Source: Octopus sinensis
Taxonomy: Eukaryota
Assembly: GCF_006345805.1 (NCBI RefSeq)
Contig: NC_043006.1
Coordinates: forward strand, 68,324,001 to 68,388,000
Reading direction: 5' to 3'
Length of the DNA stretch: 64,000 nt
Shown: positions 1 through 64,000 of the stretch, in pieces
Layout of the letters: every line of letters begins with the position of its first letter
Position numbering within the stretch: position 1 is the stretch's first letter
Translations under genes and position numbers: made by a program
The notes under the pieces: generated by a model
Told to the model about the DNA's origin: nothing
The model's database searches: none
Seen by the model: the letters and a program-made list of their open reading frames with translations, nothing else

Positions 1-115
1 TAGAAACTCTGCCAGATCAGATTGGAGCAGCCATCTGGTTCACCAGTCCTCAGTCAAATCGTCCAACCCATGCTAGCATGGAAAACAGACATTAAATGAT
101 GATGATGATGATGAT
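1..115 (+). mobile_element. 3' end of a SINE with an RTE-type tail (family A), (GAT)n tail
   Basis: gtccaacccatgctagcatggaaaacagacattaaatgatgatgat; near-identical to the ends at 51615-51720 and 53760-54063. Confidence 0.8.
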
Positions 116-2089
116 ATAAACAGGTTTACTGAGTCATATCTTTTATATCAAACATATTTGCTACAATAAATGCCAGACTGAAAAATGTAATCAAAGAATA
201 CACACATAAGGCTATCTAGATAAGATATATGGAAGTATATCAGTGTATAAATGTGTTGTAAGGTGCTGCACTATTGTGCAGTACAGTGTGTCATAGTATA
301 TATATATATAGTGTTAATGTGCCATTGTATACATAGTGCGCCATAGTATGTATGATGTGTCAATGTGACATAAGGCACACTGCTGTGTAATAAAGGGTAT
401 CAATGACATGATACTGGGCAGCAGATAGAAATACTTACAGTTTATCTGGAGTGATGGAATTGAATTTGTTGATGGACTGCAACGGTGTGTTGAGATCTGA
501 ACGTTCTTTAGCGGTGGCCATAAGATAGGAGGTACGTCTCTGTAACTTGACAGCATCTTGTTCCGGGGACAAATCTGCAGAATCATAAAACAGTTTATTG
601 ACATTTTTGGAGGGGGTAAAAGTTAATGATTGATTGCTAGGGGTAAAGATTGAACGAGTGATTAGTTAATGGTTAATGATTGGTGGAACAAAGGTTATTA
701 ATTTCTAGTTAAATAGCATAAGTAATTATCTGATACTTGTGTCCAAAACAGACATTAGTTATGAGGGGACAGTGCTCTTCACCTCCGCTGGCTGGTGAGA
801 CTAATGTCAAGTGACATTTACCACGAAAGGCATCAAGCAAATTTTGGATATACAGAACTAGGATTTTGGTTCTGAATTCTACATTTATGTTAAGAAACAT
901 GTCATCATTGAACTCCAAGTAATGTACCATGTTATAGGTGTTAAACTCCTGGTCAAGTACTATATTATTAACAGTGCAGTATGGATTAAGTACAATGCTA
1001 CCATGTCAGAGTACTAGGTTAGAGATGGTGAGTATTAGGTATGAATACCACAACTTCTACTTCACAGAGTCAATGGATACTTCCAATTATAGTAGAACAG
1101 GTATGAAATATGATACTTTTACGAATTAGAAAACATTTAGCAGATCAACATTAATGTAGAGTATTGTTTAGTCACAAGACATCTCTAATAAAAGAGGCCT
1201 ATGATCATGACATATGAAGGATGAAAGGCAAAGTTGGCCTCAGCAGGATTTGAACCAGGGACATGCCGTCTAGGTGAGCAAGGTAGGCAGTGCCTATCTT
1301 GGATAAAATAGATTGATAGCAACATTTTCCTCTCATGGCAAAATATGTACCTAATTCAATAAAATTATGAAGGTTACTCTGATTACTATGCAGAAAATGC
1401 AAAGTATTTTATTTTTTTGTAGATTAGGTAGGCATAATTCGCTTCTGCTTTTCAATCTCAGTATTTAAGCCACACAAGCTGCGTACACTCCTCCAACACA
1501 GTTTTCTTTACATGCTATAAATCTGCCTTCAACTCAGTCGCATGCCTATGTTTTGCTTATTTATTTTTGTGTTTTACTACACATAGCTCACCAACTGCCT
1601 ACCCTGAATAATTACTGATGGCACGCACCTAATTTGAACTCAGAATTTAGATACCAATACAGCCACTTTCTTCAGAGTTCTGATTCTGCTAATCTACCAC
1701 CATTGCAGCAACAATAATAATAATAAATCCTTACTTGCTTTAGGCTTGAAATTATGTGGGTGGGAGTTAGTTGATTACATTGACCCTAATGCTTAAGGAA
1801 GAGGGGAGAGAGAGAGAGAGATAAAGAGGACTCTCACCTTCAGTCTTCTTACGTAGAGTGACTTGGTCTGACTCAAAGGTGCTATGTGAGAAGAAACTCT
1901 CTTTGTTTTCTGCACAACTGGACATGTTGAGCAAAGTGCTGTCAGCTGCAATATAAATAACATTAATAATGATAACAATAACAACAATTACGCCAGTAAT
2001 GGTGAAATTTACATAGCAATTCAATGGTTATTAACATAAGTTGTATATAAAAATTCCAGTACAACAACAGTAGTAGTAGTAGTAGTAAT

Positions 2090-2312
2090 AATAATCCTTT
2101 CTACTATAGACACAAAGCCTGAAATTTAGGAGGAGGTGTTAAGAAAATTATATTGACCCCAGTACTCAACTGGTACTTAATTTATTGACCCTGGAAAGAG
2201 GAAAGGCAAAGTCGACCTCAGTGGAATTTGAACTGAGAATGTTGCGATGGGCGAAATACTGCTAAGCATTTTCTCCAGTGTGCTAACAATTCAGCCAGCT
2301 TGCTGCCTTAAT
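2090..2312 (-). mobile_element. tRNA-derived SINE (family B) flanked by (AAT)n
   Basis: The minus strand reads taaggcagcaagctggctgaattgttagca...cagttcaaattcc (A/B-box-like)...gcctttcc...agtaccagttgag...gaaaggattattatt. More than 15 related copies occur in the window. Confidence 0.85.
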
Positions 2313-2382
2313 AATAATAGTAATAATAATAATGATGATGATACTACTACTACTACTACTACTAATAATAATAATAATTAAT

Positions 2383-2560
2383 TCTTTTATTGGCCACAAG
2401 GGCTGACAAAAATTAATTAAAACATAAAGGGACAAAACAGGATGAAAGGTTACAAAGTGTTTTGTCCGTTTGTAAAAAACCATGTAAAAATTCCAATTCC
2501 CAAAAGGGGGAGGCGCTTCGAAAGGTTACTCGTGGAAAAACCCATAAAAGCCATGGATAA
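2383..2560 (-). mobile_element. Probable LINE 3' UTR fragment inserted in an (AAT)n array
   Basis: The minus strand ends ...cttgtggccAATAAAagaattattattatt, a polyA signal plus an (ATT)n tail. It is flanked by AAT repeats and lies between two family B SINEs. Confidence 0.35.
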
Positions 2561-2619
2561 TAATAATAATGGAAGATACTTGGCAAGAAATGAAAACAAA
2601 ATTGAAAGAAGAAGAAAAA

Positions 2620-2755
2620 CATAATAATCCTTTCTGTTATAGGAACAAGGCCTGAAATTTGAGAGGAGTTGGACGACTTGATTACATTGACCCCAGTGTT
2701 CACCTGGTACTTAAAAGACTTTGAAAGAATGAAAGGCAAAGTTGACCCTAAATGG
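2620..2755 (-). mobile_element. 5'-truncated family B SINE
   Basis: ataatcctttctgttataggaacaaggcctgaaattt...gaaaggcaaagttgacc matches the other copies. Confidence 0.75.
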
Positions 2756-2939
2756 GCCTTTGCATGCAATCAAAAGATCATACATAGGTGACCTCTAAAA
2801 GTAAAAATAGTGCCGCTTGTTAGTGGATTGAGGGGTTGTCTTAGGGTCTATATGCCATAGAAGGGGCTGACTCAGAGCAAGAGATAGATGGATGCATGTA
2901 TGTGTGTGTGTGTGAGAGAGAAAGAAAGATAGAGAAAGA

Positions 2940-2970
<31 letters not shown>

Positions 2971-3301
2971 CAAGTAGGGCTGTAGAGTTAGTAAACAAAA
3001 CCTTCAACTCTGATTCCAATTCTGACTTCTCTTTTGTAATTTTACTAATTCTATACAAATTAAAAGCACACAACATACATGACCAAAGGTGAATAATCAG
3101 GCTACTTTTTAACACTCTAACCTGTCAAAATTTAGCATTGCTGGCCTATAACTATGCTGTTTATATTTTTTTTTGTTATATAATAAAGGAGTTACAAACA
3201 AATATAACACAAAAGTAACAAACTTAGAAAAAAAGAGACTGTTTACATCAAAAGGCTATAACCATTTTGTTGTGGAAAGATATCCACCTTAAATTTATTT
3301 A

Positions 3302-3483
3302 CTCTTAACTGTGGAAAGAGGTTTATATATCAATCTATCTTTTGTTGAAGAATGTCATGTTTGTTGAAATATGTCAAGTTTATTGAGGAAACATGACTTG
3401 CAGAAAATACCATTTCTATTTTTTGGTAGATATTTAACATCATTACCAGAATAACCATGAAATTTGATTTCACAGTTAAAGGG
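3302..3483. mobile_element. TTAA/piggyBac-like MITE (family F); partial second copy at ~8640-8830
   Basis: Ends ctcttaactgtg...cacagttaaaggg form a degenerate TIR. The internal ~150 bp align with 8640-8830, which also ends cacagtgaaagggctaa. Confidence 0.55.
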
Positions 3484-3624
3484 ATAAGGTAAAAGAATTT
3501 TCAAAGAAATAAACTATAAAAATATTTTAAAAGAAAATCTTTCAAGCATTTTTGTTCAACCAGTTCAAAAATCTAAAATACATCAAAGTTAAAACTAAAA
3601 ATCTGAACACCCAAAGTAACTTAT

Positions 3625-3796
3625 CTCTTTAGCATTTAAACCAGCGATATGTGTTATGTTCAAACTAGCCAAATAGTCTCTTACAACTATCCTACGATGT
3701 CATACTAAAAGTAAATACAAGATAATGCATGATTAATTCAAAACAATGTGAATAAATAAGCATTACATTTGACAGAGTAGTTTGAATGCTAAAGGG
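3625..3796 (-). mobile_element. TTAA/piggyBac-like MITE (family D), internally deleted
   Basis: TIR ctctttagcattt...aatgctaaaggg; reverse-complement match to 14259-14469 and 42175-42386. Confidence 0.7.
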
Positions 3797-5034
3797 TCAA
3801 CAAATGACTATTTTAAAAGAAATAAACTCAATGAGATACATAACCCTTCCTTTTTGAGATTAAAGAATCGCTTTGAATAAGTGAAATGAAATGAAATGAA
3901 ATAAAAATTATGTTGTAAAATACTCAAAAATGTATCCTTAGGAAAATGAATTGTAGAATCACTGTATATAGAATACAAGGTTAAAAGTCACCTGATAGAG
4001 CAGCTTTTAAGCTAGCTCCTTCATGCATTGAGTACATATTAAGTTTTATTAAGCTTGACCAATATTTTTCAAGTAATGAACCGTTTTCATCAAAACAATG
4101 ATACAATTTGTCGACTTGGAACTTATTGCAAAACTGCATGATAAACAACATTTTTTTTATCTTCCCATTCGTGGATTCACTACAAATTTTTTTTTTTATC
4201 TAACCTCTTTCTCTCTCTCTCTTTCTGTTGATTGTTTTCAACCATCACCATCATAAGTACTACCACCATTGCCACCACAATTGCCATACACACTCCATTC
4301 AGACTTCTGAAGCCACCACCATCAATACCTTCGTTTTGGCATTTATTATTATAGAAGGGTCAAATACAAAATCCAATAGTAAAATTGTCTAACATCTTGT
4401 TCTTAGAAGCAGAACTGTTTCTAATAGAACTTTCTTAACTCTGATATGATCATTTTCATCCCAGAAAATAATCAAATTAATATCTGTGGAATTGGACATT
4501 TTTTGGTGCTTTATATTATAACTTACACTTAGTTTGAGTCAGAGTCAGTAAAAAATGTACTGACTCTGACACCCAATAATTGCTTCCAGTTCTACAGCCA
4601 TGAATGTGTGTAACAGAGTGGACAAATATTTGTTTTAAAGTTTACAAGTTGTGTATGTGAGCATGTATAAATGCGTGTGTGTGTACACTAATATGTAGAA
4701 GTGTGTGTGCACTAATATGAGCATGTGTGTGTGTGTACAAATACATGTGTGCTCGTGTGTGTGTGTGTGTGTGTACAGATACATGTGTGCTCATGTGTGT
4801 ATGTGTCCAAATATGTGTGCTCGTGTGTGTGTGTGGTTTCTGAGGAAACAAGATAAACCTCTCTTACATACAGAATTACTTTTAACAAATAAAAACCAGT
4901 TCAATATTTTATGTTTCCATGTCAATACAACTTGAACAAGGGTCACCTGGTCTGACCCTGTCTCCACAATAACAACGACAGAAAAACAAAAAAACAAAAC
5001 AAGTAAAGCTAAGGTGTATGCAGAACCAACTTAC

Positions 5035-5074
5035 CCCAGAACATGTGTAAAATACCTGAGGGATTCCACACCAT
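5035..5074 (-). CDS. Candidate alternative first coding exon MVWNPSGILHMFW (phase 1)
   Basis: gtcATAATGG Kozak-like start (A at -3, G at +4) with an in-frame stop upstream. The 40-nt exon ends in GGG|GTAAGT, a perfect donor, in the same phase as the large exon. Unique sequence. Confidence 0.35.
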
Positions 5075-6560
5075 TATGACTGAAATTGTTGTTGAAGTGT
5101 TGAAGGATGAATGTAATGTGAAGTATCAGCACTGCACACATTGAGGTAGTGGTAATAGCTAGCACAAGAAATCAATTCAACTACGAACATCCAGGATGTG
5201 GTTTGCAAGTGGGACAGGAATTTAAGGAAAAAGTGGGTCAAATAACAAAGTCCGGATATCATACAGATGTTAGGAGATTTGGTTCAACAAGACATTTATA
5301 TTTTGATCACATACACAGACAGAGATTCTCACGTGCACACAGACTCACATACACACAAACAGAAAAACATGTGTGGGTAGAGAGACAGAGCTGATCCTGA
5401 TATACAAAAGATGGAACAGTCACAAAATTTCAGTCCCAAGATTTGCTGGATCAAGGTTAACTTGAGACTAAACAACAACACACAAATAAAAACAGTTTGT
5501 GAAATAGGTTATAAATATACTGATTTTAAATAATATTTGATATTCAGTTTTACTTAAAATGATTGTTAATTATACATGGGAGTACATATGATTATATATG
5601 GGATGTATATATATATATATATATATATAAATATATATATATGAAGGCAAAAATAAAACTGGTTCTCTATGTTATTGACTTTGTGCCATGATAGAGATCA
5701 AATAAACATTTACTGCTAATCTTCACACGATTTTGAAACAAAAAGAAATAAAACTGCTGTTTGTTTTATGAATCATACCCGTATGATAATAAATTTATGA
5801 ATAACAAGTTTTTCAAGACAACCAAATCAAACATTAATAAGAATTTTCCAAAGCTTTAAATTATACTTTTTAAAATGTGTGGTGCAGCCAAATATTTCTT
5901 GTGCACTGCTTCAGAACACACTGATACAGACAGACAGACAGACCTACTGCTGACATGGATCCTGTATGTGTCCTCCTGAGAATATAGTAACCCTTTCAGA
6001 TATTTGTTTGAAGGGGGTCACATTTATAAAATAATGCCTGTTGTAAATATATGCAACTTTGTGTTTACAACAGTAGAGAATAAAAATTTTATATATGTAG
6101 TCACATATGTAGACATAATAATGTGCACAGGTGTACACACACACACACAGATAAATGCAGTCACATACAGTCATATTGTTTTTAGGAGCTATTTTTAACG
6201 AGATGTAAAATAGGAGTTGCTGAGAAAGAAAGGTAAGTCAGGGAGTGATCCAAATCTAAATTTAGAATTTAAAGACGTCCTGTTTGAGTTTTTATGACAA
6301 TGAGATTATTATTTATTCCAAGTAGACTTGTAAACAGGGAAAAATAATTAGGTAAAGAAAGTCTCTGCTGTTCCTGTCTTTCCTAATATGTCTTTCCAAA
6401 GTAAACGGAGTAAAATGAAACTATTTATGAGTAATGAAATTTCTCAATTAGACAGACTAAAGAAAGATGACTATTAGTTAATTATCAATTCATGTCTAAC
6501 ATTAGACTGTGATAACAAATTAGCAAAGGACACAGAATTAATCCAACTGATCCTAGCATT

Positions 6561-6900
6561 TTATGTGGTAGGAGGTTTGCTTCCTAACCACATGACTCTG
6601 GGTTCAGTCCAACTGCATGGCACCTTGAAGAAGTATCTGCTACTATAGCCTCAAGGCTGACCAACACGTTGTGAGTGAATTTGGTAGACAGAAACTGAAA
6701 GAAGCCCATTGTATACGTGTGTGTGTGTGTGTGTGTGTGTGTGTCCATCTGCCATTTGACAATTGGTTTTGTGTGTTTACATTGCCATAGCTTAGTGGTT
6801 TGGCCAAAGAGCACTGGGGCTGATACATCTGACTTAAAATTCAAAGCAGAGCCCCAACATGGCTGTAGTCTAATGACTGAAACAAGTGAAATAAAAATAA
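6561..6900 (+). mobile_element. tRNA-derived SINE (family G) with internal (TG)n
   Basis: tgtggtaggagg...gggttcagtcc...gtgagtgaatttggtagacagaaactgaaagaagccc...atgactgaaacaagt; homologous to 47106-47484, 48190-48592 and 55677-56040. Confidence 0.85.
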
Positions 6901-7619
6901 ATGATAAAGTTAAAAGCTTTGTCCTTATTACTCTACAAGTATTGACTCAAGATGCACCAATCTTTGCCAAATTTATTCATTTCCTGTCATCCTGTTTCTT
7001 TAGGAGTCTTCTAGAATAGACTGTCAGTTTAAAAAAAAAATTTATTTGTTGCCACTGAACCTCTGGACATTCCAATGATTTTATAAATTTATCAATACCA
7101 TTTAGTTTTGTTTTGAGATCCATTTCATTGGTTTCCATAGTCTTCGCACAGAATTTCCAAACTCCTAGTACAAACTGGTACTAAATTTGACTTTGAGGAA
7201 GCAAAAGGTAAATCCAACTTTGGAGAATGTAGAGAAAAGTAGCTAAATACGGACGTTCCATCATTTCTAAGATGGCAGTGATGATATTAAATTGTGTAAA
7301 TGAGTATGTAATGTCAAAGCAGAATCAAAGTAATTGTAAACATTTATTTGAATAGCAAAAATATTTGTCATTAACAAATCTGCATAGCAATCAAAGCATG
7401 TGGCTCTGAAGATAATGGCTACTGCAACACTAGGAATATTGGATTATGCAACAGATTCTGGACTCCAGAAACTGTAAAAACTACAAAGCGCAAAATTTGG
7501 AAAATATTTTGAAATGCCATGTAATGAGTGTATATTTTAAGAAGAGACAGTCATAGGGAATTATTAGGTGTTAGGGAGAAGCTTTCAATAATGCAGTTTT
7601 CAATGTTACACATCCATTG

Positions 7620-7812
7620 TTAACATGCTGAGAAAAATGGTGAGCATCATTTCTTCCATCTTTACATTCTCAGTTCAAATTCCACCAAGTTTGACTTCAC
7701 TTTCATCCTTTTGGGGTTCATAAAATAAGTAGCAGTTAAGCACTGGGGTCACTGTTATCGATTTGCCTCCTGAAATTGCTGATCCCATGCCAAAATTTGA
7801 AATCAATATTAT
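7620..7812 (+). mobile_element. Family B SINE, degenerate
   Basis: ctcagttcaaattcc...tttcatccttttgggg...aaatttgaaatc. Confidence 0.7.
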
Positions 7813-8639
7813 ACACCTCCTATGAACTGAATTCTCCATATGTAAAATAAAAAAGATTGACTTAGCTGACTAAATCCAGACAAAATGGTACAGTAAAGAC
7901 ATATTTGTGATCCAGGACAAACACAACATTAGACATATCAAGTATTGCCTATGCTATATTTGAAAGAAACAATACATTATATTAACCAGGATGTCCTATA
8001 TTACTCTCATGAAAATGTACTAGGAGACACTATGATGTAACCAAGGTGATCTACATGCGCCTACACATCAAATTTCAACTGTTGCAAGAAAAAAAAAAAC
8101 TCTCTGGTACTTAACTAAAACCTCCAACTGTCCCAGAAAACAACAATAAAAAAATACTCGTGCTTGACTGGCACTTCACAAAATTGACCTAAGTAGGATT
8201 TGAACTCAAAATGTAAATGGAAAGAGATGTTATGAGACATTTTGGTAGAGTGCTATACTGATTCTATCAATTATCACCATCTTCAACAATAAGGTTGTTT
8301 TTTGTTTTTATAAAAAAGACACAAAGCCAGTAATTTGGTAGAGTAACATTTGATGATGTCCACAGTAGTACTTGCTCCAAGACATTAAATATCAAAGTAG
8401 ACTTATCATGTTGGTATGCAAGCTAATAAACTAATGCTGGCTGGGTTCATGCAGTCAGTAAAAGTCTCAAGGAGTACAATAGCCAACTGTGCGAATGTAG
8501 ATGGCCCTTGCTTAACACAAGGCAAAATGACTACATACACACGCACACACACATACACGTGTGTATGAGTGTGCTGTTTTAGTGATAGACATACACTCAC
8601 ATATCTTCTATTTTTTCATTTGCCTCAGTTTCATATATC

Positions 8640-8830
8640 AATCTCTTTTTTGTTGCGGAATGTCATGTTTGAAACTATTTGCTATTGAGATATGCTAAAG
8701 TTTATTGAGGCAACATGATTTGCAGAAAATACCAAAATAACAATTCTATTTTTAATGAATTTTTTTTTTGGTAGATATTTACCATCATTACTGGAGTAAC
8801 CATGAAATTTAATTTCACAGTGAAAGGGCT
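8640..8830. mobile_element. Family F MITE, partial copy
   Basis: Aligns with 3330-3483 (gaatgtcatgttt, tttattgagg, gcagaaaatacca, ggtagatattta, catgaaattt..tttcacag). Confidence 0.6.
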
Positions 8831-8969
8831 AAAATAACAATGCAGAGGTGGCCATGTTAGCAGAGCTGGTCACATTTAAACATCTATTAATAAGAAACAT
8901 AGTTGCAGATGAAACAGAATTACAGAAGTTGTGGAATATCTGAGATGTAATAGTGAAAGTATGGAGGCA

Positions 8970-9145
8970 TCTAAGGTAGTAGCATTTCGTCTGTCTTAAC
9001 ATTCTGAATTCAAATACAGCTGAGGTTAAGTATCATCCTTTTGGGGTTGATAAAAGAAATCACCAGTTGAGCACCGGGGGGGGGGGAGATGTAATTGACA
9101 AGGCCTCTCCTCTAAATTTCCAGTCTTGGGCTGATATTTGAAACC
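8970..9145 (+). mobile_element. Family B SINE, degenerate
   Basis: attctgaattcaaat...catccttttggggttgataaaag...accagttgagcacc...tttgaaacc. Confidence 0.7.
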
Positions 9146-9239
9146 ACCACCACCATCATCATTGTTATCAACATCATCATCCAGCCTATACCCAAATAAA
9201 TGATGTATGATTTTGATTAAATCAACTAAAGAGAACAGA

Positions 9240-9615
9240 GCCTTTATGTAATCTTGACGTCTACAAGAAATAGCTGCCAAATCTCCCTTAAATCACATCT
9301 TGCCAACTTAAAAAAGAAAGAAGTTCACAGTGGATACATGTCTGAATACATGGTCACAGCTGGAATACCCTTGAGTAAAGGTCAGATGGATCAGAATTAA
9401 CCTGTAACTAAGCAACAGCAACTATAGCCACAACTATACTAAACAAAAGCCAATGAAGCAGCCTATACATGGCCATTCATCCTGCTAGAAACAGCAGCCA
9501 AATCTTACCATTTAAAAAAAAAAAAGAAACAACACATTTAACATAATTGTAGATATACAAAAAGGCAAGATGGTTACAGTTTTACTAGATCAAGATTGAA
9601 CTGGTGTTAAACTGT
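9240..9615 (+). mobile_element. Two adjacent copies of an old interspersed repeat with a (CAA)n tail (family I)
   Basis: gctagaaa.agcagccaaatct...gatggtcacagctggaat...gatcag...ctaaacaacaac. Further copies at ~5390-5480, 14130-14500(-), 15345-15490(-), 36995-37165, 40240-40330, 44900-45045, 45485-45870 and 49140-49345(-). Confidence 0.65.
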
Positions 9616-10617
9616 TGTATATAGAGATATCAACTACCCTGGGTCCAACAGTGGTAGAGGAAGACATCCTATGAATATACACACATTGCTTATCTGTTCA
9701 CCTTTCAATCTCATCTCCTTGACATCATAGGAGAGGGTGGGGGAGTTGATTCACTGCCCCCGCTCCACAGGAATGGTGCAAACAAGTAAACTGATAAGTT
9801 CAAACAAGTGGTTTGTTATGTAATGTAGAAATATTTCTACACACACACATGCGTATTGTGTGTGTGTGACCCCACATACATATAGAAATATATACACAAA
9901 AATATACACCACATCAAGAGACGTAAGACACAAATTTGTACAGTTGTATATATACAGATATCCATAGTAAGACACATACATAAATACACACACACACACA
10001 AATACACATATATATATACACAGGCACATACACACTAAGAAAAAATGTTACATCTTTGGAGGGAGAGAAAGATGTTAATAATTAATGACAGACACTAGCT
10101 GAGAGATAGGGAGAGAAAGAGAAAGCAGAGAGGGGAGTGAGAGAAAAAGAGGGAAAGATGGAAGGGAGTGAGAAGGAGGAAGGGGAGAGAGAGACGTGCA
10201 AGGTATAATAATAGAGAGAGTGTTAAATGGTGTGAATGTTCAATCCCAGATGATGTAACTTTGGTAAAATGAAAACTGTGATGTAGGATGGGGAAGTGGG
10301 GGGGGGAGAGGTAAAGTTATTTACTCACATCCCCCCCCTTTTTTTTGCTATACTACACACAACAACGACGATGACTATTACTACCATCAGATAAGAGTGG
10401 GAGGGGGAGGAGAGAGCAGAACCTGTTAGGACTTTAATGCCCATATTTGTACACGGCACCCAGAATAGGGAGGCAGTGGGAGGTTTGAATGTAAGCACAG
10501 AGTATAATTGAACTATTTAGCTGAAAGTGGTGGGTAGATGCAAAGGTGGGAGAGGGTGGTGAGATGCAGGGTGTTTCTGCTGGTTGAACTATGAATACAC
10601 ACACACACACATGTATG

Positions 10618-10671
<54 letters not shown>

Positions 10672-11642
10672 AACTAGCAGGAAAAATGCGGGTGCAGAAG
10701 TGATAATATTCTTAACTGAACCTGAAAAAGTACATAAGAAGTGGAAGCTTAAAAATATTGCAGGTTGGAATTTGCATTTAAATAATATTACTTCTGGGTA
10801 GATTCTGGGTGGAGAAAAAAAAGTAGGGAAAAGATCGAAGTGGGGTATGCACTTATGCAATATGTTGATCATGTGGTTAGATTTGAAGGACCAGTTTCCT
10901 TACTCCAATGTCCTGTCTCATGTGCATGCTTATTTAAGATCAAAACCAGTGGTTTATACAAAGCCAAATGAAGATAAATGCTGGGCACTCTTGGGAAATA
11001 GAGATTTATTGGTCAACTTTTATAGAAGACATAAGTGTTAAGGATGGTAGGCTTTCAGGGTGTCAAGTATCCAAGTATGTTGGATTTCCAGAGTTTCATA
11101 AGCATAAATCCTGAATTTTTGGCTCTAGAGAAGATGAATTTTTCTTTTACAGTGAAAAACAGTAGCCCTCACAAAAATCACAAGACAATTTGTTGTTTCA
11201 GATCTGACAAGATACTATGTTCTATTTAATTCCCACTAAGTAGAAGTGCATCTTAGTTGCTCTTGGTACCTCAACGAGTTCATATTTCTGAATACCTAAC
11301 TGTCAGCTCAGCCAAAGTCGGTAAACCATAAGAGGAAAGTAGCCGAAAATCTTAAAATTTTGAAAAACAGAATTCATCTTCATTATATGAATGTTTGAAC
11401 TCCACTCCCATCATCCACCATATTTAATTTTTATAGGGAGCAGATACAAAAAGTTGCATAAAAAATTGTTTTCATATGGGAAATTAGAATCTAAAGAGGA
11501 GATACTTTTATATATTTGAATGAAACAAAATGCTACACCAACTTCAGCTGCAATATTTTTAAGTATCCACTTCTTGGCCTGAATTTTACCAGTTTCAGTT
11601 AAAAATATCATCAGTCCTGCACCGGCCTTTTCCCTGCCAGTC
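10672..11642. mobile_element. ~970-bp element bounded by ~95-bp diverged inverted repeats
   Basis: 10672-10763 (actagcaggaaaaatgcgggtgcagaagtgataatattcttaactgaa...aagaagtggaagcttaaaaatattgcag) aligns with the reverse complement of 11548-11642 (actggcagggaaaaggccggtgcaggactgatgatatttttaactgaa...aagaagtggatacttaaaaatattgcag). Confidence 0.65.
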
Positions 11643-11734
11643 CACTCTTTTTACAACCAAAAGTTAACTGCTATTGAGACAAAACTTAAAACAGTATAAA
11701 AGACAAAAAAAAAAATTGAAGCAGGTGGTGAGTG

Positions 11735-12400
11735 TCTTTTTAAACCCTTGCCTAGTCCCAGTTTCCAGTGGGGACAATCATCAACAATGTCTTCTTGCCT
11801 TCAATGTTCATGTAAAGAGACTTCAAGTTCCATTGCATATATTTTTGAAATAAATATCATACTGGTGTTTTCATGCTGGAGGATATATCACCACTCAGCA
11901 AGCCATTTCCCATCTGACATACTGTGTACATAGACCAGACAGTTGCGACATTGTTGCTGTGGTAGGACAAGGTCAGGTATCTGTGGACCAGATAAGACCT
12001 TCTAGTTGGTGGTTAAGCCAGAACACACAATGTTTAAAATTAATCTCAGCTACTGTAAGTGGAAGGCATTGAGACACTCTGGTCTGGAGTGGGCTGTTCT
12101 ACAGCTCACTGCCATAAGTGTGCTACACTGCTCTAAATTGTTTCAGGCAACCAAAATGTCAAATAAATATTCTTACTGAGGTAGAAAATGTCTTTGAAGT
12201 TACTCCATTCCTCTTTCCCATACTGCTTTTAAGTACTATGACAGCTTTAAACTTGTCTTTACAGGATATAAAATGTTGAAACTCTCAGTATAAGTTGAAT
12301 CCTAGAATTGTAGTGTTGAAGCCCACCAGTAAGCACAGTGTTTTCCAGAGAAATTAAAATTATGAAGTAGCAGGTCTTGAGTACAGAGGACTGGATGTAT
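11735..12400 (-). mobile_element. Decayed RTE-clade LINE ORF2 C-terminal fragment
   Basis: Frameshifted minus-strand peptides YGSE..., LNAFHLQ*LRLILNI, YVHSMSDG and NLKSLYMNIE..EDIVDDCPHWKLGL match the post-RT region of RTE elements. Confidence 0.6.
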
Positions 12401-12474
12401 ATTATTTTTTATAAATATAGACAAATGTTAGGAGTTTGTACACCTGATGATTGTGCGACAGTATCACATACCTT

Positions 12475-13265
12475 CATAGCACACTTTCAAAAATTGTTTC
12501 CATCAATGATGAAATTAATAGCAGAATTATCATGGTGAGCATGAAGGTGAAGAAGGACTTTAGCACCAAACCAAGTTGAAGGTTTACAGAGTTGTCCTGC
12601 CAACTTTGTTGTTTGTTCATGAGGTGTGAGCATTTATGCCAAGAAATTCAACAAATTCTACCTGAAATGTCTGTGATAAAAGCTGTATATTAATTGGCAG
12701 GACAAGGTCCTAGATACTGAGATCTTCAATCATACAATGTTATCTAGCATCTATACTCTCCTATGCAGAGTCCGGGTGCACTGATCTGGTTACATTGTCA
12801 AAATGAGCAACAAACAACTTCTGAAATATATCTTCTATGGCATTTTCCAGTCAGTGGAGAGTGCAACCATTACTAGGTTCTTTTCAAGTCAAACTCTCCT
12901 ACTCAAGGCTGTCTTAGCAGTATTAAAGGCCCTCAGGCAAATCAATGCACTGGATCCTGAAATTGCCTCAAGACCAGTGAGGACCCTGGACAACTGCCTA
13001 GTGTGCCTATGCCTAAAGACAGCATGGACACACTGGACACACCAAAAGAAAGATTTAAGCAATAATTCAGAGTCAGGGCAATGTTACCGATGGGAGATCA
13101 GCCTGGTGTAGTCTGATGATGGAAGGGGCATACAATTGGAGCTGACAGACTGAATAAAAGAGGAAGTTAACCTGCACATTGGCAAAAATAAAGGACTGGT
13201 TAACCATTCCTGTATACACCTATGAGTGATATCGTGGTCATCATCCATATGAATATATAAACAAG
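12475..13265 (+). mobile_element. Decayed RTE-clade LINE ORF2 C-terminus and 3' end
   Basis: Peptides STLSKIVSINDEINSRI, KLKVYRVVLPTLLF and KKFNKFYLKCL**KLYINWQDKVLDTEIF...SGYIVKMSNKQLLKYIFYG. Confidence 0.75.
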
Positions 13266-14258
13266 GTATGTGTGTGTGTACTTTTAACACTTTAGATCAA
13301 TCTACCAATGACCACAGCTTCTGATTCTATGAAACAAAACCTACTTTAAAATGTTATTTAAACTTTCAGCCATAATTTTATCTGAGAACCTTTGTGTTAT
13401 AATAGCAAAAACCAATTTTGTAAATCCTTTAGTCAATTTCTTTATAATCTTTGAAATTAATTGAAGCATTCAGGCTGTGTATTATATTAAAAATGTGGCC
13501 AAAAATAATGATCATGTATTGTCTCTTGGCTCCAGGGTTTTAAGGAGGAGCATGAGATGAGTAATGGATTAGAGCCACTCTGCTATCTCAGGGGTCTGTT
13601 AAGAGGGCAGTTGTGTGTATGTTTGTATGTGAGTGTGCATGCAAATTTTTGTAAGATGTGTGTCCAAGTATGTGGTGCCTATACAGAAGTATGCGTATCT
13701 TTGCAGCTGTTTCTGCCATAAAGTTCCTCAGAGAAACTTTTAAACTAAGGAAAAAGTTAATTGAAATGGTTTTCTTGGTATTACTTTCAGAAATGAAATA
13801 TTTGAAGTCTTTTGAAATATGAGAATAGAGTTGCTCTGTACACGTATCATTGCTAGCAGTGTAATATCTACCTCATCATAATGACTAACAGCTAATTAAT
13901 GAACGGTATTCTTCAAACAGCAGGACATCAGATATTTTTTTTGCTGTTATCTTGTAACTCTCGCATCAAATTTCAAAACATCATGCAATGTATAACGTAG
14001 ACTTTCTTTTACTTAGATAGATAACACAGATTATTTTCGGAGGAAAGGAATGAGATTGTGTAACAAGCATGCCATTCTTAAGGTCGTTAGTACTGTATAC
14101 ATAATGGACTGATGTCAGTCAACCAGAGGATCTTCACTGATGCATGGTCACTCCAGATGTGACCATTTTTTAATGTGCCATATGTTGACATCATACATTC
14201 AAGACTATTTTATCTGGTATAGTAATCTATTTTTAAAGATAGTAGAGTAAAATTGTAA

Positions 14259-14469
14259 CCCTTTAGCATTCTGATTACTCTGTCAACTGTAAAGCTTATT
14301 TATTTACAATGTTTTGAATTAATTATGTATTATCTCATAGCTTCAAAATTTCAATGTTGTGATTAGAATAACATTGTAGGATAGGTGGGAAAAGCTGGAT
14401 CTAGTCAGTTTGAACATAAAACAGGTTGAATATTTTGGACGGATATGGCCAGTTTAAATGCTAAACGGG
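14259..14469 (+). mobile_element. TTAA/piggyBac-like MITE (family D) inserted in a family I repeat
   Basis: TIR ccctttagcatt...aatgctaaacggg; flanks gtaa/taag are a degenerate TTAA. Confidence 0.75.
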
Positions 14470-15559
14470 TAAGGAAATAACACTTATTTCCAGCAGGCTG
14501 AACCAGAGACTGAAAAATATAAAGGCTCTGTTACACTTCACTCTATGAATGTCTGTGTATACACTTCAACCTATAGAGTAAAACTGCATGTCAGAGTGTG
14601 CAATATGGTTATTAGCTCAACAATAGCAGGGTATAACTAGAACAATAAGCCTGGGATTACACCTAGTTGTTTGGTTAATTATGTATACACTATGAGTCTG
14701 ATTGATCAGAACTAAACTGGGACTACAACATCAACTAGCTTGCAGACTCATTTGCTTGGATCATACCACTGGTTTTATAGCATTTACCAATAAACCAATT
14801 TCATGTAGTAGGTAGGAAGAGTCCTATATTAAGAATTCAACAAATTCCACTCAGGCTATGGTAGAAGACAATTGCTCAAGGTGGCTTGGGTCTAATGTTT
14901 AGAAACAGAATCTCATGTTTAGACACAGCATGGTATTTATACAGATTATTATTTAGGTATTGTGTTTAAGCAGCAGACTAAAATTAGAACCCTATTAAAC
15001 AACAAACTGTAAATTTCATTATTATTATTATTATTATGGATTCATTTTTCTGTGTTGTCATGGACTGGATAGATGTTTTTTAGTGTTTTAATGACTGGAT
15101 GCCCTTCCTATCACCAATCCTGTTAGATGTCTCTTACAATATGTAGGGATATGATGCATCTGTTATAAAACACTGGGATGTTTGTAATTACAATGTTAAT
15201 TCTTTTTACATTTAAATATAAATGAACTTCAGGACCAAGACATTTTGTCAAGGGACATTTAGAGAACTAACAAATCAGGCAATAGACTGACCCTTGTATG
15301 AGGGTCACTAAGATATTATAGCTTTACTGAGGCTAGAAATTGCTATTTATAGCCAGGTCATCCATGATAAGTAGATCTTCCAGCCATGACCATTCAGTCT
15401 GTCAGAAAGTGATGTGTCCAATGTGTCCCTCCTTTTTTTTAACATAGTAGAGTGTGACTTGAAGAAGATTGGGTCATGTTGACCATATCCCTCTTTGGTT
15501 CATGTTGTTACAAGATGTGTGTCAGATGGTAAGTTCTGACATGCAATTTACACTTTAGC

Positions 15560-15860
15560 ACACAAGTACATACATACATACATATAAATGGACATACACA
15601 AAGATACAGACATATGTAGATGTACACATTCATACAGACAAAGGCACATACACAAACATACAGACACACCCGCATGCACTGATATATTCATAGATATATA
15701 CACTTACAAAGATACTTAGACACATAAATATACATGCAAAGATGCATACAGAAAGACACATGCATACAAACACACACACATACATACATGGACAAAGGCA
15801 CATACACATAGACACACACAAACACATATGCAAAGACACACAACTCATACACATACACAG
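15560..15860. repeat. Degenerate (CA/TA)n low-complexity tract
   Basis: Continuous cacata/gacaca repeats; these explain the Cys/Val/Met-rich ORFs here. Confidence 0.85.
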
Positions 15861-16659
15861 TGAGAAATGTCAATAATTAATTTGTTAATGTTATTTAATG
15901 ACTAATTTGTTTTTATATGTGATGATTAATTTTATGTACATCTCATGCAGCACATCATTCCTTACCACCCACTAGCTACCCAGGTATACATATATACTTG
16001 GGTGTGTCTTAGAGCAACACAATACCCACTTCTATCCTAGAATTTATCACTTCAAACATCTAGAGATCTTCAGTGAAATAACAAACAATTCATCGTCTTC
16101 AACAGATTCATGTTTGGAAGCTTACAAAACTTCACACAAGCTTTTAAAATGCTAATCCCGTTTTGGGTGGTAACGGATAAGAATGGTAATGTTTTGAGGA
16201 AGGAATTACAGACAGGATTGTCCCTGGTTTTTGATAATCTGAGTGATGGGTTTCCTTGTCTGGAGGAGCTGAGATAGAATGGCAATATTTGGTGGTGTGG
16301 TAAAGGAAGGTTAAATTTTTGTAATTTGATACAGTTTAAGAAATACAAAATAAAAATAATAATAATTAACTTCAAAAGTTTTACTTGTTAATTTTGAAAG
16401 GAAAAAAATACAATAGTTTTAAAAAGGAAGGAAAATGGAAGCAAGATTAAGAAAAACAAAACTTGTTGAAGTTAAAAACATTAATAATTCTGTGAAAGAG
16501 AGAGAGAGAGAGAGAGAGTTTGGTAGTATCAAAGACAGCTGAAATAGGAACATAGAAAGAAGAAGAGTAAATAAAATATTTTGTATAAATAAAACAGAGA
16601 AGTTGCTTGGTTACATAGAATGCTTAGAGGTTTACAGCAGGATTTATCTATTTATTCTC

Positions 16660-17245
16660 CAGAGATGTATGTTCCCTTCTACAGATATGTGTGTGTGTGC
16701 ATGTGTTATCTTTCAACAGATGTGCATATTACCAATCTACAGACGTGTGTGATACCATTCTACAGACGTGTGTGTCTACAGACATGTTACCATTCTACAG
16801 GCATGTGTGATACCATTCTACAGACGTGTGTGTTACCATCCTACAGATGTGTGTGTTACCATCCTACAGATGTGTGTGTTACCATCCTACAGATGTGCGT
16901 GTTACCATTCTACAGACGTGCGTGTTACCATTCTACAGATGTGCGTGATACCATCCTACAAATGTGTGATATCATTCTACAGACATGTGTTACCATCCTA
17001 CAGACAGGTGTGTTACCATTCTGCAGATGTGTGTGCTACCATTCTACAGACGTGCATGATACCACCCTACAGACGTGTGTTATCATTCTACAGACGTGTG
17101 TTACCATTCTATACATGTGTGTTATCATTCTATAGACATGTGTGATATCATCCTACAGATGTGTGATACTATCCTATAGATGTTGTGATACCATCCTACA
17201 GATGTGTGTGATACCATTCTACAGTGTGTGTGTGATACCATTCCA
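16660..17245. repeat. Minisatellite, ~21-23-bp unit (gtgt)gttaccattctacagac, ~25 copies
   Basis: Directly visible tandem units whose (GT) spacer length varies. Confidence 0.95.
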
Positions 17246-17384
17246 AAGTCACTACAAGTGAAGGCTACAAGAATCTAATTAAAAGATTTACTTGATTTAA
17301 TTCGCTTAAATATTAATGTCTTAGGTGATGGCCTCCAGGTTGCTGCAATGAAACACAAATATTCAATAAATAACAATAAAAAAA

Positions 17385-17845
17385 TGGTGGTTTCAAATTT
17401 TAGCACAAGGCCAGCAATTGTAAGGGAGGAGTGAAGTTGATTACATTGACCCCAGTGTTCAATTGGTATTTATCTTACCCCCCCCCCCCAAAGGATGAAA
17501 GGCAAAGTTGACCTTGGTGGAATTTGAACACAAAATGTTAAGACAGACAAAATACAGTTAAGCATTTTGTTGGCATGTTAATAATTCTGCCAGATTATCA
17601 CAATACTACTACTACTAATAATAATAATCCTTTCTACTATAGGCACAAGGCCTGAAACTGGGAGGAGTGGGATAGTCGATTACATCACTCCCCCCATTAT
17701 GCAACTGGTATTTAACTGATTGACCCCAAAAGGATAAAAGGCAAAGTCGACCTCGGCGGTGTTTGAACGCAGAACATAGCAGCAGACAAAATACCACTAA
17801 GCATTTTGGCTGGCATGCTAATGATTCTGCCAGCTTGCCACCTTA
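17385..17845 (-). mobile_element. Two tandem family B SINEs (17385-17600, 17625-17845) separated by (ACT)/(AAT) repeats
   Basis: Each has the body aaggcaaagt.gacct.gg.gg..tttgaac and ends ttctgccag. Confidence 0.85.
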
Positions 17846-17874
17846 CTAACAATAACAACAACAATAATAATAAT

Positions 17875-18420
17875 CACACTATGGAATAACAACAGAAAAA
17901 AGATGGTATAGGCACATGCCAGAAAAGGTCACAGAAAATGAGAAAGCAACCATACTACGGGATATGCCAATACATACAGATAGAGAATTGAAGGCCAACA
18001 GGCCAGATATAGTTGTCAGAGAGCATCAACAAAAAATGCTATCTAATTGATATATCAATACCAGCAGATGACAACGTTTCTCTAAAAGAAATGGAGAAAC
18101 TTTCAAAATACAAAGACCTGGAAATAGAGGTAACTTGAATGTGGAGTCTAAAAACAAACAATTCCTATCAGAGTAGGTGCATTAGGCATGATAAAAAAAA
18201 CATTCAGACAAATACACAAAAACACCAAGACTAACATATATATATATATAACATACAGAAAATAGCACTACTAAGCACTGCACATATCCTACATAAAACA
18301 CTTTCAATACAGTAACCATAAGAGCATCACAACAAACCACAGCACATACCCAAGGCACACAGAGCTGCATTCGGTAGTGCACGATAACAATAAAACTACT
18401 GAATGATAATAATAGTAATC
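17875..18420 (+). mobile_element. 5'-truncated R4/Dong-clade non-LTR retrotransposon (REL endonuclease region plus 3' UTR)
   Basis: Translates HYGITTEKRWYRHMPEKVTENEKATILRDMPIHTDRELKANRPDIVV/CYLIDISIPADDNVSLKEMEKLSKYKDLEIEV...VGALG...IQKIALLSTAHIL. This carries the RPD..D..K.Y restriction-like endonuclease signature. Flanked by (AAT)n. Confidence 0.85.
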
Positions 18421-18444
18421 ATCATCATCACAATAATAACAATA

Positions 18445-18665
18445 ATGGTTTCAAATTTTGGCACAGGGCCAGCAGTTTTTGAGGAGAGGGGATGAATCGA
18501 TTACATCAACCCTAGTGTTCAACTGGTACTTATTTTATCAACTCCAAAAAGATGAAAGATCTTGTCAAACTCAGCGGAATTTGAACTCAAAATCTAAAGA
18601 CACACAAAATGCCACTAGGCATTTTGCTCGACATGGTAATGATTCTGCCAGCTCCCTGCTGCCGT
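18445..18665 (-). mobile_element. Family B SINE
   Basis: ggtttcaaattttggcacagggccagc...cggaatttgaactc...gattctgccagctc. Confidence 0.85.
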
Positions 18666-18684
18666 AGTAGTAGTAGTAGTAACA

Positions 18685-18989
18685 ACACTTTTAAATACTA
18701 TGGCCAAATACCAGGAAACCTCAAAATATCAGAACTACAGAAAATTATTCTCATGGGTCCTGCTTGTATCTTAAGGAAAACATTCTCAACCTGAAAATAC
18801 TTGATTTTTCTAAAACTTCTTCAAAACTGAAATATTACAAATTCAACAGAATCATAGCTCTCTGATTCTAGTCTCCTTTCTCTACCAAATATCATTGTTA
18901 ATCGCAATTGACACTCATAGTAAAACGTTCACTGAAGTTTCTGAGTGAAATCTGGGAGGACTTGTATAAAACAAAGCAACTACAAGGTA

Positions 18990-19022
<33 letters not shown>

Positions 19023-19032
19023 CTATAATATA
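18685..19032 (+). mobile_element. Short 3' remnant of a second R4/Dong-like family with an (AAT)n tail
   Basis: KYYGQIPGNLKISELQKIILMGPACILRKTFST* matches the C-terminal IQK..L.GT..ILR motif of the neighbouring elements. It has a different 3' UTR and a tail at 18990-19032. Confidence 0.65.
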
Positions 19033-19988
19033 ATGGACAAAACTGCTTATTAATTAGGTATGTAACAATTACTAAAAGAAAGCAATTATTAAAGGCTTGA
19101 CCATTTGGAAATTTTTTATAAATTCATGTTCTAAGAAATTTCCTGTAATTTTGATTTCTGAAGTTTACTGAATACTTGAACAAGTTTCTCACAAATTTAA
19201 ATATTTGTTGCATTCACTGCAGAGTAGATTTTAATGTTCAATAAAGATATTAATTTGTTGCAGATGAAATTCTCCATTTTCATTTGCAATAGTCTCTCAC
19301 TTTCTCTTGCCTCTCTATTTTCATTAATGATAATATATATATATATTCATTTCAATAACTGTATAACTTTGAGGTTTATGATACAAGGCACAATTTCAAG
19401 AATAATATTAGTTTCTGGAATTTGTTAAATGAATATTTTTGATAGAATGAAAATTTGTTAATATACTGGTATAATTTAAAAAAAGAAAATTAAGCGATTT
19501 TGTTGGTATGGCTGGTTGGAATGCTACAAGCTTTACAATAACAGGTGTGTGATCACTGCTATTTTTTGCATGCTAGACCTAGTTGGGTTACCTTGAAGTT
19601 TGTTTAAGTTAGAGATATATTACAACTGCGATAAATTACTGAAAGAAATATTTACTAAGCAAGTGAGATTTTTTATAAATTGAAGTTTTCAGGAAAATAT
19701 ACTTTCTGAACTTCCTTTTATTATTGAATATTTCAGGTTCACAAGTTTAAATATTTGGTACAAGATAGTTTTTAATGATCTTTTATTTATATGATTTTTC
19801 ATTTCATGTTTACTTCATTCATTGTGTGCAATGTTCTCTCTCCCCCCTCTCACACACACTGTCTCTCATATAAAGACACACATTGTATAATTAGAATTGG
19901 GAATCAAATGTGAAAACATTATCATGTGGCTAGCTGAAAACCACCTGGAAGGCAGTTTTTCTGCAAGTAATAATAATGTTGATAATGA

Positions 19989-20549
19989 GGGTCTTGAAAG
20001 GACATTGAAATGGTATGAGCATAAGCCAGAAGGTGTCACTGAAAATAATGAGTATAAGATCTTGTAGGATTTTAGAATTCAGTATGATTCAGTGATTGAT
20101 GCTTGGAGATCAGACATTGTTGTAGTTGATAAAATGATGAAGGAAACCAAGATGATAGATATTGCCATACCTAGGGATGTACAAGTGGATGATAAAGAAC
20201 TGGAAAAGACTGAGAAGTACAAAAAGTGAGATCACATGAATGTGGGCACTGAAGAAAAGTAGCTGTCACCACAGTAGTTGCAAGGGTACTGGGAGCATTA
20301 GCAAGCAGTCTCGAGAAATTTGTTGGAGAAATTAGGATTGACATGAGGATAGAACATGTTCAGAAAACTGCTTTATTGGGGACAGCGAGGATTTTGAGAC
20401 TGGTACTTGGATGTGAAGCATCGTGGAAAGAGACCCTGTACCAGTGAAAACAGGTTGTTGTCTGCTCTTACAGAATTAGCCAGAGCAAGTGAAATCGAGA
20501 GCTCTGAGAAGTGAAATATAAAAAGTATTATAAAAATAATAATAATAAT
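19989..20549 (+). mobile_element. Third R4/Dong-clade remnant (REL endonuclease region)
   Basis: GLERTLKWYEHKPEGVTENNEYKIL*DFRIQYDSVIDAWRSDIVVVDK...IDIAIPRDVQVDDKELEKTEKYK...HVQKTALLGTARILRLVL; flanked by AAT repeats. Confidence 0.85.
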
Positions 20550-20764
20550 TCTTTCTACTAGAAGCACAAGGTCTCAAATTTGGGGGAAGGGATTAAGTTG
20601 ATTACATCGACCCCAGTGTGTAACTGGTACTAATTTTATCAACCTCTGAAAGGATGAAAGGCAAAGTTGACCTTGGAGGAATTTAAACTCAGAACGTAAA
20701 GACAGATAAAATATCACTAAGCACTTTGCCTGGCATTCTAACAATTCTGCCAGCTTGCCACCTC

Positions 20765-20795
<31 letters not shown>

Positions 20796-21010
20796 GCAGC
20801 AGCAATATTAACAACAACTATAGTTCCAAATTCTGGTACAAGGTCAACAATTTTAGTGATCCCAGTATTTGACTAGTATTTCTTGCATTGGTCCTGAAAG
20901 GATATAAGTCAAAGTTAACTCTGACTGAGTTTGAACTCAGAATGTAAAAAAAAAAACTGGAACAAAATCCTGCAAAGTGTTTTTCCAACATTCTAACATT
21001 TCTGCCAAAC
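20548..21010 (-). mobile_element. Two family B SINEs (20548-20765 and a degenerate copy at 20820-21010)
   Basis: Same body as the other family B copies; (AAT)n lies between them. Confidence 0.8.
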
Positions 21011-21492
21011 TACATCATGGTTGAATCTTAGAGAAATTGGGTTATGGCCTCATTTTGGTGAAAATTGACCCTTTTCTGTGATACTATGTTAAAGGAAGGA
21101 CTATAGTGTTTGGTGATAGTATGGAGATGTGTGTGTGTACTCAAGCACTCGACTATGAGTGCATTGCATATTACAGTAGAAACAGGTGTAAGTTAATGAA
21201 GTCCATAACAATTGTTTATTTCTTTGTCATTGCATTTTCATACACACACACAGACACATTTACATGATGGTAGAGCTGTTGGTGATAGTGAGATGATGAT
21301 GATGATGATGGTGGGTGAAACAAGTAGCTTGTAGAGGTGACGGTGGTGGCAGGTAGGGGTAGTAAAAAAAATTGAGGAAATGCTGGTAGTTAGATTAGAG
21401 ACCAGAAAGTCAGGTTTCATATCTGGAGGAGGAGGAAGAGAACCTCTAGTTTGTTGAGTAGAAAACATCTAATATGTTAGTACAGAGAGAGT

Positions 21493-21531
<39 letters not shown>

Positions 21532-21634
21532 CAGACAGAGAGAGAGAGGAAGGGACGTCATGATGATGATAATGTGTGCTATCTCTAGGTGGCGGTGTTG
21601 TATAATATGCATGCATGAGTATGTATGCATGTAA

Positions 21635-21669
<35 letters not shown>

Positions 21670-24067
21670 CTTGTGAGATATTGAGTAGATAGTAAAGTTC
21701 TTATTTATGCTGCAGCCATTGAAATGTTATATGTAATCTTCTCATATATCAGTGTGTGTGTGTATGTGTGTGTCTGCATATGTGTATATATACACATTCA
21801 ACTTAGTGGAAAACAAAGTTGAATGTTGAGATTTATCAAGATCAGTTTTCACATTTGGAGAAATAAACAGAGTGGTGGTGGTGGTGGTGGTTGTCGTCGT
21901 TGTTGTCCTGTAGGTGGTGGTATAGGAGTGAATGGTGGGGTAGGTGCGTGTGGGGGGTGTGTGCAGTTGTGGGGCTGTAGCAGGGGTGCATAGGAGTGGT
22001 GGTGGTGGTGGTGGTGTAGACTTGAGGAACCGAAGGGGTGTGTGTGCGTGTCTGTGGTTGGGGTGGGTAGTAAAACAACTGGCAGCCATTTAATTTGCCA
22101 AAATTTCTATGAAAAGACCAAAATTTCCGCCCCCCCCCCCCGCAAAACAGGAAGAATTTTTCGGTGAACTTATGCGAGGAATGTAAAACATAAGGCAAGA
22201 AATAGGTTCAAGTCCAGTAGGTGGAAGAGGTGGGGAGAGGAAGAATCAATGAAGAACAATTAATTCCTGTGGTTTTAATTCAAGCAGTCTGGCCAAAATG
22301 ATCCAAATTATACAATGACCTTATTTGGGGTATAGCTACTGCCGCTTGTTGATTTTGATAAACATACTGATGATGATGATGATGATACTAACCGAAACAA
22401 GGTCATAACGAGGTCATCTTATTCAAGGAGAAGCTGACTTTATATTAGTTGGTTGGTTCAAATCTTGGGAAAGTACTGTTATTCAATCTAATCCCCACTA
22501 CCAGTACCACCGCTATCACTACCACCACCATCATCCCAACTCCAGCACCACCACCACCACCTGGCATCACCGTTAATAACTTTATTAGTTCTTTACAACT
22601 GTTGTAGGTTGATAGACATATAATTATGTTATTATAATTATTGTGCTATTATAAATACATACATCACTATTGCCAACATCATCATCATCATCACCATTGC
22701 CAATATTGCCAACATCATCATCATCACCATTATCAATATCGTCATCGTAACTAGTGACATCATCATTATCATCATCACCACTATTGCCATCGTCGTCATC
22801 GCCAATGACATTGTCATCGACAGAATACTGTGATAAAAAAACTGTAAACGTCATCAGATCAAATACGAAAGGTTAACACATGCTTCAATCTTCTTAGCTA
22901 AGGTCATGCTACAGCACCGCTTTCATGTGTGTCGACTCATTTACAATATTCCATTGGTGGAAAGATACAAAGCGGATCATACCATCTGCATAGTTTGCAA
23001 GGGTGGAGACGAAGCTTTCACAGTTGGTTGGCAACAGGAGGCTAAAAGTGTTAAAACTACAATAACCAAGGCATTGTCTAATATTGTTTTAACTAATAAT
23101 ATTTCCATTATCTAACTAGGGTTAATACATAAATATAAAATCTTTTGGCCTACGTGGTTAAGATGAAACACTAATGCTCTTTCTCTCTCTCTCTCTCTCT
23201 CTGGAAAACTGAAGTGAGCTGTTGTTTTGTTACAGCATAATAGCACCATTCCACATGAAACAACACCACCAGAAGTAGTAGTAGTAGTAGTGGTGATGGT
23301 GTGGCGGTTGTTATAGCCATGACATGTTTTGCTAGCAACGACTGTTATTTCTAGCATTGAATGGATAATTATTAACATTCAAACACAGCTTCATATGTTG
23401 AGGGTTGGATTATATATTATATAAAAATGCAACTATGCCCACACACACACATTTGTATGTGTGCTTATTTATGTATGTAGGTGAGCATGTGTGTGCTTTT
23501 GTATGCATAAGTGTTCATGTATGCAGGAGTGTGAGCATGTGCAAGTAATTGCCTGAGTATGCAAGTTTGTCTTGTCTAGGTAAGTATGTCACTGTAAAGC
23601 TTGTGTCCAGATGGCATTTTATATTATAGGGGTGTGTGAGAGAGAGAGAAATAGAGATGCAAGTTTATCTTGTGTAGGCATTAACATTAAACTTGTGTCC
23701 AAATGTATAAGTATGGGCACATGTATGTCACTTTATATTATAGAGGTGTGTTTGTGTGTGTGAGAGAGAGAGAGTTGGAATGTTTAGACTTGAGCACTGA
23801 AATCCTGGTGAAATTTTAGGGGCACTAACTATTGCGACAGATTGCATGCCTTGGGTAGGTTCTAAACATACCAGGTGCTCATCACTCTCTGGGTCTGATA
23901 CAGCTTATTTAAGAGACAGTGGATGAGGAGAAGAAAACATCACGGTTTCATCTTAAACTCAAAGGCAAAACCATTTTTGTATCACTGAAAGCATGTGTGC
24001 ACATGTGTATGTGTGGGTGTTTACACATATCAACATATACACACAAACACACACACACACAGATATA

Positions 24068-24303
24068 CAGGGCGGCCCAAAAGTAGGTTTACAGTTATTC
24101 AACTATCTCTTTCACATTCATATATTAACAGTTTAGATCTTAATTATAAAAGAAATATGAACCCATTATTCTATGCTAATTTAGTTAATTTTGTCAAGCT
24201 CCCTTTTCAGTTTGTAAGATAGAAATTTAAATGTAATAAAATGTTTTAAAAGAAATTTAAAGTGCCTACGTGATAACTGTAAACCTACTTTTGGGCCACT
24301 TTG
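24068..24303. mobile_element. Tc1/mariner-type MITE with ~30-bp TIRs and a TA target duplication
   Basis: TA|cagggcggcccaaaagtaggtttacagttat ... ataactgtaaacctacttttgggccactttg|TA. Confidence 0.9.
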
Positions 24304-24315
24304 TATATACATATA

Positions 24316-24382
<67 letters not shown>

Positions 24383-24424
24383 TACATTTTATATATATAT
24401 CTATTCAGGCAACTGAATGATGCT

Positions 24425-24640
24425 TTCAACTATAAGCACAAGGCCTGGAATTTGGGGGGAGGGGTGGCAGCCAGTTGATTACATCAACCCAAATGTTTAA
24501 ATGATACTTATTTCAGCAACCCCATAAAAATGAAAAGTAAAGTCAACCTTGGCAGTATTTGAACTCAAGACATAGAGACACGTGAAATGCTACTAAGCAT
24601 TTTGTTTGGCATACTGATGATTCTGCCAGCTTGCTGCCTG
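24425..24640 (-). mobile_element. Family B SINE
   Basis: gcacaaggcctggaattt...tttgaactca...ttctgccagcttgctgcc. Confidence 0.8.
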
Positions 24641-25416
24641 AGGGAAGCTGAATGATAAATATTTATTTTTTAATATAAAATCATGAAAGTAAGGAATATG
24701 ATTGCTTCACTTCAACATGTGATCTGTATTTTATGAATTTTGATAAACATATGATGGTTTACTTGGTGCACATGTAACCCCTAACTTTAGAACCTTTGCC
24801 TTATGTTACCATATATAAACGAAAATAATTGAGATATAATCTTTAATCACATGCTCCTCCTCTTACACACACACACACACACATGGACATAAAGAGACAC
24901 AAACGTAAGCTGATTTAAAGACGAATATGTAAGATGTTGCCATGGTTACACATGGCCTTGTTCTCTCCAGTCTGTGTGTCAGCTAAACAAAGTGAAACAA
25001 GTAGGTGACCAACATCAAGTGACAAGTAGGTCTGTTGCTCTCCTTTAGTTGCTGCCATTGAAGGAGATTCAACAAGCAACTCTTAGACAATAAGGAAACA
25101 CTGCTCTTTTGACTGTTTCCTGAGACCATCTTCAGTGACCAGGTAGGTGGTGGTGGAGGTGATGGAATGAGGGTGGGAGTAATGGAGTATGAGGTTGTGT
25201 TAATTAAAACTTCAAACTAACCAGTAAATTTGAAACCCTTCAGAAGGTAAGGGCTAGTCTGACCTTGGTAATGGAGAGAGGTCAGATTTCAAAGCAAAGC
25301 AATCAGCTTTTCCTCAATACAAGGAATGATCTTCCTATATGTAGCATTACCTTTCAGGTACAGATATGACCATATTGTATTACATATATAACCATTCTGT
25401 ACAACACTACAATACA

Positions 25417-25450
<34 letters not shown>

Positions 25451-25509
25451 CATACAAACATATATATCGTCAGTGGATCATATACCTGGAAAAGAAGCAC
25501 AATCTAAAA

Positions 25510-25800
25510 CAGTGATTCCCAAAGTGGGTGGTACTGACCCCCTGGGGCCCCGGTGGAAAGATGTGGGTGGGTGGGAGTGAGGCGTTGAAGGAAAGTGGGG
25601 CAATAATGGAGTGGCAAATGGATGTAAAAATAACAAAATAATTGGTTAATTAGGTTAAGTTTTAATTGTGAAATATAGTTGCTTTTGAATTTACTGCAGA
25701 AAGTGGTCTGTGCTTGTGGTGGTGAATGGGGGGAGGGGGCACTAGGAATGTGGACAAAGTGCCAAGGGGGCAGCAGCACAAAAATGTTTGGGAACCCCTG
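25510..25800. mobile_element. hAT (Charlie-like) MITE
   Basis: TIR cagtgattcccaaa...tttgggaacccctg; the 8-bp flanks aTCTAAAa / cTCTAAAg fit a hAT target-site duplication. Confidence 0.8.
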
Positions 25801-25854
25801 CTCTAAAGCATAGAACAGTAATGTGTTTACAGGAAGTTAATTATATGGCCAGTC

Positions 25855-25919
25855 ACAGAGTGACCAATGGTTTCGCATCCATAAAGCGCTTAGCCTTCTA
25901 GACAACTTGTCAGACTCCA
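25855..25919 (-). ncRNA. Type I hammerhead ribozyme relic (minus strand)
   Basis: GGAGU-CUGACaA-[GUUGUCUAGAAGGC/UAAGC/GCUUUAUGGAUGC]-GAAA-CC AUU GGUC-ACUCU. GAAA, stem III and the GUC site are intact; the core has G8>A. Confidence 0.7.
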
Positions 25920-25932
25920 ATGGCTGCAGACA

Positions 25933-26000
25933 CATAGAGTCTGATGAGTTGTCTATAAGGCTAAGCGCTTTATCTATGTAAAACCATTGTTCACTCTATG
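25933..26000 (+). ncRNA. Type I hammerhead ribozyme relic (plus strand)
   Basis: CAUAGAGU-CUGAUGA-[stem II GUUGUCUAUAAGGC/UAAGC/GCUUUAUCUAUGU]-aAAA-CCAUUGuUC-ACUCUAUG. Stem I is a perfect 8 bp and CUGAUGA is intact, but GAAA has become AAAA and GUC has become UUC. Confidence 0.7.
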
Positions 26001-26299
26001 ACTGGGCATATAATTGACTTCCTGTAAACACACACACAGATATATAAATGCACACTGTTTTTCACTACACTACATACATAACTACAGTGTACAACACTCA
26101 TAACTGTCGCTACCACTCCTGCTCCCAATCATCAATTCCACTAACACCAATAATATATATATATATATACTTTATTATATACACTATACAAAATATTGTG
26201 TTATAAACTATATTATACACTGTGTTACATGCACTATGTATACACTACATTATATGCTATATGTATCTATGTTACACAAGATATGCACACTCTGTTATG

Positions 26300-26837
26300 C
26301 AGTGAAAATAGTGGCTTGGTAAAAGAGAAAAAGCTCAACCACAACCGAGAAGGGAACTTCATGGGAAAAAAGCCCTTCTCTCTATCTGGTGGAATTGCAA
26401 AGGAGTAATTCACTTTGAATTGTTACCACCTAATGCAACAACCAATGTTCAAGTCTACTATCAGCAATTAGAGCATTTGAACCAAGCTTTGAAGAAAAAG
26501 ACTCGCTTTAGTGAATTGAAAAGGAGTGATGTTTCATCAGGACAATGTGCAACCCCACACTGCCATGATCACATCACAGAAGATGGAAGAGCTTGATTGG
26601 GAAAAAATTCCTCATTCACCTTATTCTCCCAACCTTGCTCCTTCAGACTACCATTTGTTTCATAGTTTACAGAATCATTTGGGGGACAAAACTTTCGCAA
26701 GCCAGCAGGAAGTTGAAACCAACATTTCAAAGTTCTTCGTTTTGAAACCAAAAGAGTCTTACATTGATGGGATTAAAAAGCTTGTAAATAGATGGAAGGA
26801 AGTCATAGATAATCAGGGAAAGACCACTGATGATTAA
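26300..26837 (+). mobile_element. Mariner (DD34D) transposase remnant, catalytic C-terminal half, with frameshift and stops
   Basis: WLGKREKAQPQPRRELHGKKALLSIWWNCKGVIHFELLP...YYQQLEHL followed by MFHQDN.QPHTA...IPHSPYSPNLAPSDYHLF...LVNRWKEVIDNQG; this is the mariner YSPDLAP(S)D motif. Confidence 0.92.
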
Positions 26838-26907
26838 ATTTCAATTAAATATAACATTTGATCACTTGTTTTCTTTATTCATAATTTGGTATGTATGTAT
26901 GTATGTA

Positions 26908-26938
<31 letters not shown>

Positions 26939-26984
26939 CTAAATCTGTGTGTGCATGTATGTGTGTGTTGCTTTATGCCTGTTT

Positions 26985-27190
26985 TGTCCCTTATCACCAC
27001 TTAACAACTGATGGATGTTGGTGTGTTACCACTCCCCATAACCTAGTGATTCAGCAAAAAAGATTGAAAGAATAAGAACCTGGCTTTAAAATTATTAGTA
27101 CTGAGGTTAATTTGCTTAACTAAAATTCTTGAAGGCAGTGCCCCCGCATGGCCACAGTCTAAGTGGCTGAGACAAGTAAAAGATAAAGAA
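26985..27190 (+). mobile_element. 3' half of a family G SINE
   Basis: ggtgtgttacc...cagcaaaaaagattgaaagaataag...gcatggccacagtc...gagacaagtaaaagataaag. Confidence 0.75.
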
Positions 27191-28834
27191 TATTATGCTG
27201 TATTATTCACTATTCACATGTTACAGACTACTCACAATACACTCTACAAAACTCTATAGTATATATTACATTATACAATAATATTTACACTGTATTATAC
27301 TATGTTATAAACTGTATAATTTACATGCAGTCATACACTAACCCTGTCTACAATATATGTTTAGATTTTAGCTAGGCCAGAAGTTCCAATGAGAGACTGA
27401 AGAGAGAAATAAATATCATATTGCCCTGTTTAGGCTGATATTAGAGCAAAAACATCATGTTCAGAAGAAATAAAAGAAATATTACGTAGGTATTTTAATA
27501 ACAACCACATGTGGTTTACTGGCATGTGTGGGTGTATATATGTACTCTGTATGTGTATGTGTACACAGTGTGTTGTATATACATGTGTCTGTTATTTATA
27601 AAACGAAGTCTTAGATTAAAGTCTACAGACATTTATACCATTTCAGTCCTACACAAACAGACCTAGTTATAGAGAGGCAGTGATCACTGCAGCTAAGTGG
27701 GTGAGGTTTTGAGGCTTGGGCTGTTGAGCAGAGGTAGATGGGTTCAGAACCATGCAATGACTCATTGGTGAGAGCAAAGAAAATAAGAAAGGAGAAGAGT
27801 GTAGTTTCACTAGAGATGTTAAAAGTATGAAGATTGTTCATCTGGTTACGATGATATGTTTTGGTAAGTCAGGCGTAACAGACGAAGTTTGAGAATTACT
27901 CAACCATAGCTATATCTTGGTATGCATATGTATATACAAAAAGACAGAAAGACAGAGGGTGGACAGGCACATAGGTTAGTGGTGTAGATGAAATTTCTTT
28001 GTCTAGATGGTGTTTAGTGAGTGTAGCAAATAAACTGAAAATATCAGTACTACTGACAATGTAGATATTGCAAGTTCAAGTTTTTAGGCTTGCATTCCAA
28101 TTATGACTATCCTAACTCATCCTTACTCTTAAAACTGATCCTTATAACCAGATAACATATTAATATTATAACTAAATATTAATCTTGTCTGCTCCTTATT
28201 AAACTTGTTTACGCCACTGTAAAATCTATACAATAACTTTCATTATATCCACCCACTTGTTTTGGAATCAATGATTGTAAATATTAATGATTATTGAATG
28301 GACAAAGGTCCTGATTAAAGTGACTGACAAATCGATCACTCGTAACTGAATATCTCCCCTGCAGCCATCCTTAAGAAGGTCAATTACACAAGGGCAAGAT
28401 GGACAACATGAAAGATGAATGTTTCTTGTCAGTTTGTCTATTGTACAGCTTGACCATTGTGGTAAAGGTTAGGCAATGAAGAGGAGTTCATTGCATCAAA
28501 ATTTACAGTAATGAAGCTGGTACACAGACAGACTGAAGTGATACAGTTTGTAAAAGAAAGAATAAGTTTAGGTACTATGAAGAAATAGGAGTTTTGAGAA
28601 GAATTTTTACAAATTATATTTTTTGCTGTTAATGACCTTAACCAATTTTCTTAGACTTTATTTTGTTTTTGCCTGCTTAACCTGACAAATAACTGCAGTA
28701 TGAAGAGTTAGATCAGAGAATATATAAATAATAATAGATTCATATCTAGAGACATTGATTGAGCTGTATAATTGAGATGACACAAGATGAAGACAAGCAA
28801 GGTTATACTCTGTGAAAGCTATGGTAACATACAG

Positions 28835-28880
<46 letters not shown>

Positions 28881-30954
28881 AGTGAAAATACTGTTTTTTA
28901 AAATCGAAATGTTAGGAGAATTAGGTTAAGCCTAGTATGATAGCTCAAGTAAGTTATTTTGAGGGAGTGATTGTATCACTGCCTTATCTACACCAATCTG
29001 TCACACACTTTCATCAGGTTTCTCAATTTTCTTCTACACACTTGAACTCTTCCACAACTTTCTTCCTATATATTCCATCAGATAATTAGCCAACAATAAT
29101 TCAAATAGAATACTAAACCTGAAGTTTAATCTAAAATGGTTTGACAAAAAGAAAAAAAAAAAGATTTAAAGCAAGTCCTAGCAGTCCAGTAGAAAGTCCT
29201 TGCATTAGAAAGTTAGACCTGTTAAATGAAAACCCACACCATAATAGATTGTTATGCAACTATTCTAACACTGGTGTGTCCAAAACTATATAAATGTAAG
29301 GTCAATGGTAAGGTCAAGCTGTTTGGTGACACACCCTGAGTTAATTCAAAAACACAACATTGTACAACAAATAATAAAAGTTGTTCATCAAATTTCATTC
29401 AGAGATACATGAGAAATACACTTCACTTCCAGGTTGTGTGATATTTATGTCGACTTTTAAAAGAATCTGGGTCAGCTTAGGATGTTTCCAAGGTTTAAGA
29501 TTTAAATAAGGTTTAACATTTTTATGTGCAATTATATTGAAATATAATCTGGAATTGAGAACCAAGATGTTTTTTTTTTAGTAGGCAAAAAGAGAACACA
29601 TTTATCTTCTATTAAGCTGGTTCATACTGTAGATACTTTGATATCGGATATATCATTATGATGCAGGATGTATCATGATGGTTTGAGTACAATCCTTACA
29701 GAACCTCGACACTATGGCTGACCAAAGTTCAACAAAGAGATTATCTCAGATGGGAAGAAAGTTAGGGTTCTTATGATTAGAACCATTAAAGTAAGTTGTG
29801 TCCCACAGGGAAGGGCCCTGCCCATCACCTACTGGTGGAAGATTGCCCCAATTCTGTTGGTGGGAAATATATTAAGAGTTGAATGCTAGAGTATATCTGT
29901 CTGTCTGTGTCTGATATGTGCACACACATACACACACTTAGACAGGTGCTAGTATTATATATATGTGACACATATCAGTATAATCAAGGATTTATAACAA
30001 TTTATAACTGTCTCTTTGTCTATCACACAGGTGGTGGAGTGGTAGTGGTTGTAGTAATGGGGGTGGTAAGGGTGGCAGTGCTTTTCTTCTTGCCTGTGCT
30101 TAGTAGTTTCAAGGTGAGAGACAGTCTATGCAATCTGAACCCACTCTTTAGGCTTGGAAGTTTAACCCTAATGGCTCAACAGGCTAAGATGGCAGCAGTG
30201 ATCAGTAAGTTGCATATTTTACATATTTTCCAATGCATTCACACAGAAGTCAGGGTTTGTGCTTAGAGTTTTTTCTATAACATGCTAACCTACAGTTGGA
30301 ACCTTGACAGGTGCTACTACTCCAGGTCAGGGTGGAACCAGGAATTCCCACTACCAGACGCAATTTAAAGTCAGACCCTTCTACACTCTTGAAATATATT
30401 ACTTTGATGCAGGTGTTGAGCAGACAGGATGTGGAATATTAATGAACCATGGGTTGGGGGTGTGGAATGTGTTTAGTGTACAATAAGACAAATAAGCTTT
30501 GTGTAGTTGGCTGAGGACACCTGTTGAGGTTGTCAACCTACAAAGAAGTCTTATCAGTCTCAATATTCCTGTAAAGGTGAGAAAACAATGGAATTTATCA
30601 TAACTTGGTTGAATAAATAATTGATGCCTAATTAGTTCTATTCAAATATTGATTTGATTTATTCCAGTCTATTTGGTTTTGACTGGTATATTAACATGAA
30701 CAGAGATAGTGATGATATTGATAATTAATTGCTGGGACACCATATTTTGTTATGCAACCGTAATATACCACCAAGTGTATTAAAGGCTTGTAAGTCAATA
30801 TTGTGCCTCACCTGTGTTAGTGTTGCCATTAATCCACTTTTTAAAGTTATCTCTGCAAATATTCTATAAAAATTAGGGCCAGCACTGATTTGTTACAATG
30901 TTTTGTACTCAGATATGTCTATGCAAAGATATGTAACTGAAGATAAAAAAAAAT

Positions 30955-31145
30955 ATCTAAGGTGGTTACTGGGAGACCCTGTACAGTGATAAGGCTAGAA
31001 GTAGACCCTATCTAGTGATGTGATTTAAAGGGAGACAATATCTAGAGATATGTTTACAGGGAGACCATGCCTAGTGATGCAGCTAGGGAAAGCCCACACC
31101 TTGAAATGTGGCTAGAGAAAGATCTTGCTTAGAGATGTGGTACAG
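30955..31145. repeat. Diverged ~29-bp tandem repeat (gggagaccctgtctagtgatgtggcta-like), ~6 copies
   Basis: gagacc / ctagtgatg / ctagagat recur at ~29-30-nt spacing. Confidence 0.65.
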
Positions 31146-32115
31146 CAATGTTTTCTTTCATTGTGTCTTACTTTTGATGCTAGGGTAGGATCTACTTATT
31201 GGGGTTAAGTTGAAAATGCAGCCCTTAATCTAATATAGTGCAGACCTCATGTGTTCAGTATATCTGTATAACTAAAGCATACTTGTGATATCTCTGACTA
31301 AGATATGTCTCAGTCAGAAACTAGTTGATGTCTTAGGTCAATCAGGAAATGGTCTTAGAAATGGCAATGATGGAGAACTTGTAAAATTTGTTGGCATCTT
31401 TGTTTGTTGTCTTTATATATGCAAAAGTGTGTGTGTGTTCAATGTGTGTGTGTGTGTATGTATGTGAATAGTAGTAGGACAATGGTGAATTACAAAAAAG
31501 TGAAAGAGAGTACTCAATACAGTTAAATAGAGCAGAATAATATTTATTCTAAGTTGAGTTTATATAAGAACGAAGTTGTGTGTGCATGAGTGTATAGAGG
31601 TATATAAGAACAATGATGAGTGTGTGTGTGTGTGAGTGTAAGAGAGATATTAAAACTGATTCCATTTACTTCCTGTTCCATTTCAAACATTTCTTACATT
31701 TTAGAGACGAAGGAATTGTATTGAGAGAAAGACTAAGTGTGTTTCATTTCTAAGAAGCCATGACATCATCACCACCACATCACTACATGACTACATCACA
31801 CTATGGCTGCCTACACCACCCACCACCATAACAACAACAGAAACAGTCTAAGTTATTCATTAGGACACAGTCATTTCTTGCTGTAATTACTTAAAAGGAA
31901 GAACTCGGTGAAAGTTTCAACGAAATAAAAACAAGACTGTTTTATAATTTTGGCTGTAAAAATACAAAATAGATTATAGAGGCGTTGTTGTTGGAGGTGA
32001 GTTGTGAGAGCTGGTATGCTTCTTCAAAAGAGAGAAGGAATTCTACCGAAATAATACAGTGATAGTTATAGAAGTTTCATCTGTCTAGTCTTTCTGAGGT
32101 GGTAGGACAACAGAA

Positions 32116-32168
<53 letters not shown>

Positions 32169-33118
32169 GGGGAGAAAGACAGCTGCTACAGCAATTATGG
32201 TGATGGTGATGATGATGATGAAAGCTAGCAAGGACAAAAACAGCAGCAGGAGCAGGAACAAGGTCAAGGAAAAGAAGCATTGAATAATCCAAGTGGGAAG
32301 AGAGCGGAAGAGGAAGCAGGACTGGGGATGTTGCAAGGATAGACGTAATAATAAGGAAATAATTGTTGTGTGTGGGGGTTGGATTGGAGTGGACAGCAGA
32401 ATCAGTGGCAGGAGTAGGAGTGATGAAAAATCTATTTAGTTACAGATAAAAGGTAATTATATCAATATGGTACGATGATGAGATAGTGATGAGATAGAGG
32501 GAAAGAAAGGGAGATGTGAGAGAGAGAGAGAGAGAGAGTGATGATGATGATGATAAAAGAGACTGTGAGGGAGATAAAGAGGGAGAGGTAGAGATATAAG
32601 ATCAACAGACAGATAGAAAGGGTGTGTAGGTAACCATAGCAATAATAGACACTTGGATAAAAGAGCAACAGTCTGGTAGTGCACATCAGACATGTTATGT
32701 GTGCAGTTGATGGGCAGTTGATGAGTGACATGTTGACAGAGTGGCCTTGGCGACGTGTGTGTGTGTGTGTGAGTGTTACAAACAAGTTTGAGTAAGAATG
32801 GTAGTAGGGATTAGCGTATTCATAACTGGAGTCGAGAATAATGAGATAGAAATTTGGAATCTACTCCCTTATTTTATCTTATCTCCCACCCTATGGGTTA
32901 CATAACATCTTGTCAGACAGGGAGGGGTGGGGGAAGTGAGAGAGAGAAAGAGAGGGGCAATTAGGGAGTAGCCTACTCCTACATGCTACAAACTCAGCAG
33001 ACAGAAGGGGTTGGCAGAGAAGAATTCTGTCAGAGACAAGAGGAAGTTGGTAAAACAAGGAATTGCCCTGTCACAAACATTACTATATCCTGCTAGACAT
33101 AACTTTCCAAATGCCAGT

Positions 33119-33155
<37 letters not shown>

Positions 33156-33351
33156 TGTAACCATCCTATATTATCAGTAATAGATTTAGAATTATAGGAT
33201 GTAGTGGTGCTCATACAACTTCCATTGTTACTAATTGAAGAAGTACAAATAAATTTACTTTTTGTCAAAGAATATTCACTTGTCATCGCGAGAGAGAAAG
33301 ATAGAGAGAGAGAGAGAGTATTGTTCTCTCTACACACACATACCTATACAT

Positions 33352-33570
33352 ATATTATCATCACCATAATCATCATTTTACATCTGCTTTTTATGCAGAC
33401 AGGGATTTGACAAGATCCAAAAGCTGGAGGAGTGCATCATGTACTAATATCTCTATTTTGGCACAGTTTCTACAGCTGGATGCCCTTCCTAATACCAGCT
33501 ATTTTACAGGGTGTACTGGGTGCTTTTTCCAATAGCACCAGCACTCGTGAGGTTGCCTCACAACCCGCAA
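33352..33570 (-). mobile_element. Family A (RTE-tailed) SINE fragment
   Basis: tttctacagctggatgcccttcctaatacc...gtactgggtgcttttt is the reverse complement of the family A core. Confidence 0.7.
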
Positions 33571-34009
33571 GAGTAAAAAGCATAAATATGGAACGGAAAG
33601 GGGAATGGGTACCGTGTTTCAGGTTAGTGAGAAAGGGAGGGGCAACGTAGCAATGGTGATGAGGTAGGTTGTGTAGTTGGGATCCAGGGATATCTTGCAT
33701 TATAATGGTCAAGGTAGGCGGAAGGTGTGAGGGGAAAGAGAGATGAAAAAGAGAAATAGATGAGGGTGATGATATTGAAAGAAAGGGAGGCATGGGGTGG
33801 AAGGATGAATGGATGGGTAGATACACACCTACATACATATGTCACTAAACATAGACTGTATTAAAATAAGAGCTACTAATGGTTTCTTGTCATTTAGATA
33901 TGTGATTAGGCATATTTTTATCATGTACCTTGTGTCACCAAGCAATCTTCAGGCTCTGAGTACATGGTTTGTTCTATTTGAAACACATACACACACACAC
34001 TTAAATACA

Positions 34010-34530
34010 TAGCTGTATGATTAAGAAGCTCAATCACTTTGTAATTAGATGGTTCCAGGTTCAAACTGAATAGGTTGTACTTCGAGCAAATGTCATCTAT
34101 TGGATCCTTGAGTTAACCGATGTCCATACATACATCATCATTATTTAATGTCCATGTTCCATGCTGGCATGGGATGGATGGTTTGGTAAGATCTGAAGAG
34201 TTCAAGGACTGTATTGCGATCCAATGTCTGCTTTGGCATGGTTTCTGTGATTTGATACCCTTCCCAATGCCAGCCACCTCACAGCATGGATTGGATGCTT
34301 TTATCCATGCCACCAGCACTATTGAGGTTTCCATGCAGCTTGCAAGACTACAAACACTAAGGGAGTGGGGTGGATTTAAGCAAGGGAGATAAAGGGTTAA
34401 AACATGAGAGAAGTGAGTACAGGTTCTTGTAGAGGAGCTGCAAGGCTACTCAAATTTAGAAAAGAGAAGCCTCAGGCCAAGTAAAGTTTTCTGAGTCAAT
34501 TGGTAGACAGAAACTGAAAGAAGCTCATTG
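34010..34530. mobile_element. Family G SINE head (34010-34110, resuming 34470-34530) interrupted by a minus-strand family A element (34130-34340)
   Basis: The head agctgtatgattaagaagct...gagcaaatgtc continues as ctcaggccaa...tggtagacagaaactgaaagaagc after catcatcattatttaatgtccatgttccatgctggcatggg. Confidence 0.65.
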
Positions 34531-34618
34531 AAAATATATATATATATATATATAAATTTTTTTCATAATGAGATAAAAAAACCAAGGCTGTGTAGATTTT
34601 GGAACATTTATAGGTAGG

Positions 34619-34664
34619 TCTTACAGCTGTTTCCAGGATATTTATTGTATCCTTTCATCGGAGA
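34619..34664 (-). ncRNA. Minimal Penelope-type hammerhead relic inside a ~290-bp (TA)n-flanked repeat (34560-34850)
   Basis: UCU-CcGAUGA-A-AGGAUA(caauaaa)UAUCCU-G-GAAA-CAGCUGUA-AGA: 6-bp stem II, palindromic stem III ACAGCUGU, GUA site, 3-bp stem I, and U4>C in the core. Confidence 0.6.
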
Positions 34665-35159
34665 TGGTGTGAGAGGATGATTAAGTAATAGTTAATTTAG
34701 ATAAGATACGAAATAGAGAGTGAGGTGGAAGAATGAAAATAGATGTGAGATGTGTAGGGATATTGTATTTGTAGATCCATTTTTTAGGCAGAATGACATA
34801 CATATAAGATTCTAATACCTTATGAGTAAAATCCAATAGTATTTGATATATATATCATCATCATCATCACCTTATTATATAAGGTGATACTCTTGAAGCC
34901 AGGAACTCTTTAACAACCCCTTGTATATAGATTTAACTATGTGTGTGTGTGTGTGTGTGTGTACCTTTGTCTTGGCATCATTGACAGTTGTAAATAAGCA
35001 ACACCATCATACAAGTAATATTCATTTCCAGTTTTCCATGGAAACGTCTGGTTATGGGAAATATTACCTTGCTTGGAAACAGGAAAGTGTTAGTTACAGG
35101 AACAGCATCTGGCTGTAGAAAGCCAACCTCAACAAATTATATGTATATATTGTACATAA

Positions 35160-35530
35160 TATATATCTATTCGGCTCTAAATGCAGAGAATATGTGAAGA
35201 CTAGAGAGGAATGAAGCTAGTGTGCTCTGTTTGATGTACAATGTTAGTGTGCATGTGTGATCAAGTGCTATGGTAGTGAGAGTAAAACTGAGCATAAGAT
35301 CAATCAAATGCAGTGTGCAAGAGAGGAGCCTGTGTTGATTTAGTCATATGATGCATAAGGATAAGAACAGCTGTATCAAGAAATACCAGTTGCTTAAAGT
35401 GGATGGAACTTGTGGAAAACATGGGATGAAATAACGAAGGCTGATCTCAAGATGTTGAGCTTTACAGATGAGATGACAAAGGACTGAGAGGATTGATGAT
35501 TCACTATACTTGAAAAGATCTGCCCATCAC
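35160..35530 (+). mobile_element. RTE-clade LINE ORF2 C-terminal remnant
   Basis: LERNEASVLCLMYNVSVHV*SS...VQERSLC*FSHMMHKD...VDGTCG/KTWDEITKADLKML. Confidence 0.75.
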
Positions 35531-37444
35531 AGCAAAATATGTCTTAAAATTACTTTGGCTATGCTTGTATGCATGGAACCCTGTCCCTCCACCCTTTCCA
35601 TCTTGTCAAGCATTCACCAACAATTTATCCCTGAATACCCATCATTCTCCTATCTATGGCATTACTCAGCTGCTGCAATCACTTGAGAGCAGAATCAGTG
35701 CATACTACACACCCCACTTTCTTTACTCTTTCAGTTAATGCCCTCCCCACCGGAACCACTTCCATTTCCCATTTGCATTATCATTCCATCGCATACTATT
35801 TTCACTGAACTTCTGTATGTACCTTCAACCATCGCACTCTTTCCTGCTATACTCCATCTCAACATCTCTTCATATTTGCCATCATTCTCAACACACTCTA
35901 ACTGCCATCACACCCCACCTATTATAGCCCCTTACCCCTTGTGTGCATGTGTGGGTGGGTGTACTAAAATGAGGTTGTTATTTTAAAACTAAGGATGTGA
36001 AAGGAGTATTTCCTGATGGGGGCGACCCAAAACTGAAAGTACAGTCAAATTTATTGTAAACTGAAGCTGGCTCAGACTTATTTTCACCTCACAACTTAAT
36101 GAAGCAGACCAGTTGAATAAGGTGTTATAGAATGTGAAACCCCAGTCAAAATAAGCTTCACGTTCACAGTTTAACTGAAACCACTATTTTATGGATATTT
36201 ATTTTATTGACCTTAAAGGAGTAAAAGGTAGCATTTGAACTGAGGACTGCCAAAAGCTAGCCAAACTGGTAGCCATCTACATCAACTTCATTACTGAAGT
36301 AGCAGCAACAACGACAGTTATAACAACAATTACATGTGTCTCTCATTAAAACAAAATCTCTTGGGTAATTAATAATAAATTATGCTAATATTGTAACTGA
36401 AACAGTAGTGTATGAAAAAGAGAGAGACAGAGTAAGGGAGATGGAGAAACAGACAAACAAAGAGAAAGAAAGAAATTAATATACGGTAATGATTATTATC
36501 AGCTGACACTTAGGCTAACTATCTACCCCAGATATCTCCAGAAGTCATTAATTGAGAGTATTTGACTTAATTTTTTTAAAGAAAAATACTTAGTCTTCTA
36601 GGTACAAACTTGCCCCACACCCATAAAAGCATTTGCACTTCTATTTAGGGGTGCATAAGTAGCTGTGTGGTCTAGATATTTGTTTGACAACTACAGTTTT
36701 AAGTTCTATCCAACTGCAGAGATCAACCAAAACTTTTCAAGTGGAATTTTATAGACAGAAGCCATGTTGAAGCCTATTGGAGGTTGTGGGGTGGGGACAT
36801 TTCTGTTCTATCTTCTAATTTAACACCACCTTCTGATTCTTGGACACCATTAGTTCTGCATGTATTGAAGCCATGTTTCTGGTCTTCTCTTCTTCACACA
36901 AATTCTGTGGGCTATGTGCAAAAGATTATAGATGTTACCCTTCAGCCTCTCATATTTCAAACATGTCTCAGATTGATGCTGTGAGAGAACATCTACAGAG
37001 TCACATGACCTATTAGAAATAACAACATCTCATCCTTACAATTTCAAAGAATACATTAAATAATGTAGTCCTAGATAAACTCTGAGCAAAAGGCAGGAGG
37101 GTCACAGATGGAATACCTTTAATCATAGGTTTTTTAGAACAGGGACTGGTCAGATACTAATCAGTAACTTGGCTGAATATATCTGAATTCCAAATCATAG
37201 CAAATGCACAAAAGTGAAACTTAGTTCATATATTTAGGTTAATACAATGGGTTTACATACGAAAGAACTCAATAAAAAGGACTAACATTTAGCATTATAA
37301 TTCTGATTTTGACTCAAAGAAATTACTAAGACAACACGAACACTTCAGTTCATCATTATTATTATTATCATTATTACTATTTTATTACTAGTGTCAAAAC
37401 ACCAAAAACTGTAGCGCTTTGAATTCTTTTGTATCATATTCCTG

Positions 37445-37690
37445 GCATATAAAGCACCCTTCTCAAGCCCCATGGGCTGGTTTCCTGGTTTCACTATATA
37501 TATATATTTACTCCTTGAATGGGATGCTGGTCTGTTGCAGGATTACTCATTTTGCCAGCTGAGTGGACAGGAGCAATATGAAATGAAGCGATTTGCTCAA
37601 GAACACAACACATCATCCAGTCCAGGAATTAAAACTGCAATCTTATGATAACAAGTCCAACACACTTACCACTAGGCTACATACCTCCAC
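37445..37690 (-). mobile_element. tRNA-derived SINE (family E)
   Basis: actcattttgccagctgagtggacaggagcaa...tgctcaagaacacaac...accactaggc; homologous to 59431-59980, 58600-58865 and 52800-53070. Confidence 0.75.
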
Positions 37691-38413
37691 ATTCCTGCAC
37701 ATATGTGTTAGTCCAACTCCATCAAATATTCCTTTAACTGTAGTTAGGTCCCGGCCATCTTAGCAGTATCAAAGGCCCTTTCCGAGAAAAATCAATGCAC
37801 TGAGCCCTACAATATTATTGGCAGCAAACCACATCATATATAGGCTAGAATTGGGCCCCTAGACATGTGAAAACTCCTGACAAAACTCAGTGTGCCCATA
37901 TCTTGAGATGGCTCTGGTTAAGCTCTGTAGGTGAAGGAACAGAAGTTTTATGTTGGAATAAGATGACATTACAAATAAGAAGTGTCTTAAGTGACCACCA
38001 GTTCTTTGTAGTGAGGACCAAACCCTAACTGCCCTCTTGTAACACATCAAAAAGTGGCCCCTTCTCTAAAGTATTCACATGCTTAGACAATTGTTTCAAT
38101 GTTTCCAAAGTTATCAAAGAAGTGGTGGCAGTGGTAATAGTAGTGGTGATGGTTGTGGTGGTGGTAATAGTGCTGGTAGGAATGCTGATGGTGTTGATAG
38201 TTGTGTTAATGGTGGTAGTAGTTGTGTTGGTAGTGATGGTTAAGCTGGTAGTAATTGTGGTGGTGGTGATGAGAGTAGTATTGGTCCTGGAGGTAGTGAG
38301 GTCAACCAGTCATTATCTGAGACATCAATTTACTACCAAATTCTGCTTTTGCATGTGTTTACCTCCAGACGCTAGTTTTACAACAATTATCAGTAAAATA
38401 GACTGCAAAACTA

Positions 38414-38599
38414 CCACATTTCCCAGTATATGAAGTGAATTTTTTAGACCAAAATTTACAGCCAAAAATGGCAAGTTGACTTATACACAAAGATGACTTT
38501 GGAGGACCAAAAATTCCATGTGAAATACAGAAAAATTTGGAAAGATAATGACCATGTTTACACTATACATTACATCGACTTGTATGCTGGAAAATACAG
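38414..38599. mobile_element. Old pogo/Tc2-like MITE with TA flanks
   Basis: TA|ccacatttcccagtata ... tatgctggaaaatacag|TA is a degenerate TIR; internal gttgacttatacac / tcgacttgtat motifs. Confidence 0.4.
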
Positions 38600-39072
38600 T
38601 ACATCTCATCAGCAAATGAAACCAAAGATGGAAGTTTAGTGATGGCAACCCATAGTTTGTTGGTGATAGCGGTAACCAGGGTAGCAACCTGTTAGTGCTG
38701 ATAGCCACAGCACTGACCACCGAGGTCATGGTTACTGTTATAAGATCCATAATGGGACTTCCTTGAGTACTTCTAATGTTGCATTACTCTTATATAATTA
38801 GCCACTACAAAAATGGAAGCAGCAGTAGTTAGTGTTATTATTGTACTAACAAGTCATTACCATCAAGTCACTGTAGTAGTCACTGCAATGTTTACTAGTT
38901 ATAGTAAACTGTAATCTTTAACTGGTTACAGTTGTAGTAGTTTTAAAGTCTTAGCGTTAATTAAACAAAGTGCTTGGATAAGTTGGTATGCAAGGTGGGT
39001 CATGTTGGGATTGAGTATTAAATAAGCAATGTAGTTTTGCTATGATGCAACCAATGTAATGTTGGGGTAGAT

Positions 39073-39594
39073 CAGGGGTGGGGAAACCCCTGCCTGTGGG
39101 TGCAATTGCGCCTGTGAGCACATTCTGTTGTACCCGCAGGCCGATATACTTGTATGTACAAAATATAATAAATTTTTCAATTATAAAATTTATACAATAT
39201 TCATATGCCTATTTACGACATAGGTCGTGTTTCCACTGTGACTTAAAATGGTTAAACTCGAACAGAAAACGTCCGGTAGTTGCCATTTGAATGGAAATTT
39301 TGTTTTCTCTATAAAATACATATTGCTAGGTTTGTACCCTCCCCTTGAGCCAAACTACACTGAAAAATATAGAATACCGCATAAGAAATACAAATGTCCT
39401 AAATTCAGTGGTGGTGTTAATGAAGATGTTACATGTTAATTTAATGTCTTAAACTTATCTTTATTAATGTATATCGAATTATATGTAGATATATACAAAA
39501 TTTACACATATAAGAGTTAGAACTTGTGGTTCGCTTGTGGACCTTTACCATAGGAAATTTTTGCCTACCGCACTAAAAAGTTTCCTCACCCCTG
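39073..39594. mobile_element. hAT (Charlie-like) non-autonomous element, 522 bp
   Basis: TIR CAGGGGTGGGGAAAC / GTTTCCTCACCCCTG; 8-bp flanks gggtagat / gtgtaaat (6/8 match). Confidence 0.8.
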
Positions 39595-40097
39595 GTGTAA
39601 ATTGTTGTGGATATGGTTTAGTATTTAGGTAAATTGAACTGAAGAGGGCAGAACTTTGAGCTTCACTGACAGTAAACAAAAATGATTGATTTTATGGAAT
39701 ATATTCACTAATGTTGTTGTCGATGACACAGGAAGTGGTGTTTATTATTCTGTCACTTAAATGTTGTAATTTTTCTTTTAGTTTGTAAAATTGGTCGTTA
39801 CAAATTCTAAATATGTGGTATGGTACCAAAAATGGAACATACCAGCAAGATGTGGAGAGTAGTAAATTGGAAGAAGAACTGGTTCGGTGGACAAAAAGAT
39901 GATGATAAAAGGATCCATAAGAAATGACTCAGACAAAAATAGCATTCATTTTCTAGGTTGTTCAATTATTCTGAACCGATCAATGGGGTGATTGAACAAA
40001 TCTATCAATAATGAACCTATATTGACTACTGGAAACAACTATAAGTCAAATTAACTTCAATAAATAAAAATATGTAATGACCATTGTTTATGCCTTT

Positions 40098-40138
<41 letters not shown>

Positions 40139-41054
40139 TGGAGACATACACACACGCACACATACACAGATATAATTATCCAACATGAGGATACTATCAT
40201 AACAAGCATAAACAAATGTGTATTTATAACTCTGGCGTTACCAAGGAAAAGATGAGGATGGTCATGACTGGAACATTTTTGATTGTAAGTCTACTCAATC
40301 AGGACTGTCCTTGGGTTAAACAATAATTACATTTCTATACACACACACATACATACATGATCATACATACATCAAACCATTACTAAACGCATGTGGAAAC
40401 ATTTATATAAGCATTAACAGAAATATAAATTTATCAAGAGTTTGTAGGTATGTGTGTGTACACACACACACACACACACTCATATATGATCTGTTGTATT
40501 AATATATATGTAGTGTTCCCTTGGTCCTTTTGTCAAGTGCCACCACTCCACTTCTTACCACCACCACCACGACCACCACCACCAGCTGCACATGCACACA
40601 ACAGTCATGTTACTAAAAACACATAACCAGTGTTAGTATGTAGCTAGATCTCACTACACAAAACTATAGTTCACAGTTGTCACTCAACTATTTCTAAAGA
40701 TTCTTATTACATGCATAGGTTCTTCATTTTTCAAGTTGGCTCCAGTTCATAAATGCAGTCATCATCATCATCATCATCATTATCATCATCAATGGATGGA
40801 AACATTTCTGATGACAATGGCGGTGATGCTGGTGATGGGGATCCTGTGGTAGGAGTAAAAATTTGGTAATTTTTCCAACCGAACCGTTTATAGTTTTAGG
40901 GCTCTTCCTGGCTCCCCACCGACTGTTTCACAGACAGCCTGCAAGATTTGGAAATTTGATGATGGTATATATCTGAAGTTTTAAACATTTCCACAAGTTT
41001 ATTCTCCAATGTCAGCAATAATCAACAGTCTACAGCTGGTTATAGAGCCATAAA

Positions 41055-41097
<43 letters not shown>

Positions 41098-41557
41098 AGT
41101 GTGAGTGTGTGTGTGTGTGCGCGCGGGCATGCTTCAGACTCTGCTGCTTAACAACAAATGGTACAGGACTGGCTATAGGGCCATAACAGAACTAGGTTTC
41201 ACAAGAGCAATAATATGGCTGGACAGCAGTATTTCAACAACAGACTGGCACAGAATAATCTTGCTAAATAAATACATAACCAATTATTTGATCTTTCATA
41301 GAAACAATTATCTCTTAATGGAGTAATAACAACAAAAAGGGTTCAGTGGAAGAAGCAAGGTTAGAGAAAAATGAAATGATTGATGAAATAAAAACTAAGG
41401 AGGAATATATTAAACAGTAGTGAACATGTGTTGTTTAAAACAAAGGTGAAAGAGAGAAAACATTAAATTTGTATTGGTGCCATTCCAATATCAGTAGCAT
41501 TTGAAGGAATAAAAGAACTCTTTAAATCTAACACAATATGGATAGAAATAATATGAT

Positions 41558-41580
41558 TATATATATATATATATATATAT

Positions 41581-41650
<70 letters not shown>

Positions 41651-41762
41651 GGATAGACAAATTTATGGACAAACAGATAGGCAGATAGATTGATAGATAG
41701 CCAGATATATAGATAGATAGTTAGACAGAGAGAGATGGCTAGTTAGACAGACAAACACACAT

Positions 41763-41844
<82 letters not shown>

Positions 41845-41845
41845 C
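41558..41845. repeat. Compound microsatellite (TA)n(AGAT)n(AG)n...(AGAT)n
   Basis: Directly visible. Confidence 0.95.
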
Positions 41846-42174
41846 TGAAGCTAATAAATACACTCTGCTATATGCATTGAATAAGCTTTCTCTGATATGC
41901 ACACCAAAACACACATACATATCTGTACAGTGCTTCTATTGGTAGCAGTCATCCCACTAGCGGCACTGTTATACTATCATCAGTAATGTGATGTAAGTTT
42001 GTCATTGTTTACATTGTTTTTTAATATAGGCAGAAAGCCAGAAATTTTAGAGGCAAGGGGTTACCTGATACCACTCACCACTCCAATATTTTATTTCATT
42101 GATCCTGGAAGGATGAAAAAGCAATACTGACCTCAGTGAGATTTGAACACTGTATATAAAGAAAGGACCGTTAA

Positions 42175-42386
42175 CCTTTTAGCATTTAGATTACTCTGTC
42201 AAATGTAATGCTTATTTATACACATCAATTTGAATTAATTATTCATTATTTTGTCGCTGTGAGATTTTGATAATGTGATTGTTTAGACTGACATTGTATG
42301 GTAGGCATGAAAAGTTGGATCTGGTCAGTTTGAACACAAAATGCAGAATATTTGGCCTGGATGTGGCCGGTTTAAATGCTAAAGGA
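42175..42386 (+). mobile_element. Family D MITE with a TTAA duplication, nested in a family B SINE (42025-42445)
   Basis: TTAA|ccttttagcattt...aaatgctaaagga|TTAA; the SINE body continues on both sides. Confidence 0.85.
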
Positions 42387-43161
42387 TTAAATACTGGAAG
42401 ACACTGCGCTGAACACAATAACAAGACTGCCACTCTACTGCCCTTCTTGATGTTAACATTAACAGAAGTAAAAAAATAAAACTATACTTACACATACACA
42501 CATGGAGAAAGAGAGTCATACTAGTGTTTAATTTATCATCAGAAACTTCCACAGAAATCAACACAATGTTTTTGTTGCTGTTGTTGTCAGTCACAGACTA
42601 TCTGCAAGGTGTAATCCAGTGTCTGGGGTGTTTAATCCTTCATTTGTCAACACCAAATTGTAAAAAGAACTGAGAAAGTGGGGGAGAAAGTTGCACCCCT
42701 CTCAATGTGGACTCACAGATTTGTGGTAAATAAACTGTTGGTATTTGCAGGAATGGCTTAGTAGTAGAAGTAGTAATTGTAGTAGTGGTGGTGGTGGATG
42801 TGGTGGTGTAAAGGAGTGGGTTGGGGGTGGGGGTAAAGTGAGTGTAACTGGTGTAATTCCCCACCTTGTTGGAGAACCCCAAGCTACTTGGTCTGGTGAA
42901 GGCAAGATCAACAGCCTACTGGAGTGTTGATATTGTTGTGGAGGAAAAAAACAGAGAGGAAGAGTGGTAGAGAGAGAAAGAGAGAGTAGAAACGAGAGGG
43001 GAACAAAGTGGGAGAGAAAGAGAGAGAGAAGAAGAAAGTATGAGACTAAAAGAGGAAGACTAAGTTCAGCTGTCAGTTCTAGTTACACACACACACACAC
43101 ACATACATTTATTAATGGTGGTAGCAGTGGTGAGAGGTATTAACTACAACATGAACAGTAA

Positions 43162-43194
<33 letters not shown>

Positions 43195-43392
43195 CAGTAG
43201 CAGCAGCTTCAGCCACAGTAACTATCAACAGGAACAAGTCAGTGAAAGTAGTGGTGGTAGAGGTGGTGGTGTTAGCAGAAGTGAAAAGTCTGGAAGTATA
43301 TAGTTGGATCATAGTTGTAGTTATACAATGGGGGGAGAGAGAGAGAGAGAGAGTGTATGTTTATATGGTATATTATATGTATTTTGTATATA

Positions 43393-43427
<35 letters not shown>

Positions 43428-43899
43428 ATATGTATGTAGTGTGTGTGTATATATATATATATATATAATATATATATAATGGAGAGAGAGAGGAGAGGGG
43501 AGCTGGGAACACGTAAGGGGAAGGAAAAAAGAGTGTGTTTAGTGATATGGGAGAAAGAGCATAGTATGTGGGTCCTTATTAAGGGACCAACAACTGATTA
43601 ACTTGTAACTCCTCACCCAGTCATACCCACCACATACACATGCCAGGAAGTAGCACCACACCCATGTCTGTACTACCCCTACTTTATGCTTAGGGAGTTT
43701 CTGCATCTGGGAGAGGTGAGGATGAAAGGGAGTCAGACCCTCACTGCAATCCTTAAAGTTTGATGTTTTGACTACGAGTGAAGTGATGCACAGCCGGTTG
43801 AGTGGAGAATTGAGCTAGAGTAAGACAGCCTGGTGAGTGGAGGTGGAGTGAGATTGATCCTGGTGAGTGGAGATAATAGTCTAGAAGGGATCAGTTTAA

Positions 43900-44085
43900 A
43901 ATGTCACAAGAGGTCACAGTGGTGTTAGGTCAGATGTCACCAGAGATCACATATTAGTGTTAGGTAAGTAGTCAGCAGATGCTACAATGGTGTTAGGTCA
44001 AGTGTCCTCAGAACCTCAGAAGTAAGAATGGTATGAGGTCAGGTACCACCAGAGATCAAAATCGTGTGAGGCCAAGTGTCATTAA
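43900..44085. repeat. Diverged ~33-bp tandem repeat (tcaccagagatcacaatggtgttaggtcaagtg-like), ~5 copies
   Basis: gtgttaggtca / cagagatca recur. Confidence 0.65.
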
Positions 44086-45547
44086 AGGTCAGGTATTGGG
44101 CATTGCATGGAAATAAGGCACCTTGATCTATTTCAAGAGTAATTAATGTAGCCGTTATTGAAGACAATGGCCAAGTAGAGAGGAAGTGTTGATCAATTGG
44201 TTGAAATGGTATTGTAGGTTCAACTCCAACTAATGGCAATGCTCTTTGTCAGTTACAAGTATTGGCTGTAGTAGTGTGGTGGTGGTCTTATTTTTTGCAG
44301 CCCTAGGTCAGTTTACATCCAGCAGATCAAAAGTGTTCCATATGTTTTTGTATACATATCATGAACTACAATATCCAATGTGTCCTTTTAAAAGAGATTT
44401 GGTTACTATTTCAAGAAATTTGAGCAACTACAAGGAGGTTTTCTTCAATGACTTGCACTCTAAGCAGTGTGGTAGGAGGAGTCAGAAGAAAACATGAAGA
44501 TTCTTTCATTCTTTTACTTGTTTCAGTCATTTGACTGTGGCTATGCTGGAGCACTGCCTTATATATAAAGGTTTAGGTTATATTATGGGTGTAAAAGTGA
44601 CAGTAAGGTTGTGTGGTTAAGAAGTTCAGTTTAGAACTGCGTTGCCTCAGGTTTGATCTCAGAATATGACACCTTGGTAAAGTATTTTCTACCACAGTCT
44701 CAAGTTGATCAAAACTTTATGAGTGAAATTTGGTAAATGGAAACTCTGTAGAAGGCTGTCTAATACACACAAAGAAAAACCCTTTATTCTCTACTGTAGC
44801 AGTAATCCCATAAAACTGTCATACTCCTACAACTCAAGCCCGTTATACAATCCCAAGTTTCAAATCTATTCTTGATTTATCATTTACAAGATAGCCTTTT
44901 ATGTAGCTGCTAGAAATAGTTACTAAATCTCCCTAAAAATCATCCCATGATCTTGAAAAAAATGGTGGGTGCATTAGATTGAGTGGTCTTGGAAAAGCTT
45001 TTATCAGAGGTAAGCTGAAACAAACTTGGAGTTAAACAACAACTTTATATCAACCATAGAAACAGAACTAGTTTATAACTTCTGATAACATATTCGAAAA
45101 ATCTCTTGTTCTCAATCAATAAACAGCTGACCATTCAAGAGTTTCTGATGAACTTAAAACTCTGGAATCATTTGTGTCAACCTGGCAGAGATCCTCATGT
45201 AGCTAAAGTGAACTTCAGTGGATGATACACATTATTGAGTGATTAAGGTGAGTGAATCACTTCGTTGAATAAATTAGTATGAATGAATCATTTCACTAAA
45301 TGGTTAAGGTGAGCAAGAGAATTTTGAATGTTGCATCTTGAAATGAAATGTAGGTAACATAATCATATTTGTGATGTCGACATATGACATCTTAACACAT
45401 GTTAACACACGATGTAGCTATCATGCAAATTGTAAACAATTGTTACCACAAACTATAAATGACTATGAACTAAATAATAAGCCTCTACTTGGTCACTTTA
45501 TCTATTTGAAATAGCAGCTAACTGTCCTTCAAATCATGTCTTATTAA

Positions 45548-45767
45548 CCCTTTCATTACCAACCCGGCTGAAACTGGCTCTGGCTCTGAGTACAAATGTC
45601 TTGTTTTCCTAAGTTTTGAATTAAAATCTTCCACCAAACTTTAGTCACAATTTATGTTCCTAACACTAGCTGAATGATAACTAAGTTATTTTACTAAATT
45701 CTTTGTTATATTTAAAGTAATTGAAAGAAACACAGAGCATCTCAAAATAAATACAGTAACAAAAGGG
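45548..45767 (+). mobile_element. TTAA/piggyBac-like MITE (family C), 220 bp
   Basis: TTAA|ccctttcattac...gtaacaaaaggg|TTAA; highly similar to 50895-51114 and (inverted) 59644-59864. Confidence 0.9.
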
Positions 45768-47105
45768 TTAAATAAATATACACTGGGCAACGTAGTCCTT
45801 GATATACATAATGATGGGCTGCTGGTTTCCTATCTAAATCAAAACTGACCAAGGGCTAAACAACAATAGCTACAACAACAGCAATATATTGAGATGCAGT
45901 GGTGGATTATAATGGCTAAGTAACCACGGTTGCAGGTGTTGTTATGGTGATGGCTGGACATGTTGGATTATTCAATAAAAGCGTCCCGTTAATATATATC
46001 TGGTATAAACAACCATGAGATGATTATGTGAAAATAGGAATTTGGAAAACTATGTTTAGTGTAGAAAAGTAGATTTAAAGATTTGAATTCCAAATTTGTC
46101 AAAATTTAAACACTAAGTCATTTAAACTAAACAACAGTGGAAATACATATAGCCTGTCAGTTATTTTATGAGTCCAAAGCTGAAATTCGAAACAGTTTGC
46201 TGGAGAATATAATCAGAAATGAAGAAAAAAAACCCTCAAAAAGAGATGGTGTATAAACCACAAGAACTGAATTGTGTCTGTGTGACATAAATAATCAGAA
46301 TTGTTCCAGTCTTCAATGTTATTTTGGCAATTTGACTCCCCCTACCTTCTTACTAGCTTATCAGAAAGTATAACCATGCCATTTACATGTATGGATTACA
46401 GCTAATCCTGACTGAGACTAACACAACACAAAATTATTTAGGCACTGAAATGGGTTTTTTTTTAAAAAATACACTTATGTAGTTAAGTTGTAAACACACT
46501 GAGGTAAAAAAAAAAAAAAGATGTAAACACACTGAAAAAGGGTCATCATCATTATCATCAGTGTTTTAACATCCACTTTTCCATGCTTGCATGGATCGGG
46601 TGGAATTGAGGCAGATTTTCTACTGCTGTATGCCCTTCTTGTCACCAACTGTTTCTAATTAAGGAAAGATTTTCCTATGGCTAGACATGTTTTTCATGGA
46701 AGATTGGAAATGAAGGACACTGCTTGAATGATGCTGGCAATCATTTTACAGCGATTACAATGATGACGAGACGAGGAGACACAAACAAACACAAAAAAGT
46801 AAGTATAAGCACAATAATGTAATGTGTTATGCTTGATTTACCATTATCAATACACTGATTCAATGTATGTATATTGCACTGGTAGGGTACTTTACAAGTG
46901 TTTCAGCACAAATCAATATACTGAGGAAATACAAGAACACAGCTTTTAGAGAGACACACAGATGCTTTAAACCTCTGAACTGTGATGATGGATTTCATAA
47001 AGAAGCAGAACCCTATTCTGAACTCCTGACTGGAGTTGGATACATGGAAGGACATATTTGTTATTGCAGAGCAGTAAAAGGACGCATATATTTCTACATT
47101 TCTGG

Positions 47106-47484
47106 CTCTTTTACTCTTTTACTTGTTTCAGTCATTTGACTACAGCCATGCTGGAGCACCGCCTTTAGTCGAGCAAATCGAACCCAGGACTTCTTCTTTT
47201 ATTCTATCGGTCTCTTTTGCCGAACTGCTAAGTTACAGGGATGTAAACACACCAGCATTGGTTGTCAAGTAATGTTGTGGGGACGAACATAGACACACAA
47301 ACACACATATATATATACATATATACGACGGGCTTCTTCCAGTTTTCGTCTACCAGATCCACTCACAAGGCTCTGGTTGGCCCGAGGCTATAGTAGAAGA
47401 CACTTGCCCAAGGAGCCTAGCAGTGGGACTGAACCCGGAACCATGTGGTTGGTAAGCAAGCTACTTACCACACAGCCACTCCTG
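47106..47484 (-). mobile_element. Relatively young, full-length family G SINE
   Basis: CpG-retaining copy. The minus strand starts caggagtggctgtgtggtaag, has the B box gggttcagtccc, and ends in an (aaaagagt)n tail. Confidence 0.9.
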
Positions 47485-47983
47485 GCTCTCAATATTCTTG
47501 ATTTTCCTTTTCTCTCAGTTCATCCAGCTGAATACAAACCAGCTGATTATGGACTTGAAAGTGCTCACAGTTACGAGAGAGAACTTAAACTCACCATCAC
47601 GGTATCTAGTTGACAATTTGTTATGCTACTCTATCACTTTGTAGTAACTCATACGTAACATTAATAACAAAGGAATATGTGACTGCACTGACCTACTCCC
47701 CAACTTACAAAACACATTGCCTGAGATACACCAGCACATGAAGCAACGGGCGTCTTTAGTTAGTCTCAAAATGCCTTAATGGATGACACTAAATCTACAA
47801 GGTTGCAATTAAAGAGACAAAAATACTCCGTGACAAACAATGAGAGTCATCATGGTAGGAGGTATCTAAATATGGTCTAATGACACTGAAGACATTGTTG
47901 GAAGTTCTTAGCCGGAGGGGTAAGAGGAAAGAAATGACAGAGGTGTGGGCTAATTACAACTGTGTATGTGTGAGTGAAAAAAG

Positions 47984-48072
<89 letters not shown>

Positions 48073-48189
48073 GCATGTGTGTGTGTGTGTGTATTTGTGT
48101 ATGTGTATATGTGTGTGTATATATATATATATATATGATGTATATTATGTGTCTGTGTGAATCCAGAATCAGTTGTACAAATGGACTTC

Positions 48190-48592
48190 TTTTTATCTCT
48201 TATTTTTTACTTGTTTCAGTCACTAGATTGTGGCCATGCTGGGGCACCACTTTGAAGAATTTTAATTGAATGAATCGACTCCAGTACTCATTTTTTAAAA
48301 GTCTAATACTTATTTTAATTGGTCTCTTTTACTGACCTACTAAGTTACAGGGACTTAAACACACCAAAACTGGTTGTCAATCAGTGGTGGGGAGGACAAA
48401 GACACACACACACACACACACATTTACATATATGATGGGCTTCTTTCAGTTTCTACCCACCAAATCCACTCACAAGGCTTTGGCCACCTTGAGGCTAGAG
48501 TAGAAGACACTTCCCCAAGGTACCATGGAGTGAGACTGAACCTAGAACCATGTGGTTAGGAAACAAACTTCTTACCACACAGCCATGCCTGC
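48190..48592 (-). mobile_element. Family G SINE
   Basis: Same structure as 47106-47484. Confidence 0.85.
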
Positions 48593-49570
48593 ACTTGTTT
48601 AGACATACATAAAGTTATTCATGTGTTCATTCATTTGTTTTGCAATCATTTTTTCATGCATGGGTTAGGTGAATACATATTATTGAGGCACTGTTTTACA
48701 GCTGGATGCCTTTCCTATTGCTAACACTTACCTGTTTTATGAGTAAAGCAGTTTTCATTCCACTCATCTCCTAAAGCACTGATGTCAATGATGGAAGAAT
48801 TTGCCTCTGGTATGTATGTATAGTACTACTGATCAAAGTAGTGGTTGATATATAGTGTTGGATGTTAGTGGATTATATCATAAGTACCATGTATACCAAA
48901 GGGCCACGGGTCACAAGTAGTGAGAGAAGGCCTCCTAAACATAACATAGTAATCTTGTACATCATTTTGTAAAAGAAATGAATGTCAGAATGTTTTGACC
49001 AGAAATAGTATATCTAATACACAGTGTATAAAAACACCTGAAATAACGAGAAATATTGTTGAGGTATATGAGAAACACACACTAAATACATACCCTGAAA
49101 AATAGGTGTATTTAGGGTAGTTCTTGTGCAGTGATATCATGTTATTTAGCTCCCAAATCAGGTTTGGCTGATCAAGCAGACCTATGAGCAAAAGCACTCT
49201 AGACATGACCATGCCATCTAGTTTTTTCTCTCGGACTCAATCTATTTTGGGACTACATTATACAATATGCTGCTCCCATTTTTTGAGAAGGTAGGCTGTT
49301 ACTTGAGAGAAATTTGGCTACTATTTCTAGCAGGTCAAACAACTGTGGAAGATGTTACTGCTATGATCTGAATGTGTGACACAGTTAATGAAGCAGTGGA
49401 CATGAAGTAAACAGACATTATATACACACACACACCATTACATTCGGTTTGTACAATCACATACATATGCATATATACACATTGGTGAATGTTTTTTTGT
49501 GTCAAGTTACAATTAAAACATTTAAAAATTAAACTGAAGAATTACTCAATACTTTTTGTCATGTACATAT

Positions 49571-49919
49571 TTATTATTCTTTAACAAGAATAGTTTTGAC
49601 AGTTGTCGCAAAGTTTCGGCTTGCTCATTGAAACTTCAAAGTCACTGTCAAATCTATTCTTGTTGAATAATAATGATGTATGTATGTGTCTGTGTGTGCG
49701 GATGCCTCTTTCAATGTTTGTTTTTATGTTCAGTTATAATAAAAGCAATTTTACATTAATCTGATGGGTCACTCTATACTTTTGTAAAAATGGCAATTCA
49801 TTATTCTTATGCAAGAATGTTGTTGACAGTGACTTCGAAGTTTTGGCCAGCTGAGTCATTGTCCAATGATAGCTTAGCTGGCTGAAACTTTGAAATCCCT
49901 GTCAACATTCTTTTATAAG

Positions 49920-49925
<6 letters not shown>
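49571..49925. repeat. Two related palindromic units (49571-49673 and 49800-49925)
   Basis: Each folds back: attattc..aagaat..ttgacagt...aagttt..gc // gaaactt.aa.tc.ctgtcaa..attctt...gaataat. Confidence 0.8.
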
Positions 49926-49962
<37 letters not shown>

Positions 49963-49964
49963 TA

Positions 49965-50180
49965 TAGTTAATCCAAACATGGACAAAGAGAAAACACAAC
50001 AATACGAGGACGTGGAACAAGTATAGTGTTATTGGACACTCAGGAAAGGAAAGAAAGAAGGCGGATTTAATATTTCGAGCAGAGGTCTTCATCAGAAACA
50101 TAGAAAAAGGAAAGGTCCAAGGAAGGGAAGACGGAGGAAAAAAATTCGACAACGATACACACGCGGTCACATATTGAAAT
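49965..50180 (-). mobile_element. Penelope-like terminal-repeat fragment with a hammerhead relic, inserted in (TA)n
   Basis: Minus strand 50065-50100 reads GUUU-CUGAUGA-A-GAcC(ucu)GCUC-GAAAuaUU-AAAU, i.e. a minimal HHR with a stem II mismatch and GAAACGUU>GAAAUAUU (CpG-type decay). (TA)n lies on both sides. Confidence 0.6.
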
Positions 50181-50894
50181 ATATATATATATATAGCTCT
50201 CATCAAGTAGAACCATGACCTGAAGGTAGTTATGATGGTGTTGTAGTGCGGTCCATTGTCAGCTCTAATCTAACAGGCCAATGGAAGGTGTGTAGTTGGT
50301 CAAACAACCTGGTGTGGTGACCTGTCGATCAATTCAACTAAATATACTTAGTCTCTTTCTTAGCGAGGATGACACTACATCTTCCAACATGCAGTGGTTA
50401 TTGATATTCATTACCATATGATATGTGTGTGTCCTAAAGAACAGCTGTTCTGAGAGAGAGAGACATAGCAGCACCAAGTGGTGCTCCATTGTCCGCAGAT
50501 ATCAAAAGACAATGGCTGGCATTAGTAGCCTGTGTCCACCACTTCAGACACAACTGGTTAGTAAGCCTCAAGTGGAACAACCACTACAACACAACAAACT
50601 CAATCACCATTATTTTCAAGTGGACACCGATGTATTTATAACTAAGTGAAACTAAAGCAAGCAACAAACATTGTCATCTTATGGCTGCTGTTGCTACAGC
50701 CGCCATCACCACCACCACTTCTGCTACAAAAAGACAAAGCAATCATTCATCTGTTAATTCGGTTTTGTTTCTTTTCTTCACTGGGTTAGAGAAATTCCAT
50801 AACTCCAACTATGACCAACTTTTTCAAACAACTCATCCCTGTCATTACCAACATTATATAATTTCATCATCATCATCATTATAATTATTATTAA

Positions 50895-51114
50895 CCCTTT
50901 CATTACCAAACTGGCTGACACCAGCTCTGGCTCTGAGTGCGAATGTTTTGTTTCCATAAGTTTTGAATTAAAATCTTCCACCAAACATTAGTCTCAATTT
51001 ATGTTCCTAACACTAGCTTAATGATAACGAAGTTATTTTACTAAATTCTTTGTTATCTTTAAAGTAACTGAAAGAAACATAGAGCATCTCAAAATAAATA
51101 CGGTAACAAAAGGG
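50895..51114 (+). mobile_element. Family C MITE inserted at the (ATT)n/head junction of a family B SINE
   Basis: TTAA|ccctttcattac...gtaacaaaaggg|TTAT followed by ggtggcgagctagtagaattg. Confidence 0.9.
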
Positions 51115-51612
51115 TTATGGTGGCGAGCTAGTAGAATTGTTAGCATGTTGGACAAATGCTCAGTAATATTTTGTTGGTCTTTATGTTCTGAGTTCAAATT
51201 CTGCTAAGGTTGACTTTGCCTTTCATCCTTTTGGGGTTGATGAAATAAGTACCAGTTGAGTACTGGAGTCAATGTAATTGACTAGTCCCCTCCCCACAAA
51301 ATTTCAGGCCCTGTGCCTATAATAGAAAGGATTATTATTATTATTAAGGCTGTGATGTGGCAGAATTGTTAGCATGCTGGACAAAATGCTTAGTGGCATG
51401 CCCTCTGGTTTTATGTTCTGAGTTCAAATGCTGTTGAGTTGACTTCATCATTTATCCATTATGGCCAATAAGAAATATTGTACAAGACAAGAACAGTTAC
51501 AGGAGTAGGGTGTGAGTGGGCGTGTCAATGTACTGAAGTTGCTTCCTCCCCTAAAAATTGCCAGCCACGTGCCAAAATTAGAAAGAATTATTATTATTAT
51601 TATTATTATTAT
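51115..51612 (+). mobile_element. Two tandem family B SINEs with (ATT)n tails
   Basis: A-box-like tggcagaattg, B box gagttcaaattc, and tails gaaaggattattatt / gaaagaattattatt. Confidence 0.85.
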
Positions 51613-51614
51613 TA

Positions 51615-51720
51615 GCTGTAGAAACTCTGCCAGATCAGATTGGAGCCTGGTGCAACCATCTGGCTCACCAGTCCCCAGTCAAACCCATGCCTGCATGGAA
51701 AGCGGACGTTAAACGATGAT
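51615..51720 (+). mobile_element. 3' end of a family A SINE
   Basis: gctgtagaaactctgccagatcagattggagcc...catggaaagcggacgttaaacgatgat. Confidence 0.85.
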
Positions 51721-52799
51721 ATTATTATTATTATTATTATGCAGAATAACATGGGAATTACTCAAATTGAGTTTATATATAAGTGAAGAAGAGAAGAGAA
51801 ACTAGCTGAGGTTAATGTAAATAGGGAAACATTGCAAAGCAATAAATGTTTTGCACACACACACATAAAATCTTGTTACTTATTAGGGATGTGTATAATG
51901 CAACAAAACGTTTGCAAAGGAATTGAACTCAAAATTTTTGGAGCTGGAAGTTCAGTATGTTATTTACCAAGTCACTTCACTCGTAATCCTTGAAAGTAGA
52001 TTAGGGGTGTATCCCAGTTGGGTAAGTGGATGAGAAATATATTCCTGATATTGGTGATGGTAATTGAGAGCAATTGCACTTGTCAGACGACTCCACCAAC
52101 AGCATCGTTACAACAACAGCATTAAAAATGTTGACAACAACAGAGTCAACTATTTGTCACGATAGCTTTGTGGCATTTATATCACCTTCAGTTTGGGAGG
52201 CATGAGAAATATTTAGACGGGTGCTAGCCAGCATATATGTATGTGTGTGTGTATGAGAGAGAGAGAGAGAGAGAGAGAATGTGAGTGTGTGTGTGTGTGT
52301 GGACAAAATTCATCAAAGACACCCACAGAAATAAGGATGTGGAGGCTGTTATGGCACCAAACCAGAAACCAGTGACATTATTTGAAACAAAAATCAGAAA
52401 TGTAACTCTTTTATATCTCATCAAAAGCTAACGCCTGGAAGGCAGGCTGGGGGTGGGGGCACTTGGCATTGTCCACCACCACCACCACCAATACCATCAC
52501 CTTTACTGACTTACTCTAGGAAATTCCCAGTGAGGAAGGGAAGAGGGGGAATAATGGGAGTCTCAGTTATACAAGGGAAGACCAGAAAGTCAGGGAATAA
52601 ACAACAATATCAATTTCAGTCCAGAAATATCATATTCAGAAACCTGAGAAATATTATCAACTGAACCACCTGAATGGCGGATGATGAACAGGTGAGTGAA
52701 ATATAGTCTTACCTGTTTATAGAGGTTAAACCTGTCATACTGAGATGGTGGATTTGTTAGACAGCAACAGTAGGAAGCCTTCGGACACATCTGTCATAA

Positions 52800-53070
52800 A
52801 AGACGTGGGTTCTGCAATCTCTTGCTGAACAACCATGCACATATGATTTATTTATAGTGAGTGAATGTGTTGTACATTCATTCACTTCCTCGATCGAATC
52901 AACATTGTCTGCACAGGTGCACAGTGTACCAAAGGTCGGATGTCAAAGTGATTGCAGAGCAATGTGAAATAAGTTTTGCTCATGAACAACACACTGCCCT
53001 GTCCTGGAATCAAAGCCATGATCTTGCATTTATGAGTACAATATTTTGATCACTAGGCTATGAGCTTTCA
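52800..53070 (-). mobile_element. Family E-related SINE, degenerate
   Basis: gagcaatgtgaaataagttttgctcatgaacaac...ggaatcaaagccatgatcttg...cactaggc. Confidence 0.6.
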
Positions 53071-53201
53071 CTACACATATGTGCATGCATGCATGTGTGT
53101 GTGTGTGTGTGCATGAATGTTGATATTTCATGGCTTCATGTGTCACTGCTTGAGCCAAATGGTGATACATTTACATTTCTTGTTGATATTATGACCAGTC
53201 T

Positions 53202-53415
53202 AAGGCAGTAAGCTGGCAGAATTCTTAGCACGCCAGACAAAATGCTTAGTGGTATTTCATCCCTATTTATGTTCTGAGTTCAAATTCTGCTGAGGTCATC
53301 TTTGCCTTTCCGTCTTTTGGGGGTCAATAAAATAGGTACCAGCTGAGCACTGAGGTTGATGTAATTGACCTACCCCATCACCTGAAACTATTAGTCTTAT
53401 GCTGAAATTTGAAAC
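53202..53415 (+). mobile_element. Family B SINE with a perfect 18-bp target-site duplication
   Basis: tgatattatgaccagtct at 53184-53201 and 53416-53433. Confidence 0.9.
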
Positions 53416-53759
53416 TGATATTATGACCAGTCTGAGAAACCTTAGAAACAAAATCTCTTATCTGAAAACAGGTATAGGTTGACAATGGGAATAGCATCTG
53501 GCTGTAAAATTCTGTCTCATATAAATCCTTCTCTAACTCTCTGCTAGCATCGTAAATTAGACAGTGAATAAATGAACCTCTTGTGAACATAAATACAGTA
53601 AATTTACACCCTAAAAGGGAAGTTGATAATGATAACTCAGGCACTGTCAGTGTTACAACATCGTATGATTGTAACAAACTGTGCCAAAACCAATGTCAAT
53701 AATTAATATTCTAAGATCATAAATAAAAAGGTATCTAATTAATGATTTCATAAGTGCAA

Positions 53760-54063
53760 AAATCTGAACCATCCGAACGTGGCCAATGCCAGCGCCGCTT
53801 TGACTGGCTTCCATGCCGGTGGCACGTAAAAGGCACCAACTGATTATGGCCGTTGCCAGCCTCCCCTGGCACCTGTGCCAGTGGTACGTAAAAAGTACCC
53901 ACTACACTCATGGAGTGGTTGGCGTTAGGAAGAGCATCCAACTGTAGAAACACTGCCAGATCAGACTGGATCCTGGTGCAGCCTCTTGGCTTCCCAGACC
54001 ATGGTCGAACCGTCCAACCCATGCTAGCATGGAAAACGGATGTTAAACGATAATGATGATGAA
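53760..54063 (+). mobile_element. Family A SINE with an internally duplicated gtgcc.gtgg.acgtaaaa.g.acc unit and an RTE-type tail
   Basis: CpG-rich; ends ccaacccatgctagcatggaaaacggatgttaaacgataatgatgat. Confidence 0.85.
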
Positions 54064-55641
54064 GAATGTTTTTATATGTAGGATGGAACTGTAATTAATT
54101 AATATCTTCCCACACCCCAGATGGAAGCAAAGTAATGTAAACTTCAGCAATATTTGAACATAGGATATTGAGTTATCAGGTATGAAAAGCAGCTCTCTAC
54201 ATTCTGAACTAGTTTCACAGTAAATGTTCTTCAGAAATGGTAACAAAAGAAACAGAAATTAGAGAAAAAAACCCAATTCAAATAAATAAATAATGGCTAA
54301 GAACCTTAGTGATCAGCTTCAAGTAAATAGAACCCCTATCTGAACATCCCTAGTAAACATATTCTCCCTCCCAGGTGCCACAGAATCAACTTCCTGCCTG
54401 CGGGGCACATGCCAAAGATGCTAATCTCAAATTTCACAAAAAAATACTTTTCCCACCCCCACCTTACCCAGGATCTGATCTCTTTTTCTTTAAAAATGGT
54501 AACGGATAAGTGTTTCTTTTGAGAGTATAATGACGAGTACAAGTATGAATGGGCCCCTACCCCCATGTCATAGCGTCACTCACACCTTTCGATAACAACA
54601 GTTAAAAAAGGGATCTTACATAATTAGGGACTGTTATGTAAATAGGGACCTAAATGTTTGCAGTGACTGTTAAATTACTTTAAGTCCTTTGTGGTGAGAT
54701 GAAGTTTCTGTGAACCAACTTTCAGCGCTTAGGGACATACACCCATGTACAGTATATAGGGATGTACACCCTTATACATGTGTGTGTGTATGAATGTTTG
54801 TGTGTTCAGTAAACATTAATGATGAATCTCTGGTAAGTACATACAAGCATTTAAGCTTTTGTTTACGTGCATATTCTCTCTCTCACACATCCCATTACCA
54901 TACATGCACACACACATGCACTCACCATTAACAATTACCACACCACCACATGCCATTAGCACACATACCATACCACACATACATACAGTGTAAATTAGAT
55001 GTAAACCCCTGATATCGTCTACCTTAAATGTAGACGGAATATTTTCTGCTCCAAATGAAAACTATTTGGTTGGCTCTTAAATGGTGACAACAGAGTATAG
55101 ATGGGTGAATGGGTGGGGGTCTGCCCTCTTGAAATATGAGTATATAGGAGTGAGTAAGGGGTCGGGTGGGTTATTCTACATAGTTTTAGGGAGTAGAATA
55201 CTTTACAATTTACAAATTATTCTCACCATAGAAATTGTTGCGGAAGAGAACTTCCAAGGAAATTCAGTCTATAAATTTAGATAAACTCATCTCTGATAAG
55301 AGACTCTTAATTGATATTTAATTGGAGTATAACCTTGTTAGATGTAGGGTTTATTAAGTGCTGAAAACTTCTTAGGAGAATGTTAAAAATATTGAGAGTC
55401 CAGCACTGTTTAGGTAAGGTAGTCGTTAATGGCATATATCTAGCTGGAAGATATAAAAAAAGTTTATTTGTCTATAATAAAAAAGAGGTTATTCAACTTG
55501 ATACATTTAGGGAGCAAAATACACCAAGCTTTTAGGGACCATTTTTACAAGAATGCACTGCTTTTGAAAGAAGATGGGTTTGATAGAGAAAGAATTTGTT
55601 TTAATAGCCATATTTAAACAATCTCTCTCTCTCTCTCCCAC

Positions 55642-55676
<35 letters not shown>

Positions 55677-55679
<3 letters not shown>

Positions 55680-56040
55680 CATGGCTATATGGTAAGAAGT
55701 TTGCTTCCCAACCACTGCATGCCAACTTTGCCACCTTGGGCAAGTGTCTTCCATTGTAGCCTCAGGCTGACCAAAGCCTTGTGAGTGGATTTGGTAGACA
55801 GAAACTGAAAGAAGCACATTATATATATATATACACACATTTGTGTGGTTGTGTCTGTGTTTCACCCTCAACATCGCTTGACAACCGATGTTGGTTTGTT
55901 TACATATCTGTAACATAGTGGTTTGTCAAAAGAGACTGATAAAATAAGTACCAGGCTTATTTCTTTGGTTGATTTCTTTGACTAAAAGATGATGCTCCAG
56001 CATGGCAACAGTCAAAATGACTGAAACAAGTAAAGGAGTA
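55677..56040 (+). mobile_element. Family G SINE following (TA)n
   Basis: ggcatggctatatggtaagaagtttgcttccc...gactgaaacaagtaaaggag. Confidence 0.85.
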
Positions 56041-56571
56041 TATAACAATTAATAAGAGGAATGACCACTTTTCTCTTATTAATTGTAATATAATTTTTAA
56101 ATCTTCGGATATTTTTGAATATGCTAGACTACTTGTTTAAATTGATGTTAATTGATTGATATTAATTTCTACACTCAGTATTTTAATTTAAATATATATA
56201 TCTATATATATTTTGCTTAGGCACTGCAATACTAATAACCTGGTGTAGAACTCAATATACATATACTTCTGAACAAAGTGTTAGTTGAGTACAGAACAGT
56301 AATAAGAATTATATATATATATATATAAACATATATATCACATATGTAAATATTTAAATAGTCTTGGATATACAGAAGGAAACCCATATCAAGTCTTATA
56401 TTATAATTTGTACGCACACACAAACACACACACATGCATGACTAACAGCATATGCTAAATACACACATATTTATTCAAATACTCCACTGAGTCACTAGCT
56501 TCAGATATGGTCAGAGTGGGACCATGGAATTCTGTCAGAATGTCAGACAGCTTTTATTATTCCATGCTTAC

Positions 56572-56631
56572 ACACATATCCTCCTTGTTCTGTTCTTCGT
56601 TAACTAGTGACCTCGTTACAGATGACGACAT
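56572..56631 (-). CDS. Candidate short first coding exon MSSSVTRSLVNEEQNKEDMC (phase 0)
   Basis: ATG-initiated 20 codons in unique, CpG-containing sequence, ending in TGT|GTAAGC. Confidence 0.25.
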
Positions 56632-57609
56632 CCTCAACAAGTGTGTGTAACACAACAAGATTGTGTTTCATTTATTTGTAGCCCTTTATCTAATAAATAC
56701 AGAGAACCGGCTGTAGTTTGGCGTTGTGGTTTTGTACAGTTCTGATTGCTAACCCTCACCTCAACAATTTTGCCAGATCATTTACAACAAAATATGTCTA
56801 GAGTTACATTATGACATGGCTTTGCCTTATCTCTGTCTTCACTGAAGATGGCAAAAGTTCTTATCAAAGTGCCTGTATTTACTTAAAACAACAACAATAA
56901 CTGTGTAGAGGAATCAAATTTAAACCAATTGACTGCTCTTTTGTAGCAGGTGAAGGAAGTGGAAGAAAAAACCAATTATTTTTCTACAAGGAATATTATT
57001 TGATTTTAATCTGCAGCTGTTCACAGATATAAAAATTGATATCTTTAAGAATAGGAATCAATGTACACACTATGTACAATACAAATACACCATGTACATA
57101 CTGTATAGCATGCACATTGTATATAGACACACACAAAGAAGCACATTACACACATTCACACACAGTACACCCTAACATGCAGACATCCACGTATTGTGCA
57201 GTTATGATTTAAGTAATTTTTCAACGAAAGGTTTTTAAGGTTCATAATATATCACTGGCATGTTGTGTTAGTGTAGGGAAGTGGGTTATGACACTATGAG
57301 GCAACTGTTGTGATACTGTGGGACAGTGTGTGGTGATAGAGAGAGATGGTGCATGAAACACTGAGAAGGGGTGCAGTGTCACACAGCAGGCAGTGCATTG
57401 TGAGACAGTGGGACAGTAAGTTGTAACATGATAGAGCAGCATATTGTAATGTGTTGTAGCACATTAGAGAGAAGGTCGTGACACTACAGAACATGTTTTG
57501 GAATTTCAGATTAGAGAAGAGTGGACAGTCAAAGGGCCCACAAAGTTAAACACTGCTTTAACAGAGAAACTGGCCTTAAAATATTTGTTGCAAGTGTGTG
57601 TGTGTGTGT

Positions 57610-57940
57610 ACTAGAGTACAAATAACCAGAGAGAAAAACTGGATACAAGAGAAACCAAATATATTGTACAAGAGAGAAGACTGACATGATACAAACATAT
57701 GATGCATATGGAAGATATGACATGGTAGGAGATTCTTGGATAAAGACCTGGTGGGAGGTGCAAGAGGAAGGAGTCCAAGGAAGAGGAAAACATGGGAAAA
57801 AATGATGAAAACTGATCTCAAAAGGTAGAACCTCATGAAGGAGTTGATAAAGAATCACAAGTGGAGAGTTAGTGGTGAAGACCTGTCCAACTCATGAAAC
57901 CATGAAAAAGCAGATGTGAAAAATGATGATGATGATGATA
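57610..57940 (+). mobile_element. RTE LINE 3' end (ORF2 C-terminus plus tail)
   Basis: REKLDTRETKYIVQERRLT*YKHMMHMED...RKTWEKMMKTDLK, followed by ctgtccaactcatgaaaccatgaaaaagcagatgtgaaaaatgatgatgat. Confidence 0.75.
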
Positions 57941-58599
57941 CACGCATCATTACCATCTTTATCATTGTTTTATGTCTGTTTTACATGCTGGCATGGATTG
58001 GACAGTATGACAGGATCAAACACTAGAGAATTATATCTTGTTTCATTGTCTTAGTTTTGGTTGGGTTTCTATGACTAGCTACTCTTCTCAACACCAACCA
58101 CTTTACAAAATGTACTGGGTGCATTTTCCTATGACATTAGCACTACAGAGGTAGACTTTCCCTCAGCAAGTCAGATGAATCCTCTCAAATCTTAAGCTGT
58201 CTCTGCTTGATTCACCCCACAAGGTGCCATGTTGGGGGACTGAACCCAAAACCATGTGGTTAGGAAGTGAACTTCTCAACCACACAGTCATGCTTGTGTC
58301 TATAACACTCACACACACACACATGAGGAGGTAATGATAGAGAATTTATGACTATGTGAACTAAAGTGATATGATCTGTGCTTAAGTCAAACTTTACTAT
58401 GTTACCAGAAGTTAGTGGTTAGCTATGGACACCTGAATTAATGACCTTAAAGATAGTAAGCAATGCTTCATCACACACACACACACACACAAACAGAGTT
58501 TAGCTGTGCTTGTTACTGAGTATGATATGGTACCTCATACAATGATTTTTCCAGTTGTTTTTGGAGCCTATGTTGTTGTGAGAAGACATAGACATCTTC

Positions 58600-58865
58600 T
58601 CAGCCCTTCCACCACTTGATCAAAAGGTGCAGCCCTCTCTCTACCCTTACAGTGGTTACATCATATCTAGGGTATTACAACCAAATAGAGGTAGGGGACT
58701 GCTGCACAAACATTCAGTTGGTACTCATTTTTAGCTGAGTAAACTGGAGCAACGTGAGATAAAGCATCTTGCTCAAGAACATAAAATGCCATCTAATCAA
58801 GGAATTGAACTATTAACCTTATGATCACAAGCCAAACCCCTAGACATTAGACCACACACCTTCAG
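58600..58865 (-). mobile_element. Family E SINE
   Basis: tactcatttttagctgagtaaactggagcaacgtgag...cttgctcaagaac...ggaattgaac. Confidence 0.7.
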
Positions 58866-59328
58866 ATGTGTCCACGTACATACACACACACAGAGCTTAA
58901 TCACAAATTAGGTGTAAGAGGGGTTGGGTACTGTGAACGCGCGCGCGTGTGTGTGTGTGTGTGTGTAGAGTGTAAAACAGTCAAAGGAAGGCAGGAAAAA
59001 ATATGGATAGAGGGGGTAAAGCTAGTGATTAAATAGGGGGTGGTAGTGAAGTCATATTTGGTGACATATCTACAAGTTATCTTCATTAGTGAATAATTAA
59101 TTATAAATAGAAATAGAGTTGTTTAATTAATGTGTCATTAGTCTAATTTATGTTGTTAATTACTGTTAGAACAGGTATGAATATCGCAACATCTTTTAAT
59201 GAATCATAACTGGTAATTAATCTAATTATACAGTAGGCCTTTACTTGACCATCAGTTTTGTATGCATATGCATAAATATATACACTAATCACTTTGTGTG
59301 TGTGTACACACACACACACACATATAAG

Positions 59329-59366
<38 letters not shown>

Positions 59367-59430
59367 TACATACACATATATATGTATATATATATATTTA
59401 TATACACATATCTATGTATATGTATACATA

Positions 59431-59980
59431 GCGAAGGTACATGGTTTAATGGTTAGGACATTCAGCTCACGATCATAAGGTTGTGAGTTCAATTCCTGGC
59501 GATGCATTATGTCCTTGATCAAGACATTTCATTTTCATATTGCTCCAGTCCACTCAGCTGGCAAAAAATGAGTTGTACCTGTATTTCAAAGGGCCAGCCT
59601 TGTCACTCTGTGTCACGCTGAATGCCTCTGAGAACTGCATTAACCCTTTTGTTACTGTATTTATTTTGAGATGCTCTGTGTTTCTTTCACTTATTTCAAA
59701 TATAACAAAGAATTTAGTAAAATAACTTAGTTATCATTAAGCTAGTGTTAGGAGTATAAATTGTGACTAAGGTTTGGCAGAAGATTTTTATTCAAACCTT
59801 ATGAAAATAAGACATATGTACTACAGAGCCAGAGCTGGTTTTGGCCGGGTTAGTAACAAAAGGGTTAAGGGTACATGTGTCTGTAGAATGCTCAACCACT
59901 CACATGTTAATTTCACAGGCTGGACTGTTCCATTGATTGTATCAGCTGGGACTCTCATGGTTGTAACCAATGGAGTGCTC
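59431..59980 (+). mobile_element. Family E tRNA-derived SINE split by a family C MITE
   Basis: A box tggtttaatgg and B box gagttcaattcc; the body is interrupted at ctgcaTTAAgggtac. Confidence 0.85.
59644..59864 (-). mobile_element. Family C MITE (inverted orientation) with a TTAA duplication
   Basis: TTAA|cccttttgttac...gtaacaaaaggg|TTAA, with a perfect 12-bp TIR. Confidence 0.92.
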
Positions 59981-60502
59981 CTTATATATATATAATGTTT
60001 GTCCGGTTTTAACAATGACCATCTAGTCATCCTGTGTGAAGGATGACTGATGACTTGTGTGTAGTGACTGTTTAAAATTGCAATGAGCTGTGTACTGTCA
60101 ACTTTACTCTCTCATATGTAACATTATTCAATCCAGCATATATATACATGTATATGTATGTATAGGTGTGTGTGCGTGTGTATCTATCTATCTATCTGTA
60201 TGTATATATATATATATATTTATATCTTTTTATCTGGCTGTAAAGCCATAGAAATAACTCAAGACCTGCTCAAGAGTTTCGTGTGTAGCAAAATGTGTGT
60301 GTGCATATACACAAACACACACACACATATATGTATGTGTATGTGTAAGAACCATTGACAGTTTGTCTTTTATTGCATTATCTAATCACACTCGGAACAT
60401 CCAATGATGAAGTTCCAAACAACAATCAGACTTACATAAGAGACAATTGATATAAATTTTAAATATAATTATTAAAAAAATAATTATATATATATATATA
60501 TA

Positions 60503-60798
60503 TGTGGAGGCGCAATGGCCCACTGGTTAGGGCAGCGGACTCGTGGTTGCAGGATCGTGGTTTCGAATCCCAGACCGGGCGTTGTGTGTGTTTATTGAGC
60601 GAAAACACCTAAAAGCTCCACGAGGCTCCGGCAGGGGGTGGTGATCCCTGCTGTACTCTTTCACCACTCTTTCTTCTGTTGGCCTGCTCGCTTAGCCAGC
60701 GGGGTGGCGTCATTTGAAGGTTAAAACAATGTGAAGCACATTGTGACCAGTGATGTGTAGCAACATCTGATGGTCTGGTCGGTCACGTGATCACGTGA
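60503..60798 (+). mobile_element. Young CpG-rich tRNA-derived SINE (family H) inserted in (TA)n
   Basis: A box tggcccactgg and B box gtttcgaatcc; ends tcacgtgatcacgtga; (TA)n on both sides. Confidence 0.8.
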
Positions 60799-61774
60799 TA
60801 TATATATATATAATGTGTGTGCAAGAAACCAGTAAGTCTGTGATAATATATAACAAAAATTCTTGGACACGGAAAGACACTGACAAACATGGACAGTCAA
60901 GAAAACTACACTTTTGAGAAGGAAACTCTGTTGTGGCCATTTTTGTAAATAAAATTGAAACACCTCTAGAGATCTACTATAGGAATGTTATCCAGGTACA
61001 CAATCTGCACAAAAAATAGCAGTTACAAAATAACTGTATAGTTAATGGAATTAAATATTATCTCTGATTAAATAATGATTGTATACAAGACTGTATTTTA
61101 GGGGTGGTTGCCCGGGTATATGGGTGTAGTATGATTATCTGTATGTGCGTGTTATAAGCTTGGGTGATGCTGACGTTAAGAGCTAATATCTAACAGTGCA
61201 ATAAAGAGTTATTTCCCTTCACCTATTCACAAATGGAAAATGTTTTGCGGTTTCAAGAGTGGGGAAAAAAAGCTGGCAGAAATAAAAACAGATTTCATAT
61301 TAAATCCCAGTTAGGCGCAAATAGAAGAATGGCGCGAGGATGGAGAATGGCTGGTCAATAGTTCTAAATTAAGTATAATTTTATACATCTGCATTGAAGA
61401 TCGTGAAGATAATTTCAGTGAATGATTAGGGAATTCAGTTGCTGAATTACGAACAAATGGAGAGAAATTCACGCCCAGGAAACAGCATCAGCCAGTTTCC
61501 TATTTTATTTAATTCTTTTAAGAACTGATCTTGATGAAAAAAATCAATTAATAAATGGTAATGTCGATGATGATGATAATTTGACACTGAATAAACATGT
61601 AATGTATAGAGTAGAGGACATGAGTAACACCTATCATCAGAAAATGATTATACGCTTTCTACAGACAGAGATTGGATATCATCCAAGAAATCAATAGAAT
61701 ATATTATAAACAAAGGGTAGGTTAAAGAGAGGACAAACTAGGACTCCTAAAGCAGTGAAGGAAGCAGATGAACA

Positions 61775-62258
61775 AGTATATCTACCAAACTCACAACATC
61801 TTGCTTCCCTGAGCATGGACACATTAAAGCTCCAATATCTGGCAACTGACTTGACAGACACCCTTAAGATTATCCACTACCTTTTCAACAACAATCTTGG
61901 GCACCTTTTTGAATCCCATATGTCTAACAGTCGTGGACATGCTTAGATAATCAAAGAGCAACACAGCATCCATGACTTTTGGAAACATTTTCTCCTGCTC
62001 AGAATTGCAGAAACATGAAATAAACTACCCACATCAGCTGTTAGCTGTCGAGACACTTCATCCTCCAAAACTTCCATGTTTCCTGAAATTCACCAACAGT
62101 ACATCTAATGCGCCCCCACCCACTTCTGTATTTTTTAAACAATTCATTGTTCACTTCCTGTGCATATTCTATGTACTGTTCATGCACTTTTGACTACTTT
62201 TCCTGATGAGCTGTAGTACACCTGAGCACTGCATACGATAAGTTTATTATTATTATTA
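61775..62258 (+). mobile_element. CR1-clade LINE 3' remnant with an (ATT)n tail
   Basis: HLASLSMDTLKLQYLATDLTDTLKII...SNSRGHA*...KHFLLLRIAET*NKLPTSAVS matches the CR1 C-terminal pattern RL..L...TL..R...DL...KI...TRGH...FF..R....WN.LP. Confidence 0.8.
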
Positions 62259-62306
62259 TAAACAGTTGAAGATATTGAGAATAACAACACTAACAAAAAA
62301 AGATAT

Positions 62307-62312
62307 ACTCAC
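62307..62312 (-). other. 5' splice donor GTGAGT of the large exon (phase 1)
   Basis: Plus-strand actcac at 62307-62312, about 20 nt before the in-frame stop. Confidence 0.75.
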
Positions 62313-64000
62313 AATTATTCACAGTTGCATTAATACTGGTGATATAGGATGGTTTTGTGGTAGGTTTAAAATCCTTTCCTTCTGATCGGGTGATACAGGG
62401 ACCATCTGTGACGTAACACTCTGAAGAGCAATTGTTCATGCTTGGTGTGGAATCATAGCGTGAATATGTATCCAATAACTTCTTCTCTAATTGAACAGGT
62501 GTTGTGTCCTGGTTTGGGGACACGGGAGTACTTAAACTTTTGGTCAGTGCTGCTTTATAGGTGGTTGTTCGTTCAGCAGGTGACTGTACTGGTGTACAGG
62601 TGTAGGTTTTATAATTATCCTGTGATAGCAGTCTCTCTGTGGTGCGGTGTTGTTTATAGTTCAATGGGATTACAGGTGAGGGCAAACTCACTTCACTGGG
62701 TTTGCTTTCAAACTGGGCAGCTCGAGTAGCAACACTTTCAAATTTAGTCCTAGAAGTAATTTTTTCTATTTCAGTTTTATACCTGTTGGAAGGTGAAAGA
62801 GGCACAGAAGATGGAGACTGTGTGTCTCTTTTGGAGGAGACCACACAGATAGTCCGCACTGGTGTAACACCAATGCTGTTCTGGTTATTAAGGGTGTTAG
62901 TGGTGGTAGTAATATTGTTACTACTACTGCTACCAACTGCACAAGGGGTAAACTCCATCTGTGATTTACGCTGAATAAGAACAGGTCTTTGGTTATATGA
63001 AACTGGAAGCACAGGGGCAGTGGAAGGAGCATTAAGGGATGTTTTATTTAAAACTGGTGTCCCACCCATTGTCTTGTAGATGACATGGCGGGACTGTGGG
63101 CTGGGTTCTTCTCGAGAATTGAGGGAGCGATTAAAAACACCATTAGAACTGTTTGAAGACTGATAAATAGAATGAGAGTTAGGTCGGTTCAGAGGAGATA
63201 TTTGTAAAGGAGGATGTACCACTGAAGCCACTGCTGAATGTATTGGGGTACTGTGGGTCGTAGTAGCTTTGCTAGCTTCCACAGTTGAACTGTGGTCATT
63301 AGTAAGAAAATCAGTCTTTGCAGACAGCCCAGGTGAGAAAGTATTTGCAAAGGAGGATAAAGATGAAGTGGTCTGAGAACGAGGTAACATTTTGTTCTCA
63401 GAAGAGATGGTACGTAATGTAGTTGAGAAGGTCTGCCGTGAATCCTTGGCATTGTACAATGGGCTTTGGAAATAGGACTCAGACCGACTGACATTCTCAA
63501 ATGATTCCCGTGATTGCAACACATTTTCACGAGATGTTCGCCTGCGACTGTTGCTGCCACTGCTTGACATATAGATATTATCAATACTATTAGATTTTTG
63601 CTGATCTTTCTTTGGTGGAAAATACAACCCAAAAGAGTATGAATCGATTTTTTGATCGGAAGTTTGAGCAGCACGTTGCTCAAACTCCCGCTTCCGATCC
63701 AAAAATGCAGCTTTATTCATGTTATCAGGTACAAGTGGCTCCCTCTGGAGGCTAATTCCTGATGAGAAAGATGTTGACGTCACTAGTGGAGATGGATTGA
63801 TTTCCTTGATGGTCGTTGTTGAGAAAATAGGATCAGAATGTTGATTCTCTCCAAATGTAAAGGAAACTTTTCTTTCTTTGACACGATCAGGGAGATAAAC
63901 AGTTGTTTCCTTCAGAGCAGACTGTGAATGAACGGCGGGTTTCACACTTATAACAGGAGTTGAGGTGGAGTGACTGCTTATAAACGTATCTGCTGATGTT
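62313..64000 (-). CDS. Large internal coding exon (>560 codons, open past the window edge) encoding a Ser/Thr/Pro-rich, probably disordered protein segment
   Basis: The 551-aa ORF in the track has a non-ATG start (GTG). The frame stays open upstream to position 64000 (TSADTFISSHSTSTPVISVKPAV...). The sequence is non-repetitive and more CpG-rich than its surroundings. It ends at AATAATT|GTGAGT, a canonical donor (intron starts at 62312, phase 1); the ORF tail CEYIFFC* is intron read-through. No domain recognised. Confidence 0.85.

What the first reader, a model, noticed from the sequence alone, without database searches (positions are those of the whole stretch)
25822..26032. Foldback element built from two outward-facing type I hammerhead ribozymes with complementary lesions
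Seen in sequence: each arm of this 210-bp palindrome has full HHR topology. Stem I is CAUAGAGU/ACUCUAUG, followed by CUGANGA, a ~12-bp stem II, GAAA, a short near-palindromic stem III (ACC-AUU-GGU) and a GUC site. The plus copy keeps CUGAUGA but has lost GAAA and GUC. The minus copy keeps GAAA and GUC but reads CUGACAA. Combining them gives a canonical ribozyme (CUGAYGA...GCGAAACCAUUGGUC), and several lesions are CpG-type transitions. Established knowledge: type I HHRs with tiny palindromic stem III occur in Penelope-like element (PLE) terminal repeats and in animal retrozymes, and PLE termini are often inverted. Inference: this is a non-autonomous, bidirectional HHR-bearing element. An intact copy could cleave transcripts from either strand, or switch between a ~95-bp dsRNA hairpin and the ribozyme fold. 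I do not know whether such a family has been described in cephalopods.
Basis: partly seen in the sequence, partly recalled or inferred. Interest (0 to 1): 0.75.

Follow-up and report, generated by a model that had tools for sequence, protein, structure and literature searches.

The report
Decayed head-to-head Penelope retrotransposon ends
The palindrome and its two hammerhead-ribozyme motifs are real, but they are two cut-short tail ends of a common Penelope-like jumping gene (likely Hydra clade, likely in an octopus) joined head to head, a known layout, and both ribozymes carry core mutations predicted to switch them off, so this is an ordinary dead insertion rather than a two-way RNA device.

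Summary
The 96-bp inverted repeat and both type I hammerhead (HHR) motifs are real. The arms belong to a large repeat family (128 exact core-pattern hits versus 0 control). Longer copies lead upstream into a GIY-YIG nuclease, and in sister subfamilies into an RT, with Hydra-clade Penelope-like element (PLE) motifs; a relative, Hydra-1_Obim, with the same HHR stem III is published (PMC8557442). The foldback is likely an insertion by-product, not a family: centres vary from 15 to over 1,000 nt, 26 of 55 unbiased copies have no inverted partner nearby, and a ~55-nt 3' tail sits on exactly one arm in 27 of 29 pairs, never both. The true element starts near 25466 and is split by a 291-bp MITE. The 'complementary lesions' are the two CpG guanines (G8, G12), lost in 39% and 34% of arms; 5 of 44 pairs show this pattern. 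The hairpin is predicted to beat the ribozyme fold by ~70 kcal/mol. The scan noted the same class on other DNA before. Small addition: the one-tail-per-pair rule suggests coupled priming of both target strands.

The parts
25801..25935 (-). Tail-bearing PLE 3' end, inner part: 5'-truncated about 22 nt upstream of the HHR core, HHR, 3' UTR, start of tail
   Evidence: aligns to family profile through the tail once the MITE is left out
25466..25509 (-). Outer part of the ~55-nt 3' tail, ending in a (TA)n/(TACA)n tract; outer boundary approximate
25856..25919 (-). Type I hammerhead, minus copy: core CUGACAA (G8 to A at 25908, CpG), GAAA, stem III and GUC intact; predicted cut after 25862; predicted inactive
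25937..26029 (+). Tail-less PLE 3' end, 5'-truncated inside stem I, ending at the family's internal TGTAAA site before a CA tract
25936..25998 (+). Type I hammerhead, plus copy: CUGAUGA intact, G12 to A at 25980 and C11.1 to U at 25979 (one CpG), two stem II mismatches at 25974-25975, stem III mismatch at 25990; predicted cut after 25992; predicted inactive
25914..25940 (.). 27-nt centre between the two cores: head-to-head junction at about 25935-25937, made of parent upstream sequence in both orientations
25510..25800 (.). 291-bp MITE inserted later into the tail; ~16-bp terminal inverted repeats starting CAG, imperfect 8-bp target duplication (6 of 8); hAT-like (label recalled)
   Evidence: high contig depth over it

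Best explanation
This is one old insertion of a Penelope-like retrotransposon, likely of the Hydra clade, in which two 5'-truncated copies of the element's 3' end lie head to head in a microsatellite, and both hammerheads have since decayed at CpG sites and are predicted to be inactive. Shown: the arms are the 3' end of a family whose longer copies carry a GIY-YIG nuclease; ends come in two classes about 55 nt apart; each pair has one of each; centres vary. Inferred: the element's nuclease nicked both strands of a TA-rich target, reverse transcription started from each strand at one of two start sites (with and without the tail), both cDNAs stopped near the hammerhead and were joined head to head, often at short self-complementary words. 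The hammerhead is passive cargo of the parent's 3' end, where it likely works only as a tandem dimer or with protein help.
For: Family size: 1178 first-look candidates, 40 scored; 128 exact core hits versus 0 reversed control. Nested 5' truncations from a fixed 3' end. Window's own subfamily joined to nuclease-coding DNA in L148/L205 and L195. Sister subfamilies: CxCX5C linker, YIG box, CxxC, CxH; RWK, DKT, FDIVDFYPS, GAYD, YRDD in order ahead of a related HHR and tail in L228. Hydra definition and Hydra-1_Obim with the same stem III and (TA)n target; Penelope-13_HM with an inverted truncated copy and HHR on both strands. Tail on one arm: 30 of 36 pairs, both 0, neither 6 by threshold; 27 of 29, both 0, in a set picked only by a 3' pattern. 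Both arms from the same subfamily in 34 of 44 pairs, permutation mean 12.5, maximum 23 of 5000. Two start sites defining the tail and both-strand nicking/extension shown in vitro for another PLE (PMC11167929). CpG sites 37% mutated versus 8-10% elsewhere; G8 39%, G12 34% of 103 arms.
Against: RT motifs were seen only in sister subfamilies; the window's subfamily was followed only into the nuclease. No RT tree was built and Pfam gave no RT or GIY-YIG hit on five fragments. Copy-level covariation is not above shuffles (score 238 of 500; double-change cells 26 versus 18.9, 21 of 500). A 26-nt centre recurs in 7 of 43 pairs, which a small mobilised dimer subfamily could also give, though that set was partly picked by likeness to the palindrome. 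No cleavage or expression data.
Confidence: 0.92

Rival explanations
1. A non-autonomous foldback/MITE-like or retrozyme-like family that moves as a palindromic unit with an active HHR on each strand.
For: Many copies are palindromes of similar size; 7 of 43 share a 26-nt centre; 12 of 44 pairs keep G8 and G12 on both arms.
Against: Ends are never symmetric (0 of 36 and 0 of 29 with two tails); centres 15-1598 nt; pairs arise in all six subfamily clusters; 26 of 55 copies have no inverted partner within 400 nt; forcing the HHR costs about 70-95 kcal/mol in the window and two other pairs. Retrozymes are tandem, not inverted (PMC7229834 passages).
Confidence: 0.04
2. Same PLE origin, but the inverted copy arises by self-priming (snap-back) of one strand, as proposed for rotifer Penelopes, rather than by two priming events.
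For: Junctions sit at short palindromes and both arms end at the same point in 7 of 27 pairs (permutation mean 1.8; 7 of 10000); arms of one locus share a subfamily; self-priming proposed in PMC3846280 (passages).
Against: In 13 of 27 pairs the tail-less arm reaches further 5' while the other arm holds the tail, so neither arm is a sub-copy of the other. Later deletions at palindrome centres could blur this.
Confidence: 0.3
3. The decayed hairpin has been co-opted by the host as a dsRNA or editing element in a long intron.
For: Stable 96-bp hairpin; a 569-codon open frame on the minus strand 36 kb away may be an exon of a gene that spans the locus (inference).
Against: Arms are 6.5% and 10.8% from the subfamily majority, cluster mean 13.2%, and their mismatches are uncompensated; a MITE interrupts the tail; nothing here shows conservation or function.
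Confidence: 0.04

Closest known systems
Hydra-clade PLEs, nearest Hydra-1_Obim of Octopus bimaculoides (Craig et al. 2021, PMC8557442)
   Same: RT and C-terminal GIY-YIG motifs match by eye (GAYD, YRDDALAISR, FLDVTLD, AGCSCR, FRVPERR, CKLC); 3' HHR with GAAACCA-n-UGGU stem III and a bulged base after G10.1; (TA)n target.
   Different: Different family: longer stem II (9 shared pairs plus upper stem), GUC or GUA cut triplet rather than GUU, different stem I and 3' UTR, a several-hundred-nt Thr/Asn-rich insert before the YIG box. Compared by eye only.
PLE inverted 5'-truncated copy with optional tail (Penelope-13_HM; Adineta Pen2a, PMC3846280; Fig. 2 legend of PMC8557442)
   Same: Head-to-head copies, HHR on both strands, tail on one end only, palindromes at the junction.
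   Different: Here both copies are truncated to ~95-190 nt so no ORF is left; tail ~55 nt versus 30-40 nt.
PLE hammerheads with small palindromic helix III (Cervera and de la Pena 2014, PMC4209133)
   Same: Long helix II with bulge, G10.1-C11.1, palindromic helix III, mostly single truncated copies, and 'dual motifs 100-700 bp apart on opposite strands' already noted.
   Different: Bulge lies after G10.1 rather than between A9 and G10.1; helix III has 3 bp.
Poseidon_Ac (Frangieh et al. 2024, PMC11167929)
   Same: Two RT start sites bracket the tail; both strands nicked and extended; uncleaved RNA is the template, as here (only 2 of 55 copies begin near the cut site).
   Different: Other clade; coupling of the two start sites within one insertion was not stated in the parts read.
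Metazoan non-LTR retrozymes (PMC7229834)
   Same: Type I HHR in a short dispersed repeat.
   Different: Retrozymes are head-to-tail tandems without coding parent; this repeat is the end of an RT/EN element and pairs head to head.

Membership tests
Type I hammerhead ribozyme (family consensus) | CUGANGA, GAAA, NUH core | tested here: met
   All subfamily majorities keep CUGAYGA, GAAA and GUC (GUA in one)
Type I hammerhead ribozyme (family consensus) | Three helices, stem I open | tested here: met
   87.6% of cells paired versus 27-48% for slid controls, 110 copies; structure was drawn from the consensus, so this leans towards it
Type I hammerhead ribozyme (family consensus) | Covariation in stems | tested here: inconclusive
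   Not above shuffles among decayed copies; between subfamily majorities two double changes (C-G/U-A and U-A/C-G in stem II) and G-U/A-U, U-G/C-G swaps
Type I hammerhead ribozyme (the two window copies) | Intact catalytic G8 and G12 | tested here: not met
   G8 to A on minus arm, G12 to A on plus arm; roles of G8 and G12 recalled, G8 loss abolishing cleavage shown for PAc
Type I hammerhead ribozyme | Self-cleavage | not testable with these tools
   No assay; monomer fold of an intact-core copy has stem I probability <=0.05 and stem III 0.0, stem III self-dimer -8.9 kcal/mol
Rfam hammerhead families | Match to an Rfam hammerhead model | tested here: not met
   None among 71 matches at E<=5 in the window; intact copies were not scanned
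Penelope-like element | 5'-truncated copies, inverted truncated copy at 5' end, tail at one end | tested here: met
Hydra clade | C-terminal GIY-YIG nuclease upstream of 3' HHR | tested here: met
   Window's subfamily: L148/L205 (tblastn E 2.5e-17), L195; sister subfamilies
Hydra clade | CxCX5C linker, CxxC and CxH motifs | tested here: met
   L102, L105, L224, L225, L226, L228; linker seen in sister subfamilies only
Hydra clade | RT with RWK and DKT motifs | tested here: met
   L226 and L228; L228 carries a sister-subfamily HHR and tail; not traced for the window's own subfamily
Hydra clade | No CCHH motif in the nuclease | tested here: inconclusive
   Not seen by eye in decayed translations; no alignment to CCHH-bearing PLEs
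Hydra clade | Insertion in (TA)n | tested here: met
   TA/CA tracts beside most ends by inspection; not counted against a control
Hydra clade | RT phylogenetic placement | not tested
   No tree built; published sequences compared by eye only
MITE / foldback DNA transposon | Symmetric terminal inverted repeats and shared internal sequence | tested here: not met
   0 of 36 and 0 of 29 pairs with matching ends; variable centres
Metazoan retrozyme | Head-to-tail tandem repeats of ~150-400 nt | tested here: not met
   Head-to-head or single; a few direct repeats seen (L026, L028, L047) but not arrays

The most novel reading that the evidence does not exclude
PLE inverted ends are made by coupled twin priming: one RNP primes the two nicked target strands at the two different start sites (one with, one without the tail), and the two cDNAs are joined by annealing at self-complementary words. 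The strict one-tail-per-pair rule (27 of 29, none with two) and the 13 pairs in which each arm holds sequence the other lacks would be a genomic footprint of it, making an open step of PLE integration testable from sequence alone.
Probability: 0.45. Interest if true: 0.45.

Novelty: new member of a known kind. Interest (0 to 1): 0.2.

Why it matters
The locus itself is an ordinary dead insertion. Its use is as a caution (paired hammerheads in palindromes of this genome are PLE footprints, and G8/G12 losses are CpG hot spots) and as data on PLE integration: the counted tail asymmetry and junction pattern link the long-known inverted structure to the two start sites found in vitro. The family itself (a Hydra-like PLE with a Thr/Asn-rich nuclease insert, at least six subfamilies) is not Hydra-1_Obim and may be undescribed in print; Repbase and Dfam could not be checked.

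Tried and rejected
Rfam scan: no hammerhead hit. Pfam on five parent fragments: no RT or GIY-YIG hit. Protein search with the nuclease piece among longer proteins: 1 hit, an O. bimaculoides uncharacterised protein. Copy-level covariation: not significant. Own covariance model finds only the two arms in the window, which is circular. Exact search for an undecayed 26-nt junction with both cores: 0 hits, uninformative. In vivo cleavage footprint: 2 of 55 copies start near the cut site, no peak. Sequencing runs: no RNA holder listed; one guessed-RNA run has a 277-nt contig over 25596-25872 only, no evidence either way. Trans-complementation of the two lesions rejected: CUGANGA and GAAA come from the same molecule in the usual dimer (recalled), and transcripts of the two strands would pair with themselves or each other. 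No intact parent ORF seen among the 150 scored nuclease hits' longest open frames (max 344 aa) or ten fetched RT-bearing loci; not a full search. Paper searches; none listed a paper on this family. Earlier-findings search by sequence: nothing.

Full report
Observation. The window holds a 96-nt inverted repeat at 25822-25917 and 25937-26032, 89% complementary, folding at -142 kcal/mol with z -20.8. Read outward, each arm has type I hammerhead topology. The minus arm has CUGACAA, GAAA, ACC-AUU-GGU and C17 at 25862; the plus arm has CUGAUGA, AAAA for GAAA, a stem III mismatch and C17 at 25992. Rfam reports no hammerhead among 71 matches at E<=5. Contigs of two public runs cover the centre without differences.

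A family, not a single locus. The genome is 2.72 Gb; a protein hit to Octopus bimaculoides and close likeness to Hydra-1_Obim suggest an octopus (inference). The 211-nt query gave 1178 candidates, 40 scored. A core pattern gave 128 exact hits against 0 for the reversed control. Copies share the 3' side and differ in 5' extent. Clustering 181 arms gives six to eight subfamilies, all with CUGAYGA, G10.1-C11.1, GAAA, ACC...GGU and a C or A at the cut site. On 110 copies 87.6% of cells pair versus 27-48% for slid controls, but covariation is not above shuffles; between subfamily majorities there are two double changes in stem II. Only 14 of 145 arms not chosen by the core pattern keep all three boxes.

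The parent. Walking upstream from a sister subfamily reached a CxCX5C linker, a Thr/Asn-rich insert, the YIG box, CxxC and CxH. L228 shows RWK, DKT, FDIVDFYPS, GAYD, YRDD, the linker and nuclease motifs in order, then a related hammerhead and tail; 2 of the 10 loci fetched there reach RWK and DKT. For the window's own subfamily, L148/L205 and L195 join the hammerhead to the same nuclease; its RT was not traced. These are the features that define the Hydra clade of PLEs (PMC8557442 section 11). Its supplement lists Hydra-1_Obim from O. bimaculoides with a (TA)n target and a hammerhead with the same stem III, and Penelope-13_HM with an inverted truncated copy and hammerheads on both strands. Ours differs from Hydra-1_Obim in stems I and II, cut triplet, 3' UTR and the insert; the comparison was by eye. 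The nuclease query gave 15562 candidates, 150 scored, most with stops, as expected of an old family.

The palindrome is an insertion by-product. Among 43 head-to-head pairs the centre is 15 to 1598 nt, with a mode of 7 at 26 nt around a CCGCGG-type palindrome just upstream of stem I (this set is partly biased towards the window's size, and three long-centre rows may not be true pairs). A ~55-nt 3' tail lies on one arm in 30 of 36 pairs with centres under 400 nt, on both in none, and below threshold on both in 6, among them the window itself where a MITE splits it. In 55 copies picked only by a 24-nt pattern downstream of the cut site (two are one local duplicate; some overlap with the first set), 29 have an inverted hit within 400 nt: 27 one tail, 0 two tails, 2 neither; the 26 singles split 13 and 13. 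5' ends have a median of -19 from the core and 44 of 55 lie within -60 to +55; 2 of 55 start near the cut. Arms of one locus fall in the same subfamily in 34 of 44 pairs (permutation mean 12.5, maximum 23), and pairs occur in all six clusters. A DNA transposon would need matching ends; PLEs are known for an inverted truncated copy and a tail at one end (PMC8557442 passages; PMC3846280 passages), and opposite-strand hammerhead pairs were noted in 2014 (PMC4209133).

True extent. The minus arm runs from about 25935 to about 25466 and carries the tail; a 291-bp MITE (25510-25800) sits in it. The plus arm aligns from 25937 to about 26029 and lacks the tail.

The lesions. G8 and G12 are both CpG guanines. 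In 103 arms of the window's type they are changed in 39% and 34%; CpG sites average 37%, other core sites 7.9%, other sites 9.6%. The complementary pattern occurs in 5 of 44 pairs, close to the ~11% that the two rates give. The window arms are 6.5% and 10.8% from their subfamily majority. In either transcript the hammerhead follows its own antisense; forcing it raises the energy from -141 to -64 and from -137 to -68 kcal/mol, with similar gaps in two other pairs. An intact-core monomer hardly forms the fold, while stem III self-dimerises at -8.9 kcal/mol, in line with dimer-dependent, weak PLE hammerheads (PMC4209133).

Mechanism. For Poseidon_Ac, the protein nicks and extends both target strands, starts at two sites that bracket the tail, and uses uncleaved RNA; its hammerhead cuts only with protein (PMC11167929). 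Our counts fit two priming events, one at each start site: in 13 of 27 pairs the tail-less arm reaches further 5', so neither arm is a sub-copy of the other, and equal end points are enriched (7 of 27 versus 1.8), as annealing at palindromic words would give. This step is inferred; snap-back self-priming followed by deletion at the centre remains possible.

Sources seen. PMC8557442: outline, passages, sections 11 and 12, supplement searches and parts 2, 52, 53, 58 of 59. PMC4209133 and PMC11167929: parts 1-2 of 4. PMC7229834 and PMC3846280: passages. Others: search listings only. Six searches listed no paper on this family; subscription papers, Repbase and Dfam were not available. Earlier notes of this scan, read after my reading was formed, reach the same class for other loci; they are unchecked and not used as support.

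Verdict. Real feature, known kind, dead copy; interest 0.2.

Noticed in passing
window 25510-25800: 291-bp MITE inserted in the PLE tail at a CTCTAAAG site; by eye L023 and L049 also have an insertion at the same tail site, a possible target hot spot.
   Followed up: partly
window 26283-26840: Frameshifted mariner transposase remnant: PF01359 E 1e-21 and Mos1/SETMAR hits E about 1e-21; left boundary approximate.
   Followed up: yes
window 62293-63999, minus strand: 569-codon open frame, Ser/Thr/Pro-rich, open at the window end, no Pfam hit; likely a large host exon.
   Followed up: partly
window 24063-24308: 246-bp element with 36-bp terminal inverted repeats (92%) between TA/CA tracts, likely a Tc1/mariner-type MITE.
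   Followed up: no
window 16716-17243: 23-bp minisatellite, about 20 copies.
   Followed up: no
L100-L107, L205 (upstream of the YIG box): The parent's nuclease holds a several-hundred-nt Thr/Asn/Ser-rich insert between the CxCX5C linker and the YIG box, far longer than in Hydra-1_Obim; recalls the N-rich inserts of rotifer Penelopes. An O. bimaculoides 'uncharacterised protein' (P0001) is likely such a fragment annotated as a gene.
   Followed up: partly
L118, L122, L127, L135, L228, L230: A more divergent subfamily with GUA at the cut site and another loop III; it includes the most complete decayed copy seen.
   Followed up: partly
L026:1255-1944: Complex locus with several direct and inverted partial hammerhead copies.
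   Followed up: no
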